Shown here piece after piece: positions 1-64,000 of a stretch of DNA of 64,000 nt. The first letter of the stretch is position 1; each line of letters starts with the position of its first letter. The notes beneath the pieces are model-generated. The model had not been told where the DNA came from and made no database searches. It saw nothing but the letters and a program-made list of their open reading frames with translations. This DNA comes from an uncultured Synechococcaceae cyanobacterium. Its GTDB lineage: Bacteria > Cyanobacteriota > Cyanobacteriia > PCC-6307 > Cyanobiaceae. The stretch covers positions 3,706 to 67,705 of the forward strand of contig CACGPQ010000001.1 of assembly GCA_902574955.1 (NCBI GenBank), read 5' to 3'. The translations under genes and the position numbers were made by a program.

Positions 1-1655
1 CTGGTGATTGGTTAACTCCAAAAGTCAATGGAATATTCCGTTTTGATAAGCCTCCACTGATATATTGGCTAATGGGTTTTTTTTATTCATTACCGAAAAA
101 CGAGATTTGGGATAGTTTAGGGACACTTTCAGCAAGACTTCCTTCAGCTTTGGCATCATTATTTTTAATGTTGATGATTGGAGATACGTTGTTTTGTTGG
201 CCACAAAAGGGAGATAAGCTATTCCTCACTCCAATAGTTGCATCTTTAGGCTTTGCTCTTTCCCCATTAATAATTATCTGGAGTAGAACTGCAGTAAGTG
301 ATTCTCTTTTAACAGGAACATTGGGAATTAGCTTGCTTTTGTTTTGGAGAAGAATGGCAAGTGAAAATAATGACCAATGTATTTCAGCGTGGGTATTTTT
401 AGGTTTTGCAATTTTAACTAAAGGACCTGTGGCATTTGTTCTGGCATTATTGACTATTACATTTTTCTTGTTTAGTCAGAAGAATTGGAAAACATTGCTC
501 TTTAAGATAAACCCTAAGAAAGGTTTCTTAATAACAATACTCATAAGTGTTCCTTGGTACATATTGGAACTGATTAAAGAGGGAAAACCTTTTTGGGACA
601 ATTTTTTTGGCTACCATAATTTTCAAAGATATACCTCAGTTGTAAATAATCACGCTGAACCATTTTGGTTTTTTCTTTACATAATGGTATTGGCTTCATT
701 ACCATTTACTCCTTTTTTGTATCACGGGATATTCAAAGCCTTTAAGGATTTCTTGAAAAGTTCAAAAGAGAGTTGCTATGTTCCTGAAACCCTTTATACC
801 TATTCTCTATGTTGGTTAACATCAGTTTTAATTTTCTTTAGCTTTTCTGCTACGAAACTACCAAGCTATTGGTTGCCAGCAATTCCAGCATCGGCAATCT
901 TAATTAGTAATAGCTTTATAAACTTAAAAAATTCAACTAAAAGTTATCTTTATTTTTGGATTTTTAATATTTTAATTTTGTTTGGTGTGTCAATGGCATT
1001 CTTTTTCTCAAATAATTGGTTAAGTTCAATAAATGATCCAGAAATGCCTAATCTTGCATCTGAACTAATAAGCTCTGGGATAATTTTTAAAGCCAAATTA
1101 TTTTTCTCTTTATTTACACTTTTTACGATAATTTTATTTTCTTTAAAATCCCGCAATATCCTTCTTTATCTTCAAATATTACTTTTAATTGGACAATCTT
1201 TTTTGATGCCACCAATAAGAAAATTAGCAGATACTTCTAGACAATTACCTTTAAGGAATATCTCAAAATTAATTTTAGATATTCGCGAGGGGAGGGAAGC
1301 TTTAGCAATGATTGGGATAAGGAAGCCGTCATTACATTATTATTCGAGGCAAATAGTTTTTTATGAACCAAACACTGAAGAGGGATTAATTAATCTTTCA
1401 GACAGGCTAAATAATGATAAGAGAGCAAATTATGAGGATCAACCCGATTATGAATACAAATCTCTATTGGTCGTGATAGATGAATTTTCTTCCGGTCAAC
1501 AGCAATGGTTAAAAATTAATCATCAAAAATTGGGCAAATTTGGGATTTATAATTTATGGCGAATTCAAAAAAGTGATTTAAATAAGTATTCAAAATTTCT
1601 AGTGAATAGTGGTTATAAATCTGACTGGAAAAATAGAAAAGTTGAAAAATTTTAA
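1..1655 (+). CDS. ArnT/PMT-like glycosyltransferase family 39, 5'-truncated by the window edge
   Basis: The frame is open upstream of the ATG at 72 and reads GDWLTPKVNGIFRFDKPPL. Motifs SARLPSA and LTKGP, multi-TM profile. Confidence 0.85.
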   Translation, partial: GDWLTPKVNGIFRFDKPPLIYWLMGFFYSLPKNEIWDSLGTLSARLPSALASLFLMLMIGDTLFCWPQKGDKLFLTPIVASLGFALSPLIIIWSRTAVSDSLLTGTLGISLLLFWRRMASENNDQCISAWVFLGFAILTKGPVAFVLALLTITFFLFSQKNWKTLLFKINPKKGFLITILISVPWYILELIKEGKPFWDNFFGYHNFQRYTSVVNNHAEPFWFFLYIMVLASLPFTPFLYHGIFKAFKDFLKSSKESCYVPETLYTYSLCWLTSVLIFFSFSATKLPSYWLPAIPASAILISNSFINLKNSTKSYLYFWIFNILILFGVSMAFFFSNNWLSSINDPEMPNLASELISSGIIFKAKLFFSLFTLFTIILFSLKSRNILLYLQILLLIGQSFLMPPIRKLADTSRQLPLRNISKLILDIREGREALAMIGIRKPSLHYYSRQIVFYEPNTEEGLINLSDRLNNDKRANYEDQPDYEYKSLLVVIDEFSSGQQQWLKINHQKLGKFGIYNLWRIQKSDLNKYSKFLVNSGYKSDWKNRKVEKF

Positions 1656-1903
1656 CAAAGTCTTTTTTTAAGAAGAGCATTTTTAAGATCATCAAGGCTG
1701 CACTTGCTGGGGATATCGATATTATTCAAATCTTCCATTAATTCGAGATCGATGACAGAATCTTCGGCTAAAAAACTAAAAACTTCATTAATACTTATTC
1801 CCATATCTTGAGCCATCACTGAGATAAGCCTGAGAGTATCCCTCCTTACAGAAATCCTAAGGTCTAAAGGGATATATTCATTTTCAGGGTTTGCTGACTT
1901 CAT
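1652..1903 (-). CDS. Hypothetical protein
   Basis: 83-aa ORF with plausible composition, convergent with the upstream gene. Confidence 0.65.
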   Translation of the reverse strand: MKSANPENEYIPLDLRISVRRDTLRLISVMAQDMGISINEVFSFLAEDSVIDLELMEDLNNIDIPSKCSLDDLKNALLKKRLC

Positions 1904-1995
1904 AACTTAAATCTTAAGACATTATTTAGTTATCAGGATATAATCTTTACAATATTCTTTAATTATGCCTTAAACTTTACCTCTTCCGAAGTTGC

Positions 1996-2907
1996 TTAAT
2001 TAAATAAATTCATGAACATTTTGTATAGAGGAATTGTAATTATTGAAATTAAAGTTGTAGTAAAAAGAATTTTTGAAGCGATTTTTTGTTTTATACCATA
2101 AGCCTCTGCCATTAATATTGTGGATATTGCTGTTGGGGCTCCTGCCTGAAGAATTAATGCTGATGATTGATAAAAATCAAAATTTAAAGATTTGCATGCT
2201 AAAAAAATAATAAAAGGAAGAATAAATAATTTTAGTAAAATTGAAAATTTAATTTCTTCATTTAGATCCAAAATCCTCCCCTTTTGATTTGTGATTATTC
2301 CAAGTCTTGTTCCCACAATTATTATTGCTAAAGCAATAACTATTCTTGCAGGAATCCAAAGATAATTGCCTAAAAATTCATCTATTTGGAAAAGATATGC
2401 AAGAAGTACACCAATAATTCCTTTCGATGCGGGACTATTTATCAATGCATTTAATAGCCCTTTGATGTTTGGGATGTCATTACGGTTGATTTTTTCCTGA
2501 AGAAAAAATGGTCCAAATATCCAAGCGAAAAGTGTTGTTCCTAAATCAAATCCAATAGTAAAATTTATAGTTTTTAAGGGTAAAATGGCTAGCGCAATTG
2601 GTATTCCAAGAAATGATGTATTACCTATTAGGCCTGCCAGCTGTAATGTGTAATTTGGAAGCCTCTTTTTAAATATTGGAATTATATTTATTAAAGTTAT
2701 TAAAAATCCAATTACAGAGAATGCTAAAAAAGCGCTTTTAATTAGGTTTATATCTATACCTTCTTTTAATAAGAGACCCATTACACTTAATGGAATGCCA
2801 AATCTAATTAGAGGTCTTGCAATATGTTTTGAAATCTTTGGATTCTTTTCCCCGAGAAGAAAACCAAAAATTAAGAAAGGGATGATGTTTATGAAAAGAG
2901 AGTAGAT
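1996..2907 (-). CDS. AEC (auxin efflux carrier) family transporter; true start probably upstream of the ATG at 2781
   Basis: Motifs GNTSFLGIP, KLFILP and APTA. The frame stays open to 2937 and encodes an extra TM segment. Confidence 0.8.
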   Translation of the reverse strand: MYSLFINIIPFLIFGFLLGEKNPKISKHIARPLIRFGIPLSVMGLLLKEGIDINLIKSAFLAFSVIGFLITLINIIPIFKKRLPNYTLQLAGLIGNTSFLGIPIALAILPLKTINFTIGFDLGTTLFAWIFGPFFLQEKINRNDIPNIKGLLNALINSPASKGIIGVLLAYLFQIDEFLGNYLWIPARIVIALAIIIVGTRLGIITNQKGRILDLNEEIKFSILLKLFILPFIIFLACKSLNFDFYQSSALILQAGAPTAISTILMAEAYGIKQKIASKILFTTTLISIITIPLYKMFMNLFN

Positions 2908-2984
2908 GGTATTAATTAAATATTTCTTAAGGCAATCTTAACTTGCCGTAGTGCAGTCAAAAAGTTTTTTTATTCTTTTAGGGT

Positions 2985-3239
2985 TTAAATTATTTTCCAG
3001 ATTGCTTTGTCAGGAATTAGAGGAGATTTGTATAAATTTTCTGGTTCTTTAGTCAAAACTCTCCATGTAGGAACCCGACAAGTTACGTAAGCAGGACTTT
3101 CTATTAAAACTCCTGGTTTCTCATCAAAAGTGCAAACAAAACCTTCTTTCCAATATCCAGAATTATTTAGGCTACCTTTAAACCAAACCCAGCATTTTGA
3201 AGTTTTCAAGATCAACAAATTTTTTTTTATCTTAATCAA
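2985..3239 (-). CDS. Conserved hypothetical protein
   Basis: 84-aa ORF with Trp/Cys motifs (CWVWF, CRVPTWRV). Confidence 0.65.
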   Translation of the reverse strand: MIKIKKNLLILKTSKCWVWFKGSLNNSGYWKEGFVCTFDEKPGVLIESPAYVTCRVPTWRVLTKEPENLYKSPLIPDKAIWKII

Positions 3240-3294
3240 TATTTAAGTAATAAATCTAATATTTATTACTTTGTAGAATAAGTTTTTGTTAATT

Positions 3295-3552
3295 TTAGTT
3301 TTTTGAAAAATATACTTTAGAGATTAATATCAATAGATTTAAGATCAGGGTAATTAAATTTGCTATCAATATTGGTCTAGACGAAATTTTATAACCGTAA
3401 ATAATCCAAGACAAAACACCGATAATAAACATTATTAATGTTGTCAAAGATACATCATCTGCCTTTTTTGTTTTTAAAGTTTTTATCAATTGAGGAAGAA
3501 ATGCCGCTGTTGTTAAAACCGCTGCAAAATATCCGAATATATCTACATTCAT
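3295..3552 (-). CDS. SemiSWEET/PQ-loop family transporter
   Basis: FLPQLIKT PQ motif, three TM helices, 85 aa. Confidence 0.85.
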   Translation of the reverse strand: MNVDIFGYFAAVLTTAAFLPQLIKTLKTKKADDVSLTTLIMFIIGVLSWIIYGYKISSRPILIANLITLILNLLILISKVYFSKN

Positions 3553-3561
3553 AAAATTACT

Positions 3562-4302
3562 TTAAAATTTTTCTTTAATTAACTCAGTCAAAAATCCTAA
3601 GGGATCCCTCATATTTGATGAATATCCAAGCACATCATTTGAAAAAAATTTATAAACAATTTGATTTTGATCATTTAATAAGAATGAAGCTCCTCTTTGA
3701 GGAAGGTATTCTTCATTAAGAATATAATCACTCCAATTTTGTATTATTTCATTCATATTGTTTAATCTAAATGTTGCTAATTCGAATGGTCTCAAATAAC
3801 CTTCTCCAAAAACCTTTTTAAAAGAATTTCCTGAAAATTTTAGAAATTTTAAAACATCAATTTTGTCAAATTCTGAATAGATTTGCTTTGCTTTTTGGTC
3901 GCCTGTATAACCTCTAATAACTTCTTTAATTGTTTTAAAAGAATTTATCCCTGATAGCATCAAAAGCATATTGATCCAACCTCCTAAACCAATATCTAAA
4001 CCCCTTGAAAGTTTAAGATTATTATGGATTTGGTTATCAGAAACAACTTTTAAATTTTCTTCACGGAAGCCAGTAAATTTACAGAATTTTTGTTTCCCTT
4101 TTTGGTTACCAATGGCAATGGCAAAAATATCTAAATTTTTATCTTTATGATTATCGATAAAATTTTTTAAATTAATTGCATATTCGAAGCTATCAAAATC
4201 TCCCAATAAACCAAATAAAACAATTAATTTGAATTTTTTCTGCCCATAAAAGTTGAATTCTTGAACAAGATTTTTAATATCATTTAGAAATTTGTCAGTC
4301 AC
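3562..4302 (-). CDS. AhpC/TSA-like (peroxiredoxin-like fold) protein
   Basis: LGDFDSFEYA, RPFELAT and QRGASF motifs typical of this cyanobacterial family. Confidence 0.7.
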   Translation of the reverse strand: MTDKFLNDIKNLVQEFNFYGQKKFKLIVLFGLLGDFDSFEYAINLKNFIDNHKDKNLDIFAIAIGNQKGKQKFCKFTGFREENLKVVSDNQIHNNLKLSRGLDIGLGGWINMLLMLSGINSFKTIKEVIRGYTGDQKAKQIYSEFDKIDVLKFLKFSGNSFKKVFGEGYLRPFELATFRLNNMNEIIQNWSDYILNEEYLPQRGASFLLNDQNQIVYKFFSNDVLGYSSNMRDPLGFLTELIKEKF

Positions 4303-4442
4303 GATGTTTTAAATGTTTTATAAATAGTTCTCAAAAAATTTTTCTTACTTTGAAAAGTATAAAATTTTACATGAAAAAGTTTTTAAAGAAATTAATTTAA
4401 CGTTTTTAGATTTTATTATTTTAATGTAAACATTTTGAAGTT

Positions 4443-4967
4443 ATGACTGTAGGAATTTATTACGCAACTACAACTGGAAAAACTGAAGACGTAGCTGATC
4501 GTCTTCACAACTTTATCTCTTCAGCAGAAGCACCTAAAGATGTATCTGATGTGGATGATCTATCAGAATTTGAAGGTCTTGATGGAATTATCTGCGGGAT
4601 ACCTACTTGGAATACTGGTGCCGATGAAGAAAGATCGGGAACTGCCTGGGATTCAATCTTAGAGGATATTGGTGAACTAAGTTTATCAGGAAAAAAAGTT
4701 GCAATTTTTGGTTTAGGAGATTCTTCTACATATACGGAAAACTACTGTGATGCAATGGAAGAACTTCATAGCTACTTCAAAAAAGCAGGTGCCGAAATGG
4801 TCGGTTACGTTGATAAATCTTCTTATACATTTGATGAGTCTAAAAGTATTATAGGAGAAAGCTTTTGTGGATTACCTCTTGATGAGGATAGTGAATCTGA
4901 TTTAACCGATGCGCGTCTTGAAACATGGGCTTCTCAGCTTAAGGGTGAAATCCCTTCATTGGCGTAA
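4443..4967 (+). CDS. isiB: Flavodoxin
   Basis: FMN loop TTTGKTE, PTWNTG and FGLGD motifs. Confidence 0.95.
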   Translation: MTVGIYYATTTGKTEDVADRLHNFISSAEAPKDVSDVDDLSEFEGLDGIICGIPTWNTGADEERSGTAWDSILEDIGELSLSGKKVAIFGLGDSSTYTENYCDAMEELHSYFKKAGAEMVGYVDKSSYTFDESKSIIGESFCGLPLDEDSESDLTDARLETWASQLKGEIPSLA

Positions 4968-5110
4968 GCTTTTTCAGATATTACTTCCCTAATTTGTAAC
5001 ATTTGTTCTTTCACAATATGTTTTTTTTACATAAGTAATTAAATCTGTAAAGAACATGTAAAAACAATACTGATAAGCAATATGCTCAATTTGCTGTTTA
5101 CTTAAATCAA

Positions 5111-6169
5111 GTGTTACAAACTTACGGAAAATCTGATGTCACCTATGACTGGTACGCAGGCAATTCTGGTGTTGTTGGTCGTTCAGGTAAATTCATAGCT
5201 GCTCACGCTGCCCATGCAGGTCTAATGATGTTCTGGGCAGGAGCTTTTGGATTATTTGAATTAGCTCGTTACGACGCCAGTATTCCAATGGGCGCACAGA
5301 AAGCAATTGTTTTGCCTCACCTAGCAGGTATTGGAATTGGTGGCGTTGAAAATGGTGTGATTACAGAACCATATGGAATTGTTGTAATTTGCACATTACA
5401 TCTAATTTTCTCAGCAGTATTGGGTGCTGGGGGATTATTACATTCCAACAAATTTGCAGGTGATCTTGGAGACTACCCAGAAAATAGTAAGCCACAAAAA
5501 TTTGATTTCGAATGGGATGACCCAGATAAATTAACTTTTATTCTTGGTCATCATTTAATCTTTCTTGGGCTTGGAGCAATTATGTTCGTTGAATGGGCTC
5601 GTATTCATGGAATTTACGACCCAGCAATAGGATCTACAAGACAAGTTGTTTACAATTTAGATATTGCTGCTATCTGGAATCATCAATTTGATTTTTTAAA
5701 AATAGATAGCCTGGAAGACGTTATGGGAGGACATGCTTTTCTAGCTTTCCTAGAAATAATTGGAGGTGTTTTCCATATTTGTACTAAACAATTTGGAGAA
5801 TATACTGAATTTAAAGGAAAAGGATTACTTGGAGCTGAGGCAATTTTGTCATACTCAGTTGTTGGTGTTTCTTACATGGCTTTTGTTGCTGCTTTTTGGT
5901 GTGCTTCAAATACAACCATATATCCGGTTGATTTATATGGAGAACCCTTAAAGCTTCAATTTGAATTCGCCCCTTATTTTACTGACACAGTAGATTTGGG
6001 TTCAGGATCCTATAGCTCAAGAGCTTGGCTTGCTAACACTCATTTTTATTTGGGTTTCTTTTTCTTACAAGGTCATCTTTGGCACGCATTAAGAGCAATG
6101 GGATTTGACTTTAAGAAAATTGGTCAAGCTTTTGACAATATTGAAAATACAAAAATTACTCAAAACTAG
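5111..6169 (+). CDS. pcb: Chlorophyll a/b-binding light-harvesting protein (Pcb/IsiA family), probably the iron-stress type
   Basis: MLQTYG start, WYAGN, AHAGL and GHLWHALRA motifs; lies downstream of isiB. Confidence 0.92.
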   Translation: MLQTYGKSDVTYDWYAGNSGVVGRSGKFIAAHAAHAGLMMFWAGAFGLFELARYDASIPMGAQKAIVLPHLAGIGIGGVENGVITEPYGIVVICTLHLIFSAVLGAGGLLHSNKFAGDLGDYPENSKPQKFDFEWDDPDKLTFILGHHLIFLGLGAIMFVEWARIHGIYDPAIGSTRQVVYNLDIAAIWNHQFDFLKIDSLEDVMGGHAFLAFLEIIGGVFHICTKQFGEYTEFKGKGLLGAEAILSYSVVGVSYMAFVAAFWCASNTTIYPVDLYGEPLKLQFEFAPYFTDTVDLGSGSYSSRAWLANTHFYLGFFFLQGHLWHALRAMGFDFKKIGQAFDNIENTKITQN

Positions 6170-6180
6170 TTTAATCTAAT

Positions 6181-6215
6181 AAAAAACCTCTCCTCTAACA
6201 GGGAGGTTTTTTTTT
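6181..6215 (+). terminator. Rho-independent terminator after pcb
   Basis: AAAAAACCTCTC-loop-GGGAGG followed by T9. Confidence 0.85.
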
Positions 6216-6244
6216 GTAGAATTACTTCACGTATTAAAAACTTA

Positions 6245-6898
6245 ATGGATAATTTAAAAGAAATTAATTGTAAGGAGATTTTCAAAAAGGCTTATGAAAA
6301 TCGTTACACCTGGAAGAATGATTTTCATGGTTACCAAGGTAAATGTATTTTTTTGACTAATAATAATATTCATAAAGGTGACTTCGTATTAGGTAAAGAC
6401 TTTAAACCAAATATTCAAAATATAGAAGATGAAAAAGTTGTTAAAAGTATTGCCTCCCAGTTATTTGAAGTGTGTATTCATAGGGTAAAGAGAGAATTTG
6501 AAGCAGTGCACTCAGAAAATAATTTTAATTTACTTAAAAATTCTGAAAGTGGGATTGAAATGAGTGTTTCAGGAAAGAATCTAGGTGATAAATATAGAGT
6601 TAAAAATAACTGTATTAATATGGTCTACAGAAAAATTCATGGAACCATAATAGAAATTTTTGTTGAAGAATTTTTAGATACAGGAACAGGTTCCCTTAGT
6701 AAAAAATACAGTAGTCAACAAATTGATCCAGATACACTTGAGGCAAATTCACAAAAATTGGCATACAAGGATGAATTTCTAAATATGGGTAAAGACGATT
6801 ATTGGATATTAAATTCGAGGACAATAAAATTCTTAAACCAAAATCAAGAAGAAGAAACACAAAAGTTTGTTTTTGAGGATCTATGCTTATTAAATTAG
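6245..6898 (+). CDS. DUF3386 family protein
   Basis: FKKAYENRYTW motif and IHRVKREF. Confidence 0.8.
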   Translation: MDNLKEINCKEIFKKAYENRYTWKNDFHGYQGKCIFLTNNNIHKGDFVLGKDFKPNIQNIEDEKVVKSIASQLFEVCIHRVKREFEAVHSENNFNLLKNSESGIEMSVSGKNLGDKYRVKNNCINMVYRKIHGTIIEIFVEEFLDTGTGSLSKKYSSQQIDPDTLEANSQKLAYKDEFLNMGKDDYWILNSRTIKFLNQNQEEETQKFVFEDLCLLN

Positions 6899-6901
6899 GT
6901 T

Positions 6902-7147
6902 TTATTCAACCAATCTAAACCCTTTATCAAGTAGTTTTTGATATAGGAGTCTTGCTCTAAAAGCTAGAATTTGTTCTTCATTTTCATTACTAATTACATG
7001 AAAATAATTATTATCTAATTTATTTTTGCTAAAGCATACATTTGCTTCTCCTAATCTTAAAGTCCAGTTCTCTTCTTTCGCTAGATGTTGATTAGGTCCA
7101 AGATCCCAAGGACATTTTTCAGGATATTTTTCTCTTTTAGAACCCAT
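6902..7147 (-). CDS. Hypothetical protein
   Basis: 81-aa ORF. Confidence 0.6.
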   Translation of the reverse strand: MGSKREKYPEKCPWDLGPNQHLAKEENWTLRLGEANVCFSKNKLDNNYFHVISNENEEQILAFRARLLYQKLLDKGFRLVE

Positions 7148-7255
7148 ATGATTTATTTTAACTATCCAATATTAGTAAAAATTTAAAAGTATGGCTATGA
7201 AAAATAGTTGATAACTTTTCATAGAGTCGTTGTTTAATCCAATGGGATTAAAAAT

Positions 7256-7894
7256 TTACTCTTTGGTCGCAATTAAACAATAAAATGGGTCTTTATTTAA
7301 AAAATTAAAGATATTAAGTGCTGGTTCAGTAAACTTTTTGATGATTTTTGGCTCATTAAATCCGTTTGCAACCAATACTTTTCTCACATATTTGACTCTC
7401 TCTTCTTCAGTAGATGAAGTCCATATGTGGGGAGCTTTATGCCAAAATGCTCTGTTTGAAAAGGCAATAATAATCTTGCCTTGACTACTCAAAATTCTTG
7501 CAACTTCTTTGGTTAAATTCTCTGGATATTGTAAATATTGCCATGCCGCCACCATCAAGCAATAATCAACGCTTTCTTTATCTAGCGGAATTTGTTGACT
7601 TAAATTAAAATTTTGTATCCAATAAGAATCAAAAATTTTGTTTTTTTCAAGTTCTTGTTTGTTTAAACCATGTCCAATAACTTTTTTATATTTTTTCGTC
7701 TTAGGTAAATAACTATCCCAACTCGACATTAAATCAAGGACAGTTGAATAATTTTCAATTTCTCTTTCATATAGATTTGATAGATTTTGCCTGAAGTTTG
7801 CATCTAGATGATAAACAAACTTTGGATCAGAATAAAATTCTTCATCATTACTCTCATCAAGTTTTTTCCTTTGATAATTATTTAAAACTTCCAA
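7256..7894 (-). CDS. Class I SAM-dependent methyltransferase
   Basis: VLDLMSSW and AFSNRAF motifs. Confidence 0.85.
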   Translation of the reverse strand: MEVLNNYQRKKLDESNDEEFYSDPKFVYHLDANFRQNLSNLYEREIENYSTVLDLMSSWDSYLPKTKKYKKVIGHGLNKQELEKNKIFDSYWIQNFNLSQQIPLDKESVDYCLMVAAWQYLQYPENLTKEVARILSSQGKIIIAFSNRAFWHKAPHIWTSSTEEERVKYVRKVLVANGFNEPKIIKKFTEPALNIFNFLNKDPFYCLIATKE

Positions 7895-8044
7895 AACAAC
7901 TAATTTAAAATCTTGATAACAAATCTAGTAAATAGAAATTCTAATTGTGTATAAGAAATTTATTTTCATTTTATAAATTAAAAATTCTCAAAAAAACTAG
8001 ACATCTTTTCAAAAAAAGTTAAATTATTAATTAATGATTTAATA

Positions 8045-8218
8045 ATGATGATTGAGTTCAAAAGGAGCAAAAAAAATAGGTCTAAAAATGCTCTTTTCAA
8101 TCCCTATAAAAACGGAATAAGTTCATACGATATGGCATATCTTTCATCAAAAAGAAATTTAAAAAATAAAACTGTTTATCTAAAAATTGATTCTAAAAAA
8201 GATTATTTTGCTGCATAG
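8045..8218 (+). CDS. Small basic protein (57 aa), not in the ORF track
   Basis: Translated by hand as MMIEFKRSKK...KKDYFAA; ends 2 nt before the MIF gene start. Confidence 0.5.
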   Translation: MMIEFKRSKKNRSKNALFNPYKNGISSYDMAYLSSKRNLKNKTVYLKIDSKKDYFAA

Positions 8219-8220
8219 CG

Positions 8221-8553
8221 ATGCCTTATATTAACGTTTCGACTTCAGCAAAAGTAAAAGATAAAGGTAAATTACTCGAAGAAATTTCTATTTTAATTTC
8301 ATCTTTAACTAATAAATCTAGAAGATTTGTTATGACGAAAATAGATGATAATTGCCAAATGTATTTTGATGATGAGAAACCTTCTTGCTTTTTAGAGATC
8401 AAATCCATAGGTTCTCTAAATCCTTCAGAAATGGTAAAGCCAATATCTGATTTTGTATATGAGAAAATGGGGATCCCTATAGATAGGATTTATATTTCAT
8501 TTGAGGATGTTCCAGCTTCATTGTGGGCTTGGAATGGAAGAACATTCGGTTAA
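8221..8553 (+). CDS. MIF/phenylpyruvate tautomerase family protein
   Basis: N-terminal Pro (MP), KSIG and C-terminal WNGRTF. Confidence 0.9.
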   Translation: MPYINVSTSAKVKDKGKLLEEISILISSLTNKSRRFVMTKIDDNCQMYFDDEKPSCFLEIKSIGSLNPSEMVKPISDFVYEKMGIPIDRIYISFEDVPASLWAWNGRTFG

Positions 8554-8575
8554 GAATTTTTTAGATATAAAGCTA

Positions 8576-8962
8576 ATGGAAATAAATAAATTAGAGGATT
8601 TAAATAATCTTAGAACTGCACCTCAATTAAGTGATAGCCAAGCAAAAAAACTTTTAGCAGAATTAGAAGCAAATTTTTTTAATGCCGATTGGATAACGAT
8701 AGGAATAATGGCACCTAGTGATAATAAAGCTATTGAGGCCTTACAATCAATTTCTAAGGGATATTCCACAATTAAATTTAGGAATCTAGATTCCCTTCAT
8801 TCAGATGGAGGTGTTTTTTTAAAAGCTAATCAAAAAACTGGTAATGTTTTTGTGAGATCTGAAAATGGTCTTGGAGAAGGTATTTTGATAACATGTCAAT
8901 ATGATGAAGATGCTCAAAAATCTAATACTTTTGGACCATTACCATTAGATTTTTTTACATAA
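8576..8962 (+). CDS. DUF1824 family protein
   Basis: WITIGIMA and FGPLPLDFF motifs; start moved to the ATG at 8576. Confidence 0.8.
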   Translation: MEINKLEDLNNLRTAPQLSDSQAKKLLAELEANFFNADWITIGIMAPSDNKAIEALQSISKGYSTIKFRNLDSLHSDGGVFLKANQKTGNVFVRSENGLGEGILITCQYDEDAQKSNTFGPLPLDFFT

Positions 8963-9114
8963 GTAATTTCTCATTTTTTATTAAGGTTTTAAATAGAATG
9001 ACAGTTTTTGATCTGATGATATTTTAGGGAACTTGGATTTTAAAATATTTTTTACTTTAAAGCTTTGTTATTATATCTACTGGCATTGATCTAAATTCAA
9101 ACTATTTTAATTTA

Positions 9115-9984
9115 ATGTTTTTTCAGGATATAATTCAAAATTTAAATAATTTTTGGTCAGAAGAGGGTTGTTTGATTATGCAGCCATACGATACCGAAAA
9201 GGGTGCTGGAACAATGAATCCGCATACTTTTTTAAGGGCTATCGGACCAGAGCCTTGGAGTGTAGCATATGCAGAGCCATGTAGAAGACCTACTGATGGC
9301 CGTTTTGGCGATAATCCAAATAGGGCCCAACATTACTTTCAATATCAAGTAATAATTAAACCTTCACCGGAAGGAATACAAGAAAAATATTTGACATCTT
9401 TAGAATCGCTTGGAATAAATCCTAGAAATCATGACATAAGATTTGTGGAAGATAATTGGGAGTCTCCAACACTTGGAGCTTGGGGTGTAGGTTGGGAAGT
9501 TTGGTTGGACGGAATGGAAGTTACTCAATTTACTTATTTCCAACAATGTGGAGGTATAGATTGTAATCCAATTCCAATTGAAATCACTTATGGATTAGAG
9601 AGGATTGCAATGTTTTTGCAGGATAAGGAAAGCATCTGGGATTTAAATTGGAATAAAGATTTAAAATATAGCGATATTTGGCTACAATTTGAAAAAAGTC
9701 AATGCTCTTACAATTTTTCCGAATCTAGTCCTGATAATCTCAGAAAATTATTTGAAATTTATCAAGCAGAGGCAATTTCTTTAATAGAAAAGAAATTAAC
9801 TTACCCTGCGCTTGATTTTGTTCTGAAATGTAGTCATGCATTCAATCTCCTTGATGCTAGAGGAGTAATTTCAGTTACAGATCGTGCACAATATATTGGA
9901 AAGATTCGAAAATTAGCAAGAGAAGTCGCATCATCATGGGTAGAAGAAAGAGAATCCCTTAACTTTCCATTAATAAAAAAATAA
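9115..9984 (+). CDS. glyQ: Glycine--tRNA ligase alpha subunit
   Basis: [15 protein letters not shown] and LDARG motifs. Confidence 0.97.
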
Positions 9985-10108
9985 TCCAGTTAATATTTGC
10001 TTTTATGATTTAATAGTATAAAAAGTTACATCTTGTTGAAACTTATATTTCTTCCATTTTTTGTTACCTTCGATACAGTATAGATACCCATTTCATTGGG
10101 TTACTTTA

Positions 10109-10116
10109 GTGTGAGG
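10109..10116 (+). promoter_or_regulatory. Yfr1 sRNA seed-match over the porin ribosome-binding site
   Basis: GTGTGAGG lies 4 nt before the ATG and is complementary to the Yfr1 motif ACUCCUCACAC. Confidence 0.65.
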
Positions 10117-10120
10117 TAAA

Positions 10121-11377
10121 ATGAAACTCTTCCAACAAATGTTGGTTGCAGGAGCATCTCTGAGCTTATTAGCTCCAGTTGCTGCTCAAGCTGCCGACGT
10201 TGTCAATATAGAAGAAATTAACAGCTATGCACGTAGCCAAAAGAAATCTTCCAGACTTGACAGTAAAACATTCATTAACGAAGTTAGTGAAGATATTGCG
10301 AACTTAAAAGGTCGTGTCGATGGCTTAGAAGCCAAGCAAAACGTATTAGAAGCCGGTGGGTTTTCTGATACAACAGTAATGAATGGTAAGGCAATCTTTG
10401 ATATTGGCGGAGTCGAAAACTCTTCTGGTAATCTTAGCGAAGCTATCGGATTTCAATACACTCATCAATTAAACTTGAATACCAGTTTTACTGGAGATGA
10501 TGATTTATATGTAAGGTTAAAAACTGGTAATGCTACAGATGTATTTTCCAGTAAGACATATGGTACTTACCTTTCTTCATCCAATGGTAATGATGACACT
10601 ATTAAGGTGGATAAAATTTGGTATTCATTCCCAATAGGTGAAAACAATACTGTTTGGATTGGTCCAAAAATAGAAAATTACTATATGCATGGTGCTACAC
10701 CTTCTATCTACAAACCAATTACAAAACAATTTAAGCTTGGAGGTAATGGTGCTGCATATGGAGCAAGTACTGATTCAGGTATAGGTTGGGCTTATAAAGG
10801 TGATAATGGCTTCTCTTTAAGCTCAAACGTTGTAAGTAAACAGAACAAAACAACTAATGGATTCTTAACCGATGAATCAAACACTAACTGGTCTACACAA
10901 GTTGCTTATACCACTGACACTTATCATGTTTCACTAATAAGTGCTTTAAAGTATAACGGATGGACAGATTCCTACTACACAACTTCATTAGGTAAAGCTC
11001 GTCCCAATGGGAACAGCACTAACTATGGTTTAAGAGGATATTGGAGACCAGATAGTGAAAGTCAGGCAATTCCTGAAATTTCTGCTGGTTACGATATCTC
11101 AACTGTTGAAGGTCAAGATGCAGATACCGATGCTTACTTCGTCGGATTAACTTGGAAGGATGCATTCCAAGCTGATGATAAAATTGGTATTGCTTTAGGT
11201 CAGCCTCAAACAGCAGATACAGATACAGTAACACCATTCACATGGGAAGCTTATTACTCTTATAAGGTTAATGATTCAATTACTGTTAGTCCTGCTATTT
11301 TCGGCGCTACCGATAGAACTGGTACATCAGGTGTAGACATTACGGGTGCAGTTGTTCAGACAACATTTAAATTCTAA
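10121..11377 (+). CDS. som: Som-type outer-membrane porin (OprB/iron-uptake porin family)
   Basis: MKLFQQML signal peptide, RVDGLEAK coiled coil, FSDTT motif and C-terminal TTFKF. Confidence 0.9.
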   Translation: MKLFQQMLVAGASLSLLAPVAAQAADVVNIEEINSYARSQKKSSRLDSKTFINEVSEDIANLKGRVDGLEAKQNVLEAGGFSDTTVMNGKAIFDIGGVENSSGNLSEAIGFQYTHQLNLNTSFTGDDDLYVRLKTGNATDVFSSKTYGTYLSSSNGNDDTIKVDKIWYSFPIGENNTVWIGPKIENYYMHGATPSIYKPITKQFKLGGNGAAYGASTDSGIGWAYKGDNGFSLSSNVVSKQNKTTNGFLTDESNTNWSTQVAYTTDTYHVSLISALKYNGWTDSYYTTSLGKARPNGNSTNYGLRGYWRPDSESQAIPEISAGYDISTVEGQDADTDAYFVGLTWKDAFQADDKIGIALGQPQTADTDTVTPFTWEAYYSYKVNDSITVSPAIFGATDRTGTSGVDITGAVVQTTFKF

Positions 11378-11393
11378 ATTCCTTATTTAGATT

Positions 11394-11425
11394 AAAAAAA
11401 GGGTATTTAGTAGAATACCCTTCTT
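11394..11425 (-). terminator. Terminator for the minus-strand piuC transcript
   Basis: A7-GGGTATT-loop-AATACCC. Confidence 0.75.
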
Positions 11426-11437
11426 AAGAAATTTATG

Positions 11438-11466
11438 AACGCCTAATTTAAATTAGGCGTTTTTTT
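11438..11466 (+). terminator. Terminator for the porin gene
   Basis: AACGCCTAATTTAAATTAGGCGTT followed by a T-run. Confidence 0.8.
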
Positions 11467-11694
11467 TTACCAACAATTTTCACCTTCACCAATTGGGATA
11501 CAAACACTTGATTTTGCAGCTTCATCTGCCAATTTTTGAGCATCTTTATCCAAAACAAAATCAGCATCAATTGGCATATCTGTATTCCATTCTTTGAGCC
11601 CTCCTAAATCATTTTCTCCAGCGTTAGCAGATGATGAAATAGCCAGTGCACTTGTGGCTGCAAGAAATAGAGAAATTGAACTTTTTTTATGCAT
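11467..11694 (-). CDS. Small secreted protein
   Basis: Signal peptide ending ANA; C-terminal CIPIGEGENCW. Confidence 0.75.
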   Translation of the reverse strand: MHKKSSISLFLAATSALAISSSANAGENDLGGLKEWNTDMPIDADFVLDKDAQKLADEAAKSSVCIPIGEGENCW

Positions 11695-11767
11695 TAATGG
11701 TAAATTATTCTTTATTCACTTTAGTAAGCTTAGAATCAATATCCCAGTTGATGTATAAAATGATCCA

Positions 11768-12439
11768 TTAATTACCTAATATTCTTAATAAGTTTGAATA
11801 GGATTTGAAAATTAAATCAACTTCATCCGACATCCCATATTTTGCTAAGACTCCTCTTGCTCCTGCATCAAGATCGAATAAATATTCTCTTTCTTCTGCT
11901 GACTTAACATAACTTTCTATCCAGCCTACACATACTAATCTTTCACCATTTATTACTTTACTTACTGAATGCAAGTAGGAACTTGGATATATAATAATTT
12001 CTCCAGCATTTAATTTAAAGTTCTCTTCCGAATTCATTGTTTCAATAATTAATTCACCACCTCCATAAAGATCTTTATTCGTTAGCGATAGAGTAAAAGA
12101 TAAATCTGATCTCCCTGAAGACATATATGGATTATCAATATGTCTCCCATAATTCATATTTTTTGATGATTTTGTAAACATTATTCCATGGATTCTTTTT
12201 GGCAAAGAAAAACTTTTTATTAATTGGTTTGAAAGGATCTTTTTATTAATTAATTGGGAATTTCTTTTTGATACCTCAGAATTTCTATTTAATTGCAAAT
12301 TATTTTTTACAATTGAGGCATGACTACCAGCAGTTTTTTTTCCATCTTCCCAGTCATGATTTGCCTCTTCTAATTCATTCTTTATAAGGTTGATTTCTTC
12401 AGCATTTAGTAACTGATGGGTTAAATAATTCATTTGCAA
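11768..12439 (-). CDS. piuC: PKHD-type Fe(II)/2-oxoglutarate hydroxylase
   Basis: WEDGKKTAG, HID, YGGGEL and LHSV...GER motifs. Confidence 0.9.
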   Translation of the reverse strand: MQMNYLTHQLLNAEEINLIKNELEEANHDWEDGKKTAGSHASIVKNNLQLNRNSEVSKRNSQLINKKILSNQLIKSFSLPKRIHGIMFTKSSKNMNYGRHIDNPYMSSGRSDLSFTLSLTNKDLYGGGELIIETMNSEENFKLNAGEIIIYPSSYLHSVSKVINGERLVCVGWIESYVKSAEEREYLFDLDAGARGVLAKYGMSDEVDLIFKSYSNLLRILGN

Positions 12440-12535
12440 TATAAAAAATGATACATCTTTGTGTATAGAAGATAGCTTTTAGGGATTTTACAGTTTTGAT
12501 AAGTATAAAGTAACCATAGATACTAATTTGAAAAA

Positions 12536-13558
12536 GTGCAAAAACTCAAAAAACTATTTTATACAGCACTAACATGTACATTTTTAATGAATGTAAATAT
12601 TCCTGTTAATTCAACAGAAAAAGAAGTCAAAGTTTATTCGGGTAGACATTACAACACAGATCGAAGTGTCTATAAAAAATTCGCAGAAGAAACAGGAATT
12701 AAAGTTAGGCTTATAGAAGCAGCAGGAATATCTTTAATTGAAAGATTGAAAAGAGAAGGGAAGAATTCTCAAGCAGATTTGATATTGCTTGTAGATGCAG
12801 CAAGAATCACTAATGCAGCAAAAGCTGGATTACTTCAACCAATAACTTCCTCTAATTTAGAAAATGATGTTCCTGTTGGTTTAAAAGATCCGAATAAGGA
12901 GTGGTATGCATTAACAAGAAGAGTAAGAGTTATGGTTGCCAATCCGAAGGTAGTAGATATAAGCAAGATTAATGATTACAATGACTTAGCTGATTCTTCT
13001 TTGAAAGGAAAAGTATGTTTAAGAAATAGAAAAAGTCCATACAATCAATCTTTAGTTGCCAATCAAATAATTAACAAAGGTGAATTAGAAACTAAAGCTT
13101 GGTTAAGCGGAATGATTTCAAACGTTTCCCAACCATTCTTCCCAGGCGATATTTCAATAATTAGAGCAGTTTCTAAGAAAAAATGTGGAGTTGGAATTGT
13201 CAATCATTATTACGTCGCAAGAATGTTGGCGGGCGTTAATGGAAGGAGAGATGCTTTGTATGCCAAAAAAACCAAGGTACTTACTCCTAATCCTGCACAT
13301 GTAAATATTAGTGCCGGCGGTGTTGCAAAATATGCATCTAATAAAGAAGAAGCTATTCAGTTACTTCAATTCTTAGCATCTCCTGAAGGAAGTAAAGGTT
13401 TAGCTGCACCAACTTTTGAACATCCTTTAAATGAAGTCAATCAGAATGAAATAGTAAAGAACTTTGGTGAGTTTATACCAGATAGTGTCACTGTAGAAGA
13501 ACTTGGAGAAAAAAATTCTTTAGCTATTAAATTGATGAAAGATGCAGGGTGGAATTAA
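12536..13558 (+). CDS. futA: Fe(III) ABC transporter substrate-binding protein
   Basis: YSGRHY, PYNQSL and NHYY iron-ligand motifs. Confidence 0.93.
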   Translation: MQKLKKLFYTALTCTFLMNVNIPVNSTEKEVKVYSGRHYNTDRSVYKKFAEETGIKVRLIEAAGISLIERLKREGKNSQADLILLVDAARITNAAKAGLLQPITSSNLENDVPVGLKDPNKEWYALTRRVRVMVANPKVVDISKINDYNDLADSSLKGKVCLRNRKSPYNQSLVANQIINKGELETKAWLSGMISNVSQPFFPGDISIIRAVSKKKCGVGIVNHYYVARMLAGVNGRRDALYAKKTKVLTPNPAHVNISAGGVAKYASNKEEAIQLLQFLASPEGSKGLAAPTFEHPLNEVNQNEIVKNFGEFIPDSVTVEELGEKNSLAIKLMKDAGWN

Positions 13559-13620
13559 AAATTAAGATAATTATATAGTTCATAATTTTTTATTTAATGT
13601 GTGCTTAATTATAAGCAGTC

Positions 13621-13705
13621 GGAGAGGTGGCTGAGTGGTCGAAAGCGAATGACTCGAAATCATTTAATAGGAAACTATTCGTGGGTTCGAATCCCACCCT
13701 CTCCG
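13621..13705 (+). tRNA. tRNA-Ser(CGA)
   Basis: Acceptor stem GGAGAGG/CCTCTCC, anticodon loop CTCGAAA, long variable arm, GTTCGAATC T-loop; CCA not encoded. Confidence 0.96.
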
Positions 13706-13950
13706 TTAAATAATAGTTTAAGGGAGTCCTAAAAATAAAATAAGACGCCATTTATTTGCCCTCTTCTATTCGATGTAATTTTACTGTCTATAAAGTTGAT
13801 AATGTGCTTTGAATTCTAAATTATTTCTACTCCTAATGTAATGGAAAAGATAGTTGTGACAAACAAAAAACACTAATACTCGGGTATTTGTACTCTATTA
13901 ATTTCAAGAGGATAGTAGGATAATTAAATAGTAGAGATAAAGGAGGATTT

Positions 13951-14109
13951 ATGAGACTTACTACTCCATTCACTGCCCTTAAAAATGCAACTTCTGATAT
14001 TTGGAGAATGCATGATTTTAATTATCAACTACCAAAAGATCCAAGACAAGATTATTGGGAAAAAGAATGTATAGACCACCCAACAAGCTCTCATTGCAAA
14101 GTTTACTAA
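13951..14109 (+). CDS. CP12-like microprotein (52 aa), not in the ORF track
   Basis: AGGAGG RBS; ends WEKECIDHPTSSHCKVY (C-x8-C, like the CP12 C-terminus); followed by a terminator. Confidence 0.75.
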   Translation: MRLTTPFTALKNATSDIWRMHDFNYQLPKDPRQDYWEKECIDHPTSSHCKVY

Positions 14110-14131
14110 AGGCAAGATAAACTAAAGATAT

Positions 14132-14160
14132 AAAAAAGACCCTTTTGATGGTCTTTTCTT
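14132..14160 (+). terminator. Terminator after the CP12-like ORF
   Basis: AAAAAAGACC-loop-GGTCTTTT. Confidence 0.7.
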
Positions 14161-14202
14161 CTAAGTAAGTAGATATTCATTTATAATAAAATTAAGGAAA
14201 AT

Positions 14203-14808
14203 ATGGCTATTAATAATTCAATATCTAAATATGATTGGCAGTATATTCTAAGCGGATCTCTTTTAATTTTAGTTTTTATACTTACAGATTTAATTGGAGT
14301 TTTTGATAAAGAGTTTTTATACTTTGTACCAAGATTAATTACTGATCAACCCTATAGGATTTTCACATCAATCCTAGTCCATGCAGATCTCAATCATTTA
14401 TTAAGTAATCTTGGCGGAATAATAATTACTAGATATTTTTTGATGAGACTTGGAATAGAAAGCAGATTTTTTTATCTGATATTTATTTTAATTTGTTCTT
14501 TTTTGAATTTTTTTATTATATGGGTTTACGAAAAAATTTTATCTTATATTCTTGATTTCTATCCCAACTACGCTGCTTTAGGATTTAGTGGAATAATTTA
14601 TGCTTTATTTGGATTCTTACTATTAACCTCTTTTTATGGAAAGAGTCATTTTTTAGGCAATAAAATTGGTTTAAAATCTAATTATGAAGTTCAAAACATG
14701 TCAAGGACAATATGCTTTATAGGATTGATTTTCTCTTTCTTCCCAGGAGTAAGTTTACTGGGTCATATTAGTGGATTTGTCGCTGGTTGTTTTTTATTTT
14801 TAATCTAA
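14203..14808 (+). CDS. Rhomboid intramembrane serine protease
   Basis: HxxxxHxxxN, catalytic GFSG and GHISG motifs. Confidence 0.9.
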   Translation: MAINNSISKYDWQYILSGSLLILVFILTDLIGVFDKEFLYFVPRLITDQPYRIFTSILVHADLNHLLSNLGGIIITRYFLMRLGIESRFFYLIFILICSFLNFFIIWVYEKILSYILDFYPNYAALGFSGIIYALFGFLLLTSFYGKSHFLGNKIGLKSNYEVQNMSRTICFIGLIFSFFPGVSLLGHISGFVAGCFLFLI

Positions 14809-15068
14809 ATAATATTAATTACTCTTTGATCAAATTAATATAGTTATTTTGCTGTGTGCCTAATTTTTTCTTTAACTCTTTACTTTTAAATCAATTTTGA
14901 TATCAAAATTATCCACTACTCTAATACTTATAAGCAATAATCCAAATGCAATTTGGGGGGGGAAGGTAGTACCAAATAAAATTTATTTCCAATTACCCTA
15001 TCAAATCTATCTCGGTATGAATGAAAGATTGAGGAATATGAATTCTGAATAAAGGAGCATTTTTAAAA

Positions 15069-15262
15069 ATGGCAAAAGTAGAAAATGATCTTGATATTTA
15101 ATACGCAGTAGGGAATACAAATACTCAAAGACAAAACATGAAATTCCAGCAATTATGAAAAAACGTAATTCTGCAGGTTAGAGGTTGATCTCAACAAGTA
15201 CTGCGATAGAAGATACTAAAAATATTTTTGCAAATCTTTATCTATTTTGGTAAAAGAAATAG
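15069..15262 (+). pseudogene. Decayed small hypothetical gene
   Basis: AAAGGAG RBS and ATG, three in-frame stops and a frameshift near 15135. Restored product reads ...KKRNSAG(W)RLIS...LYLFW(E)KK. Confidence 0.55.
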
Positions 15263-15470
15263 CAATTAATACTATAGATATTCGATATTTTTTCCAAAAA
15301 ATTATATACAGCAGAAACTCCTCCTCCCACACTAATTTCTTATATTTAAACAACCTTTTCTCTAAATTTGAGTGTTCTTTAAAGACAAATATTATGGAAT
15401 AGACAAGTGGCACATGTGACAGTTAAGTAACATCCCATTCATACCTCCCACGAAAAAGAATTAAATGGGA

Positions 15471-15476
15471 TAATCT
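15471..15476 (+). promoter_or_regulatory. -10 element of Yfr2
   Basis: TAATCT lies 6 nt upstream of the conserved Yfr2 5' end. Confidence 0.6.
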
Positions 15477-15482
15477 AGGCAT

Positions 15483-15576
15483 GTGTGAAGGAGTGGTTTA
15501 CTGAAAAAGTGGAAACAAGGAAACACTTGATTTAGTTAAACCAAGAAAGACCTCTATTAATAGGGGTCTTTTTTTT
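15483..15576 (+). ncRNA. yfr2: Yfr2-family cyanobacterial sRNA
   Basis: 5' GTGTGAAGGAG, central hairpin with GGAAACAAGGAAACA, and terminator AAAGACCTCTATTAATAGGGGTC-T8. Confidence 0.9.
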
Positions 15577-15770
15577 ATGCATAGTCACTCCTTTTATCTT
15601 TCCCTATATTGTTCCAAGTGTTTCCTCTATATCCCAAACCGTGTTGTTTGATATTTACCCATTATGTCATCCTTATAAATGTTTTCTATATGGTTTTATA
15701 ATTGCCGAAATGTGATGTGATACAATTTCATCTTCTCGTCTTTGATAATCACTTGGGACGTTGATCTTAT

Positions 15771-16319
15771 ATGAATAGACAAGATTTGAATTTTAAATCA
15801 GTGATTTTTAAAATATTTTTTACCTATTTAGTGATTTATTTTTTAGCTCTTATATTTAAATATAACTATGATATTGAGTCCCTTTTTAATAATATTCAAT
15901 ACAAATATTTAATAGTATTAAATATAATTTCTATTTTTTTAGGACTTCCTTTTACAATAATTTTTGACTTTATATTAATAAAACTTTTTGGTTTATATTA
16001 TATTTTATTTTTTGCTCCTGCCTTAACAATATTAAGTGTAATTCAAGTTCTTATTTTGAGAAAAATTAATTTTAAATTTTCCAGAAATATATTATTTTTT
16101 AAAAAACCAGAAAAAAATAATCTTTATAAATTTTTTGACAATATTTCTTTTAGATCTTTTTATATTTTAATCATAAGATCTTTCCCAATCCTACCTCATG
16201 TTTTGGGTAGCTATATTATCGCCTCATCAAGAATCAAAAAGAAGGTTATTATAATAAACACATTTTTAGGATCATTTTTTTACTATGTTTTCCTTTATCT
16301 AATAATAGGTAATGTTTAG
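15771..16319 (+). CDS. Membrane protein, possibly VTT/DedA (TVP38)-like
   Basis: Hydrophobic; IRSFPILP resembles the RxxPxxP motif. Confidence 0.55.
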   Translation: MNRQDLNFKSVIFKIFFTYLVIYFLALIFKYNYDIESLFNNIQYKYLIVLNIISIFLGLPFTIIFDFILIKLFGLYYILFFAPALTILSVIQVLILRKINFKFSRNILFFKKPEKNNLYKFFDNISFRSFYILIIRSFPILPHVLGSYIIASSRIKKKVIIINTFLGSFFYYVFLYLIIGNV

Positions 16320-16325
16320 TGAAAT

Positions 16326-16580
16326 TTATTTTTCCCAAAAGGGATCTGAAGTTAAAGAAACCTCTAACGTACATTTTTTATTATTTTTAATTTCACTTAT
16401 ACAAGCCCGCACTGTTTCACCATTTACATCTATTTCACAGGCTCCACAACTTCCTGTGAGGCAGCCAGTAGGGATTTCTAAACCTGCTTTTTTAGCAGAA
16501 GAAAACCAGTCATCACCACCTGAAACAAAGGTTTCTTTATTGTTTGGCCATATTACTTTTATATTTTTTGTTTCTTTCAA
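16326..16580 (-). CDS. 2Fe-2S ferredoxin-like protein
   Basis: CLTGSCGAC plus distal RAC. Confidence 0.88.
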   Translation of the reverse strand: MKETKNIKVIWPNNKETFVSGGDDWFSSAKKAGLEIPTGCLTGSCGACEIDVNGETVRACISEIKNNKKCTLEVSLTSDPFWEK

Positions 16581-18106
16581 TTTAAAAATGATTTCAGATT
16601 TAAATGTTTGTTGAATTCATTCGCAAGATTATCAATAATGGATTGTCTCTTCTCTTTATAAGATATAGATTTTTTATTTAATTTTGGTAGATTTTTACTC
16701 TTCCTTATTAAATTAATATATTGTGCTCTCCAACTGTCATTTTCAAAGATCCCATGAATATATGTTCCTGCAATAGTTCCGCCTTTATTATTTTCTTTGT
16801 ACCAACCAAGATCTAAATCTTCAAAAATAGGATTAATATTTAATGAACTTTGGATGTCATCTAATGCAGTTTGACCATTATGAATTTCAAATCCATTAAT
16901 TTCTGATTGGCATGGCCATATAGATTTAGAGTTGATTTGACGTGTTAATTTTTTTTTAAAGAAAGTTGTTTTTAATGGTAGTAATCCTATACCTTTAATT
17001 TTTTGTTCAGAATAATTTTTGGAACCCTCTTTAAAATAAGGATCTTCGAGTGTAGTCCCTAACATTTGTAAACCTCCACATATTCCAATAATATTTCCTT
17101 CGTTATTTGAATAGTCCCTTATATCCTGAGATAAGCCAGAATTTTCAAGAAATATTTGATCTTTAATTGTTTGTTTACTGCCCGGCAGAATGATGAAGTC
17201 ATACTTACTTAGGTTTTGTGATTTTCTAATCCATTCAATTAATATTGTTTCTTCATTTTCTAGTGGATCAAAATCCGAGAAGTTACTAATAGATGGTAAT
17301 TTTATAATTCCAACTTTGATTTCAGGATTTTTAGAAAGTGATTTTTTTTCTATTAAATCTAAAGAATCCTCTGGAGGAAATGAATCATTTAACCATGGAA
17401 TAATTCCTATAACAGGTATTTGAGTTTTATTCTCTATCCATTTTTTCCCGTCTTCAAATAATGCAAGGTCTCCTCTGAATCTATTTATAATAATTCCCTT
17501 AATAAGCTTCTTTTCTTCAGGCTTCATTAATTCAAGAGTACCAATTATTTGTGCAAATACGCCTCCTCTTTCAATATCAGTAACTAAAATGCAATTTGCA
17601 TTTAAATATTTAGCAACTCTTAAATTAGTTAGATCTCTATGAATCAAATTCATCTCTACCGGACTTCCCGCTCCTTCGATAATTAAACGGCAATTCGGAT
17701 TACGTTCGATAATAGACTTTAAACTTTTTTTAATTACTTCCCAACCTGGAATAAACCAATCTTTATAGTAATTTTGTGCGGTTGTGGTCCCTATGCTTTT
17801 ACCAAGGTGAATAACCTCGCTTATTGAGTTTCCTTGTGGTTTTAATAAAATGGGATTCATCTCTGCAGAGGGATTAATACCACAAGCAAAAGCTTGAAGT
17901 GCTTGTGAATATGCCATCTCTCCACCTTCCCAATCAACCCAAGCGTTGTTACTCATATTTTGTCCTTTAAAAGGTATTGGTTCTTCTCCTAAATTTTTAA
18001 GAATCCGGCAAATAGCAGTAACGGTTAACGATTTCCCTGCTCCACTGGAAGTGCCTAGGACCATTATTGGTTTCTTTATTTCATGTAATTTTGCTTCTGA
18101 ATCCAT
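16577..18106 (-). CDS. cobQ: Cobyric acid synthase
   Basis: GTSSGAGKS, QNMSNN, GICGGLQMLG and GTYIHG motifs. Confidence 0.96.
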   Translation of the reverse strand: MDSEAKLHEIKKPIMVLGTSSGAGKSLTVTAICRILKNLGEEPIPFKGQNMSNNAWVDWEGGEMAYSQALQAFACGINPSAEMNPILLKPQGNSISEVIHLGKSIGTTTAQNYYKDWFIPGWEVIKKSLKSIIERNPNCRLIIEGAGSPVEMNLIHRDLTNLRVAKYLNANCILVTDIERGGVFAQIIGTLELMKPEEKKLIKGIIINRFRGDLALFEDGKKWIENKTQIPVIGIIPWLNDSFPPEDSLDLIEKKSLSKNPEIKVGIIKLPSISNFSDFDPLENEETILIEWIRKSQNLSKYDFIILPGSKQTIKDQIFLENSGLSQDIRDYSNNEGNIIGICGGLQMLGTTLEDPYFKEGSKNYSEQKIKGIGLLPLKTTFFKKKLTRQINSKSIWPCQSEINGFEIHNGQTALDDIQSSLNINPIFEDLDLGWYKENNKGGTIAGTYIHGIFENDSWRAQYINLIRKSKNLPKLNKKSISYKEKRQSIIDNLANEFNKHLNLKSFLN

Positions 18107-18172
18107 TAGTAATTTATATTAATTTTAAAATTTATTATTTATTAAATTGAATTATAATTTGTTAAAAAATTT

Positions 18173-18784
18173 GTGTTAATTCTAGCTTCTGCTTCTCAAT
18201 CTAGAAAGAAATTACTAGAAAATTGTCAAATCGAATTTATCCAAATATCAAGTGACTTTGATGAAACTACTATTCAAGAAAAGAATATATATAATTTAGC
18301 TTTGGAATTATCTTTTCAAAAGGCTAATAGTTTATCTGAAAAAATTCAAAACATATCATTGCCCGAAGAATTTAATTATGGTCCTTTGGAAATACTTGGG
18401 TGCGATTCAATTTTTGAATTTAAAGGAGAAGCTTATGGAAAACCATCTAATAAAGAGGAGGCATTTATTAGATGGAAAAAAATGTCTGGAGAATTTGGAT
18501 TTTTACATACTGGTCATACTCTAATAATTGGGAATTTTGATTCAACTTCCAAAATTTTTAAAATCACTGAAATAATAAAAAAAATAGTAAGTTCAAAAGT
18601 TTATTTTTCTAATTTGGAAGATTGGGAAATCAAGAGTTATGTAGATACAAATGAACCTTTATTTTGCGCAGGAGGATTTGCCTTGGAAGGTATAGGCGGC
18701 AAATATATAGAAAAAATAGAGGGTTGCTTCAGTAATGTAATGGGATTAAGTTTGCCATGGCTTAGAGAAAATTTATATAGATAA
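18173..18784 (+). CDS. maf: Maf nucleoside triphosphate pyrophosphatase
   Basis: [13 protein letters not shown] and NVMGL motifs. Confidence 0.93.
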
Positions 18785-18795
18785 TAAAATTGAGC

Positions 18796-18829
18796 AAAAA
18801 AAAACCCTATCCGAAGATAGGGCTTTTTT
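18796..18829. terminator. Bidirectional terminator between maf and psbC
   Basis: A9-CCCTATC-CGAA-GATAGGG-C-T6. Confidence 0.88.
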
Positions 18830-18842
18830 GTTGAAATAGAAG

Positions 18843-20225
18843 TTAATCTAAATCAGGCATTTCTAGAGCTGGTTCACTCTTTCTGTCGATTCCTTTTTCG
18901 AAACCAGCAGCGGCTGCTCTAGCACGACCAGCATGCCAAAGATGACCAATGAATGTAAACCATCCTAGGAAGAATTGAGCTGCAGCTAACCATTGTCTTA
19001 GGTTAACGAAGTTAACAGCGTTAGGCTCTGTAATGATTCCACCAACAGAGTTGATAGAAGCGTTTGGAGCATGAGTCATGTATTCTGCTGCTCTTCTTAC
19101 CTGCCAAGGCTGAATATCATTTTGGATTTTCTCAAGGCTCAAACCATTAGGTCCTCTTAAAGGCTCTAACCATGGCCCTCTGAAATCCCAAAATCTCATT
19201 GTTTCACCACCAAATATAATTTCACCAGTAGGAGATCTCATGAGATACTTACCTAGACCTGTTGGTCCCATTGTTGAACCTACGTTAGCTCCGATTCTTT
19301 GATCTCTCACTAGGAAAGTAAAGCTTTGAGCCTGTGAAGCTTCAGCATTTGTTGGGCCATAAAACTCTGAAGGGTAAGCAGTGTTATTAAACCAGATGAA
19401 CGTTGAAGCAATAAAACTTGCTACACAAATTCCACCAAGAGCATAACTTAACAGTCCTTCACCATTCCAGATAAAAGCTCTTCTTGCCCATCCAAAAGGT
19501 TTGGTAAAGATATGGAATATTCCTCCAATAATTGCAGTAATACCCACGTAAACATGTCCGCCAACAATATCTTCAATAGAGTTAACACCGATTATTGAAC
19601 CAGCTCCTCCCCATGGAGATCTGAATAGATAACCAAGAATAACTCTTGGATCTAATGTTGGGTTTACAAGTCTGACTTCACCACCACCCGGTGCCCATGT
19701 GTCATATGCACCGCCAATAAAACACCAGTTTACTGACCATGCTAGTGCTCCTACACCTAGAACAATCAAATGATATCCGAGGATATTTGTCATTTGATTT
19801 TTATCTCTCCAATCGGTTGAGAAAAATGGGAAATCTTCTTCAAGTTTTTCTGGACCCGCTAATGAATGGTAAATACCACCAAAACCAAGTACAGCAGAAG
19901 CTATCAAGTGAACCACACCTGCTTGGAAGAAAGGCATGATATCAGTAACTTCACCACCTGGGCCTATTCCGTAGCCAAACATTGCAACGTGTGGCATACA
20001 GATTAAACCTTGCTCCCACATTGGTTTATCAAAAGTAAAATGATTAACCTCAAAGAGCATCATTGCTCCCGCCCAAAAGACTATTAGTCCAGAGTGAGCA
20101 ATGTGAGCTCCTAATAAACGTCCAGATAAATTGATTAATCTAGCGTTACCTACATACCAGGCATAACCAGTTTCCTCAATACTTTGGTTTGGAGCTCTCA
20201 ATAAATTATTAAAGGGCGTTTCCAC
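18843..20225 (-). CDS. psbC: Photosystem II CP43
   Basis: Canonical CP43 sequence; GTG start overlaps psbD by 17 nt. Confidence 0.98.
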
Positions 20226-21285
20226 GTGGAAGAACCTCCTCAGGGAATACAAAGTTTTCGTGTGGTTGATCCACAGAAGACATCCATGCTCGCATACCTT
20301 CGTTCAAAAGTATATTTTTTGTATAGAAAGTTTCAAATTCTGGATCTTCTGCTGCACGGATTTCTTGGCTTACGAAATCATAAGCTCTTAAGTTTAGTGC
20401 TAAGCCTACAATACCAATTGAAGATGTCCACATACCCATAACAGGTACAAATAGCATCAAGAAATGTAAGAAACGCTTGTTTGAAAAAGCAATACCGAAG
20501 ATTTGACTCCAGAATCTATTCGCTGTAATCATTGAATAAGTTTCTTCTTCTTGAGTTGGGTCAAAAGCTCTAAATGTTGAACTTTGAACCTTACCATCTG
20601 TATAAATACTTGTATCTTCATACAAAGTGTTTTGTACTGTAGCTCCATGGATAGCGCAAAGTAGAGCACCACCAAGAATTCCAGCAACACCCATCATGTG
20701 AAATGGATTTAAAGTAATATTGTGAAAACCTTGAATGAACAGAATGTAACGGAAGATTGCTGCTACACCAAATGAAGGTGCGAAGAACCAACTGTGCTGT
20801 CCTAAAGGATAGATAAGGAAAATACTTGTGAATACTGCAATTACTGCTGAGAATGCTAAAGCGTTGTATGGTCTAATTCCAACAAGGCCAGCAATTTCAA
20901 ACTGACGAAGCATAAAACCAATTAGGCCAAATACTCCATGTAATGCAACGAAGTTCCAAAGTCCACCAAGTTGTAGCCATCTTACGAAGCTACCTTGGGC
21001 TTCAGGACCCCATAAAAATAGAAGACTGTGTCCCATGGCATCACCAGGGGTGCTTACAGCTGCTGTTAAAAAGTTACAACCTTCAAGGTATGAGCTTGCA
21101 ACTCCATGTGTGTACCAAGAGGTAACAAATGTTGTTCCGACGAACCAACCACCTATAGCAAGATATGCACAAGGAAGTAGAAGTAGTCCAGACCAACCAA
21201 TAAATACAAAGCGGTCGCGCTTCAACCAATCATCGAGGACATCAAACCATCCTCTTTGTGGGGCGCTACCAACTGCGATCGTCAT
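20209..21285 (-). CDS. psbD: Photosystem II D2
   Basis: MTIAVG start and C-terminal EVLPRGNAL. Confidence 0.99.
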
Positions 21286-21468
21286 GAGAAATCGTTTTTT
21301 AGCTTCGGGATACGCAGTGACTGTAACAAAGATTGAGAGTAATGTGGGGAAATATTTGTATATCTGAAATGCCTTGTAAAGCTTTCCTGACTTTTTTATT
21401 AAAAATTAGGTAAGAATACTCCCTTAGTTTGTTAAATTATCTGGATTAGGCTCTAAAAAAAGATAAAA

Positions 21469-22026
21469 ATGAATTCAGACCTCACGTCATTCGATAAAAT
21501 CGAACAAAAAATTGGTGGATCAAGAAAAATTTCAAATTATATTATAGGAGGAATGTTGACTATAGGAGGTATTGGTTTTCTTTTGGCCTCTATATCTAGC
21601 TACACAGGAAGGGATTTATTACCTTTAGGAAATCCTTCAACTTTGTTGTTTATCCCTCAAGGAATAATAATGGGAGCATACGGAGTAATAGCTAATTTAT
21701 TAAATTTTTACTTGTGGTATTTGGTTTACATAAACTTTGGTTCAGGAAGTAATTATTTTGATAAATCCTCAAAATCTGTAGAAATAAAAAGAAAGGGATT
21801 ATTTAAAGATGTTGAAGTTAAATTAGATTTTGATGAAATTAAATCTGTTAAGTTGGATATAAGTGAGGGATTTAATCCTAGAAGAAGAATTGCTTTAGTA
21901 TTAAAAGGTAGAAAGAAACCTCTCCCTTTAAGCGGAGCAGGTGAACTTAAACCACTGCTTCAGGTTGAAGAAGAAGGAGCTCGTCTAGCTAAATTTTTAG
22001 ATGTTAATTTGGAGGGCCTAAAATAA
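21469..22026 (+). CDS. ycf4: Photosystem I assembly protein Ycf4
   Basis: GSRKISNY, FIPQG and LAKFLDV motifs. Confidence 0.95.
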   Translation: MNSDLTSFDKIEQKIGGSRKISNYIIGGMLTIGGIGFLLASISSYTGRDLLPLGNPSTLLFIPQGIIMGAYGVIANLLNFYLWYLVYINFGSGSNYFDKSSKSVEIKRKGLFKDVEVKLDFDEIKSVKLDISEGFNPRRRIALVLKGRKKPLPLSGAGELKPLLQVEEEGARLAKFLDVNLEGLK

Positions 22027-22679
22027 AAAAAAAATATTTTTTAAAAACATTATCTTTTATACAGGTTTTGTTTTTGGTTCAAGCTTGTAGTTATAAAAGT
22101 GAGATTGATTCAAATTATTACTGCCAAAAACTTAAATTTAGTTGTATTCAGAGTAATAAAGTAGTTAATTTTAAAACTTCAAAAGGTGATTTTGAGGTAA
22201 AATTATTTGGTAAGGATAACCCAGTAACAGTATCAAATTTTCTGGAAAACATAGACAATAATATTTATGAAAATAAAAAATTTTATAAAATAATAAATTA
22301 TCCCCAAATAAGGTTTATACATGGCGGCGTTAATCCAGAAAATAAATCTTTTATAGAACAAAAACAAAACCTGAATAAGACAAGTCCAACAATACCTTTA
22401 GAAATAAAATTCAAAGAAGAAATAAAACCAAGATATAACTATCAAATAAAAAATCCTAGTGAAATAGTAAATTTAGTTAATACTTTTGAGAGTGGATCAA
22501 TCGCTATGGTTAAAAGCGGTAAGAATAAGTCTTCATCTACTGAATTTTTTTTTGTAACGACTAAGATCCCAGAACTAGATGGAAGATATTCGATTTTTGG
22601 AAAGATTATTAAAGGATTAGATGTACTCAAAAAAATCAATAAAGAAGACTACATCAAGGCAGTCCAGATATCTAATTAA
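22023..22679 (+). CDS. Cyclophilin-type peptidylprolyl isomerase, likely lipoprotein; start uncertain (ATA 22023 or TTG 22068)
   Basis: NPVTVSNF and LDGRYSIFG motifs; lipobox-like VQAC. Confidence 0.8.
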
Positions 22680-23200
22680 ATTTCTAAAGAATATTTATTT
22701 ATTTTCAACATTTCTGTATTAACTCCTGAAGAGCGTTTAAGAGCAACCTTACCAGTCCTCGCTATTTCAAGGATGCCGTATGGCTCGAGTAATTTCTCTA
22801 GAGCGACTAACTTCCCAGGATCTCCAACTACCTCCAGAGTTAAGGCCATATCTGATACATCAACAACTTTTGCACGGAAGATCTGTACTATATCAAGGAT
22901 ATTACTCCTAGTATCTTCTTTCGATGAAACTTTTAGTAACATCAATTCCCTTTCAACAGCTGCGAGATTGGTAAAATCTACAACTCCCAGAACATTAAAT
23001 AACTTATTAAGTTGCTTAGTCATTTGTTGAAGAGTTTCATCATCACCCTCTACTACCATTGTTAACCTTGAAATCCCTTTAGATTCTGCAGGTCCTACTG
23101 CAAGGCTATCTATGTTGAATCCCCTTCTAGCGAAGAGACCTGAGATTCTACTCAAGGCTCCAGATTCATCTTCTACAAGAACTGATAATGTATGTTTCAT
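22676..23200 (-). CDS. ilvN: Acetolactate synthase small subunit
   Basis: ACT domain with [13 protein letters not shown] and EIARTG. Confidence 0.96.
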
Positions 23201-23203
23201 ATT

Positions 23204-24163
23204 TTAAAAGGTTTTTAAATCTCTAATCCATTCATAAGAAATTCTATTGAATACTGAAGGGTCTTCATCATGGATACAATGCCCTGAATTGGATACTATT
23301 TTTAATTTTACCCATCTATGGAAATTTGCAATCTTTTTACCAACAAACAAAGGTATGAAATTATCTTTTTCGCCCCAAATCAATAAAAAAGGAACTTTTT
23401 TTGAGGCGCTAAGTTTTCTCAAAAGGTGAGAAGCTTTAAATTTTTCATCTCTAGAAGACATTCCAATACACATTGCTCTTAATGATCTAGCTGAAGTTCT
23501 CCTTAAAACTGGTTTTGTTACCAAATCTATTAGTTCGCGATCAATATTATCTTTTTTAAAATAGGCAGAATTTAGCCCCAGTTTAATAACCCCTAATTTA
23601 GTTGTTAAAAATAAAATAATCTCCAAAGGGAAAAACAAAAAAAATATTGTTATGAAACTATCTTGAAATTTCTTAAATGATGATTTTTTTGTTATGGACT
23701 TTTTATTTTCTTGAATTTGATCTGGCAAAGGCGATGCAATAACTGTTGCAATCTGATCCTCTAATGAAACAGCACATGTTAAAGCAACTAGTGATCCAAG
23801 GGAATTTCCAATGAGAATTACTTTCCCAGAATTCTTTGGTCTTATTACCTGTGCAATAAAGTCTTTCACTTGATCACACCAAATCTCATTATTTAATTTT
23901 CCAATTTCTAAAATCCCAGGTTGATCTGAATCCCCAAATCCTATTAAATCCAAAGAATAAGAGGCAAAATTCTTTTTCGCAAAATACTCCAAATTGTTTC
24001 TCCAATGTTTTCGACTTGCTCCAAATCCATGGAGAAAGATAATTGGAATCTCATTTTCTTCGCCTGTAACACTCCAACAAATTTTAAAACCATTCCAATT
24101 CCAGTAATTAGGAATGTTTATATTTTTTTTAAAATTATTATTCATATATTTAAAAATTTTCAA
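23204..24163 (-). CDS. Alpha/beta fold hydrolase
   Basis: HGFGAS, GNSLG and GHCIHDE motifs. Confidence 0.9.
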   Translation of the reverse strand: MKIFKYMNNNFKKNINIPNYWNWNGFKICWSVTGEENEIPIIFLHGFGASRKHWRNNLEYFAKKNFASYSLDLIGFGDSDQPGILEIGKLNNEIWCDQVKDFIAQVIRPKNSGKVILIGNSLGSLVALTCAVSLEDQIATVIASPLPDQIQENKKSITKKSSFKKFQDSFITIFFLFFPLEIILFLTTKLGVIKLGLNSAYFKKDNIDRELIDLVTKPVLRRTSARSLRAMCIGMSSRDEKFKASHLLRKLSASKKVPFLLIWGEKDNFIPLFVGKKIANFHRWVKLKIVSNSGHCIHDEDPSVFNRISYEWIRDLKTF

Positions 24164-24238
24164 GATATTTGAATTATCTACATTTTTAACAAATAAATGT
24201 ATTTTGAATGTAAATTATAGTAATCATTCAATTTTACT

Positions 24239-24337
24239 ATGGCTAAAGAAATTTTTAGTATTGCAGCAGTTTTTTGGATACTGATACCAATAGGATTAGT
24301 TGGTGGTGCTTTGTTATTAAAGTTTCAGGGAGACTGA
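24239..24337 (+). CDS. petM: Cytochrome b6f subunit VII (32 aa), not in the ORF track
   Basis: [32 protein letters not shown], directly upstream of the Ycf39-like gene. Confidence 0.93.
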
Positions 24338-24394
24338 TTCTCACGGATACATCACAATTTGAGTTATGGTCTTAAAGTTAAGTAAATCTTAAGT

Positions 24395-25357
24395 ATGAAG
24401 ATTCTTTTAGTAGGAGCAACAGGAACACTTGGTAGACAAATAGCAAAGCAAGCTATAGAAGAGGGACACGAAGTAAGATGCTTTGTAAGAAATCCAAGAA
24501 AAGCTTCCTTTCTACAAGAATGGGGTTGTGAGCTAACAAAAGGTAATTTATTAAATTCTTCTGATATTGAATATGCATTGCAAGATATTGAAGTAGTTAT
24601 TGATGCAGCGACTAGTAGGCCAGATGATCCTAAAAGTATTTATGAAATTGATTGGGATGGAAAACTTAACTTATTCAATGCTTGCGAATCTTTAAAAGTA
24701 AAAAGGGTAATATTCCTCTCTATCCTCTTAACAGAAAAGTTTAGAAATGTTCCTTTAATGGACATTAAATTTTGCACTGAAAAACTTCTTGAAAAATCTG
24801 ATTTAGACTTTACAATCTTCAAATGCGCAGCTTTTATGCAAGGAGTTATTGGTCAATTCGCAATCCCAATCTTGGATAGTCAAGCAGTGTGGATGAGTGG
24901 GACTCCAACTAAAATTGCTTATATGAATACTCAAGATATGGCGAAAGTTGTTTTAGCAGCAGTAAATAATCCAAAAACTCACAGAACATCATTGCCATTA
25001 GTAGGTCCCAAAGCATGGGATTCAAATGAAGTTATATCTTTATGTGAAAAATTTAGTGAAAAAAAGGCGAAAATTTTTAGAGTTTCCCCCTTCCTTATTA
25101 GTGCAACTCAAAAAGTAGTTTCCTTTTTCCAAGATTCTCTTAATGTTTCTGAGCGATTGGCTTTTGCTGAAGTAACTAGTAGTGGTGAATCATTAGATGC
25201 TGACATGAGCAAAACTTACGAAATATTGGAACTTAAAAAAGAGGATATGACCTCACTAGAGAATTATATAAAGGAGTACTATCAACAAATACTTAAAAGA
25301 TTAAGGGAAATGGAAGCAGATCTTAATATTGAAGAAAAAAAGAGATTACCTTTTTAA
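24395..25357 (+). CDS. ycf39: Ycf39-like NAD(P)-binding (NmrA/SDR) protein
   Basis: GATGTLG, FLQEWG and ERLAF motifs. Confidence 0.88.
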   Translation: MKILLVGATGTLGRQIAKQAIEEGHEVRCFVRNPRKASFLQEWGCELTKGNLLNSSDIEYALQDIEVVIDAATSRPDDPKSIYEIDWDGKLNLFNACESLKVKRVIFLSILLTEKFRNVPLMDIKFCTEKLLEKSDLDFTIFKCAAFMQGVIGQFAIPILDSQAVWMSGTPTKIAYMNTQDMAKVVLAAVNNPKTHRTSLPLVGPKAWDSNEVISLCEKFSEKKAKIFRVSPFLISATQKVVSFFQDSLNVSERLAFAEVTSSGESLDADMSKTYEILELKKEDMTSLENYIKEYYQQILKRLREMEADLNIEEKKRLPF

Positions 25358-25413
25358 TATTGCAATTTTAGAATAAGATAGTATATTTGTACTATATTAA
25401 ATATTATTGACCT

Positions 25414-25626
25414 ATGTCTGTCTCTAAGTCTAAAAACCTTGAAAGAAAACTAGATAATTTTGCAAAAGAAGCAAAAAATGAATTGAATAATGTTTGCGGA
25501 TCTTCATTATGGGAAAGCCTTGGGTTTGTTTTTTTTGATCAATTAGAAGATTCTGAAAAAATTGCGAAAGCAAATTTTTACTATGGACAACTTCAAATTA
25601 TTAATGAAATTAAATTTTCAATTTGA
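25414..25626 (+). CDS. Conserved hypothetical protein
   Basis: 70-aa ORF with KANFYYGQ. Confidence 0.7.
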   Translation: MSVSKSKNLERKLDNFAKEAKNELNNVCGSSLWESLGFVFFDQLEDSEKIAKANFYYGQLQIINEIKFSI

Positions 25627-25718
25627 ATTGAATTGCATATTTTTACGTATGTAATTTTTTTTAAATCAATTTTGGCCAATCTTTTTCTGATAATATGTAC
25701 TTAGTAAAAGATTAATTA

Positions 25719-25985
25719 ATGATTGAAACTTCAGGTGTAATAGAAAAAGAGCAGGGGAATGGATTTTATTTGGTTACCTTAGAACAACCTGAAGGACATC
25801 AATGTTTATGTAGAGCTGCAGGTAAATTGACTAAATTTAGAATTAAATTATTAGCCGGAGACAAAGTGTTAGTTGAGATAAGTCCTTATGATCTTTCTAG
25901 AGGGAGGATAACTTATAGAGAGAGGAATGCAGGAGGTGCTAGACCTACTACTAATAAAAATAATCCCAAGAGAAATAATAAATAA
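25719..25985 (+). CDS. infA: Translation initiation factor IF-1
   Basis: GDKVLVEISPYDLSRGRITYR. Confidence 0.96.
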   Translation: MIETSGVIEKEQGNGFYLVTLEQPEGHQCLCRAAGKLTKFRIKLLAGDKVLVEISPYDLSRGRITYRERNAGGARPTTNKNNPKRNNK

Positions 25986-25994
25986 AAAGTTACT

Positions 25995-27371
25995 TTAGAT
26001 AATATTTTTTATCGCTTCTTGAAACTCACTTCTTTGTTTAACACCTTGCCATTGTTTTTTTAATAATTTTTCTTTAAAAAGTTGAACTGTTGGTGTGCCA
26101 TTAATACCAGCTTGTTTTGCAATATCTTGATCTTTATCAATATCTATTTCAACGCCAAGAACTGCACCATCAAGTTCCTTAATTACCCTTTTCAACTGAG
26201 GTTTCAAAACATGACATGGACCGCAGCTAGGGGAACTAAAAATTACTAAGATAGGTTTTTTACTCTCGTGATAAAGTTTCCTTAATGCATAACTGCCTTT
26301 TTGCCATTCAGAATTTGAATCGAAAGTATCTTCATTAACTTCTTCTTCATTAAAATCTGATGAATTAAGCTTTTTTTCTGGTTCTGGTGTTTCTCTGACT
26401 ATAGTTTTTGCTAAGTTATTCTCGGCTAGCCATCTTTCAGTAGCTAATGCTGCCATGCATCCAGTTCCTGCAGCGGTAACTCCTTGTCTCCACTCAGAAT
26501 CAACAACATCACCTGCAGCGAAGATGCCTTCAATAGATGTTTCTGGCCTTCCTGATTTGCAAGCAATATAGCCTTTATTATCTAAATCAATTTTGTTGTC
26601 CAAGAATTTCGTATTAGGTGTGTGCCCTATCGCGTAAAAAAGACCTTTTATATTGATTTCCCCTTTACCTTCTTGAGAGTGAATAGTTTCTATTCTCTCA
26701 AGCCATTCAGTACCATCCGCTTTATCAACTTTTGTATTCCAATGAATTTCTATCTTTGGATTAGCTTTTACTCTATCAACCATTGCTGCGCTAGCCCTTA
26801 ATTTTTCTGATCGAACTATCAAATGCACTTTGCTTCCATACTTTGTAAGGTATGCTGCTTCTTCACATGCAGAGTCGCCCCCTCCAATAACAGCTAATTC
26901 TTCATCTCTAAATTGTGGGGTGGCTCCATCACATATTGCACAAGCACTTATTCCTTTACTCCAGAATTTATCTTCATTAATTACGCCTAGTCTATTTGCA
27001 CTTGCTCCAGTTGCAATAATAATTGAGTTAGATTTTATAGTTCCTTCTAAAGTTTTTAATTCAAAAGGATGTGAATCGGTATTAATTGAGACTACATCAC
27101 TTTCGATTAAATTAGTGCCCCATCTTTCTGCTTGAGCCTTCATTAGATCCATCAATTCAGGACCCAGTACTCCATCTGGGAAACCTGGATAATTTTCAAC
27201 AAATGTTGTAGTCATTAATTGCCCACCAGGAATTCCACCAGAATTAAATCCTGTTACAAGTAATGGTTGAAGATTTGCTCGTGCGGCATATATTGCAGCG
27301 GTGTATCCTGCAGGCCCCGAACCTATAATTACAACATTTTCTATGTTTGGAATCTTCTCTTTATTTTCCAT
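25995..27371 (-). CDS. trxB: Thioredoxin reductase with fused C-terminal thioredoxin (NTRC type)
   Basis: GSGPAG, CAICDG and a C-terminal CGPC domain. Confidence 0.95.
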   Translation of the reverse strand: MENKEKIPNIENVVIIGSGPAGYTAAIYAARANLQPLLVTGFNSGGIPGGQLMTTTFVENYPGFPDGVLGPELMDLMKAQAERWGTNLIESDVVSINTDSHPFELKTLEGTIKSNSIIIATGASANRLGVINEDKFWSKGISACAICDGATPQFRDEELAVIGGGDSACEEAAYLTKYGSKVHLIVRSEKLRASAAMVDRVKANPKIEIHWNTKVDKADGTEWLERIETIHSQEGKGEINIKGLFYAIGHTPNTKFLDNKIDLDNKGYIACKSGRPETSIEGIFAAGDVVDSEWRQGVTAAGTGCMAALATERWLAENNLAKTIVRETPEPEKKLNSSDFNEEEVNEDTFDSNSEWQKGSYALRKLYHESKKPILVIFSSPSCGPCHVLKPQLKRVIKELDGAVLGVEIDIDKDQDIAKQAGINGTPTVQLFKEKLLKKQWQGVKQRSEFQEAIKNII

Positions 27372-27450
27372 CTATTTGCTAATTTCATTATTTATAATAA
27401 TAAACTAACCCAAATAATGTAGGGCGGATTTCACTCGATAGATTTATTAC

Positions 27451-27675
27451 TTAATCGTTGACTTTTTGGTCTAATAACTTCTTTAATTCCTTTGGGAAGT
27501 TTAAAACAGAATCTTTTAAATTTTCGTTCTTTTCTCCAATATGTAATATCCATTCTCTAAATTCTTCAGCAATCGCATAACTGTCTTCATACCTTTCTAA
27601 AGTGTCCATTGCAGAAATTCTATTGGTTGCCCAACACGTCGCTATGTCGATCCTTTTTCTAATGAAATTGTCCAT
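27451..27675 (-). CDS. Conserved hypothetical protein
   Basis: YAIAEEFREWI motif; likely start MDNFIR. Confidence 0.7.
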   Translation of the reverse strand: MDNFIRKRIDIATCWATNRISAMDTLERYEDSYAIAEEFREWILHIGEKNENLKDSVLNFPKELKKLLDQKVND

Positions 27676-27840
27676 GGAAAGATTTAAGTTGTATATAGAT
27701 AAACACATCAGAGAACCTATGTATTGTCTAATAAGTTACAACTTTGTACTTCCAAACAATAATTTAATCTTTAATTTATATTTGAGCCAATTTTTGGGTG
27801 AATTATAAAGAAAATATAAGGAAAATATAATTAAACAGAG

Positions 27841-28419
27841 TTAGACTGCCTCGCTGTGATTTGCAAGTAGCCTTTCAACTTCCTCAAAACCCTCTTTAGC
27901 TGAATTTATTGCAAGTTCCTCGCTAACTTTTTCTTCTGATATTAATTTTGCGGATATTTTCTTCAAAAGGGTTTCTTTCTTTTCTCTTAGTGAACTAACA
28001 ATTTCTTCTTCAATGATAGATTTTATTGCTTTAGAAATTATTTTTTTATCATTTGCTTCCTCGAATGTGCCCTGAACTAATTCTTGAATAAATAATCGAT
28101 GTACCTCACTACTCCTTAGAAAGCTTTCTGTGGCATTAATAATTCCTTCAACAAGAGCTTCATCAGGTTCAGAATCATTTTCTGCCAGCTTAAATTCCCA
28201 ATCTAAATGTCTTCTTTGCCAACCTGCCGAGTGGAGACTGGGCATGACTGTCTGTGAATAAGTATCAACTGACATTTCATAAATTCTCTCTGCTAATTTC
28301 TCGCACCAGTCTTTACCATGTTTTTCAAGATTTTTCCGCATAGCCTGCCTTGGAACAGCATGACCACCATGATGACTGTGACATACTCCATCAGGGCATT
28401 CGATTGCTTTTATACTCAT
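27841..28419 (-). CDS. Conserved hypothetical protein with a His/Cys-rich N-terminus
   Basis: CPDGVCHSHHGGH motif. Confidence 0.8.
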   Translation of the reverse strand: MSIKAIECPDGVCHSHHGGHAVPRQAMRKNLEKHGKDWCEKLAERIYEMSVDTYSQTVMPSLHSAGWQRRHLDWEFKLAENDSEPDEALVEGIINATESFLRSSEVHRLFIQELVQGTFEEANDKKIISKAIKSIIEEEIVSSLREKKETLLKKISAKLISEEKVSEELAINSAKEGFEEVERLLANHSEAV

Positions 28420-28546
28420 TGGATTAATTAATACTTATATATTCTAGATAGCTATTTTTTTTAGAAAAGAAAATATATTTTTAACAAAAATCCAAGACTT
28501 TTGACTTTCTTCAATTTATATTTAGTATGTTAAAAAAATAAATAAA

Positions 28547-29677
28547 TTGACAAAGATACTTATTCCTTCCGAAACAAGCTCTGGAGAAAGGAGAGTTTCA
28601 GCTACACCAGAAGCGGTAAAGAAATTAAAAAGCCTTGGATGTGATGTTTATATTGAAAGTTCAGCAGGAAAATTATCAGGATTTAGTGACTTATCATATG
28701 AAGAATCGGGCGGAACAATAATAAATAACTTAGATCAAAAAATTTGGGGTGAAGCGGACATAATATTTTGTGTTCAAACTCCATCAGAGGATAATTTAAC
28801 TAAATTAAAGAAAGGCGCTGTTCTTCTTGGTCTTCTTAACCCATATGGTAATAAGGATCTTCTTAGGATTATAAATAGTAATAAGATTTCAGCTTTATCA
28901 CTAGAGTTGCTTCCAAGGATTAGTAGAGCTCAATCTTCTGATGTTCTTTCTTCACAGGCCAATATTGCTGGATATAAAGCAGTTCTTTTAGCTGCAAGTG
29001 AGTTAGATAGATATTTCCCAATGCTTATGACTGCAGCAGGGACAGTCCAACCTGCCAAAGTGGTTGTTCTTGGTGGAGGCGTTGCAGGCTTACAGGCAGT
29101 TGCGACAGCAAAAAGACTTGGTGCAATAGTATTTGTATCTGATATTAGACCTGCTGTTAAAGAACAAGTAGAGTCCCTCGGAGCAAGATTTATAGAACTT
29201 CCTGAAGTTGAGGAAAAGCCAGGAGAGGCGGGAGGTTATGCAAAAGCTGTGACACCCGAATTCCTATCAAAACAGAAGGCAACTTTAACTAAATATTTAT
29301 CTGAAGCTGATGTTGCTATATGTACTGCGCAAGTCCTTGGTAAAAAGGCCCCTGTTTTAATAGACTCTCCAATGATTGAAAAAATGAGACCTGGTGCAGT
29401 AGTTATTGATTTAGCAGTTTCTCAGGGAGGGAACTGCGAAGGATCAAAATCAAATAAAATTATTATCAAAGATGGGGTAAAACTTATAGGAGCAGGCGAA
29501 TTACCCTCTTCAGTCCCTTATGATGCAAGTTCACTTTATGCTAAGAACTTAACATCTTTGATTACACCATTTATAAAAGATGGTGTAATTAATTTAGATA
29601 AAGAGGATGAACTCATTTCTGGATGTTTATTAAGCGATGAAGGAGTTGTTCTTCAAAATAAAGTTTTTGAAAATTGA
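28547..29677 (+). CDS. pntA: NAD(P) transhydrogenase alpha subunit, part 1
   Basis: ERRVSATP, GGGVAGL and GGYAK motifs. Confidence 0.95.
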   Translation: MTKILIPSETSSGERRVSATPEAVKKLKSLGCDVYIESSAGKLSGFSDLSYEESGGTIINNLDQKIWGEADIIFCVQTPSEDNLTKLKKGAVLLGLLNPYGNKDLLRIINSNKISALSLELLPRISRAQSSDVLSSQANIAGYKAVLLAASELDRYFPMLMTAAGTVQPAKVVVLGGGVAGLQAVATAKRLGAIVFVSDIRPAVKEQVESLGARFIELPEVEEKPGEAGGYAKAVTPEFLSKQKATLTKYLSEADVAICTAQVLGKKAPVLIDSPMIEKMRPGAVVIDLAVSQGGNCEGSKSNKIIIKDGVKLIGAGELPSSVPYDASSLYAKNLTSLITPFIKDGVINLDKEDELISGCLLSDEGVVLQNKVFEN

Positions 29678-29689
29678 GGTTTTAAAATT

Positions 29690-29983
29690 ATGTCTTTTAT
29701 AAGTCTTCTTTGGGTTCTTTTACTTGGTAGTTTATTAGGCCTCGAGTTAATTGGAAAAGTTCCTCCTACTCTTCACACACCTCTAATGAGTGGAGCAAAT
29801 GCAATTTCAGGAATAACAATGCTCGCAGCCTTGACTTTAATTGTAAAAGCAGAAGGTAACGTACCACTTTTAATCATTGGTTCAGTTTCTCTTGGATTTG
29901 CTCTTTTCAACGTTGTTGGCGGTTTCTTTGTAACTGATCGAATGCTCGCAATGTTTAGTCGTAAATCATCGAATAAGAAGTAA
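29690..29983 (+). CDS. pntA: NAD(P) transhydrogenase alpha subunit, part 2
   Basis: LHTPLMSGANAISG and TDRMLAMF motifs. Confidence 0.95.
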   Translation: MSFISLLWVLLLGSLLGLELIGKVPPTLHTPLMSGANAISGITMLAALTLIVKAEGNVPLLIIGSVSLGFALFNVVGGFFVTDRMLAMFSRKSSNKK

Positions 29984-29991
29984 TTTTTAAC

Positions 29992-31431
29992 ATGAATCTA
30001 CCTGTAATCATTAAATTCGTTATTGACCTTCTAGCAGTACTTTTACTGGCTTTGGGAATAAAAGGATTGTCAAAAGTAAAATCAGCAAGGGATGCCAATA
30101 GATTAGCTGCATTTGCAATGTCGCTATCAGTTGTAGGATTACTTTCTTATTATTTGGGAACTTCTGGAATAGCTGTTCAGTCTTGGATTTGGATAATAAT
30201 TGGAACAATCATAGGTAGTTTATTCGGCGCAATACTTGCAAAAAAAGTACCTATGACCTCCATGCCTGAGACAGTGGCATTGTTCAATGGTTGTGGAGGA
30301 ATGTCATCACTTTTAGTGGCCTTAGGAGTAGCTATTTTCCCTTTATCTAATAGTGTTGAAAATCTTGATTTTTTTAAGTCACTTATCAACGAAGTTTCAA
30401 TATCCGTTTCTATATTTGTTGGTGCCATAACTTTCACTGGTTCAATTGTGGCAATGGCAAAGTTACAGGGTTGGTTATCAACTCCAGGATGGACTCAGAG
30501 CAAAGTTAGACATTTTGTAAATATTGTTTTTGCAGTTGCTTCCTTGATAGCCTTTTTTGATTTGATAAACGGCAATACAAGTTCTATTTGGCTTTTAGTT
30601 ATAGTTTCTTCTTTATTAGGTATTGGAGTTACTTTGCCAATTGGTGGAGCTGATATGCCAGTTGTTATTTCTCTATTAAATAGCTATTCAGGGATTGCGG
30701 CAGCAGCAGCAGGTTTCGTTGTAGATAGTCAGCTTTTGATAGTGGCAGGCGCAATGGTTGGAGCGGCAGGTCTAATACTTACTCAAGTAATGTGCAAGGG
30801 TATGAATAGATCATTGGTCTCAGTTCTTTTTGGAGGATCTTTATCTGCACAAAGTACAACCTCTTCTGGTTCAGGAGAATATACAAATATAACTTCTTGC
30901 AGTGTTGAAGAATGTGCATTGACTTTAGAGGCAGCTAACAAGGTAATAATTGTTCCAGGTTATGGTCTAGCAGTAGCTCAAGCCCAACATACTTTAAGGG
31001 AAGTGACAAAAAAATTAGAGCAAAATGGTATTGAAGTTGTTTACGCAATACATCCTGTAGCAGGGAGGATGCCTGGACATATGAATGTACTTTTAGCAGA
31101 AGCAGATGTTCCTTACGAACAACTTAAAGAGATGGACGTTGTAAATCCTGATTTTCCAGCAACGGATGTTGTTTTAGTTTTAGGAGCAAATGATGTAGTT
31201 AATCCTCAAGCGAAAAATGATAGCTCTTCTCCTTTATATGGCATGCCAGTTCTTGATGTGCAGGAAGCAAGAACGGTATTTGTAATTAAACGAGGTATGA
31301 GTGCAGGTTACTCCGGAATAAAAAATGATTTATTTGATCTGCCAAATACCTCTATGGTCTTTGGCGATGCAAAAAAGGTACTAAATGATTTGATTGGAGA
31401 ATTAAAGGATCTTGGAGTTGGGGAGAAATAA
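29992..31431 (+). CDS. pntB: NAD(P) transhydrogenase beta subunit
   Basis: GGADMPVVIS and HPVAGRMPGHMN motifs. Confidence 0.97.
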   Translation: MNLPVIIKFVIDLLAVLLLALGIKGLSKVKSARDANRLAAFAMSLSVVGLLSYYLGTSGIAVQSWIWIIIGTIIGSLFGAILAKKVPMTSMPETVALFNGCGGMSSLLVALGVAIFPLSNSVENLDFFKSLINEVSISVSIFVGAITFTGSIVAMAKLQGWLSTPGWTQSKVRHFVNIVFAVASLIAFFDLINGNTSSIWLLVIVSSLLGIGVTLPIGGADMPVVISLLNSYSGIAAAAAGFVVDSQLLIVAGAMVGAAGLILTQVMCKGMNRSLVSVLFGGSLSAQSTTSSGSGEYTNITSCSVEECALTLEAANKVIIVPGYGLAVAQAQHTLREVTKKLEQNGIEVVYAIHPVAGRMPGHMNVLLAEADVPYEQLKEMDVVNPDFPATDVVLVLGANDVVNPQAKNDSSSPLYGMPVLDVQEARTVFVIKRGMSAGYSGIKNDLFDLPNTSMVFGDAKKVLNDLIGELKDLGVGEK

Positions 31432-32497
31432 TAGTATATCTTCTAGTTTTTCAGATTACTTAAAAAATAAGCCATTTCGAGAAGTTTTACCTTGGATAGG
31501 TGGCGACTTACAAACTTTGAGAGATACTTTTGTTATTGATTTTGGTAAATCAAAAAAAAATAAAAAAATATTCTTTCCAATTAATAAAATCCTTTCTAAA
31601 AAATTTGAATGTGATTATCTCCTAGGATTTTTAGAATTACCTGAAAACTTTAACTCTCTTAGGGGTTTTGTAATCGTTACACATGGTTTAGGGGGTTCCA
31701 CTAAACGGTTTGGTTTAAGAAGAATCTCTAGAAAATTAGCAAATAATGGTTTTGGAGTTCTTAAATTAAATCTAAGAGGATCTGGATCCGCGAGATATTT
31801 AGCTAAAGGAAATTATTGTGCTAGATGCTCCAGTGATGTTATTTCAGCAATTAATTATTTTAAAAAATTAATTAATTTAGAGTTTAAAGATCTCATTAAG
31901 ATGAATAATCTTCCACTTTACGGAGTTGGATTATCTTTGGGTGGAACAATTCTTTTAAATGCCTGCTTAGATTATAAAGAAAACAAAGGAGAAAAACTTT
32001 TAGATGGCCTAGCCTGCGTGAGTAGCCCTTTAGATTTATCATCATGCAGTCTCTGTATTGAAAAACCTAGAAATTATATCTACCAAAAATGGTTACTTCA
32101 TCGTTTAAAAAATCAGTTATGGGATGGATTTAATGATGAAGGCAAAATTCTTAATAACGAGAAATTAAGAAAAAAAATTAGAAGTTTAAAAAGTATAAGG
32201 GAATTTGATAAGAAATTTACAGCTCCTAGTTGGGGATTTAATTCTTTAGAAGATTATTATATTAAAGCCTCTCCAATATTTAGAATCCAGAAATTAATAA
32301 AAAAATTACCTCCAATGCTTTTTATTCATGCCGAGGATGATCCTTGGGTTCCATATAAGGATACTTTGAATTTAAGAAAAAAATCCATTGATAAATTTAC
32401 TATTTTTATAACTGAAAAAGGAGGTCATAATGGTTTTCACTCGATTAATGGCTGCTGGTCAGACGAAGTCGTAAAGAACTGGTTTAGGAGTATCTAG
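31412..32497 (+). CDS. YheT-family alpha/beta hydrolase
   Basis: GDLQT, HGLGGS, GLSLGG and GGHNGF motifs. Confidence 0.88.
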   Translation: MELGRNNSISSSFSDYLKNKPFREVLPWIGGDLQTLRDTFVIDFGKSKKNKKIFFPINKILSKKFECDYLLGFLELPENFNSLRGFVIVTHGLGGSTKRFGLRRISRKLANNGFGVLKLNLRGSGSARYLAKGNYCARCSSDVISAINYFKKLINLEFKDLIKMNNLPLYGVGLSLGGTILLNACLDYKENKGEKLLDGLACVSSPLDLSSCSLCIEKPRNYIYQKWLLHRLKNQLWDGFNDEGKILNNEKLRKKIRSLKSIREFDKKFTAPSWGFNSLEDYYIKASPIFRIQKLIKKLPPMLFIHAEDDPWVPYKDTLNLRKKSIDKFTIFITEKGGHNGFHSINGCWSDEVVKNWFRSI

Positions 32498-32828
32498 GAC
32501 TATTTAAAAATGGTGTTTTTTTAAAAATCCATTTTTCTATTGGCTTACCGTTAATAATATGTGAGGTAAAAATTTCTGAAATTTTTTCTGGAGAAACTTT
32601 CTCGTACCAAATACCATCAGGCCAAACAAGAAGAATTGGGCCGTTCTTACATATCCTTAAACAGTCAGCTTTTGATCTTAATATATGAACGTTTTTTATA
32701 GAGGGATCATTCTCAAATTTTTTTAAAGTCTTTTTTAGACATTCCCATGTTTTTTGACCTTCATTGCCTTTAAAGCATTTCTGTTTTGTGGGCGTTGCGC
32801 ATAGTAGAAGATGCTTTTTTATATTCAC
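32484..32828 (-). CDS. Thioredoxin-like (2Fe-2S) ferredoxin
   Basis: CLRICKNGP and WPDGIWY motifs. Confidence 0.88.
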   Translation of the reverse strand: MNIKKHLLLCATPTKQKCFKGNEGQKTWECLKKTLKKFENDPSIKNVHILRSKADCLRICKNGPILLVWPDGIWYEKVSPEKISEIFTSHIINGKPIEKWIFKKTPFLNSPRYS

Positions 32829-32830
32829 TT

Positions 32831-34060
32831 TTATCCAATACTTACGTATTTTTTCCCTTTTTTAATTTCTTGCTTAACAAAAATTCTGGCCCAATTATCC
32901 ACTTCAAGAATATCCTCCAATTCAGGTCTTAAATTCAAATTCTCCATGTGTGATTCACAAGCTTTACTTATAAATGTTGGAATTTCTTGAAAAGAAATTT
33001 TTTCTTTAAGGAATTGTTCAACAGCCATTTCATTAGCAGCATTTAAGACTGCAGGCATAGTACCAGAAGATTTTCCTGCGGCATAGGCTAGTCCCATGCA
33101 TGGATATTTAAAACCGTCTGGCTCTTTAAAAGTTAATTGTCCAATTTCACTTAGATTTAATCTTTTCCAATTTGTTTTAAATCTTTCAGGCCAACTCATC
33201 GCATATAAAATAGGTAGCTTCATGTCTGGCCAACCTAATTGAGCTAATACTGATGAATCTTCCATCTCAATCATTGAATGAATAATACTTTGAGGATGGA
33301 TAACTATTTCAATATTTTCGTAAGATGTGCCAAATAAATAATGAGCTTCTATAACTTCTAATCCTTTATTCATAAGTGTTGCTGAATCTACAGTTATTTT
33401 TTTTCCCATATCCCAATTAGGATGTGAAGTGGCATCTTCCACTGTTACATGCTTTAAATCCTCAACGGCCCAATCTCTGAACGCACCACCAGAAGCTGTT
33501 AAATGTATTGCTTTTAAACCCTTAGGCATCTCTCCTGTTGAAAAATCTGCATTTTCATAATTAGGTAATCCTTGTAAACATTGAAAGATAGCAGAGTGTT
33601 CTGAATCAGCAGGTAAAAGCCTACTATTATTTTTCTTTAATGCGGGAATAACAATTGGCCCTGCCGCAATTAAAGTTTCTTTGTTAGCAAGTGCAATATT
33701 TTTCCCCGCATTTATTGCTGACATTGTTGGAATTAAGCCTGCACAGCCTACTATCCCTGTCACCACAGTATCTGCCTTATCCCATGCTGCAACTGCGTTA
33801 ATCCCCTCTTTTCCACCTAAAACCAAGGGAGCAATATCCAAATCTAAGTTATTAATATTATCTTTTAAATCTTCAGTAAGATTTTCATCCTCAATTGCAA
33901 CTACTTCTGGTTTATGTGTTTTAACTTGTTCAGTTAATAAATTAATATTTCTTCCTGCCGAAAGAGCTATGGCTTTAAACTTATCAGGCTGCTCACTAGC
34001 TATCTCGAGAGTTTGAGTCCCTATTGAACCAGTAGAACCGAGCACAGTAATGTATTTCAA
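32831..34060 (-). CDS. dxr: 1-deoxy-D-xylulose 5-phosphate reductoisomerase
   Basis: GSTGSIG, LANKE and PADSEH motifs. Confidence 0.98.
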
Positions 34061-34142
34061 TTTTCTCTGATATTTCTAATATCTTCCCATTTAAAGGTGT
34101 ATTTAAAAAACAAAAATTTCAAATTGGTTTTTTTCTTAAAAT

Positions 34143-35612
34143 TTAGACTCTTATCCATTTTGTTATTTCTTTTGATTGATCAATAAGTTCAATACCTTTT
34201 TCTTTTAACAAATTCCTGATTTCATCAGCCTTCGCATAATTCTTTCCCTTTTTTGCTTTCAATCTTTCATTAATATGCATTGATATTTCTTCTTCTGTTA
34301 TTTTACTTTCTTTTACTAAAACCTCTTTTTTAAGACCAAGTACCTCAGTCAACTCTTCAAGAGTTTTAAAATTCTCCAGTAGAAAGAATTTTTCATTTAG
34401 GTTTATTTTAAAACCTTCAATCCTTTGAAATTGGTTTAAAAAGTTTTTTAATGGTTTCGCTAAATCGTAAATAATTGCAATAGCACCTGCTGTATTAAGG
34501 TCATTTCCCAGAGCGTCAGAAAATTTAAGCTTTTTTTGAGATAATTCAAAACTTATTTTTTCTCTATATTCTTCTTCGATAGATTCATTTTTATCAATAG
34601 ATCTAAGAGCACCTTTTGTAAGGTCCATAAAAGAAAGGGCTGCATTAATGTTTTTCCAAGCCTCTGAAGCACTCCTTAAAGCTTCTTCAGTAAAATCAAG
34701 TGGTTTTCTATAATTCACTGTCATAACAAAATATCGCAAAGTCATAGGACTTATACCTGACTTAATTAGTTCTCTAATAGTTTTGAAATTTTTAAGGGAT
34801 TTACTCATCTTTTGTCCATTTACATTGACCATCCCATTGTGTAACCAATAGTTTGCTAGCTTTTTGCCATTAGCTGCTTCTGATTGGGCGATTTCATTCT
34901 CATGATGTGGAAAAATTAAATCAGAACCACCTAAATGGATATCAATAGTATCTCCTAATTCATCTTTAACCATCGCCGAACATTCAATATGCCATCCTGG
35001 CCTACCTTTACCCCATGGTGAATCAAAAAATGGTTCATCATCTTTGGCTTTTTTCCATAGTGCAAAATCTTGCGGATTAAGTTTTTTACTATTTTCATCA
35101 TTAGCCATTCTTCCTTGCTGATTAATATTTTGTTCTTGTATATTTTGATTACTTAGCTTTCCATAATTTTTATTTTTAAAAACAGAATAATAAACATCTC
35201 CATCCCTAGAGTATGCATAACCTTTGTCCTCAAGGATGGTTATGAAGGAGCAGATATTGCATATATGATTCGTTGCTCTTGGCATACTATCCGGACGCAT
35301 TATCCCTAAAGAATCCATATCTTTATGAAATTCAATAATATTCTTTTCAGATACTTCCTTCATTGAACTGCTTTCTTCTTTCGCTCTTTTTAAGATCTTG
35401 TCATCAATATCTGTAAAATTTTGAACATACTTCACTTTGAAATTACTGTAAATTAAAAATCTTCTCAATACATCCCAAGCTATATAACTTCTGGCATGAC
35501 CAAGATGACATAAATCATAAACAGTTACTCCACAACAATAAATTTTTACTACATCATCAATAGGCTTAAAAACCTCAACTCTTTTGCTTAAAGTATTAAA
35601 AAGTTTGATCAT
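34143..35612 (-). CDS. cysS: Cysteine--tRNA ligase
   Basis: HLGH, PGWHIEC and KMSKS motifs. Confidence 0.98.
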   Translation of the reverse strand: MIKLFNTLSKRVEVFKPIDDVVKIYCCGVTVYDLCHLGHARSYIAWDVLRRFLIYSNFKVKYVQNFTDIDDKILKRAKEESSSMKEVSEKNIIEFHKDMDSLGIMRPDSMPRATNHICNICSFITILEDKGYAYSRDGDVYYSVFKNKNYGKLSNQNIQEQNINQQGRMANDENSKKLNPQDFALWKKAKDDEPFFDSPWGKGRPGWHIECSAMVKDELGDTIDIHLGGSDLIFPHHENEIAQSEAANGKKLANYWLHNGMVNVNGQKMSKSLKNFKTIRELIKSGISPMTLRYFVMTVNYRKPLDFTEEALRSASEAWKNINAALSFMDLTKGALRSIDKNESIEEEYREKISFELSQKKLKFSDALGNDLNTAGAIAIIYDLAKPLKNFLNQFQRIEGFKINLNEKFFLLENFKTLEELTEVLGLKKEVLVKESKITEEEISMHINERLKAKKGKNYAKADEIRNLLKEKGIELIDQSKEITKWIRV

Positions 35613-35636
35613 CTTAAATTAAGTATTTCATAATTT

Positions 35637-38567
35637 TTATTTTGTCTCCATCCAATTGTCTCCAATACCAATATCAACTAAAAGAGGCACATTTAATTTT
35701 ACACAATCTTCCATAGTCTTCTTAACTAATTTCGTCGTAATTTCCAAAGAATCCGGTTCAACTTCAAACAATAATTCATCATGTACTTGTAAAAGCATTT
35801 TTGCTGGAACATTCATTTCTATGAATTTCTTATTTAGTTGAACCATTGCAATTTTAATAATGTCTGCACTTGAGCCCTGAATTGGTGCATTAGCTGCGGC
35901 TCTTAATGACTGTGCTTCCATGCCAGCCCTTCTTGCAGATTGCAGGTCAATTTCATAAGGATCTTTCCCTATTAATCTTCCAAGTCCATTTTTATCAAAC
36001 TTAAATTCTCTTTTTCGACCAAAAATTGTTTTTACATAACCTTTTGATAGGGCAAGCCTTTCTTGGAGTTCAAGAAATTTGAAAATTTTTGAATATCTTT
36101 CTTTGTATTTTATTAGGAATTCTTTTGCCTCTGGAGTACTTACTCCTGTTGAACGGGCAAACTTTTTTATCCCCATACCATAGATAACTCCAAAATTTAT
36201 TGTTTTTCCAACTCTCCTCTCATCAGCGGATATTTCTTCTTTCTCGAAAATTAATCTTGCAGTCAAAGAATGTATGTCATCATTTTTTTGAAATGCATTA
36301 ATTAGTATTTCTTCTTCCGCTAAGTGTGCGAGTATTCTTAATTCGATCTGAGAATAATCTGCCGATAAAAGTTTCCAATCTTTTTCAGGCAAGAATGCTT
36401 TTCTTATTCTCCTACTAAATTCAGTCCTAACTGGAATATTTTGGAGATTAGGATTACTACTGCTTAGTCTCCCAGTTGCTGTAGCAGCTTGATTAAAGTT
36501 TGTATGAACTCTCCCTGTCTTTTCATTAATAAGATTTGGAAGAGCATCGATATAGGTACTAAGTAATTTGCTAAGAGTTCTATGTTTTATTAAATGTTGG
36601 ATTATTTCATGTTCGTCGACTAAACGTTCAAGAACCACTGCATCTGTACTCCATCCTGTTTTTGTTTTCCGTGATTTCTTTTTATCCAAATTTAATTTTT
36701 CAAACAAGATTTCACCAAGTTGTTTTGGTGAGGATAGATTAAAATTTTCTTTTGCTAATTCATAAACTTTACTTTCAATATCTTCTAAGGTACTTTTTAG
36801 TTCTTTTGAGAGTTTATCTAAATAAGGGATGTCGATGGTTATGCCATTCATTTCCATTTGAGACAATACCGGCTCTAAAGGCAGCTCTATTTCTTCGAAC
36901 AATTTGATTAATTCATCTTTTTCCTTTGAAAATCTTTCTTTAAAAATTTTGACAATTTTAAAAGTTAGAAATACATCATAACCACAGTAAATACTAGCTT
37001 CGTCAATATCAACAAATGAAAAGTCTTTATTTTTCCCAACTGTTTCTTTAAATGAAGGGGGCTTAAATCCAAATAATCTAAAACTAATTTCACTTAACCC
37101 ATGCTTCTCTTGATTATTTAGAAGGTAGTCTGCTAACAAGGTGTCAAAGGTTACGCCTTTAAGATCAAGTCCGTGATTAAAAAATATTTGCCTATCAAAT
37201 TTAGAGTTTTGGAGTGCCTTTTCTTTTTTTGGATCTTCTATCCAATTTCTTAGTTTTGAGAAAACATCTTCAATTGATAATTGATTGGGAGTCTCTTTTT
37301 TTGTTTGATGACCAAGAGGTATATAAAATAAATCATCAGTTTCTTCTCCAAGGCATAATCCTATCCCGACAAGCTCTGCATCGATTGGATTTAAACTGTT
37401 GGTCTCTGTATCTAAAGAAACTATCTCATTAGTCTTGTCTAATCTTTGAATTAATTTTTCAAGTAATTCGTAATCATTTACAACGGTTACTTTGATTTTA
37501 GGAATTTTATTTTCAATATTTTCTATTTCATTTTTACTAGAGACTTTTGGTATTTTCTCCTCCTCTTTAGCTACATTGTTTTTGTCAAAACCCCCTTTGC
37601 TAAAAGTTGAATTGAAAATGTCAATTTGCCGAAGTAGTGTTGATAATTCTAATTTTTGCAATGATTCTGAAAGTAGTTCTTGATTTATATTTCTTAATTC
37701 ATAACCATCACTTAATATCAAAGGAACTTCAGTATTAATTTTTGCTAAATCTCTGGAAAGAAAAGCATTATGTTTATCATTTTTGAGCTTTTCTATAACT
37801 GAACCTTTTATAAAACCTTTATATTTTTTATCATTGTTCTGCTGAATATTGTCCAAAGCCTTATAGATTCCATCAAGCGTATCGTTTTCTTTTAAAAGAT
37901 TAATTGCAGTTTTTGGACCTACCCCTTTAATTCCAGGAATATTATCAGAACTATCACCAGTAAGAGCTTTAAGATCAACTACTCTTTCTGGAGCAACACC
38001 TAATTTTTCTTTGACTCCATTTTCATTCATGAGAGTTGGATTACCACTTTTCGCATATGGACCACCACCCATATAAAGGACATAAATATCTTTTTGATCA
38101 TCTACTAATTGAAATAAGTCACGATCACCAGAAAGTATATTTACACACCATCCTTTTGAAGATGCGTCATTTGCAATGGTTCCTAAAAGATCATCTGCTT
38201 CATAACCTGGAGATTTGAAAATTGGTAAATTAAGACTTTCTTCTAGGATGATTTCTAGTTGTTCAATATCCTGAAAAAAAACATCTGGTGCCACATCTCT
38301 ATTAGCCTTGTAATTTGGATCTAATTCATGCCTAAAAGTAGGTTTTTCTGTATCAAAAGTAATGCAAACTCCCTCAGGACTAATATTTTTGCAATTATCC
38401 AGAAGACTTTTTAGAAATCCATAGGTGACACTTGTTGGAAATCCCTCTTTAGTAGTTAGACCCCCATCAATACCTTTGCTAAATGCATAGAAGCTTCTAA
38501 AAGCAAGTGAGTGGCCATCGACTAAAAGTAAAATTGGTTTTTTAGAGTTTTCGGATTTTAAACTCAT
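35637..38567 (-). CDS. polA: DNA polymerase I
   Basis: 5'-3' exonuclease domain, DYSQIELR and QVHDEL motifs. Confidence 0.99.
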   Translation of the reverse strand: MSLKSENSKKPILLLVDGHSLAFRSFYAFSKGIDGGLTTKEGFPTSVTYGFLKSLLDNCKNISPEGVCITFDTEKPTFRHELDPNYKANRDVAPDVFFQDIEQLEIILEESLNLPIFKSPGYEADDLLGTIANDASSKGWCVNILSGDRDLFQLVDDQKDIYVLYMGGGPYAKSGNPTLMNENGVKEKLGVAPERVVDLKALTGDSSDNIPGIKGVGPKTAINLLKENDTLDGIYKALDNIQQNNDKKYKGFIKGSVIEKLKNDKHNAFLSRDLAKINTEVPLILSDGYELRNINQELLSESLQKLELSTLLRQIDIFNSTFSKGGFDKNNVAKEEEKIPKVSSKNEIENIENKIPKIKVTVVNDYELLEKLIQRLDKTNEIVSLDTETNSLNPIDAELVGIGLCLGEETDDLFYIPLGHQTKKETPNQLSIEDVFSKLRNWIEDPKKEKALQNSKFDRQIFFNHGLDLKGVTFDTLLADYLLNNQEKHGLSEISFRLFGFKPPSFKETVGKNKDFSFVDIDEASIYCGYDVFLTFKIVKIFKERFSKEKDELIKLFEEIELPLEPVLSQMEMNGITIDIPYLDKLSKELKSTLEDIESKVYELAKENFNLSSPKQLGEILFEKLNLDKKKSRKTKTGWSTDAVVLERLVDEHEIIQHLIKHRTLSKLLSTYIDALPNLINEKTGRVHTNFNQAATATGRLSSSNPNLQNIPVRTEFSRRIRKAFLPEKDWKLLSADYSQIELRILAHLAEEEILINAFQKNDDIHSLTARLIFEKEEISADERRVGKTINFGVIYGMGIKKFARSTGVSTPEAKEFLIKYKERYSKIFKFLELQERLALSKGYVKTIFGRKREFKFDKNGLGRLIGKDPYEIDLQSARRAGMEAQSLRAAANAPIQGSSADIIKIAMVQLNKKFIEMNVPAKMLLQVHDELLFEVEPDSLEITTKLVKKTMEDCVKLNVPLLVDIGIGDNWMETK

Positions 38568-39625
38568 TTTCTCTTCTTAGCCCAAGGTGGAATATCAATA
38601 AAGATTTGCTCTCCAGGATCTAATCCATCAATTACTGAAGTTTTATTTCCACTACTAATACCAATTTCGATTTTTTCAAATTTGGGAGAATTGTTTTTAT
38701 CAACTTTCAAAATTCCTTTTTGACCCTTTTCAGTGACAATAGAAACTGTTGGCACTAAGATTTTTTCTTCATTACCTTCGACTCTAAATTCAAGATCTGC
38801 AGTCATTCCAATTTTAATTTCTTCAGAAATATCTTTAAAATTTAAAGTTACTTCAAATGAGGTTACATTATTATCTTTTACAGCTCTTGTAGCTATTTTT
38901 TTAACTATGGCACTATATTTTTTTGAGGGATAAGCCTCAATTCTTACTGAGGCTTCTTGACCTATTTTTATTCTGCCAATGTCACTCTCAGGAACTTTAG
39001 CAACAATTTCCAGGCCCTCTGATAGTTCAAAAATAAAGTTTTTGGTTTTAGGGTCTGAACTTAAGTTTGTACTTGGTGTGACATAAGATCCTATCTCAGC
39101 ATATTTTGCAGTTATCTTCCCTGCATATGGTGCTTTAATTAGATAGAAACTTTTTTCGGCTTTTGCATCATTAAGTTTTGCGCTACTAATGTTGTAGTTA
39201 TTTTTATAACTTTCATAGTCTTCTTTACTTACCGCACCTTCTTGATATAAAAATTCCCTTCTTAAAAATTCAGATTTTTGTTTTTCTGCATTTAATTCAA
39301 GTTCTTTAATTTTATATATGAAGTCGTCATCATCAAGAGAAGCTAAAATCTGATCCTTTTTAACGTCATCACCTTCTCCTACTTTTATTTCTTTTATTAT
39401 TCCCTGTTTTCTAGGACCAATATTGCTTGTCCTGATTGCTTTTACTTCACCACTTGTATTAATTGAATCTGAAAGGATTCCTTTTTCAACTTGAACTACA
39501 AAATCAGAAATATCTCTTGACTTATTTTTTTTGAAGGAATTGGTTAAAAAAACAAAAAATATAGTTAAAGAAAGTAATATGATTCCACTTCTTAAATTTA
39601 TATTTTTTTTTATTAGATCAAGCAT
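38564..39625 (-). CDS. Efflux RND/HlyD periplasmic adaptor subunit
   Basis: N-terminal TM, lipoyl halves (IKAPYAG) and VPESDIGRI. Confidence 0.9.
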   Translation of the reverse strand: MLDLIKKNINLRSGIILLSLTIFFVFLTNSFKKNKSRDISDFVVQVEKGILSDSINTSGEVKAIRTSNIGPRKQGIIKEIKVGEGDDVKKDQILASLDDDDFIYKIKELELNAEKQKSEFLRREFLYQEGAVSKEDYESYKNNYNISSAKLNDAKAEKSFYLIKAPYAGKITAKYAEIGSYVTPSTNLSSDPKTKNFIFELSEGLEIVAKVPESDIGRIKIGQEASVRIEAYPSKKYSAIVKKIATRAVKDNNVTSFEVTLNFKDISEEIKIGMTADLEFRVEGNEEKILVPTVSIVTEKGQKGILKVDKNNSPKFEKIEIGISSGNKTSVIDGLDPGEQIFIDIPPWAKKRK

Positions 39626-39768
39626 TTCTTTTGAAAAACGGCAGTAGAGAATATTTAGGAACTAAATAAATAATCAAGTCGATTATAATTAACTTATCCA
39701 AGATTGGTTAAGTAAATACTATATTACTAGAAGATGTTTTCTTGATAATTTTTCAGTAAATTTTTCAA

Positions 39769-40860
39769 ATGTTAAAAGCCGGTATTGTTGGACTGCCAAA
39801 TGTAGGGAAATCAACCTTATTTAATGCACTTGTAGAAAATGCTAAAGCACAAGCTGCAAATTTCCCGTTTTGTACAATTGAACCTAACAAAGGGATAGTT
39901 TCAGTACCCGATCAAAGATTGCAGGAGTTAGGCAATTTAAGCTCTAGTCAAAATATTATCCCAACAAAAATTGAATTTGTAGATATCGCAGGACTTGTAA
40001 AAGGAGCCAGTAAAGGTGAAGGTTTGGGAAATAAATTTTTATCAAATATTAGGGAGGTTGATGCAATAGTTCATGTTGTAAGGTGCTTTGAAGATAATGA
40101 TGTGATTCATGTTTCCGGAAAGGTAGATCCCTTAGATGACATTGAGATAATTAATCTAGAATTGAATCTAGCTGATTTATCCCAACTCCAAAAAAGAAGA
40201 GAGAGAATTAAAAAACAAGTTAGAACTAGTAAAGAGGCAGCAAAAGAAGATACCTTGCTAGAAAAAATTGAAGAAGAATTAGAGAAAGGAATTTCAGTTA
40301 GATCAATATCTCTTAGCGAAGAGGAAAATTTAATAATTAAGCAATTAGGCTTCCTTACAGCAAAACCAATTATTTATGCAACAAATTTAAATGAAAATGA
40401 TTTAGCTAAAGGGAATGATTTCTCATCTAAAGTTCAGAGTTTTTCAAACAATGAAAATACAGAATGTATAAAGATATCAGCTCAAGTAGAATCAGAATTA
40501 ATAGAGTTAGAACCAGAAGATAAAAAAGACTATCTTATGGGTTTGGGCGTAGAAGAAGGAGGCTTAAGTTCCTTAATTCGATCAACATATAAATTATTGG
40601 GATTAAAAACTTATTTCACCACCGGAGAAAAGGAGACAAAGGCTTGGACGATTAAAGATGGTATGACTGCTCCACAGGCAGCCGGAGTGATTCATACTGA
40701 TTTTGAAAAAGGATTTATAAGAGCTCAGACTATTTCGTATCAAAATTTAATTGATTCAGGTTCAATTGCTAATGCAAAAACTAAAGGTCTTTTAAGAAGT
40801 GAAGGTAAGGAATATGTTGTAAATGAGGGCGATGTAATGGAATTTTTATTTAATGTATGA
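39769..40860 (+). CDS. ychF: Redox-regulated ATPase YchF
   Basis: GLPNVGKS, FCTIEPN and FIRAQ motifs. Confidence 0.97.
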   Translation: MLKAGIVGLPNVGKSTLFNALVENAKAQAANFPFCTIEPNKGIVSVPDQRLQELGNLSSSQNIIPTKIEFVDIAGLVKGASKGEGLGNKFLSNIREVDAIVHVVRCFEDNDVIHVSGKVDPLDDIEIINLELNLADLSQLQKRRERIKKQVRTSKEAAKEDTLLEKIEEELEKGISVRSISLSEEENLIIKQLGFLTAKPIIYATNLNENDLAKGNDFSSKVQSFSNNENTECIKISAQVESELIELEPEDKKDYLMGLGVEEGGLSSLIRSTYKLLGLKTYFTTGEKETKAWTIKDGMTAPQAAGVIHTDFEKGFIRAQTISYQNLIDSGSIANAKTKGLLRSEGKEYVVNEGDVMEFLFNV

Positions 40861-40996
40861 GGGTACAGTTCTAGAGATAGGTTTAATTTGAAAATGCTCC
40901 AAGGGTTGAATAATTTTGTCACTATTAATTAAATAAGAAATCTATCAATAAACTCCTAAAAAAAATAACTAAATAGGAATATCTAAATGTAGAGAT

Positions 40997-43900
40997 TTAA
41001 ATAATATCGCTTATAACACTTTCATGTCCTTGACTTGTTAAGTATTCGGTCATTTGAGCTTGGTTTTGATAATTTGCATATTGAATATTGCCATCTGCAT
41101 GCATTAAAGATCTTAGATAAATATCTCCATTATTTGTTTTCCAGTAAACTTCCTGAAAACCATCACCATCAAAATCTCCGGAAGTTTTTACAGTTAGATT
41201 ATCGTTTAATAAATCATTTTGAAATCTTACCTGGCTATTTAAAGCAAGACGATCTTCATTATCGTCATCAAAATCTCCATCGCCATTTAAATCTATATAA
41301 CGATCAGAACCTGTCGCGCCAAATTGAGCTGGGGCAGGAGTAACACCATCTGCAAGATATCCTCCATTTTGTAATCCAACCTCAATTAAAGGGTCATCAT
41401 AAATCCCAACAACTCTTGTCCCACCACCTGCGCCATGATCGGAATAATCTATTTCTCCAGTAACTGAATCTATTTTCCCAGCAGCCCATCTTCCATTCAC
41501 TTTATTTGTAAAAATAGCCTCTAAAACTCCATCATTATTCAAATCTAATTTTCCTTGATACTTATAGGAATTCTTTATCTCATCACTAACAGTTCCAGTA
41601 TTTGCATGAAAATTTCCGTCAAAATCTTTTATACCTTTAAGGTAATAAGCTTCTCCAATAATATGAGAATTGATATTTTCTAAATTCCATATTTCTTTAA
41701 GTGCCTTTAGATCATTCTCTTGATACCAGTTCATCACTTGACCATTAAATTCATCATGCCATCCCATAACAGTTTGAGATCCTACACTTTCTTCTTGCGT
41801 TGAAAAAGCAGTATCACCATCAGAATCATCCCAAGGATGTTCAAGACCAATTAGATGTCCAAGTTCATGAATGAAAACTTTTTTCCATGATTCTTCTGAC
41901 ATGTTTGAAGATGGAATATCACCCGTCATTGTTAAATGAATTGGACTGTTTTCTTGTGAATTCCAAGAACCACTTACTGCATATCCATCTTCAAGATCAT
42001 GAATTAATATCGGTACATCTGCCTCTGCCAATGAATTTACTTCTACAATTTTCAAGGCAAGTTGTTCATCTAATTTGGAAATTGTTTCTCTGATCGCAGA
42101 ATATTGAGAAGCAGTAGGAGTTATTGTTGTTGTATCTACCTGATAGCCCAAAGCACTACTATGAATAGACCAATTATCAGAGCCAGGTGATATGTATAGT
42201 TTGAGTGTGTAGTCATTCCCAATGCCAGATCTTATTTCATTAAGTTCAGTATCTGAGGTTATTAATTGTTGAGTAAGAATATTAATGTCATTTACATCAT
42301 TTACTGTGACAGTAAGAGTTTGATCTGAGGTATTGCTTGCAGCATCTGTTGCTATGACGACAACAACATAAATATTATTTGAATCACTATCAGTTGGTGA
42401 TTCGTAATCTGGTGCAGAAGAAAAAGTTAATGCGCCAGTTGAAGAATTTATTGCAAATAAAGCAGAATCGTCTCCCCCATTTAATGACCAGGTAACAGTT
42501 TCATCAGCAGTAAAAGTATTTACAGTGGAAACATTTTCATTAATGGATACTGATGAAGTGGCATCTCCTTCTGTACCGGAGGGGCCTTTGATTAATGGAT
42601 TAGTATCATCAACATTACTTACAGAAACAGTAAGAGTTTGATCTGAGGTATTGCTTGCAGCATCTGTTGCTATGACGACAACAACATAAATATTATTTGA
42701 ATCACTATCAGTTGGTGATTCGTAATCTGGTGCAGAAGAAAAAGTTAATGCACCAGTTGAAGAATTTATTGCAAATAAAGCAGAATCGTCTCCTCCATTT
42801 AATGACCAGGTAACAGTTTCATCTGTTGTATATGTATGAACTGTTGTTGTATTTTCTGCAATAGATGTGGAACTGGTTGATGAAAGTGTTGGAGCTGTTT
42901 CATCTGCAGTGGTGAAATTATAAGTTGTTTTATCTGTTATTCCTGCATAAGAATTACCATAAAGATCATCAAAAGCAGTTGATGCTATCTGGATGTAAAA
43001 AGTAGTTTGTTCTGCTAAATCACTAGTAGGATTTATGGTGATTGTATTTGTTCCAGTTCCTGTAATTAAGGGGCTGGATGCAACATTAAAAGTTTCTACA
43101 GTAGAATCGTCGGATGATTTATAGATAACAATATTTCCAGTTCCTTTAGCTACTGCTTCTGAGAAAATTAAAACTATATTGCTGCTTGTAGCTATAGAAG
43201 TAGCATCATCAACTGGAGAGGAAGAAAGTAATGTAGGTGGTGTACCTGCGACAGTCGAATTATTAGTGACACTTGTAGAACTTAAAGTTGCAACATCATT
43301 ACCTGCAGCATCCTGGATAGCATTTGCATCATTGCTACCGGAGGGATCTGTATAGGCAACAGTGACAGCCTCATCATTTTTAACTGTTGTTGTAAGAGTT
43401 AGTTCTACCGTAGACCCAGAAACAGTTGCAGCGGTGACGCTATTACTGGAACCACCAGTTGTAACAGCAAAAGCAGAAGTTGCTGCAGTTGTTGCAGATA
43501 AAGCCTCGCTATAAGTAAGGATTACTTTTGTACCGTCACTATTTGTTGCAGCAGAGGAAAATGTTGGGGCAGTACCTGCGACAGTCGAATTATTAGTGAC
43601 ACTTGTAGAACTTAAAGTTGCAACATCATTACCTGCAGCATCCTGGATAGCATTTGCATCATTGCTACCGGAGGGATCTGTATAGGCAACAGTGACAGCC
43701 TCATCATTTTTAACTGTTGTTGTGAGAGTGAGTTCTACCGTAGACCCAGAAACAGTTGCGTCAGTGACACTGTTACTGGAACCACCAGATGTAACTGCGA
43801 AAGCAGAAGTAGCTGCAGTTGTGGAAGATAAAGCCTCGTTATAAGTGAGTATTACTTTTGTGCCGGCAGCATTTGTTGCGGCAGAAGAAAATGTTGGAGC

Positions 43901-46765
43901 AGTACCATCGACTTGAATACTCAATGTATCGCTTGAACTAGAAAAATATTGAGGATAGCCAATATCAATAATTTGCAGACCACTTCCTCCATCAGCTACA
44001 AAAGCGGTCTTACCATCGGCAGAAAGCTTCAGCTTGTAGGCATTGCTTGAAGTGTCGAGATTGCCACTTAGTGTTGGACTTGCAGGATTACTGACATCAA
44101 TAATATCTAGACCGTGAGCACGATCGGCAACAAAAGCAGTATTGCCATCAGCAGAAAGGACAACATCTTCGGCATTTCCTGAGGTGTTGTAAGTTCCTGT
44201 AAGAGAAGGACTTGCAGGATTACTGACATCAATAATATCTAGACCATGACTGTAATCAGCAACAAAAGCAGTATTGCCATCAGCAGAAAGGGTCACCGAA
44301 TAGGCACTTCCTGAGGTGTTGAGAGATCCAGTAAAAGATGGGCTTGCAGGATTGCTGACATCAATAACCTGAAGACCGCCTCCACGGTCAGCTACAAAAG
44401 CAGTATTACCATCAGCAGAAAGGGTAACTGAATTAGCACTTCCTGAGGTGTTGTAAGTTCCTGTAAGAGAAGGGCTAGACAGATTACTGACATCAATAAT
44501 CTGAAGACCGTGAGCACGATCGGCTACAAATGCAGTATTGCCATCAGCAGAAAGGGCAACATCTTCGGCATTCCCTGAGGTGTTGTAAGTTCCTGTAAGA
44601 GAGGGACTTGCAGGATTACTGACATCAATAATCTGAAGACCACTACTATCATCAGCAACAAAAGCAGTATTACCATCGGCAGAAAGGGTTACCCCTCTAG
44701 CAGCTCCTGCGGTGTCGAATGTAGATGTAAGAGAAGGACTTGCAGGATTACTGACATCAATAATCTGCAGACCTGATAAGGAATCCGCAACAAAAGCAGT
44801 ATTGCCATCGGCTGAAATAGTTACGCCAAAGGACCATCCTGAGGTGTCGAGAGATCCAGTAAGAGATGGGCTTGTAGCTACCGATGCATCACCATTAGCG
44901 AATAATTCACTGACATCAATGATATCTAGACCATCAAGGTTATCAGCAACAAAGGCAGTATTACCATCAGCAGAAAGGGTTACACCATAGGCTTTTTCTG
45001 AGGTGTCGTAAGTTGCTGTAAGAGAAGGACTTGCAGGATTGCTGACATCAATGATATCTAGACCATCACTGTAATCAGCAACAAAGGCAGTATTACCATC
45101 AGCAGAAAGTATTACATCATTGGCACTTCCTGAGGTGTCATAAGTTCCTGTAAGAGAAGGGCTAGACAGATTGCTGACATCAATGATATCTATACCGTCA
45201 TCAAGATCGGCAACAAAGGCAGTGTTACCATCAGCAGAAAGGGTAACTGAAACGACATTTAAGGTGCCGTAAGTGCCGTAAGTTGCTGTAAGAGAAGGGC
45301 TTGCAGGATTGCTGACATCAATAATCTGCAGTCCACTGATGCCATCAGCAACAAAGGCAGTGTTTCCATCAGGAGAAAGGGTAACTTTTTGGGCACTATG
45401 TGAGGTGTCGTAAGTTCCTGTAAGAGAAGGGCTAGACAGATTGCTGACATCAATGATATCTAGACCATCAAGGCCATTAACAACAAAGGCAGTGTTTCCA
45501 TCAGCAGAAAGGGTTACATCCATTGCAAAATTTGAGGTGTCGCAAGTTCCTGTAAGAGAAGGGCTAGACAGATTGCTGACATCAAAAATCTGCAGTCCAC
45601 TGGTGCCATCAGCAACAAAGGCAGTGTTTCCATCAGCAGAAAGGGTTACACCATAACTCCCTGCTAAGGAGTTGATAGTTGATGTAAGAGAAGGACTTGC
45701 AGGATTACTGATATCAATAATTTGCAGACCACTTCCTCCATCAGCTACAAAAGCGGTCTTACCATCGGCAGAAAGGGTCAACTTTCTAGCACTTCCTGAG
45801 GTATCGAGAGAGCCAGCAAGAGTTGGTGAGCTGCTGATCGATTTCACTCCATTACGATCCCAGGCTTTGAAAGTGATCAGATCACTAATTGTGCCATCGA
45901 AAGAGGCAGCCGAGTCAAAAGCTAAACGGGTGTTACTGTCGGCATATAGAACACGTGCCGAACTTTCTGAAACAGTTCCGACATCACTCCACGTGTTACC
46001 ATTATCTGTTGAATAGTAGAGAGTTCCACCTCCAAGATTGGTTCCAACGATTGCGATTGCTGCAGAATCTCCATCAGTATCACTGAAATTATTCAGAGTG
46101 CCACCAGAATCAATCAAGTCTGAGACGAGGGTCCCAACAGCCCCTGAAGGAACACCGATATTAGAAGTAGTTATTGTCAGTGCTGGACTTGCAGATGTAT
46201 CAAGGGTGGGACGTGCAGCTTCGATTGCAATTAGTTGACCATTAATATTTAAAGAATGATGATCGTTTTGATCCTTTTCAATATCAGAAACTTCAACCCC
46301 ACGAACTAAAGCTGAAAAAATCGCGCCTTCATCTCCATAAGTATCATCATTTCCGTTGATCTTGTAATCGATTGAATGTCCGAATTCTTCTAGTAGAACA
46401 TCTACGATTTGTTCAGTATTTGCTGATGCAAGAAAATTTTCATTAAGGTAAATAGTCTCTTCACCGTCTTTACCAGAACTGGTATATGCGCCATTAATTT
46501 CTCTTAAGATCTCGTTACTTAATAGTTCAACTTTTATACCTTTAGAGTTATTGAAAATTTGACTAACTAACGAATCAATCCCAGCATCATCAACGTTTTC
46601 ATAAGTCTGATTAATTATTTTTTGATATCGTGCTTTGTCTTCAAAAAACGAATTTAATTTTTCATTAACTATTTCTATAGATGCTAAAAAATTTATTGAT
46701 GTAAACGTTGATAAATATGAATTTTCAAAGACAATCTGCTTCTTCAAATAAGTAATAATTATCAA
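40997..46765 (-). CDS. Giant secreted/surface protein (1922 aa): 14 LVIVD-type repeats, 2 SwmB-like, Ig-like, 2 cadherin-like, metzincin protease and Asp-rich C-terminal domain; start uncertain
   Basis: Repeats are visible in protein and DNA; HELGHLIGLEH zinc motif with Met-turn TVMG; DxNxDG motifs. Confidence 0.88.
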   Translation of the reverse strand: MIIITYLKKQIVFENSYLSTFTSINFLASIEIVNEKLNSFFEDKARYQKIINQTYENVDDAGIDSLVSQIFNNSKGIKVELLSNEILREINGAYTSSGKDGEETIYLNENFLASANTEQIVDVLLEEFGHSIDYKINGNDDTYGDEGAIFSALVRGVEVSDIEKDQNDHHSLNINGQLIAIEAARPTLDTSASPALTITTSNIGVPSGAVGTLVSDLIDSGGTLNNFSDTDGDSAAIAIVGTNLGGGTLYYSTDNGNTWSDVGTVSESSARVLYADSNTRLAFDSAASFDGTISDLITFKAWDRNGVKSISSSPTLAGSLDTSGSARKLTLSADGKTAFVADGGSGLQIIDISNPASPSLTSTINSLAGSYGVTLSADGNTAFVADGTSGLQIFDVSNLSSPSLTGTCDTSNFAMDVTLSADGNTAFVVNGLDGLDIIDVSNLSSPSLTGTYDTSHSAQKVTLSPDGNTAFVADGISGLQIIDVSNPASPSLTATYGTYGTLNVVSVTLSADGNTAFVADLDDGIDIIDVSNLSSPSLTGTYDTSGSANDVILSADGNTAFVADYSDGLDIIDVSNPASPSLTATYDTSEKAYGVTLSADGNTAFVADNLDGLDIIDVSELFANGDASVATSPSLTGSLDTSGWSFGVTISADGNTAFVADSLSGLQIIDVSNPASPSLTSTFDTAGAARGVTLSADGNTAFVADDSSGLQIIDVSNPASPSLTGTYNTSGNAEDVALSADGNTAFVADRAHGLQIIDVSNLSSPSLTGTYNTSGSANSVTLSADGNTAFVADRGGGLQVIDVSNPASPSFTGSLNTSGSAYSVTLSADGNTAFVADYSHGLDIIDVSNPASPSLTGTYNTSGNAEDVVLSADGNTAFVADRAHGLDIIDVSNPASPTLSGNLDTSSNAYKLKLSADGKTAFVADGGSGLQIIDIGYPQYFSSSSDTLSIQVDGTAPTFSSAATNAAGTKVILTYNEALSSTTAATSAFAVTSGGSSNSVTDATVSGSTVELTLTTTVKNDEAVTVAYTDPSGSNDANAIQDAAGNDVATLSSTSVTNNSTVAGTAPTFSSAATNSDGTKVILTYSEALSATTAATSAFAVTTGGSSNSVTAATVSGSTVELTLTTTVKNDEAVTVAYTDPSGSNDANAIQDAAGNDVATLSSTSVTNNSTVAGTPPTLLSSSPVDDATSIATSSNIVLIFSEAVAKGTGNIVIYKSSDDSTVETFNVASSPLITGTGTNTITINPTSDLAEQTTFYIQIASTAFDDLYGNSYAGITDKTTYNFTTADETAPTLSSTSSTSIAENTTTVHTYTTDETVTWSLNGGDDSALFAINSSTGALTFSSAPDYESPTDSDSNNIYVVVVIATDAASNTSDQTLTVSVSNVDDTNPLIKGPSGTEGDATSSVSINENVSTVNTFTADETVTWSLNGGDDSALFAINSSTGALTFSSAPDYESPTDSDSNNIYVVVVIATDAASNTSDQTLTVTVNDVNDINILTQQLITSDTELNEIRSGIGNDYTLKLYISPGSDNWSIHSSALGYQVDTTTITPTASQYSAIRETISKLDEQLALKIVEVNSLAEADVPILIHDLEDGYAVSGSWNSQENSPIHLTMTGDIPSSNMSEESWKKVFIHELGHLIGLEHPWDDSDGDTAFSTQEESVGSQTVMGWHDEFNGQVMNWYQENDLKALKEIWNLENINSHIIGEAYYLKGIKDFDGNFHANTGTVSDEIKNSYKYQGKLDLNNDGVLEAIFTNKVNGRWAAGKIDSVTGEIDYSDHGAGGGTRVVGIYDDPLIEVGLQNGGYLADGVTPAPAQFGATGSDRYIDLNGDGDFDDDNEDRLALNSQVRFQNDLLNDNLTVKTSGDFDGDGFQEVYWKTNNGDIYLRSLMHADGNIQYANYQNQAQMTEYLTSQGHESVISDII
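42290..42890 (-). repeat. Two cadherin-like repeats, 318-nt offset
   Basis: Near-identical ...APDYESPTDSDSNNIYVVVV... blocks. Confidence 0.9.
43242..43905 (-). repeat. Two SwmB-like repeats, 330-nt unit
   Basis: APTFSSAATN...VILTYxEAL...VAYTDP...IQDAAGND duplicated. Confidence 0.85.
43960..45830 (-). repeat. 14 LVIVD-type repeats of about 126 nt, arranged 7+7
   Basis: Unit VTLSADGNTAFVADxxxGLxIIDVSNPASPSL, with a linker after repeat 7. Confidence 0.92.
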
Positions 46766-46877
46766 AACTTGTTCAATATTAACGTTTTAAGTAGAACTGC
46801 TCAATAAAATTTTCTGAGATTTATATTTCCAAGTTTAAGTTGATTTCTCATATCAATTCTTTTTTTATGAGTTTCTT

Positions 46878-47597
46878 CTATATTTTGAATTCTTTCATCA
46901 ATAAATTCCAACAAATTAAAGATGCATCTTTATCGAAGGATTCTCTTTCTTCGCACATAAAGCCATGATCAGCTCCCTCAATTTCTACATAGTTGAATCT
47001 CTCTTCTGAAGGATCTAATTTTTTAAATCTTTGTTTAATTTCTAATCGATCTTTTACAGGAATTAAATCATCTGAAGAACCGCAAATAAAATTTAATTTT
47101 CCAGAAACTTTTTCAAGCAAATCTATAGGTGCAAAATTAGTATCGGCTCTTGGAACTGTAACCCCCGCTCCATAAAAGCAAAATGAACTTTCTATTCCTT
47201 TCAATGAAGAAGCAATAAGTGCGGCATGACCCCCAAAACAAAATCCAATAATAGAAATTTTCTTTTTTGGATATTTTTCTTTAACCCAATTTATAGCTGA
47301 GGAAACATCTTCAATAATATTTTTTAAAGTGGTTAAGTTTTTATGATGCCTGCCTAATTTTAAGTCTTCTGCACTATATTCCAAGTCCAATGTTGGAGCT
47401 GTTCTTCCGTAAAGAGGTAAGGCTAATACATATATATTTTGTTTGGCTAATCTTTCAGAAAAATTTCTTATCCAATGATTTATCCCAAATACTTCTGGTA
47501 AAACTATGGATACATTTTCACATTCATTACCTAAATCTACCCACCACGATCTAAGGGGTAGATCGTCATTATAAATATTTATCCATTTACCTTTCAT
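46878..47597 (-). CDS. Dienelactone hydrolase family protein
   Basis: EVFG, GFCFGG and ADHGF motifs. Confidence 0.92.
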   Translation of the reverse strand: MKGKWINIYNDDLPLRSWWVDLGNECENVSIVLPEVFGINHWIRNFSERLAKQNIYVLALPLYGRTAPTLDLEYSAEDLKLGRHHKNLTTLKNIIEDVSSAINWVKEKYPKKKISIIGFCFGGHAALIASSLKGIESSFCFYGAGVTVPRADTNFAPIDLLEKVSGKLNFICGSSDDLIPVKDRLEIKQRFKKLDPSEERFNYVEIEGADHGFMCEERESFDKDASLICWNLLMKEFKI

Positions 47598-47738
47598 GAC
47601 TTCTTATCTAAAAATTTTCAACAATAAAAATAATAACTATTTCATAAGAAATTGTATTGTCTTAAATTTGAGTTTTCTATTACCAAATTGTCATATCAGC
47701 AGCCCCTTGTGATCCTTGCATCCAAGAATATTTAGAAA

Positions 47739-47900
47739 CTAAGACTTACTACTATTTTGCTTTTTGAATTTAAATTCAAAAAATGAAATTAATAAAATTA
47801 AGATACATCCTAAACAACTTCCTATTAACCCAAAAACAATGGTTGTAAAGCCATCATCGTAGCCATATTGTAATTGTGGTAAGTGAGGGGGTATTGGCAT
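47739..47900 (-). CDS. Small membrane protein (53 aa), not in the ORF track
   Basis: MPIPPHLPQLQYG... with one TM helix; TAATG overlap with the upstream ORF. Confidence 0.6.
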   Translation of the reverse strand: MPIPPHLPQLQYGYDDGFTTIVFGLIGSCLGCILILLISFFEFKFKKQNSSKS

Positions 47901-48043
47901 TATTTTTCAACAGAATTTTCAATATCTTCCAGTAAATGTTTAGTTGATCTACTAAAACCATTAGTTTTTAAATAGTTTTGAGCCTCTCTAAATTTTTCAG
48001 CTACTCTTTTTGCATAAGGAGTATTCATAGAATTTTGAGTCAT
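47900..48043 (-). CDS. Small hypothetical protein (47 aa), not in the ORF track
   Basis: MTQNSMNTPYAKRVAEKF...; translationally coupled to the next ORF. Confidence 0.6.
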   Translation of the reverse strand: MTQNSMNTPYAKRVAEKFREAQNYLKTNGFSRSTKHLLEDIENSVEK

Positions 48044-48199
48044 TTTGAAAATGCGACTCATTTTATAATCTGATTTAGGTAAACCCTTGATAAGTATTCA
48101 AAAATACAAGAATATAAAAATAGGATTTTTTACTTACTAAGAAATTTATTGTGAAAAGTTCTTGATTCTCCAAAATAAAGTTTTTTCAAATTAGAAAAA

Positions 48200-48490
48200 T
48201 TGACAATGACAAATATATTATTAATTCTTTTTTTTATACTTTTATTTTTATTATTTTTTTACTCAAAACATAATAAAAGGATAGTCAAAGAAACAACAAT
48301 TAGTCCAACTTATGTACCTTTCTTAAAAGAACAAGAATTTAATCCAGATATAAGTACAGATAATTGGGATTTACACAAAGCTAGATTAGATAAATTTGGA
48401 AGATCACAATATAAGGGATTAACTTTCTTCGTAAGTTCAGAAAATAGAATTTACTATCTTTCTGAAGTAGGGGAGAAAGTTTATTGCTAA
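48200..48490 (+). CDS. Hypothetical single-pass membrane protein
   Basis: N-terminal TM, 96 aa. Confidence 0.65.
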   Translation: MTMTNILLILFFILLFLLFFYSKHNKRIVKETTISPTYVPFLKEQEFNPDISTDNWDLHKARLDKFGRSQYKGLTFFVSSENRIYYLSEVGEKVYC

Positions 48491-48543
48491 CAGGAGAAAT
48501 TATTTTTATAAATAGGAAAAGCCGATAGATATTCATAATATTA

Positions 48544-48795
48544 ATGAAGTATTTATTTTTATTATCAGAAAAGTTCTACAGGTTTATCGAATGGGAGTGG
48601 AATACTTTAAAAAATCTAAGAAGAACAAAAAGAAAAAATTTTTTTCTAAGAGGATCATTTGCTCTATTTAGTTTATTCTCTATTCTTTTTTTAATATTTT
48701 CGCCTCCTATTGCTTTTGGAATGTTATTTGGAGAGGGATTAAAATTTAGTATTTTTTTTATTTGGATATGGATTTTAAATTTAAAGTTTTTTTGA
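48544..48795 (+). CDS. Hypothetical membrane protein
   Basis: 83 aa, two TM helices. Confidence 0.55.
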   Translation: MKYLFLLSEKFYRFIEWEWNTLKNLRRTKRKNFFLRGSFALFSLFSILFLIFSPPIAFGMLFGEGLKFSIFFIWIWILNLKFF

Positions 48796-48853
48796 AAATG
48801 TATAATTAATTTCCCGAGATTATTTAAAATTAAGAATATAAAAAATTTACCTT

Positions 48854-49069
48854 ATGCCAAAAATATTCAAACAAAATAAGTTCGCTTTGTTGGGAGCAAA
48901 TATATTAATAATTCTACTCTGGGTAACTATATCTTCTTTTTTTATAAATTTATTTAAAATTGAAAATGCCCCATTTTATATATATAAAATTTCCTTTTTA
49001 ATCAGATTCCTGCCACCTATTTGGGTTACATGGTTTCTATGGATAAAAAGAGGTGGTTTAAAAAGATAA
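48854..49069 (+). CDS. Hypothetical membrane protein
   Basis: 71 aa, two TM helices. Confidence 0.55.
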   Translation: MPKIFKQNKFALLGANILIILLWVTISSFFINLFKIENAPFYIYKISFLIRFLPPIWVTWFLWIKRGGLKR

Positions 49070-49161
49070 ATAACAAAAGCATTTTTACGGATTTACTATA
49101 AAAATAATTCAGTTAAAATCTGTGAGCTTAATTGAAATTTTCATGTAAGAATTAGGTAATT

Positions 49162-49201
49162 GAGAGATTGTTTTTAGCTAAGAAACAATCTCTTTTTTTT
49201 T
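49162..49201 (+). terminator. Rho-independent terminator
   Basis: GAGAGATTGTTT-loop-AAACAATCTC followed by a T-run. Confidence 0.8.
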
Positions 49202-49216
49202 AATATTTTTTCTCAT

Positions 49217-49254
49217 AAAAAAGTGCTTGTCAGTATCCCTATTGACAAACACTC
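49217..49254 (-). terminator. Terminator of the hli operon
   Basis: Minus strand GTGTTTGTCA-loop-TGACAAGCAC-T6. Confidence 0.8.
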
Positions 49255-49277
49255 ATGACGATCAATTTATTTAAAAA

Positions 49278-49457
49278 TTAAACAGGCAATCTATTATCAA
49301 TTTCAACAACTCCTGAATCCATAAGACGGCCAATTTTAATAACTAAAGACATATCAAGCCTTGAAAATTCAGATTGATGATTAGTTATCCAATCAAGTTC
49401 AGAAAGTGTAATAACACCTAAAGTGTTTACTTTAAGAAAAAGTAAGCCTAAATTCAT
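49278..49457 (-). CDS. Small protein (59 aa) closing the hli operon, not in the ORF track
   Basis: MNLGLLFLKV...ELDWIT...GRLMDSG; starts 1 nt after the hli stop. Confidence 0.75.
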   Translation of the reverse strand: MNLGLLFLKVNTLGVITLSELDWITNHQSEFSRLDMSLVIKIGRLMDSGVVEIDNRLPV

Positions 49458-49458
49458 T

Positions 49459-49587
49459 TTAAAAAATACCTGGGATTATCCAGCCAAATAAGCCATAATT
49501 TACAACTAATGCAAATAAGCCCATCATTGCCATTCTTCCATTAGTTCTCTCGGCGTTTTGCCAATATGTTGGTTTTGAATTTTCCAT
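49459..49587 (-). CDS. hli: High-light-inducible protein (42 aa), not in the ORF track
   Basis: AERTNGRMAMMG and C-terminal IIPGIF. Confidence 0.92.
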   Translation of the reverse strand: MENSKPTYWQNAERTNGRMAMMGLFALVVNYGLFGWIIPGIF

Positions 49588-49621
49588 TTTTTTTGAGTTG
49601 TAGGTTTTTAAATAGTAAGTT

Positions 49622-49882
49622 TTAAACGAAGCCGGGAATTATTTGACCTGTTGTAAGATATGCTCCAACAGCAGCAATTAATCCAAGCATTGCGAATCTG
49701 CCGTTTAGAGTTTCAGCAACAACTTTTTCTTTCTCGATTGTTTTGACTTTTGTGTTTGTGTTTTTCATTTGATTAGAAGATGAGTAGTTTAAATTTTCGT
49801 TTTGAAATTGCTTTGTTAGGTAAGCAACAAGGATAGCTGTAAAAAATACAATTACGGCCAAGAAGCCTGAAAGTGGACTCAT
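49622..49882 (-). CDS. hli: High-light-inducible protein (86 aa) with an extra N-terminal TM
   Basis: AETLNGRFAMLG and TGQIIPGFV; start at the TAATG overlap. Confidence 0.9.
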   Translation of the reverse strand: MSPLSGFLAVIVFFTAILVAYLTKQFQNENLNYSSSNQMKNTNTKVKTIEKEKVVAETLNGRFAMLGLIAAVGAYLTTGQIIPGFV

Positions 49883-50088
49883 TAAAAAATGCCAGGAATA
49901 ATTTGTCCAGTTGAAATGTAAGCACCTACTAATGCAACAAGGCCAATCATTGCCCAACGACCATTAACTTTTTCTGCATTTTGTGGGTAGCTGTCGTATG
50001 AAACAGACTCATCTATGTAAGGACGTGTTTCAGTAGGAAACATGTTCTGTCTACCGCCTGATTCAGTAGTAACGTTTGAATTAGCCAT
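49882..50088 (-). CDS. hli: High-light-inducible protein
   Basis: AEKVNGRWAMIG and TGQIIPGIF. Confidence 0.95.
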   Translation of the reverse strand: MANSNVTTESGGRQNMFPTETRPYIDESVSYDSYPQNAEKVNGRWAMIGLVALVGAYISTGQIIPGIF

Positions 50089-50100
50089 TGAAGTTGTGTA

Positions 50101-50118
50101 ATTGTTAATTAATGTAAC
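50101..50118 (-). promoter_or_regulatory. HLR1-like (RpaB) site upstream of the hli operon
   Basis: Minus strand GTTACATT-aa-TTAACAAT. Confidence 0.6.
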
Positions 50119-50392
50119 ACTACTATTAACAAATGTAAAGTATTCAACCGAAATTAAGTTGTTTTCAAGATTTTTATTACATAAATGTTACATAATCGTG
50201 ACATAATTTTTTAAATAGTTGTTTTTTACTCGTGCAACGCTTTACAGAATGCTTCGCTAACTATTAAAAGTTCAATTAGTTGTTTAAGTATTTATTTTTA
50301 AATCTTTAGAAAGATATCAATTTGGTAGAAAAAACTACATCATTCTAAAATTTGAATAATTAGTTTTTAGATATAAACTATTTCACTTTATT

Positions 50393-50521
50393 ATGGAATT
50401 CGCAAAAAAACTCATGACCGAAAAAGCTGAAAAGCTTAATGGTAAAGCAGCAATGCTTGGAATGTTTGCTCTTGTTGGAGCTTATTATTTTACTGGTCAA
50501 ATTCTTCCAGGAATTTTCTAG
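50393..50521 (+). CDS. hli: High-light-inducible protein (42 aa, NGK variant), not in the ORF track
   Basis: AEKLNGKAAMLG and TGQILPGIF. Confidence 0.88.
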   Translation: MEFAKKLMTEKAEKLNGKAAMLGMFALVGAYYFTGQILPGIF

Positions 50522-50545
50522 TAAAAATCCTTTTAAAATTTTTTC

Positions 50546-50568
50546 AGGGCTTTATAAGGCCCTTTTTT
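50546..50568 (+). terminator. Terminator after the divergent hli gene
   Basis: AGGGC-loop-GCCC followed by T6. Confidence 0.7.
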
Positions 50569-50588
50569 ACTGGATTATTATTCTCTTT

Positions 50589-51326
50589 TTAATTATCTAA
50601 TAATTCAAATAATTTACTTATTAGAAGCTTTCTTTTAAAAAAAGTTTTATCAATATATTTTTTATTCTCTTCTTTTAAAATTTCCTGACCATTTGAGCCC
50701 AACCCTTTAAGGACAAATTCTTTATCTTCTTTAATCCAGTTATTTATCATTCCCCCAGTCGTCTCTATATGGAATTGTAATCCGTAAGCAAAATTACCAA
50801 TCCTAAAAAACTGTTCCTTACAACGTGCACTACTAGCAATGAGTACTGCTTTATTAGGTAATAAAATCCTATCTCCATGCCAATGTAGTACATGAAAAGC
50901 GTCTTCAAACAGTGCTTTAAAGTCTTTATTCGATTTGTCTATAAAAATTTGAGACCATCCAATTTCTGGTAATGCTTTTGGAGGTGATCCATATTTAAGT
51001 ATTTCTACATCTCCCCCAGCAGCACTCGCAAGCAACTGAGCACCTAAGCAAACACCGATTATAGGTCTCTCATTTTCTAATTCTTTTTTTATAAAATCTC
51101 TTTCTAACTTAAGCCATGGATATCTTTCGCTTCCAATATCTTTAACTCCCATTGGTCCACCCATAATTAAAATTAAGTCACCTTTTTTTGTTTGCGGCAG
51201 AGCATTTTTATTATCTAAACGAATAATTTCTATTTTTAAATCTCTTTCTTTAGCAAATTGTTCAAAAAGACCAGGCCCCTCTATTTCTAAATGCTGCAAA
51301 ACTAATAGGCGTTTTATTTCCTTCAT
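50589..51326 (-). CDS. Type 1 glutamine amidotransferase (GMP synthase-like)
   Basis: GVCLGAQL and QFHIE motifs. Confidence 0.9.
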   Translation of the reverse strand: MKEIKRLLVLQHLEIEGPGLFEQFAKERDLKIEIIRLDNKNALPQTKKGDLILIMGGPMGVKDIGSERYPWLKLERDFIKKELENERPIIGVCLGAQLLASAAGGDVEILKYGSPPKALPEIGWSQIFIDKSNKDFKALFEDAFHVLHWHGDRILLPNKAVLIASSARCKEQFFRIGNFAYGLQFHIETTGGMINNWIKEDKEFVLKGLGSNGQEILKEENKKYIDKTFFKRKLLISKLFELLDN

Positions 51327-51649
51327 TCACTTCCCATTATTTCAGCTGATTCAGAACAGACATTAACGCTAAACCAGTTCATTGCCGACCAAGTTTCTTC
51401 TTGGTATGTACCTGCTGCAATACTTACAAAACAATCATTTTCATACCAACTTCGATAACTGGGAGTTACTCCCGTTCCTTTTAATCTATTTTCTAAGCCT
51501 TTTCCATATTTTTTAATAACAAGATTTATAGCTTCATTCTCAATTTCTCTTTGCCTTTCGTCAGCAAAACCTCTTAGTGGAATCAAAAAAAGAATTGATG
51601 CAATAAGTATGCGAATCATTGAGTCTTTTTTATATGTAGCTAATTTCAT
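51323..51649 (-). CDS. Hypothetical secreted protein
   Basis: Signal-like segment beginning MIRILI and two Cys. Confidence 0.65.
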   Translation of the reverse strand: MKLATYKKDSMIRILIASILFLIPLRGFADERQREIENEAINLVIKKYGKGLENRLKGTGVTPSYRSWYENDCFVSIAAGTYQEETWSAMNWFSVNVCSESAEIMGSE

Positions 51650-51920
51650 ATCGATTAATTAATTTTTTAAAATTATTAACTCTATTTTGTCCATTTTTCA
51701 ATGGTCTTGAGGAGTCAAGAACGGCTGCACAACATAATTGCCAACAAGATTTTGCATCTAGTCCTAATTTCTTACATATATTTTTTGGAGCTTTGATAAA
51801 TGTATTTATTTCTGCGATATGTTGAATAGTTTCCCATAATTCTCCTTCAAGATAGTCAAGCTCAATACTTGATAATAATTCTGTAGCGACGTAATCCTCA
51901 ATTAGCTCAGTTAATTCCAA
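51630..51920 (-). CDS. Hypothetical Cys-containing protein, paralogue of 57278-57577
   Basis: APKNICKKLGL...WQLCCAAVLD. Confidence 0.7.
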   Translation of the reverse strand: MELTELIEDYVATELLSSIELDYLEGELWETIQHIAEINTFIKAPKNICKKLGLDAKSCWQLCCAAVLDSSRPLKNGQNRVNNFKKLINRYEISYI

Positions 51921-52037
51921 AATATTTTATTGAAACAGGAGGAGTTAAATTATCTCTTAGTATTTGTATAGCAAGATAAAAAAAAAGAAGCTAGTCTACA
52001 TCTAATATAAACATAAAGACTTTTTTGGCAGGAGTTC

Positions 52038-52307
52038 TTATCCATAATTATGAGCTACTTCTATCCACCCTTTTTGGTGAAGTTCGTGCCACTTTGCCCA
52101 GGCTGAATCTATGTTTAGTTTTTCAGAGGATTTATATCCTCCAGGTTCTCCAAGGTGATTTGTATAGAAAAGATGAGTATGAATTTTAAAAATAGCCTTA
52201 GGAGAATTTTTGCATTCTTCGAAAAAGATCATTCTGCTGCCTTCGGGATTTAGTAGGCAGCCGCTTGGCTTGCTAGTGCTACAACCAAATGAGTACTTAG
52301 GCTTCAT
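52038..52307 (-). CDS. DUF1651-like protein
   Basis: LLNP motif and C-terminal AWAKWHELHQKGW. Confidence 0.7.
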   Translation of the reverse strand: MKPKYSFGCSTSKPSGCLLNPEGSRMIFFEECKNSPKAIFKIHTHLFYTNHLGEPGGYKSSEKLNIDSAWAKWHELHQKGWIEVAHNYG

Positions 52308-52456
52308 ACTTTTTCCTTAATTGGCAGATTAAATATTAATACATTTGTACTATAAATTATATTCTTTTTGTTTTGCTGTCAATCCTTTTAGGGTAATGTA
52401 CTTATTTACTAATAATTATTTTGTTTTTTAATAAATAAGATAATTTCTTTAAGCTT

Positions 52457-52639
52457 ATGAATTACAGGGAAGATCTAGAAATCAAACTACAAAAAGTAAC
52501 ACTTGCAATGCAGGAAGTTGTAGATGATATACACAAAACTGATCCTGAGAAGCAAAGAATAATTTCCAAACTTATTGAATTTAAAGAAGCAATCATTTCA
52601 AAGGGAATTGAACTTAATATTGAATTAGAGGCAGCCTAG
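52457..52639 (+). CDS. Hypothetical helical protein
   Basis: 60 aa, ends ELEAA. Confidence 0.7.
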   Translation: MNYREDLEIKLQKVTLAMQEVVDDIHKTDPEKQRIISKLIEFKEAIISKGIELNIELEAA

Positions 52640-52712
52640 AAAAATTCCAAATCTCATGAATGTCTAATAACTTTTAGAATAAAGTTATTAAAAAAGAAGG
52701 GTTATTTATCAA

Positions 52713-52874
52713 ATGCAGCCTGGTACTTTTGAATTATTGATCCTAATATTTATTTTTTTAGGTCTTCAAGCCTGGTGGATTATCCCAATAGTTATTAAAA
52801 ATAATAAATTAAATAAGAGAGGTAAGGATTTAAGAGAGGAAATTAAGCAATTAGAAAAGTTATATAAAAAATAA
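52713..52874 (+). CDS. Small membrane protein (53 aa), not in the ORF track
   Basis: MQPGTFELLILIFIFLGLQAWW followed by a coiled-coil tail. Confidence 0.6.
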   Translation: MQPGTFELLILIFIFLGLQAWWIIPIVIKNNKLNKRGKDLREEIKQLEKLYKK

Positions 52875-52927
52875 ATTAGTTTATTATTTTTGCAAACTAC
52901 CTATTATTAGTGAAACTCAAATATCTA

Positions 52928-53350
52928 ATGAAAATAAAAACATTAATTCCATTTTGTTTCCTTTTTATTGGGACTTTAGCTTTACCACAACCTTCTCTTG
53001 CTGAAGAAAAGATTGAAGTTATATCTATTATTCAAAGTTCAAAAGGACTAAGTGGTAAAAATTTTAATTATCTCGAGGGTAAGCCTGAATTAAGACTCTT
53101 AAAAGTAAAAATTCCAGTTGGGTTGAAAACTCCAATTCATACTCATCCTTCCCCAATGCTGATTCATGTTACCAGAGGAAGATTAAAGCATGTGAGGGGT
53201 GAAGAAATTAATTTTTTTAAAGCGGGTGATGCATTTATAGAGAGTAATAATGGGGCCCCACACTATGTGAAAAATGTTGGAAAGAAGCCGGCAATACTTC
53301 ATGTGGGAGTTGTATCAGTAGTTGGAATGCCTACGGCCATAAATAAATAA
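52928..53350 (+). CDS. Secreted cupin domain protein
   Basis: Signal peptide, HTHP and E...PH cupin motifs. Confidence 0.88.
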   Translation: MKIKTLIPFCFLFIGTLALPQPSLAEEKIEVISIIQSSKGLSGKNFNYLEGKPELRLLKVKIPVGLKTPIHTHPSPMLIHVTRGRLKHVRGEEINFFKAGDAFIESNNGAPHYVKNVGKKPAILHVGVVSVVGMPTAINK

Positions 53351-53391
53351 GATTTTTCTCAAAGTTGTTCATCAGTATGAGAATTGAACTT

Positions 53392-55098
53392 TTATGAAGA
53401 ACAACTGTAATGAGATACTCCTCCATAGTTAAAATACTGGCTTGGCTTTAGTCGATTATATTTTTGATCTATTTCCAGGGGTTGTTCTATATATGGATTG
53501 CTAAAGACATCCTGTAACTCTTTTATTTTTTTGTAATTTCCCTTTTCAGCTTCTTCATATGCGGGAACGACCATCCATTCGCGCCAAGTATAGACTGGAT
53601 TAAGGGATTTCATTGATGTCGATTTTGCTTTAATATTTCCCTCTTTCTTCAAGACTGATTGCCAGTTTTCAAGCCATACTTCCCACCTATTATTGAGCTC
53701 GTCATTAATTGGTAAATAGAAACAGTCCTTTAAAGAATCTAAGTTATCAGGTATTTCAGACAGTTTACGGAACAAAATTGTATAGTCTGCTTTTGAAATG
53801 ACCATGAGATTAAAAAATTCATTTATTAGAGTTTCGTTGTAATGTTCTAAACCAAGCTTGTTTGCCCACATTTTCATCAATTCCTTATTCATTAATTCAG
53901 AAAAGTCTTTTTCGATTTGATCTAACTTTTCTTGATCTTGTTTGCTTTGCGAAAGTAACGGACTAAGTGATGAACAGAATGTTTTAAAGTTGATTGCCGC
54001 TGCAGAAGGCTGGTTAAAAAATGAGAAATGTTCACCTCCACCTGTCCATGGCTGAAATCTTGGATCAAATAATTCGCAGAATCCAAACGGTCCATAATCC
54101 AAGGTGTAGCCACCGGCAGCACAATTATCACTATTGAAATTACCCTGGCAATAACCAACTCGCATCCAGTTAGTTACAAGAGATATAAGTCTAGATCTAT
54201 ATAAACAAGCTAGTTTTATTACCTTACTTTCAAGTGAAATCTCATTTTCAATTTCATCTTTATAGTTTCTATCAATAAGATGTTGAACTATCATCTTTAG
54301 TTCATTAAGAGCTTCATCATGAGAATTATTGCGAACTCGTCTTGCAAAAAGTTCAATCTGTCCAACTCGTAAAAAAGATGGAGCGACTCTAGTAGTAATT
54401 GCAGCTTGATTATCAGTCATTATGTCAGGTTCAAAATACCTGGACTCTTTGGAATACCATGGCCTCCTTACTTTTTCTGATTGTGAGACAAAAAGTGTCA
54501 AAGACCTTGAGGTAGAAATTCCCAATGAATCCATTAATTCCTGTGCAAGAAATTCTCTAACGCTAGACCTCAAGACAGCCCTACCATCTGCTCCACGACA
54601 GTAGGGAGTTGGACCTCCACCTTTCAGTTGCATCTCCATTCTTTTCCCATTGAATAAACCTTCAAAAACAGAAATTGCTCTACCATCACCATAACCATTG
54701 CCAGTTCCAAAGGGACATTGTTGGTTATATTCAGTCCCGTAAATTGATAATGCATAACCTGTTGCCCAACCAACAGGACTCATTGGATATTTAGCAACAG
54801 AAATATCACCTGAGAAAAAACGACAAAAATTTAGGTCTTTAGTAAGATCTGAGCTTAGCCTTAGTTCTTTAAAAAGTTTGTTGCTATGGGAAATATATTC
54901 TGGATCTGGAATAGCAGTTGGAACAACTGGTACGTAATGACCTGAATATACTGAACGCGGCTTATGATCATTTCCATCTTTTGTTGATTTAGGATCTGCT
55001 TTAAGAGAATTCATAAAAGAATAGTCAGATAGTAGAGAAAATTCATAAAAATTTTCTGTAAGCTTTCCTTTTAATGAATCAGATTTGGTTGACATCAA
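53392..55098 (-). CDS. selO: Protein adenylyltransferase SelO (YdiU)
   Basis: GDGRA, LKGGGPTPY, DGRAVLRSS, LDYGPFG and C-terminal CSS. Confidence 0.93.
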   Translation of the reverse strand: MMSTKSDSLKGKLTENFYEFSLLSDYSFMNSLKADPKSTKDGNDHKPRSVYSGHYVPVVPTAIPDPEYISHSNKLFKELRLSSDLTKDLNFCRFFSGDISVAKYPMSPVGWATGYALSIYGTEYNQQCPFGTGNGYGDGRAISVFEGLFNGKRMEMQLKGGGPTPYCRGADGRAVLRSSVREFLAQELMDSLGISTSRSLTLFVSQSEKVRRPWYSKESRYFEPDIMTDNQAAITTRVAPSFLRVGQIELFARRVRNNSHDEALNELKMIVQHLIDRNYKDEIENEISLESKVIKLACLYRSRLISLVTNWMRVGYCQGNFNSDNCAAGGYTLDYGPFGFCELFDPRFQPWTGGGEHFSFFNQPSAAAINFKTFCSSLSPLLSQSKQDQEKLDQIEKDFSELMNKELMKMWANKLGLEHYNETLINEFFNLMVISKADYTILFRKLSEIPDNLDSLKDCFYLPINDELNNRWEVWLENWQSVLKKEGNIKAKSTSMKSLNPVYTWREWMVVPAYEEAEKGNYKKIKELQDVFSNPYIEQPLEIDQKYNRLKPSQYFNYGGVSHYSCSS

Positions 55099-55499
55099 AT
55101 TTGCTATCTATTCTTGTAGGCGTTCTAATTTCTTTAAATAAAACATTTAAATGTATTTTATATAGTTTCTATTAAGGATGGTTTTTGCCGATACGTTCGA
55201 GATTAAATATAAGTTAAATTTTAATACTTCATTAAAAAAAGGTTCCGCAGTAAAACATTTTCTTGAGAAAGATATTTAGACTTTAGTAATAAAACAAAGC
55301 ACTTAGCCTTCATATCAATTTTTTAATTAATAACCATTGCAAATACTCAATTATTGACTAGTATTTTTTTGAGTTTGATTAAAAATAATGCGAAAAAGTT
55401 AAACTATTTTATCTTTTTTTGACTTGCACCCCTCCACCTATTTCCGCACTATATCGCAGTAAATTTATTCAATTTTATACATTATAATTTTATTTATTT

Positions 55500-56843
55500 T
55501 TAACTTACCCAGCCTTTAAGCAAATCAAACACACTAATAAATAGTCCAAAACCAATAATTGGGGGCGCAACCCATCTTGTCATGAATTTCAAATAACGTG
55601 TCGTTTTGATTCCAACTTTTGAATCACTAAGTTCTTCATTAAACTTTCCAGGTACTACCCATCCCATAAAGAAAGTAACCAAGAATCCACCAAAGATAAG
55701 TAATATGCCTCCAAAAATCGAATCAATAGTTCCAAGAATGTTTAAGTTTAATGCAGAAGGAATGCCTGCTAAGAATAAGAAAAGAGTTATCAGCCAAACA
55801 GATTTTTCTCTTTTAAAACCAAATTTATCCATTAAAGAGGAAACTGGAACTTCCAATAATGAAACAGAGGAAGTTATTGCTGCAATATAAGCTAGTGCGA
55901 AAAATGCAACAGCTACAATTCTTCCAACCGCTCCATATGAACCAAGGCCCGTAGGAATTGATATAAATAATGCACCAACTGTTGATTCAGAAATAGCATC
56001 ATTTAAACCAAACGTTAAAACAATCGGAAAAGTAATAAGTCCTGCCATAAGACCCACCAAAGTATCCAATGATGCAACTCCAACACTTAGTTTTGGAAGA
56101 TTACTCTTTTTATTTAGATAGGAAGCGTAAGTCACCATTACTCCAATTCCTAAACTTAAAGAAAAGAAAGCTTGAGTAAAAGCATTTCTTATGGTTTGAG
56201 GGTTCCTTAATTCATCAAAGTCAAATTTAAACAAAAATGTTTTATATCCTTCCCATGCGCCTGAAAGTGAAGTGGCCCATATTGCAAGAGATAGAAGAAT
56301 TATAAAAAGTATAGGCATAAAGAATCTTGTTACTTTTTCGATTCCTTTTTTTATCCCTGATGAAACTATTATGGCAGTAAGAACGAGACTTAATAGGTGC
56401 CCCAATAAAACACTGCTACCACTACTAATTGAGCCAAAGAAAGTTTCTGCTTCACTTAAATTTTTTGGTAATCCAAAAAATAATGAATGAAACAAGGTAT
56501 CTGCGGTCCACCCCATTATGACTGAATAATATGATGCTATTCCCAAGGGAGCTATAAAGAAAAGAATTCCTAATGGATACCAATTTTTTCCAGCTAACTT
56601 TACTGGTGCAAGCAATGTGCTGGCAGTAGCGTTTCTTCCTAAAGCCATTTCAGCAACAAATACCGGAAGGCATACAATTAAAACGATTAGTACGTATAAA
56701 AGTACAAAAGCAGCACCTCCACCTTGAGAGGCTCTGTAGGCGAAACCCCAAAGGTTACCAAGACCTACTGCGCTACCTGCAGCGGCAAGAATGAATCCCA
56801 ACTTACTAGTCCATTGTTCTCTTGGAGAAATTTTTGAGTCCAA
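55500..56843 (-). CDS. Sodium-dependent transporter, NSS/SNF family
   Basis: GSAVGLGNLW and QAFFSLSLG motifs. Confidence 0.93.
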   Translation of the reverse strand: MDSKISPREQWTSKLGFILAAAGSAVGLGNLWGFAYRASQGGGAAFVLLYVLIVLIVCLPVFVAEMALGRNATASTLLAPVKLAGKNWYPLGILFFIAPLGIASYYSVIMGWTADTLFHSLFFGLPKNLSEAETFFGSISSGSSVLLGHLLSLVLTAIIVSSGIKKGIEKVTRFFMPILFIILLSLAIWATSLSGAWEGYKTFLFKFDFDELRNPQTIRNAFTQAFFSLSLGIGVMVTYASYLNKKSNLPKLSVGVASLDTLVGLMAGLITFPIVLTFGLNDAISESTVGALFISIPTGLGSYGAVGRIVAVAFFALAYIAAITSSVSLLEVPVSSLMDKFGFKREKSVWLITLFLFLAGIPSALNLNILGTIDSIFGGILLIFGGFLVTFFMGWVVPGKFNEELSDSKVGIKTTRYLKFMTRWVAPPIIGFGLFISVFDLLKGWVS

Positions 56844-56980
56844 AATTAAAATCTGTTTTTTATAGTTGATTTATAACTCATAAGTAAAAATTAGTTAATA
56901 CCTTGCTTAATAAAAACTAATCTTTATTCAATTATTTTTTGCAAAAAGATTTAAAATCTAAAAAACATCTTATAACTACC

Positions 56981-57262
56981 ATGACCATTGAAACGACTAT
57001 TCTAGATTTTCAACTAAGTAATACTTTTGAACAATATGAATCTCATATGAACGCTGAGGAACAGCAGTCGATGTTTAAAGAAATGGGTGTAAAAACATTT
57101 TATATTGGTAAATCAATAGATGATCCTAAAAGGGCAACTGTAATTTTTCAAGGACCAGAAAATGTTCTATACGATATTTTTATGAATCCTCAAACAAAAC
57201 CTATTGTTGAAGCTTCAGGGCATATTTATGAGGGTACAAAAATAACTCGATGGATTTCTTGA
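56981..57262 (+). CDS. DUF3764 family protein
   Basis: MTIETTILDF start and IVEASGH motif. Confidence 0.75.
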   Translation: MTIETTILDFQLSNTFEQYESHMNAEEQQSMFKEMGVKTFYIGKSIDDPKRATVIFQGPENVLYDIFMNPQTKPIVEASGHIYEGTKITRWIS

Positions 57263-57277
57263 AAAAATAAATCTTAT

Positions 57278-57577
57278 ATGAATTATCAACTTTTAATTGA
57301 ATCATATTCTTTTGGGACATCCCTTTCTGAGCAAGAAATAGAACTTTTAAGTCTGGAACTTGAAACTCAAATCATGAACATTAATATATCAACAGATTTT
57401 GGCTGTTTTAAATCGGCCCCCATCCATATTTGTGAAGGTCTAAATTTAAAAAAAGATACTTATTGGATTATGTGCCTTGCTGAAATATTAGATTTACATA
57501 AACCCTCCCAATTTGGGAAAACGAAAAGTGTGGAGGTTTTCGATTTACTTCTTGAAAAAGGACTTGTTATTGGTTAA
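57278..57577 (+). CDS. Hypothetical Cys-containing protein, paralogue of 51630-51920
   Basis: APIHICEGLNL...WIMCLAEILD. Confidence 0.7.
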   Translation: MNYQLLIESYSFGTSLSEQEIELLSLELETQIMNINISTDFGCFKSAPIHICEGLNLKKDTYWIMCLAEILDLHKPSQFGKTKSVEVFDLLLEKGLVIG

Positions 57578-57655
57578 CTATTTAATTATTTGAGTATTAA
57601 AAAAAAGTTGTTTTTTCTTTATTCTGATAGCATTAATCTAGGCTCAGATAAATAA

Positions 57656-58012
57656 ATGAAAGATTCTAATGAATTGATATTGAGAAATATTATTAAGCTA
57701 ACTAGGTCAAGTGAGAAGAAATTTAAACAAGGAAATTTTAAAGGGGCAATAGATGACAAAATGAAGGCTAATGCAATTTTGAAATCCAAATCTTGTGATG
57801 AAAAAATTATTGAAAAATATAGAGAAGAATTATCTAGATTCTATTCCTCAAAATTTGATCTTATTTTCGATCATAAGCTGAAAATTGATGAAATAAAGAG
57901 AAATCAAATAGTAAAAATGCTGGAACAAAAAAGTAAGGAAAAATTAAAAAGTCTTGATTATAAAGGAGCAGTAAAAGCCTTTAGGAGGGCTGAAAAATAT
58001 TTTTCAAATTAA
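57656..58012 (+). CDS. Hypothetical protein with two TPR-like helices
   Basis: GNFKGAI and LDYKGAV repeats. Confidence 0.65.
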   Translation: MKDSNELILRNIIKLTRSSEKKFKQGNFKGAIDDKMKANAILKSKSCDEKIIEKYREELSRFYSSKFDLIFDHKLKIDEIKRNQIVKMLEQKSKEKLKSLDYKGAVKAFRRAEKYFSN

Positions 58013-58286
58013 AATCAATCTAAATCTCAGAGATTTTATGAGATAAATTAAATTTATAAGTTTGAGAATAAAAAATGATGAAAGGGTTGATTTTTTTTCA
58101 GAATTCGTTTCTTTAAAGATATATCATTTTTGGTACTACTCATGGTTATGCCCCAATCTACCTTGGAAAGCTTATTATTTTTTTTGATACTTTCTCTTCT
58201 TGCAACGTACATAGTTAATTTAAAGTATTCTTCGAAATTAAAAATACAGAAGTAGTTTTTTTATTTATCTTTTTTCTTTATTAGAT

Positions 58287-58484
58287 TTATTTCCTTGGAT
58301 CACTCCAAGTCTCTTTGTATAACCAGCTCAAAAAGGTAAGAGTAAGTATATTCCCAAATGCATAAGTTATTCCTAATAATGGGTCGTAAATATTGGCAAT
58401 AATCGTCGACATTATAAAGATTATTAACCCTGAAACAACCAAATCCTGAATAGGCAAATGGTTAAAATTCACCGAATTTATCAT
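58287..58484 (-). CDS. Hypothetical membrane protein
   Basis: 65 aa, two TM helices. Confidence 0.55.
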   Translation of the reverse strand: MINSVNFNHLPIQDLVVSGLIIFIMSTIIANIYDPLLGITYAFGNILTLTFLSWLYKETWSDPRK

Positions 58485-58566
58485 TTGATAATTGTTTTTA
58501 ATAGATTAAATTAATTATAAAACCAACAAGTACCTTATTTTTTTATAAGGCAATATCATTTAAGGT

Positions 58567-58797
58567 ATGAATAAGTTTAGGATTGCCAAAATAATTATAG
58601 TTTTTTCATCATTATCGTATTTGAGTGTTTCTTTTTTAAGAAATTATAATTCTCCAGAAAATATAGAAAAAAGGTGTATTCTTAAATTTGAAAAAGATTT
58701 TAAAAATAATTTGGAAACATCTCATGAAGAATGGAATCAAATTTTAGATTTAGCTGATAACAATTATTTAAAATGTATGGGAATAACTCAGTATTAA
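58567..58797 (+). CDS. Hypothetical protein with N-terminal TM and two Cys
   Basis: 76-aa ORF abutting the next gene. Confidence 0.6.
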   Translation: MNKFRIAKIIIVFSSLSYLSVSFLRNYNSPENIEKRCILKFEKDFKNNLETSHEEWNQILDLADNNYLKCMGITQY

Positions 58798-58799
58798 TT

Positions 58800-59015
58800 A
58801 TGGGAGAGGCAAAGAGAAGAAAAAATTTAGGTATCCCGCCTAGAGAAAAAACTGAAGATATAAAGTTGCCTCAACTTGATAAAAAAGCCATACAACAAAA
58901 AGTCAGGTCTACATTGTATAAATATCCAATTATTCCTTTTCTTTTTTATGGAGCTGCAATATTGATCCTAATCGGAGGTTTATTTTATGTTTTCAAATCC
59001 TTCCATATAGCTTAA
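58800..59015 (+). CDS. DUF2839 family protein
   Basis: MGEAKRR start and C-terminal TM. Confidence 0.8.
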   Translation: MGEAKRRKNLGIPPREKTEDIKLPQLDKKAIQQKVRSTLYKYPIIPFLFYGAAILILIGGLFYVFKSFHIA

Positions 59016-59147
59016 TTAAAAGGATTATTAATTTTGATATTTATGATTTTTTGGCATCATCAATTAAAAAAAATTGAATTATAATAAATGAGCAATTTTT
59101 ATTTTGCAAAAATAATCAAAGAAATAATATATGAGAATTATTTACAG

Positions 59148-59175
59148 TTGACACCATCATATGGTGTTGTAATTT
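59148..59175 (+). promoter_or_regulatory. Sigma70-like promoter with an embedded palindrome
   Basis: TTGACA-16 nt-TAATTT overlapping ACACCAT-cat-ATGGTGT. Confidence 0.6.
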
Positions 59176-59196
59176 TAGATTAAATTAAAACTATTT

Positions 59197-59331
59197 ATGA
59201 AGAAAATAAATAAAAAATATTATGAAATAATGCGTCAAGCTGATAATGCAGTTGGAAGAAAAGAAGTAGTTAGTTTATTAAAAAAAGCTGCAATAATTAT
59301 GTCTAAATCTGAGGAAAACTTAGCGGCTTAA
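59197..59331 (+). CDS. Small protein (44 aa), not in the ORF track
   Basis: MKKINKKYYEIMRQADNAVGRKEVVSLLKKA...NLAA. Confidence 0.7.
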   Translation: MKKINKKYYEIMRQADNAVGRKEVVSLLKKAAIIMSKSEENLAA

Positions 59332-59340
59332 ATTAGAAAA

Positions 59341-59472
59341 CTATTTTATTAGGATAAATAAAACACCATAAAGAATGATTGATGTGGATGCAGCCATAAT
59401 TATAAATGGTAGTATCATGCCTGAGTTTAACCATCTTAAAAGTCTAATTTTTTTGTTAATTACTCTTGGCAT
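59341..59472 (-). CDS. Small membrane protein (43 aa), not in the ORF track
   Basis: MPRVINKKIRLLRW followed by a TM helix. Confidence 0.5.
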   Translation of the reverse strand: MPRVINKKIRLLRWLNSGMILPFIIMAASTSIILYGVLFILIK

Positions 59473-59696
59473 CTTTTCTGATTCCCTTTTTTGCAACCTA
59501 ACAAGAAAATAAATGTTGTAAATGATTAATTAATCTTTTTAAATATCATTCCTTAGCTATTTTGGAATTAAATTTTCTAAAGAAAATTATTTTAATTGCA
59601 TCTGGATTTTTATCTTAAGAGAAATTTTTAGGTAATTAATACCTTGTATTCTTCAAATTTCTTATGCATTATTTAGAAACATTAGATTTCTAAATA

Positions 59697-59972
59697 ATGA
59701 TTAAAAATTTAAAAGAGGGCCTTGAAGAATTTGAAGATTATGATTCAGAACTGTTACTTAAGATTCTAAATAAGACATCACTGGAGAATGAAAAAGGCGA
59801 TGATAAAGAACTATTTGTAGATGAAAATTGGAAAATTAATTCAAAAAATATGAGTAATATAATTCATTCAGATAATTCAAATTTGAAAAGAATATTATCA
59901 GATATTTTCCCTAATAAAAAAATAGTGATTCAGGATAATAATGATGGGTCGCAAACAATTTTCTTATCCTAA
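59697..59972 (+). CDS. Hypothetical protein
   Basis: 91-aa acidic ORF. Confidence 0.6.
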   Translation: MIKNLKEGLEEFEDYDSELLLKILNKTSLENEKGDDKELFVDENWKINSKNMSNIIHSDNSNLKRILSDIFPNKKIVIQDNNDGSQTIFLS

Positions 59973-60086
59973 TTTAGGAAATATTAAAACCTTGCTTATA
60001 CTATCTATTCAATATTTATTTTTTTGAGAAATATTTAGTAAAAATTACTCTCGCAGAATTTTTTTAAAGATGTTATTGTTCATTTA

Positions 60087-60146
60087 CGTTCATCCAAGTT
60101 TATATCTCTGGACGCATGAAATGAGAGTAGGGAACGGGATTCTCAT
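60087..60146 (+). ncRNA. Glutamine-II (Downstream-peptide/Yfr6-like) riboswitch
   Basis: CGTTC pairs with GAACG, TCCA/TGGA hairpin followed by CGCA, ATGAGA/TCTCAT stem and GGAACGGG motif; lies 15 nt upstream of an ATG. Confidence 0.8.
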
Positions 60147-60161
60147 TAACTGCAAAAGACC

Positions 60162-60332
60162 ATGAATAACCTCTTACAAATAAGAGAAAAAATCAAAAGA
60201 GCCAATAGGCTATATGAAGCTCAACTTTTGGCTACTAAAAGTGGAGAATTTACTCCATACAGGAGATCCGTCTTTGAAGAAAGAATCAGGAAAATACAAG
60301 AAGAAATGAAATTGAAAGACTCAAAAAATTAA
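60162..60332 (+). CDS. Small basic protein (56 aa) downstream of the riboswitch, not in the ORF track
   Basis: MNNLLQIREKIKRANRLYEAQLLATKSGEFTPYRRSVFEERIRKIQEEMKLKDSKN. Confidence 0.75.
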   Translation: MNNLLQIREKIKRANRLYEAQLLATKSGEFTPYRRSVFEERIRKIQEEMKLKDSKN

Positions 60333-60357
60333 ATTCTTTTTTGAAACTGATCAATCT

Positions 60358-60385
60358 AGAGGGGGTATTGTCCCTCTCTTTTTTT
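60358..60385 (+). terminator. Rho-independent terminator
   Basis: AGAGGGGG-TATTG-TCCCTCTC-T7. Confidence 0.8.
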
Positions 60386-60524
60386 ATTTTTATAAAAACA
60401 ACGTAATTATTAATTTATTTTTTCGATTATCGATTATTAAAAAGAACATAATTTTGATGCTTTTACTATTGATTTAAATTATATAAATGGCAAATTTAAT
60501 TCAGTAATTAAGAGGTAAATAAAT

Positions 60525-60815
60525 ATGTTTAAAAAGAAAAATAAACAAATTAAAACCGCACCCAATAAATCAAATTTAGAACAAGTTTTATGGTTTATAG
60601 AAAATTATTTGCCCCAAAAGAAAGATCGAGGTGTTCAAAAAAAATTGTATTTGGATAATCTAGAAGTAGAGACTATTAAGATATTTTCTAAATTAACCTC
60701 TACAAGTTCTAAAACATTATTTCCAACTACAAAAAATAAGACAATCTCTTTTACCTTTGGTAATTGGGCCTTGCCTTACCTGAAATTGCTTAAGAAAATA
60801 GGAATAGCTAAGTAA
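60525..60815 (+). CDS. Hypothetical protein
   Basis: GAGG RBS, 96 aa. Confidence 0.6.
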   Translation: MFKKKNKQIKTAPNKSNLEQVLWFIENYLPQKKDRGVQKKLYLDNLEVETIKIFSKLTSTSSKTLFPTTKNKTISFTFGNWALPYLKLLKKIGIAK

Positions 60816-60970
60816 GAAAATTGTGATCGGCTAAAAGTAGATTTATCCCGCAAATAAAAATAAATAAAGATTAAAAAAGTTTCTGAAAGTTATTTTAGAA
60901 ATTTAAGGAGGAATACTTACTTTACATAAAAAATACAATTGCTAAATTTAAAATAAGAGATCTATTGATT

Positions 60971-61117
60971 ATGTTCCTAAATTATCTACCTAGTGAAATG
61001 GTTGAAGTTGTTGGCTTGACAATGATTTTTTCATTTCTAGTTGGAACTATATTAATTTTGTTATTTACATCAGATCAGGCAAATACAAAGAATCTATATT
61101 TAAAGAAGGCTAAATAA
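60971..61117 (+). CDS. Small membrane protein (48 aa), not in the ORF track
   Basis: MFLNYLPSEMVEVVGL... with one TM helix. Confidence 0.55.
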   Translation: MFLNYLPSEMVEVVGLTMIFSFLVGTILILLFTSDQANTKNLYLKKAK

Positions 61118-61223
61118 ATTTTAAATAATTTGTTTATCCATAAAGGACTTCTGTTTTTAATAAAGTTAACTCGCAGGTGTAGAACATAATTTTTAATATT
61201 GATATATAAACAAATTTAAGATT

Positions 61224-61424
61224 ATGGGCGAAGCTAAAAGAAGAGAAGAATTAGGATTACCACCTAGACAAAAAAAAATTGAATTAAATAAATCTGACAG
61301 ATATCTTTCATGGCTTCCAATTACTAAATCAAGAATCAAGAAATACCCTTATATGGGTGTAGCAACAATGGCACTAGGAGCGATAATTTTCTTAGTAAGT
61401 GGGGGCGCAAATAGTATTAATTAG
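61224..61424 (+). CDS. DUF2839 family protein, second copy
   Basis: MGEAKRR start and WLPITK motif. Confidence 0.82.
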   Translation: MGEAKRREELGLPPRQKKIELNKSDRYLSWLPITKSRIKKYPYMGVATMALGAIIFLVSGGANSIN

Positions 61425-61452
61425 TTAGATTTTAGCTTGGCTTAGAATATAT

Positions 61453-61713
61453 CTAAGATTTTTTTTGTAATAGTTTAACGCCAGATATTATTGAGATTAT
61501 TGAAGCTATACCTAGAAATATCGAGTAAAAAGGTTGCAAATTAATAATGCCAAAATTACCTGTATGCCATTTTATTAACCAAAAAGCATCTATCCCTAGT
61601 GGCTGAACAATACTATAAATAGTCCCAGATACAATAGTAATTAGTAATGGGATTGCTGAAATTGCGGTTATTTTCCTATGAATTTTTCTTTGATTTGTTT
61701 TTAATTTTTCCAT
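61453..61713 (-). CDS. PepSY-associated TM domain protein
   Basis: RKIHRK...SGT...WHTG pattern. Confidence 0.75.
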   Translation of the reverse strand: MEKLKTNQRKIHRKITAISAIPLLITIVSGTIYSIVQPLGIDAFWLIKWHTGNFGIINLQPFYSIFLGIASIISIISGVKLLQKKS

Positions 61714-61935
61714 CTATTTCCTCAAATAGAAATGTAATTCTTTTTCGTTTTTGCATGGCATCCATTTATCTTTATTCTTATGTATTCCTTCGCAACCAAC
61801 TTCTAAAGATCTTTTTTTGGCGTCCTCTTCAGAAAGAAATGTACCCCTCATATGTGCATACGAATAACTATTGAAATTTAGAAATAAGGAAAATAAAAAA
61901 ATAAAAAATTTAAAATTTCTAAGAAAAATATGCAT
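61714..61935 (-). CDS. DUF3721-like small secreted protein
   Basis: Signal peptide, GCEGIH and WMPC motifs. Confidence 0.72.
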   Translation of the reverse strand: MHIFLRNFKFFIFLFSLFLNFNSYSYAHMRGTFLSEEDAKKRSLEVGCEGIHKNKDKWMPCKNEKELHFYLRK

Positions 61936-61956
61936 TATTTCAAATAAGTATTTGTA

Positions 61957-62466
61957 TTAAGGAGAGATTTTATCAAATATTTTTGTTTTGCCAGTTTTAC
62001 TAAATGAAACTACTTTGTAGTTCTCATAATCATGAGAGTGAGAATGCATTTCCATCCCTGGAGAGCCAAGTGGCATGCCAGGAACTGCTATCCCATTGAT
62101 ATTTGGTTTTTCTCTAAAAAGTTTGTTGATTGATTCAATCGGGACATGTCCTTCAATCGTATAGTTAGCTATTTGAGCAGAATGACATGATCTCAGATTA
62201 TTGGGAATTTGATATTGGTTTTTAATTACTGAAACATCCTCAACTATATTATCAACAACTTCTAATCCATTATTTCTAAAATGATTGATCCATTTTTTGC
62301 AACAACCACATGATTCTGATCTGTAAGAAACAACTTTTGGGATGTCTATATTTTCTTGAGTTAAAGCAATACTCTTATTTGGATTAATTATATTTGTAAA
62401 AAGAATTCCATAAAAAATTAGATAATTTAAAAATCCTCTTTTCATCAATATTTTATTAAGTGCCAT
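61957..62466 (-). CDS. DUF411 (CopG-like) metal-binding protein
   Basis: CGCCKKW, SCHSA, EGHVP and PGMPLGSPGME motifs. Confidence 0.88.
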   Translation of the reverse strand: MALNKILMKRGFLNYLIFYGILFTNIINPNKSIALTQENIDIPKVVSYRSESCGCCKKWINHFRNNGLEVVDNIVEDVSVIKNQYQIPNNLRSCHSAQIANYTIEGHVPIESINKLFREKPNINGIAVPGMPLGSPGMEMHSHSHDYENYKVVSFSKTGKTKIFDKISP

Positions 62467-62527
62467 AATAATTACGAAGATTAAATTTAATATTTAGATT
62501 AAACATAAATGAAAATTTATTAAATCG

Positions 62528-62980
62528 CTATTTAATCAAAATTAAGACACTCATAATTGCCATTAAAAGATTTTCGATAAAACTAATAATTCCCAAAGGA
62601 GTTTTTGCATATCCACCAATACATGCACAATTTAATTTTAATTTATCCAAATAAACAGCCTTAAAAACTGAAAGCATTCCAGAAATTCCTAAAATTAGGG
62701 CAATAAAAATAATTAAAGAGGGTGGAGAAGAATTAAGAAAACTTATTCCGATTAATAATTCGCAAAAAGGATAAATATATATCCAGCCATCAAATTTAGA
62801 AGATATTAAATCATATTTCTTATAACTTTTTCCAAAAGCTTCAATATCCATAAGCTTGAGCATCGCTAAAAGACAAATTGATATCCCCATAAAAATTTGG
62901 AAACTTTTAAGCAATGAAATGGTTATCAGAAATGAAGTACCAAAGACTACAATTAAGGGGGTAAATGACTTAATCTGCAT
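62528..62980 (-). CDS. MauE/DoxX family redox-associated membrane protein
   Basis: YPFCEL, CACIGG and ENLLM motifs. Confidence 0.85.
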   Translation of the reverse strand: MQIKSFTPLIVVFGTSFLITISLLKSFQIFMGISICLLAMLKLMDIEAFGKSYKKYDLISSKFDGWIYIYPFCELLIGISFLNSSPPSLIIFIALILGISGMLSVFKAVYLDKLKLNCACIGGYAKTPLGIISFIENLLMAIMSVLILIK

Positions 62981-62982
62981 TT

Positions 62983-63213
62983 TTAACTTTTAAGGATAGA
63001 GTCACAAATACTAGATGGATTAGCTTGTTTAACTATTTTTAGTCTTTTGATAAGTTTGTCTCTTTCTATTTGATGTTTTAAATATTTAATACATAGATTT
63101 TTTTCCTTATATACCATTGCTATTGGAGCAATCTTTAAAGCTATGGCAAAAGTACCGATAACTAAAAGAATGTTTATGGCTAATCTAATATTTGGTCGAA
63201 AATTTGATCTCAT
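62983..63213 (-). CDS. Hypothetical membrane-anchored protein with two Cys
   Basis: 76 aa; ATGA overlap with the upstream ORF. Confidence 0.7.
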   Translation of the reverse strand: MRSNFRPNIRLAINILLVIGTFAIALKIAPIAMVYKEKNLCIKYLKHQIERDKLIKRLKIVKQANPSSICDSILKS

Positions 63214-63326
63214 TCGTATATTTTATTATGGTCTATAACTTCCCTTAAATATAAATCTTTTAGCTCGTCGTTGTATCCATTTTCTTTTGCAAATTTCTCT
63301 AATTCCTGCAGCGCTTTTTCTGTCAT
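63210..63326 (-). CDS. Small protein (38 aa), not in the ORF track
   Basis: MTEKALQELEKFAKENGYND...; coupled on both sides (TAATG and ATGA). Confidence 0.65.
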   Translation of the reverse strand: MTEKALQELEKFAKENGYNDELKDLYLREVIDHNKIYE

Positions 63327-63469
63327 TAAACAGATTTGGGTATATTGTTTTTCATATCTTCAATTTTGTTGATTAATTCATCGAACCATTCTGTATCATT
63401 TTCGGATCTTTTATGAAAATATGTGATTTTAGGTTGATTAATTTCTAATGTCTCATAATCGCCACTCAT
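63326..63469 (-). CDS. Small protein (47 aa), not in the ORF track
   Basis: AGGGGGA RBS; MSGDYETLEINQPKITYF.... Confidence 0.7.
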   Translation of the reverse strand: MSGDYETLEINQPKITYFHKRSENDTEWFDELINKIEDMKNNIPKSV

Positions 63470-63613
63470 AAATTCCCCCTAAATTTATACTCTGCATAAT
63501 TTATCTAGAGAAATTATGCCCATCAATAGGCTCTAATACTTATTTGACATTTACCATGGGGATCAAGTCACTTTTTTAATAGTATATATATCAAGTAATT
63601 TATCTCCCAAAAA

Positions 63614-63718
63614 ATGGCAACTAATGAAGAACTGGCAAAAAGAATTGAGACTTTAGAAAAAGAAGTACAACACCTAAAAGCTGTTATGCAGTATCAAATG
63701 AGAAATAAGAAAAAGTGA
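63614..63718 (+). CDS. Small coiled-coil protein (34 aa), not in the ORF track
   Basis: MATNEELAKRIETLEKEVQHLKAVMQYQMRNKKK shows a heptad pattern. Confidence 0.55.
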   Translation: MATNEELAKRIETLEKEVQHLKAVMQYQMRNKKK

Positions 63719-63900
63719 TTTATTCTTATCTCATAGCAATTACTTTTAGTTAAACAAGCATTTCCTCTTGGTAGTTTTGTGCATGTAATGTCAAAGCTAA
63801 ATATTAAAAATTAGTCAATAACTTGGTAATTTTAAAAAAATAATTTTTAATCATTGATATTTAGAACATATTTGTTTTTATATGTATAAAAGTACTTGAT

Positions 63901-64000
63901 ATGATTAACTCCATAGCTATTACATTGTTATTATTGGGATCTTTAGTTGCTTACAAAAGACTCAAAAGAAAGAAACGGCGATTTCACGCACCGCCTACTA
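63901..64000 (+). CDS. Possible small membrane protein, truncated by the window end
   Basis: MINSIAITLLLLGSLVAYKRLKRKKRR.... Confidence 0.4.
   Translation, partial: MINSIAITLLLLGSLVAYKRLKRKKRRFHAPPT

Follow-up and report, generated by a model that had tools for sequence, protein, structure and literature searches.

LVIVD repeats were defined in cell-surface proteins of Methanosarcina and of bacteria (PMC2447325), and these repeats have been modelled as a propeller (PMC8078820). Highly repetitive propellers, recognised by a median blade identity of >60% over consecutive blades (PMC9218822), constitute a second body of relevant work. The shuffling of repeats and the presence of hypervariable face residues have already been described, both for these highly repetitive propellers (PMC9218822) and for the HNWD WD40 arrays (PMC2873952).

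Here, we describe an array of 14 tandem 44-aa repeats encoded in a 64,000-nucleotide stretch of picocyanobacterial DNA (the window). Like other members of the LVIVD family, it combines tandem repeats of 42–44 aa and four-stranded blades with a huge multi-domain, putative surface protein; it differs from them in being fused to SWM repeats, to cadherin domains, to a metzincin-like domain and to a C-terminal module of picocyanobacterial type. With the highly repetitive propellers the array shares consecutive blades (median blade identity 66% over 14 consecutive blades), the twin 7+7 arrangement and 2ymu as the best structural match; by lineage, the array is LVIVD whereas those propellers are WD40. 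Unlike recently amplified propellers (PMC9218822), its blades differ at core synonymous sites (pS 0.39, dS about 0.55) and are hence not young. The het-d, het-e as well as het-r HNWD genes of Podospora anserina (PMC2873952; PMC12222747) would in principle be alike, in that a constant scaffold carries hypervariable face residues, repeats exchange segments and the array is more polymorphic than its flanks. However, HNWD repeats are near-identical in DNA, whereas those described here are ~71% identical with a longest common run of 65 nt; HNWD proteins are moreover STAND/NLR proteins, whereas the present protein is without a NACHT or NB-ARC match and begins with a SprT-like region and an unnamed domain. 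Unlike the target of a diversity-generating retroelement, the array is accompanied by neither an RVT_1 match nor a template repeat in the 60.5%-complete genome.

Architecture of the repeat array

Anchored on the invariant TAFV motif, successive units are spaced by 44, 44, 44, 46, 44, 44, 53, 44, 44, 44, 44, 44 and 44 aa, and a 9-aa insert after repeat 7 produces a 7+7 split, in agreement with the first-pass annotation of this DNA, which had counted 14 repeats divided by a linker. Tandem Repeats Finder reported a 132-nt period with 12.8 copies. The reading frame stays open across 1922 codons; two plus-strand ORFs within the array (44712-44990 and 45672-46016) were taken as by-products of the repeats. 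Feature coordinates are collected in Table 1.

Table 1. Features of the propeller-encoding gene (positions in the window)
Feature	Position	Strand	Evidence or remark
Putative giant modular surface or secreted protein, 1922 aa	40997..46765	-	ORF and domain matches
Two 330-nt SWM/SwmB-type repeats, directly after the propellers	43242..43906	-	93% matches
Array of 14 tandem 44-aa repeats	43937-45823	-	residues 315-943 of the 1922-aa ORF
Propeller 2, LVIVD repeats 8-14	43937..44866	-	
65-nt tract in repeat 14, identical to repeat 1 tract	43962-44026	-	
Inter-propeller linker (ELFANGDASVATSP and neighbours)	44867..44911	-	low pLDDT
Propeller 1, LVIVD repeats 1-7	44912..45823	-	four predicted strands per repeat
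65-nt tract in repeat 1, identical to repeat 14 tract	45711-45775	-	encodes LSADGKTAFVADGGSGLQIID
N-terminal 314 aa: SprT-like region, then unnamed ~125-aa domain before the propellers	45824..46765	-	

The repeats match the Pfam LVIVD profile (PF08309) over 13 stretches with an E value of 2.5e-128, and the profile score of 417.6 bits, which far exceeds the cut-off of 20.2, assigns them to this family, a name that is new relative to the first-pass annotation; NCBIfam matches comprised choice-of-anchor B and swm_rep_I. AlphaFold2 modelled two seven-bladed propellers (mean pLDDT 91.2) with four strands per repeat, residues 308–315 of the model being the disordered linker. The best Foldseek matches were themselves tandem 7+7 propellers: the ‘highly repetitive propeller’ 2ymu, Aip1 (1nr0) and Pwp2 (5i2t). 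The 44-aa period, the four strands and these matches to propellers fit the description of LVIVD blades as tandem ~42-aa units forming a propeller. In the predicted structure, the 14 repeats are thus the blades of two consecutive seven-bladed LVIVD beta-propellers, and the twin seven-blade propeller that had been proposed from the letters of the DNA is upheld by the model and its structural matches.

The surrounding protein is modular. Its SprT-like N-terminus and unnamed pre-propeller domain are followed by the 14 LVIVD repeats, two SWM repeats, Big_5 and two cadherin domains; a metzincin-like domain bearing HELGHLIGLEH comes next, and the C-terminal module is Asp-rich and FG-GAP-like. The SWM, Big_5 and cadherin profile matches are adhesin-type domains. 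The protein is probably exported, to be either surface-bound or secreted. The gene has core genes on one side and an accessory region on the other, with dxr, cysS, polA, an HlyD-like gene (1.4 kb from the ORF), ychF and a dienelactone hydrolase gene as neighbours. A GC rise to 44% was considered as a sign of recent GC-rich import and this was rejected; GC3 is 0.27, that of core genes being 0.20–0.22, and codon positions 1 and 2 account for the rise, which reflects a Gly/Ala/Ser/Asp/Thr-rich composition.

A conserved scaffold with two variable loops

Variation among the blades is concentrated at two sites. The three residues after FVAD/FVVN read GGS, GTS, GLD, GIS, LDD, YSD, NLD, SLS, DSS, RAH, RGG, YSH, RAH and GGS in repeats 1–14, exactly as first transcribed, and the triplets before VTLS include, likewise as claimed, ARK, SYG, AMD, AQK, AND, AYG, SFG, ARG, AED, ANS, AYS and AYK. 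Columns 8, 9, 11, 12 and 27–29, seven of the 44, hold ~41% of the summed column entropy (a hand sum), and the median blade-to-blade identity is 0.14 at these seven columns versus 0.76 at the other 37; the impression of a near-fixed framework with variation at two sites therefore holds. Loop length is exactly three residues in 14/14 blades. According to the strand order in the AlphaFold2 model, the strands follow a strict up-down meander, with the two hypervariable sites in alternate loops; because of this alternation both should lie on one propeller face.

Core codons compared between repeats yielded a pS of 0.39, a pN of 0.08 and a dN/dS of 0.15, with dS about 0.55. Because synonymous divergence between the repeats is this large, the scaffold is kept by purifying selection rather than by recent copying, and the notion that recent copying lay behind the fixed framework found no support. 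Loop codons behave differently: with pN at 0.62 and near saturation, their dN of 1.3 versus a framework dS of 0.55 gives an unreliable dN/dS, and at this saturation positive selection is indistinguishable from lack of constraint.

Exchange between repeats

The mean DNA identity among repeats is ~71%, and no two of them share an uninterrupted identity of more than 65 nt. A run of this length joins repeats 1 and 14, for which a shared stretch of about 64 nt had been noted. Its edges are sharp, with identity just beyond falling to 42/102 and 33/93, and it contains several exclusive synonymous variants; gene conversion is its most likely origin. The AED and RAH pair singled out in the first-pass annotation is present in repeats 10 and 13, which are 88% identical in DNA. 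The LQ/LD and NPAS/NLSS multi-nucleotide haplotypes occur in all four combinations, matching the independent reassortment that had been suggested. The PHI test was significant in short windows (p<=0.001) and not significant on third codon positions alone (p 0.09–0.66). Taken together, the 65-nt tract, the four haplotype combinations, the short-window PHI result and the allele comparison given below establish that recombination between repeats has occurred, as had been supposed. For 54–59% of repeats the nearest neighbour lies in the same protein, versus an expected 19% and a share that never exceeded 44% across 2000 shuffles, and the lowest paralogue core pS in the array is 0.06. We rejected the possibility that propeller 2 is a recent copy of propeller 1: identity between repeat i and repeat i+7 is ~73%, with all pairs at ~71%.

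Two types of dedicated machinery were sought. No RVT_1 match was detected in the fragmented, 60.5%-complete source assembly, nor a reverse transcriptase among ten neighbouring ORFs, and a template copy was likewise absent, on which grounds retroelement-driven diversification was ruled out. All 13 LVIVD matches of the assembly fall inside the ORF (13/13), ruling out silent donor cassettes within the assembled 60.5% of the genome; at this degree of completeness, neither a reverse transcriptase nor donor cassettes are proven to be absent. The case for dedicated machinery thus found no backing in this genome, and the neighbouring genes are ordinary.

Homologues and a syntenic allele

Thousands of database proteins with 14 LVIVD repeats span the entire query. 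Four homologues (P0006, P0019, P0087 and P0011) each have 14 repeats with a 52–55-aa spacing after repeat 7, and linker length is conserved in all four. The homologues from marine Synechococcus sp. MIT S9504 (P0019/P0020, P0087) and an ENA metagenome protein (P0006) have in common with the present protein the SprT-like region, the pre-propeller domain, the order of seven blades, similar linker and seven blades, and the LQ and LD blade types. Their identity to the array is 61–67%, and they differ in possessing other C-terminal modules and unrelated loop contents. One-to-one orthologues of individual blades were sought in the Synechococcus and metagenome homologues and not found; the best matches were consensus-like blades. 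A consensus built from 25 proteins shows x at these same two sites, and columns 11, 9, 28 and 27 are the most variable when averaged over 12 homologues. At the level of sequence, this recurrence shows what would be a general property of LVIVD propellers: a fixed scaffold with two variable loops.

Close relatives of the array are scarce. A comparison with 5.8 billion proteins, covering both the long and the short length class, gave no allele exceeding 67% identity; the GTDB species representatives yielded no close allele, and the 200 further genomes searched in the genus had no such propeller (1/201, the one being the source genome). A single syntenic allele (L035) was found in JGI metagenomes, on a short contig that may be chimeric or collapsed in its repeat region. 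Its DNA identity to the present locus is 87–97% over the DLH gene and the N-terminus (flanks about 92%) and ~70% over the array. The N-terminal 314 aa are 92% identical as protein, with a pS of 0.23 and a pN of 0.04. Compared position by position, the array core has a pS of 0.40, which equals the paralogue mean of 0.39 and is higher than the 0.23 of the flanks (bootstrap P 0.0002); blade-by-blade positional orthology between the two arrays was not found. Long exact matches fall on the diagonal at the linker only, where alone the two arrays come close to identity (39/42 nt). On this one short contig, L035 has six repeats, not seven, before the linker.

Discussion

We consider it likely that the locus encodes twin LVIVD propellers with a conserved scaffold and a variable face, evolving by ordinary tandem-repeat dynamics within a giant Prochlorococcus protein. 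In this model, each 44-aa repeat is one four-stranded blade, and strong purifying selection keeps the strands together with the loops SADGN and VSNPASP. The variable loops, one comprising the end of DTSGx and the opening residues of the strand that follows, the other the residue triplet behind FVAD, would lie on the opposite face, where they may be free to vary or be selected to vary; each propeller would then present a ring of 14 variable patches as its likely binding face. Occasional gene conversion or unequal crossing-over would move scaffold and loop segments between blade positions, and such exchange would erase positional orthology between alleles, with no dedicated mutator or cassette system involved. 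The rate of exchange is probably occasional, and the variable face presumably binds ligands. The propellers would thereby serve for ligand binding in a giant protein that is rare and strain-specific and belongs to a high-light Prochlorococcus.

It is also conceivable, if unlikely, that the array is a population-level hot spot in which intragenic recombination and diversifying selection on the loops generate many alleles with different binding faces, in the manner of the Podospora HNWD arrays and perhaps under phage or grazer pressure. The array is far more diverged than the flanks between two alleles, with positional orthology erased, and the alleles may differ in repeat number (six versus seven before the linker); the lowest paralogue core pS lies below the allele-flank value, so some exchanges would be younger than the split of the alleles, and the dN of the loops exceeds the dS of the framework. 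However, this last ratio is unreliable at saturated loops, only two alleles are compared, of which the metagenome contig may be chimeric, and the repeats, at ~71% DNA identity and a dS of about 0.55, are far from the near-identical repeats that destabilise HNWD arrays. Occurrence of the propeller in 1/201 genomes of the genus also leaves little population to diversify in. If it were a hot spot, shuffled blades and replaced loops would give this island-edge gene many alleles of a two-ring binding face with the remainder of the gene almost unchanged, and it would parallel, in bacteria, the HNWD arrays of fungi, with a link to phage, grazer or particle interactions.

We give still less weight to a neutral reading, by which the loops are unconstrained and drifting and the propellers act as a structural spacer whose variable face has no binding role. 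The near-saturated loop pN is what neutrally evolving sites in old repeats would be expected to show, and LVIVD propellers have no known ligand; however, even in distant homologues the variable positions are these same two sites, the remaining two loops being under strong conservation, and loop length stays at three residues in every blade. Such face-to-face asymmetry in conservation is typical of binding propellers. That the mosaic is an assembly artefact, or that the loops are written by dedicated hypermutation machinery, for instance a diversity-generating retroelement, is highly improbable. Repeats are hard to assemble, and the assembly is fragmented and 60.5% complete; against this stand an ORF open over 1922 codons, a longest identical inter-repeat run of 65 nt, an exact 7+linker+7 order as in four independent homologues and a fold predicted at pLDDT 91. 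A retroelement is further opposed by the absence of an RVT_1 match and of an outside LVIVD copy as template, and by variation in 14 different blades rather than in one variable repeat paired with a template.

Ordinary tandem-repeat dynamics in twin LVIVD propellers hence remain our preferred explanation. The first-pass annotation had suspected an undescribed diversification system with an antibody-like binding face; the repeats belong to a known family whose homologues vary at the same two sites, and nothing indicates somatic or programmed change. The array is a known mode of repeat-protein evolution and not a new diversification system. The outcome is a name and a fold for a striking array that, as it stands, represents the ordinary concerted evolution of a repeat protein. 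The allele comparison adds one new point, in that flanks are about 92% identical and yet blade correspondence is lost; if seen in more alleles, this would make the array a tractable case for the origin of cell-surface variability in the most abundant marine phototroph.

Domain architecture and fold

The array belongs to the LVIVD family (PF08309; profile match of 417.6 bits, E 2.5e-128), which was defined in 2004 from surface proteins of archaea and bacteria (PMC2447325). Anchoring on the invariant TAFV spaced the units 44 residues apart, with one spacing of 46 and one of 53, and recovered the 7+7 split described in the first-pass annotation: seven units, a 9-residue insert and seven further units. 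Tandem Repeats Finder returned a 132-nt period. An AlphaFold2 model, for which the input alignment held 25 sequences, reached a mean pLDDT of 91.2; it builds each repeat from four strands and shows disorder at the 9-residue insert. Because this fold is joined by best structural matches that are themselves tandem 7+7 propellers (2ymu, Aip1 1nr0 and Pwp2 5i2t), the earlier reading of a twin seven-blade propeller is right.

Features of the giant protein and their positions in the window
Feature	Position	Strand	Extent	Remarks
Giant ORF	40997-46765	minus	1922 aa	
SprT-like region				N-terminus
Unnamed domain	45824-46198		~125 aa, residues about 190-314	directly precedes the LVIVD propellers
LVIVD array	43937-45823	minus	residues 315-943	14 units
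Identical run in repeats 1 and 14	45711-45775 and 43962-44026		65 nt	exact
SWM/SwmB-type repeats	43242-43906		two of 330 nt each	right after the propellers; 93% matches
Big_5 and two cadherin domains				outside the propellers
Metzincin-type motif HELGHLIGLEH				outside the propellers
Metzincin-like domain plus C-terminal module	41000-42268			stand-alone 427-aa ORF in two other genomes
Asp-rich FG-GAP-like C-terminal module	40997-41680		~225 aa	

The unnamed domain has no Pfam match at E<0.05; it also sits directly before the propellers in the database homologues P0006, P0019, P0087 and P0011, and once ahead of each propeller module in P0033 and P0095. The LVIVD blades are much older than the SWM-type repeats. 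The rise in GC to 44% comes from amino-acid composition; foreign codon usage was ruled out as its source (GC3 of 0.27 versus about 0.21).

Variable sites on a constrained scaffold

Variation is strongly clustered at two sites, with a median blade identity of 14% at columns 8, 9, 11, 12 and 27-29 of the blade alignment versus 76% at the remaining 37 columns. The triplets that follow FVAD and those that precede VTLS were read exactly as previously annotated, and the AED and RAH pair indeed recurs in repeats 10 and 13, whose DNA is 88% identical. In the AlphaFold2 model, each unit runs through strands SLTGTY, AxxVTL, TAFVAD and GLQIID, placing the first variable site at the end of the first loop and the first residues of strand two, and the second in the three residues of the third loop. 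Because alternate loops of an up-down meander share a face, both variable sites should, judging from topology, lie on one face of the propeller, opposite the conserved loops SADGN and VSNPASP.

Across the array, column 29 (the last loop residue) and column 32 (the residue after GL) co-vary, as S+Q in six blades, D+D in four and H+D in two, which suggests structural coupling or, in some blades, a possible metal site. DGLD and SGLQ blade types are present in Synechococcus homologues too.

Comparison of core codons between blades gave a pS of 0.39 (dS about 0.55), a pN of 0.08 and a dN/dS of 0.15. Divergence of the core is old and under purifying selection, and these synonymous distances rule out recent copying as what keeps the scaffold. 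Loop codons are near saturation (pN 0.62), so that the nominal ratio of 1.9 at the first variable site cannot be trusted as exceeding one. Repeat i is no closer to repeat i+7 than other pairs are to each other.

Exchange between repeats

The proposal that repeats recombine is borne out by several observations. The tract common to repeats 1 and 14, previously put at about 64 nt, carries several synonymous variants absent from all other blades and has sharp edges, identity immediately beyond it being only 35-41%. An LD haplotype (two to three linked changes, against LQ) and an NLSS haplotype (five linked changes, against NPAS) lie ~20 nt apart and occur in all four combinations, in keeping with the independent reassortment noted earlier. 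The PHI test gave p<=0.001 for short windows and was not significant on third codon positions alone (p 0.09-0.66); the short-window signal may thus partly stem from linked changes within codons. When the repeats of five homologues were compared, 54-59% had their nearest neighbour within their own protein versus 19% expected; this level was not reached in any of 2000 shuffles and is the signature of concerted evolution.

In P0006, a metagenome protein, identical blades follow one another in runs (with the same loops, and with column 20 occupied by K in 14 of 14), which implies recent blade duplication or conversion ongoing in this subfamily.

A syntenic allele

On a JGI metagenome contig (L035; 3453 bp, GC 35%), the same dienelactone-hydrolase gene is present, and after it the same giant gene begins. 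DNA identity between contig and window, 87-97% over the hydrolase gene and the first 314 codons of the giant gene (pS 0.19-0.23), drops to about 70% exactly at the array start and is regained at the linker alone (39/42 nt). Core pS is 0.40 for positional blade pairs, the same as for paralogue pairs taken at random from the array (0.39) and higher than in the flanks (bootstrap P 0.0002). Apart from those at the repeat 6/7 junction and the linker, the long exact matches fall off the diagonal. This points to one of three causes: turnover of the array after the alleles diverged, its replacement by recombination, or a contig that is chimeric or has collapsed within the repeats. Within nt 2447-3451 of L035, six LVIVD repeats rather than seven stand ahead of the linker, which likewise reflects a genuine difference in repeat number or else an assembly collapse.

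Homologues and genomic distribution

Thousands of database proteins align across all 14 repeats. The closest is P0006 (ENA; 67%), followed by giant Synechococcus sp. MIT S9504 proteins (P0019/P0020, 64%; P0087, 61%), and all of them have the same N-terminal domains, the same number of repeats (exactly 14) and the same insert after repeat 7. In the average of 12 homologues, variability is highest at the four columns 11, 9, 28 and 27; a 25-protein consensus is undefined at the same sites, and LQ and LD blade types are found in Synechococcus proteins as well. With plan and variable columns shared by homologues, the pattern is not peculiar to this gene.

The gene is flanked on one side by dxr, cysS, polA, an HlyD-like gene and ychF, and on the other by the dienelactone hydrolase, a high-light-inducible-type protein and others. 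A search of 200 other genomes of the genus recovered no copy of the propeller and just two weak matches to the N-terminal part; the C-terminal module occurred in 17 of them, often in many copies as paralogue clusters. On these counts the giant gene is a rare, mosaic accessory gene. The module, which many proteins of widely varying length (230-3002 aa) have in common, has 12 matches in the source genome (copies include G000:C24, G000:C60 and G000:C1:69261-69926); it resembles a general export or anchoring module whose passengers can be swapped. Together with the metzincin-like domain, it makes up a separate 427-aa ORF in two other genomes of the genus (L026, G138:C6; L027, G104:C21; 76-77% identity), so the giant gene appears to join an adhesin-type N-terminal part to that smaller gene by fusion.

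The source assembly (1.0 Mb, 64 contigs) is 60.5% complete, and within it we found no dedicated diversification machinery: RVT_1 had no match, and LVIVD sequence was confined to the giant ORF.

Relation to known systems

The earlier observation is confirmed, and its interpretation is supported in part: the twin propeller and repeat recombination stand, and an undescribed diversification system finds no support. With a median blade identity of 66%, the array falls in the class of highly repetitive propellers (Pereira and Lupas, PMC9218822), although its blades are not young. It differs from the HNWD WD40 arrays of Podospora (PMC2873952), of which family it is not a member, in lying in a giant protein without a STAND domain and without near-identical DNA repeats; it resembles them in a constant scaffold, repeat exchange and variable residues on what would be one face. 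A tentative proposal, which we consider rather improbable, makes the array a hot spot of population-level diversification in Prochlorococcus.

Follow-up and report, generated by a model that had tools for sequence, protein, structure and literature searches.

A Glutamine-II riboswitch unit with a conserved basic two-helix microprotein in marine picocyanobacteria

The window analyzed here is a stretch of 64,000 nucleotides from the genome of an uncultured cyanobacterium of the family Cyanobiaceae, a Prochlorococcus of the high-light type (contig CACGPQ010000001.1). It carries a compact unit on the forward strand, composed of an extended -10 element, a Glutamine-II aptamer, a gene for a basic protein of 56 amino acids and an intrinsic terminator (Table 1). 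These four parts had been proposed in a first-pass annotation of the bare sequence, and all of them are present, to within a few bases of the range given there. The ORF located just downstream of the unit (60525-60815, forward strand) encodes 96 amino acids and has no Pfam match. In a metagenomic protein of 99 residues (P0153), the first ~65 residues of a homolog of this ORF are followed by the C-terminal half of the 56-aa protein, the junction being a T-T-K-N shared by the two; this suggests recombination between neighboring genes or a chimeric assembly. Approximately 1.1-1.4 kb to either side of the unit, two paralogous DUF2839-type small membrane proteins are encoded (58773-59015 and 61224-61424, both on the forward strand), and both begin with G-E-A-K-R-R..L-G-x-P-P-R.

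Table 1. Features of the Glutamine-II unit and further Rfam matches in the window (positions within the 64,000-nt stretch).
Feature	Position	Strand	Basis
Conserved upstream segment, 5' edge of the duplicated cassette	60033-60070	+	Extent of paralog similarity
Extended -10 element TGTTATTGT	60071-60079 (hexamer 60074-60079)	+	Sequence reading
Glutamine-II (type 2, Downstream-peptide) aptamer	60084-60146	+	Rfam RF01704
Aptamer pseudoknot strands	60087-60091 with 60132-60136	+	RF01704 alignment read onto the sequence
Aptamer P1	60093-60096 with 60109-60112	+	RF01704 alignment read onto the sequence
Aptamer P2	60121-60128 with 60139-60146	+	RF01704 alignment read onto the sequence
Linker and expression platform UAACUGCAAAAGACC	60147-60161	+	High conservation among copies
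Gene of the 56-aa basic two-helix microprotein, stop included	60162-60332	+	ORF, homologs, dN/dS, AlphaFold2
Intrinsic terminator (GC-rich hairpin at 60358-60379, then a T run)	60358-60389	+	Terminator scan
IsrR-like antisense RNA (150 bits)	19628-19811		Rfam match
Yfr19	49126-49206		Rfam match
Cyano-1	15479-15547		Rfam match
Yfr10 (just above cut-off)	15310-15390		Rfam match
Long-arm tRNA	13621-13705		Rfam match

The aptamer matched the covariance model RF01704 over its full length (model positions 1-60 of 60) with 49.2 bits, well above the gathering score of 33, and an E-value of 6.5e-9, and the Downstream-peptide fold that had been read from the letters alone was thereby confirmed. Among 28 distinct homologous leaders, P1, P2 and the pseudoknot were paired to 98.3%, compared with 36-58% when the partners were slid against each other. 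Compensatory changes were seen in both P1 and P2, and in eight leaders of relatives the pseudoknot CGUUC/GAACG is replaced by CGUUG/CAACG, a compensatory swap of C:G to G:C. The start codon follows 16 nt past the aptamer, here and in all copies, so that the aptamer lies directly 5' of a short ORF, and the linker between them is free of a Shine-Dalgarno sequence.

For the switching itself two published findings are of importance. In the single reporter test available, performed with a DUF4278-type leader of Prochlorococcus MED4 in Synechocystis, the type 2 glutamine riboswitch acted as an ON switch (PMC6212724), and the authors of the crystal structure proposed that the ligand-stabilized pseudoknot competes with a structure which occludes the ribosome binding site (PMC6698751). 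In the minimum-energy fold of our sequence, GUUCAU of the 5' pseudoknot strand (60088-60093) pairs with AUGAAU (60162-60167), which comprises the start codon and the following Asn codon. This helix of 6 bp (-4.2 kcal/mol) has a z-score of -1.0 and is no better than that of shuffled sequences at this locus; the fold of the alignment favors a different alternative helix, and covariation cannot test the pairing because the bases involved are invariant. In other subtypes of the family a six-base complement to the 5' pseudoknot strand lies on or beside the start codon at shifted positions, with z-scores down to -3.4, and in the 48-aa subtype no such complement at the start codon was found. That the 5' pseudoknot strand might sequester the start codon at this locus is offered as a hypothesis only. 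Codon 2 is AAT and codon 4 the rare CTC in all 48 distinct sequences, and the Met-Asn start is invariant in all subtypes, which fits a constraint on the first codons at the RNA level.

The extended -10 element claimed at first pass could be read in the sequence as TGTTATTGT, and the pattern TGnTAnnnT is conserved in all copies and paralogs examined. It was not flagged by a generic -35/-10 scan, as expected, because there is no -35 element at this position. Transcription is predicted to start at ~60085-60087, i.e., at the 5' edge of the aptamer. The NtcA box pattern GTA-N8-TAC does not occur within 59950-60165, and the gifB-type dual control by NtcA repression and riboswitch, for which such a box at or just after the -10 would be the mark, is not found here. 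The proposed terminator was recovered as well, with five terminator-like calls in the region compared with 0.3 expected from shuffles.

The orthologous main copy of the unit is collinear across ~3.1 kb in ~30 genomes. Paralogous copies in other genomes match the window over ~60033-60388 only, and the unit therefore behaves as a compact cassette; a self-contained nitrogen-status cassette of ~350 bp is its probable nature. In two genomes the cassette is decaying (L048 in genome G125, contig C7; G146, C1:1648461-1648621): the aptamer core reads CAUUCA in place of CGUUCA, and TAA codons interrupt the ORF. Extra copies are therefore both gained and lost.

The ORF is a real gene, conserved and under selection. 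A six-frame search covering 201 genomes of the genus recovered it from 149; of the 68 that are at least 90% complete, 61 carry it, and many genomes have two or more copies. The aptamer sequence precedes all 54 copies of the genus for which enough upstream sequence was available, including the decayed one of L048. For 48 distinct coding sequences, dN/dS has a median of 0.22 in the reading frame of the gene vs. ~1.05 in the two other frames, and length variants of the gene differ by whole codons. Lineages that range in GC content from 32 to 63% use different codons for the conserved residues of the N-terminal helix; selection therefore acts on the protein.

The unit is transcribed. Four marine metatranscriptomes, one from each of four studies, provided contigs that were mapped to 59900-60500, with their depth summed over population variants and paralogs. 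In three of the studies the summed depth reached 1e4 to 4e5 over ~60131-60300 vs. 0-150 in both flanks; it climbs from the bin 60089-60109 and is back at background by ~60362. This is the pattern to be expected from the predicted promoter and terminator, and not from carry-over of DNA. The fourth run (X1) was roughly flat, with a depth of 50-245 across the whole interval and no peak on the unit. Contig depth is an unreliable measure of expression, and the values are consistent with a high abundance at sea.

The deduced protein has an isoelectric point of 10.1 and a net charge of +6. AlphaFold2, run on an alignment of 20 sequences, predicted two helices (residues 3-25 and 35-55) with a mean pLDDT of 82.7, in agreement with the Arg/Lys-rich helical product postulated before. 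It comprises an N-terminal helix module (residues 1-25) and a C-terminal amphipathic helix, joined by a loop in which a Gly and Pro-Tyr are conserved. The earlier statement that the protein lacks the YRG motif is literally true: neither YRG nor [LI]xYRGxxY repeats occur, and Pfam DUF4278 (PF14105, cut-off 25.3 bits) gave no match at E-values up to 10, nor did it match nine other members of the 52-56-aa family. A single Y-R-R-S-V-F keeps the spacing from Tyr to the aromatic residue of the YRG motif. The profile-profile probability between the 56-aa family and peptides consisting of DUF4278 only was 11%, which is no evidence of homology. The only Pfam hit was DUF7897 with 12.5 bits, below its cut-off of 27, and six members of the family were without a match in NCBIfam. 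Structural searches were equally unproductive, as Foldseek returned no match in the PDB and VIA-align found, among 48,161 chains, only generic matches to long helices, whose Z of up to 4.6 is at noise level for helices. A sequence profile search of the PDB gave nothing below an E-value of 0.3. We also considered the protein as a homolog of IF7/IF17. For this comparison real IF17-type proteins, composed of DUF4278 and an IF7-like C-terminal domain, were gathered from other cyanobacteria by a DUF4278 genome search; hhalign probabilities against the IF7-like domain of 16 such proteins were 0.06-0.34%, so that the sequence does not support such a homology.

Residues 1-33 are, however, homologous to the N-terminal helix of proteins in which this helix is fused to DUF4278 (hhalign 97%, E 8.5e-11). 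From an alignment of 30 sequences of eight subtypes we defined an unnamed family, the N-helix module, with the consensus MNxLxLIRxKIxKAxRLHxAQL and the invariant residues M1, N2, L4, R16, and A20; the 56-aa protein conforms to this definition. Several designs were distinguished: the helix alone (33 residues), the helix motif doubled (59 residues), the helix with a different tail (48 residues), the helix with canonical YRG units behind it (59-62 residues), and the helix followed by a C-terminal amphipathic helix as in the protein described here (54-56 residues). In one of the fusions to YRG units, DUF4278 was recognized at residues 26-57 with 29.2 bits. In the 56-aa family the position of the first YRG reads K-S/N-G-E, and the next Pro-Tyr is retained. 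Tandem duplications of helix and YRG unit are found in database proteins of 127-135 residues. Some members of the family are near neutral (pI 6.0-6.8).

When 300 genomes of the taxonomic family were searched, the profile matched in 18 of 42 genera. Full-length relatives of 52-54 residues occur in three further genera with small genomes, and in the others the match is confined to the first 21-33 positions of the profile, in ORFs of several designs. The module is nearly always located right after an aptamer of this class: of 40 loci of other lineages, 32 had an RF01704 match at the gathering score directly upstream, and most of the other eight have a recognizable or decaying aptamer. An NtcA-like box is kept at loci of the Synechococcus type and at several of the low-light type, and the high-light genus and its nearest relative have lost it.

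The distribution of the module extends to viruses. The fusion form is present in 57 records of Synechococcus phages, and in phage S-CBS2 the fusion protein gp099 is encoded behind a Glutamine-II aptamer of 66 bits. A tblastn search with the 56-mer against 50,697 phage records gave no match; phages have the fusion subtype only. In an S-MbCM6 isolate (L204, KJ019027.1, 154779-154943) a protein of helix and YRG type is encoded directly 5' of a carbamoyltransferase gene, and a sub-threshold Glutamine-II match (24.8 bits) is located ~210 nt upstream, beyond a second small ORF.

Public protein sets contain more than 1000 clusters of the family at 90% identity, derived almost exclusively from marine metagenomes and none of them functionally named. 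A profile search of 1.84 billion representatives yielded 59 clusters at 50% identity, all of which are family members or mis-called extensions, and the ESM Atlas returned nothing except the unnamed clusters of the 56-aa family itself. In RefSeq the relatives are listed as "hypothetical protein", often with start codons mis-called through the aptamer. In two database proteins, each a single metagenomic gene call, ~50-55 residues from the start of the 56-aa protein are joined in frame to other coding sequence, which is the bulk of an AAA protein of the Mg-chelatase ChlI type according to Pfam in P0195 (390 aa) and an unidentified longer protein in P0191 (171 aa). Both are probably assembly chimeras or read-through products that arose when the stop codon was lost.

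The genome from which the window derives (1.0 Mb, 60% complete) contains four Glutamine-II matches, and the other three aptamers precede peptides of 33-57 residues with YRG motifs (Pfam DUF4278, 33-43 bits). Both types of glutamine riboswitch model had been named as checks at first pass, and the outcome was divided: the Downstream-peptide model gave these four matches, and the glnA-type model RF01739 (type 1) gave none in the same 60%-complete genome. Five complete genomes of the genus hold 25 Glutamine-II aptamers. Sixteen of the units have GTA-N8-TAC between the -10 element and the aptamer; 14 of these precede DUF4278 peptides, and the remaining two are identical copies within one genome which precede a predicted membrane protein of 109 residues. 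The other nine precede homologs of the 56-aa protein, and all nine are without GTA-N8-TAC and have TGnTAnnnT directly before the aptamer. Every complete genome of the genus examined has both kinds of genes behind Glutamine-II aptamers. Since the 56-aa family stands behind nine of 25 aptamers and its residues 1-33 are homologous to a module of some DUF4278 proteins, the designation of the protein as "atypical" was overstated, and the first-pass interpretation as a whole is supported in part.

Beyond these two kinds, aptamers with an NtcA-like box precede predicted membrane proteins of ~100-109 aa with a repeated A-T-L-W-S-x-L-G (L070 and L075 in genome G052; L159 in genome G341), which are a third class of riboswitch-controlled genes, belonging neither to DUF4278 nor to the helix family. 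In GC-rich genomes of the Synechococcus type, four aptamers of 53-70 bits (L155 and L161 in G245; L163 and L167 in G314) have no obvious ATG-started ORF just downstream, and a simple scan gave frames starting with GTG only.

The closest known counterparts are the loci of the Yfr6/PMM1846 type in Prochlorococcus MED4, in which a type 2 glutamine riboswitch precedes an "IF17-like" DUF4278 peptide (Klaehn et al., 2018, PMC6212724). Both have the same aptamer class and the same succession of promoter, aptamer, ATG 16-20 nt further on, small basic protein and terminator, and as they occur together in the genomes they presumably belong to the same glutamine regulon. Unlike the Yfr6/PMM1846 type, the unit described here encodes a protein without YRG or a Pfam DUF4278 match and lacks the GTA-N8-TAC that all DUF4278 units carry between -10 and aptamer, and the aptamers of the 56-aa family score lower (41-55 bits vs. 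56-71 bits). The fusions of N-helix and DUF4278 in picocyanobacteria of the Synechococcus/Cyanobium type and in phages (e.g., S-CBS2 gp099), annotated as hypothetical, share the Glutamine-II aptamer. They continue into canonical YRG units, whereas the 56-aa protein has a separate amphipathic helix as its C-terminal half, and the cellular fusion loci inspected (L131) have an NtcA-like box, in contrast to the 56-aa unit.

More distant are gifB/IF17, with its type 1 riboswitch, and gifA/IF7 of Synechocystis. The logic is shared, with a small basic regulator turned on through a glutamine aptamer under ample nitrogen (PMC6212724). However, the aptamer of our unit belongs to a different class, there is no site for NtcA repression, and homology to the IF7-like domain is not detectable. 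The cyanobacterial protein PirA resembles the 56-aa protein in being small (~50 aa) and basic and accumulates upon ammonium upshift; it is controlled by NtcA and the sRNA NsiR4 and not by a riboswitch, and PirA as well as the IFs are reported to be absent from marine picocyanobacteria (PMC8092223).

Earlier publications have described the riboswitch class, its presence in several copies in picocyanobacteria and its association with DUF4278 peptides; they mention other downstream ORFs only as lacking a Pfam match (PMC2864571, PMC6212724). In the open-access literature searched we found no description of the N-helix family, which is not proof of absence. The unit described here is of a known kind, a glutamine riboswitch with a microprotein, but its effector module is undescribed and widespread, and its promoter is no longer under the control of NtcA.

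The following course of events would account for these observations. A promoter of constitutive type with an extended -10 and no NtcA operator would drive transcription from the 5' edge of the aptamer. At high glutamine, which this copy of the aptamer presumably binds, the CGUUC/GAACG pseudoknot would lock and the start region open, so that translation would be switched on, by analogy with the tested Yfr6 leader of MED4. The 56-aa protein would then build up under nitrogen sufficiency and may bind a partner by the conserved face of its N-terminal helix and thereby tune nitrogen assimilation. The product is most likely a small glutamine-induced regulator which acts via this helix, and we estimate the probability of the explanation as a whole, i.e., the cassette, the glutamine-ON switch and the two-helix protein binding a partner via the N-helix, at roughly two in three.

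Which protein this partner might be is a matter of graded alternatives. Glutamine synthetase (GS) may be regarded, by way of speculation, as the leading candidate target; the case for it is one of shared regulation and of domain-fusion analogy only. The 56-aa protein could be a functional analog of IF7, induced by glutamine, which binds and inactivates GS with its Arg/Lys-rich helix. It is basic (pI 10.1), its riboswitch class is also the one that controls IF17-like genes (PMC6212724), and its N-helix is fused to DUF4278 in relatives as the GS-binding IF7-like domain is in IF17. Moreover, recognized gif genes are absent from Prochlorococcus (PMC6212724, PMC6316151), as the first-pass annotation had stated. 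Against such an analogy stand the hhalign probability below 1% toward the IF7-like domain of the 16 real IF17 proteins, the lack of matches in Pfam and NCBIfam, the domain order of the fusions, which is the reverse of that of IF17, and earlier work reviewed in PMC6316151, which argued against GS inactivation of the IF type in these streamlined lineages. We consider this reading, which is that of the first-pass annotation, possible but unlikely.

The target might as well be PII, PipX/NtcA or a transporter for ammonium or urea, in the way in which PirA acts on PII in other cyanobacteria. As neither PirA nor the IFs are reported from marine picocyanobacteria (PMC8092223), these roles would be unfilled, and a protein induced by glutamine alone from a promoter without NtcA operator could report glutamine independently of 2-oxoglutarate. 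The protein has no sequence or structural similarity to known small regulators, though, and the proposal is tentative and not one we would expect to hold.

It is rather doubtful that the 56-aa protein and the co-regulated DUF4278 (YRG) peptides assemble into a heteromer, of which the fusions would be the single-chain version. Fusions of both modules do exist in picocyanobacteria and in the 57 phage records, and both kinds of genes coexist behind Glutamine-II aptamers in every complete genome of the genus examined. Yet the AlphaFold2 model of a fusion has no confident packing of helix and YRG part (pLDDT 45-55 after residue 30), and the promoters differ, the DUF4278 units having an NtcA box and the 56-aa units none. 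The high positive charge would also agree with basic helices which bind nucleic acid or the ribosome and, under ample nitrogen, adjust translation or the stability of RNA, and structural comparison places the protein nearest, if weakly, to helices that bind RNA or DNA and to ribosomal proteins (Z up to 4.6; eL24 with an E-value of 1.1). These matches are at noise level for long helices, however, and some members of the family are near neutral; the probability of this function appears low. That the ORF is untranslated and the unit a riboswitch-controlled small RNA, as was first thought for Yfr6, is hardly tenable: the ORF is short, without a Shine-Dalgarno sequence and constrained at the RNA level in codons 2 and 4, but the in-frame dN/dS, the whole-codon length variants, the residues kept by different codons at 32-63% GC and the in-frame fusion of the module to DUF4278 speak for a protein.

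Returning to the glutamine-induced regulator, a more far-reaching proposal can be formulated, which is unlikely to be right. The N-helix may be the missing effector of the glutamine regulon in marine picocyanobacteria, a functional counterpart of the IF7-like domain that binds GS or another central protein of nitrogen assimilation, with DUF4278 in an accessory role and with the control by NtcA escaped. According to a review, IF17 can inhibit without its DUF4278 part, which stabilizes the protein (PMC6316151). If the proposal were true, DUF4278 would be an accessory stabilizing module, either fused to the effector, as in Synechococcus and phages, or encoded separately, as in Prochlorococcus, and in high-light Prochlorococcus the effector, being free of NtcA control, would report glutamine alone.

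Prochlorococcus and marine Synechococcus are without IF7, IF17, and PirA, yet they have retained several glutamine riboswitches, and how nitrogen assimilation is tuned post-translationally in these organisms is the question addressed by our findings. The unmatched exceptions downstream of the riboswitch form a single coherent family with a conserved helix, which takes about one third of the aptamers in high-light Prochlorococcus. The peptide of 56 (or 33) residues can be synthesized and would be a probe for the target of glutamine signaling in the most abundant phototrophs of the ocean.
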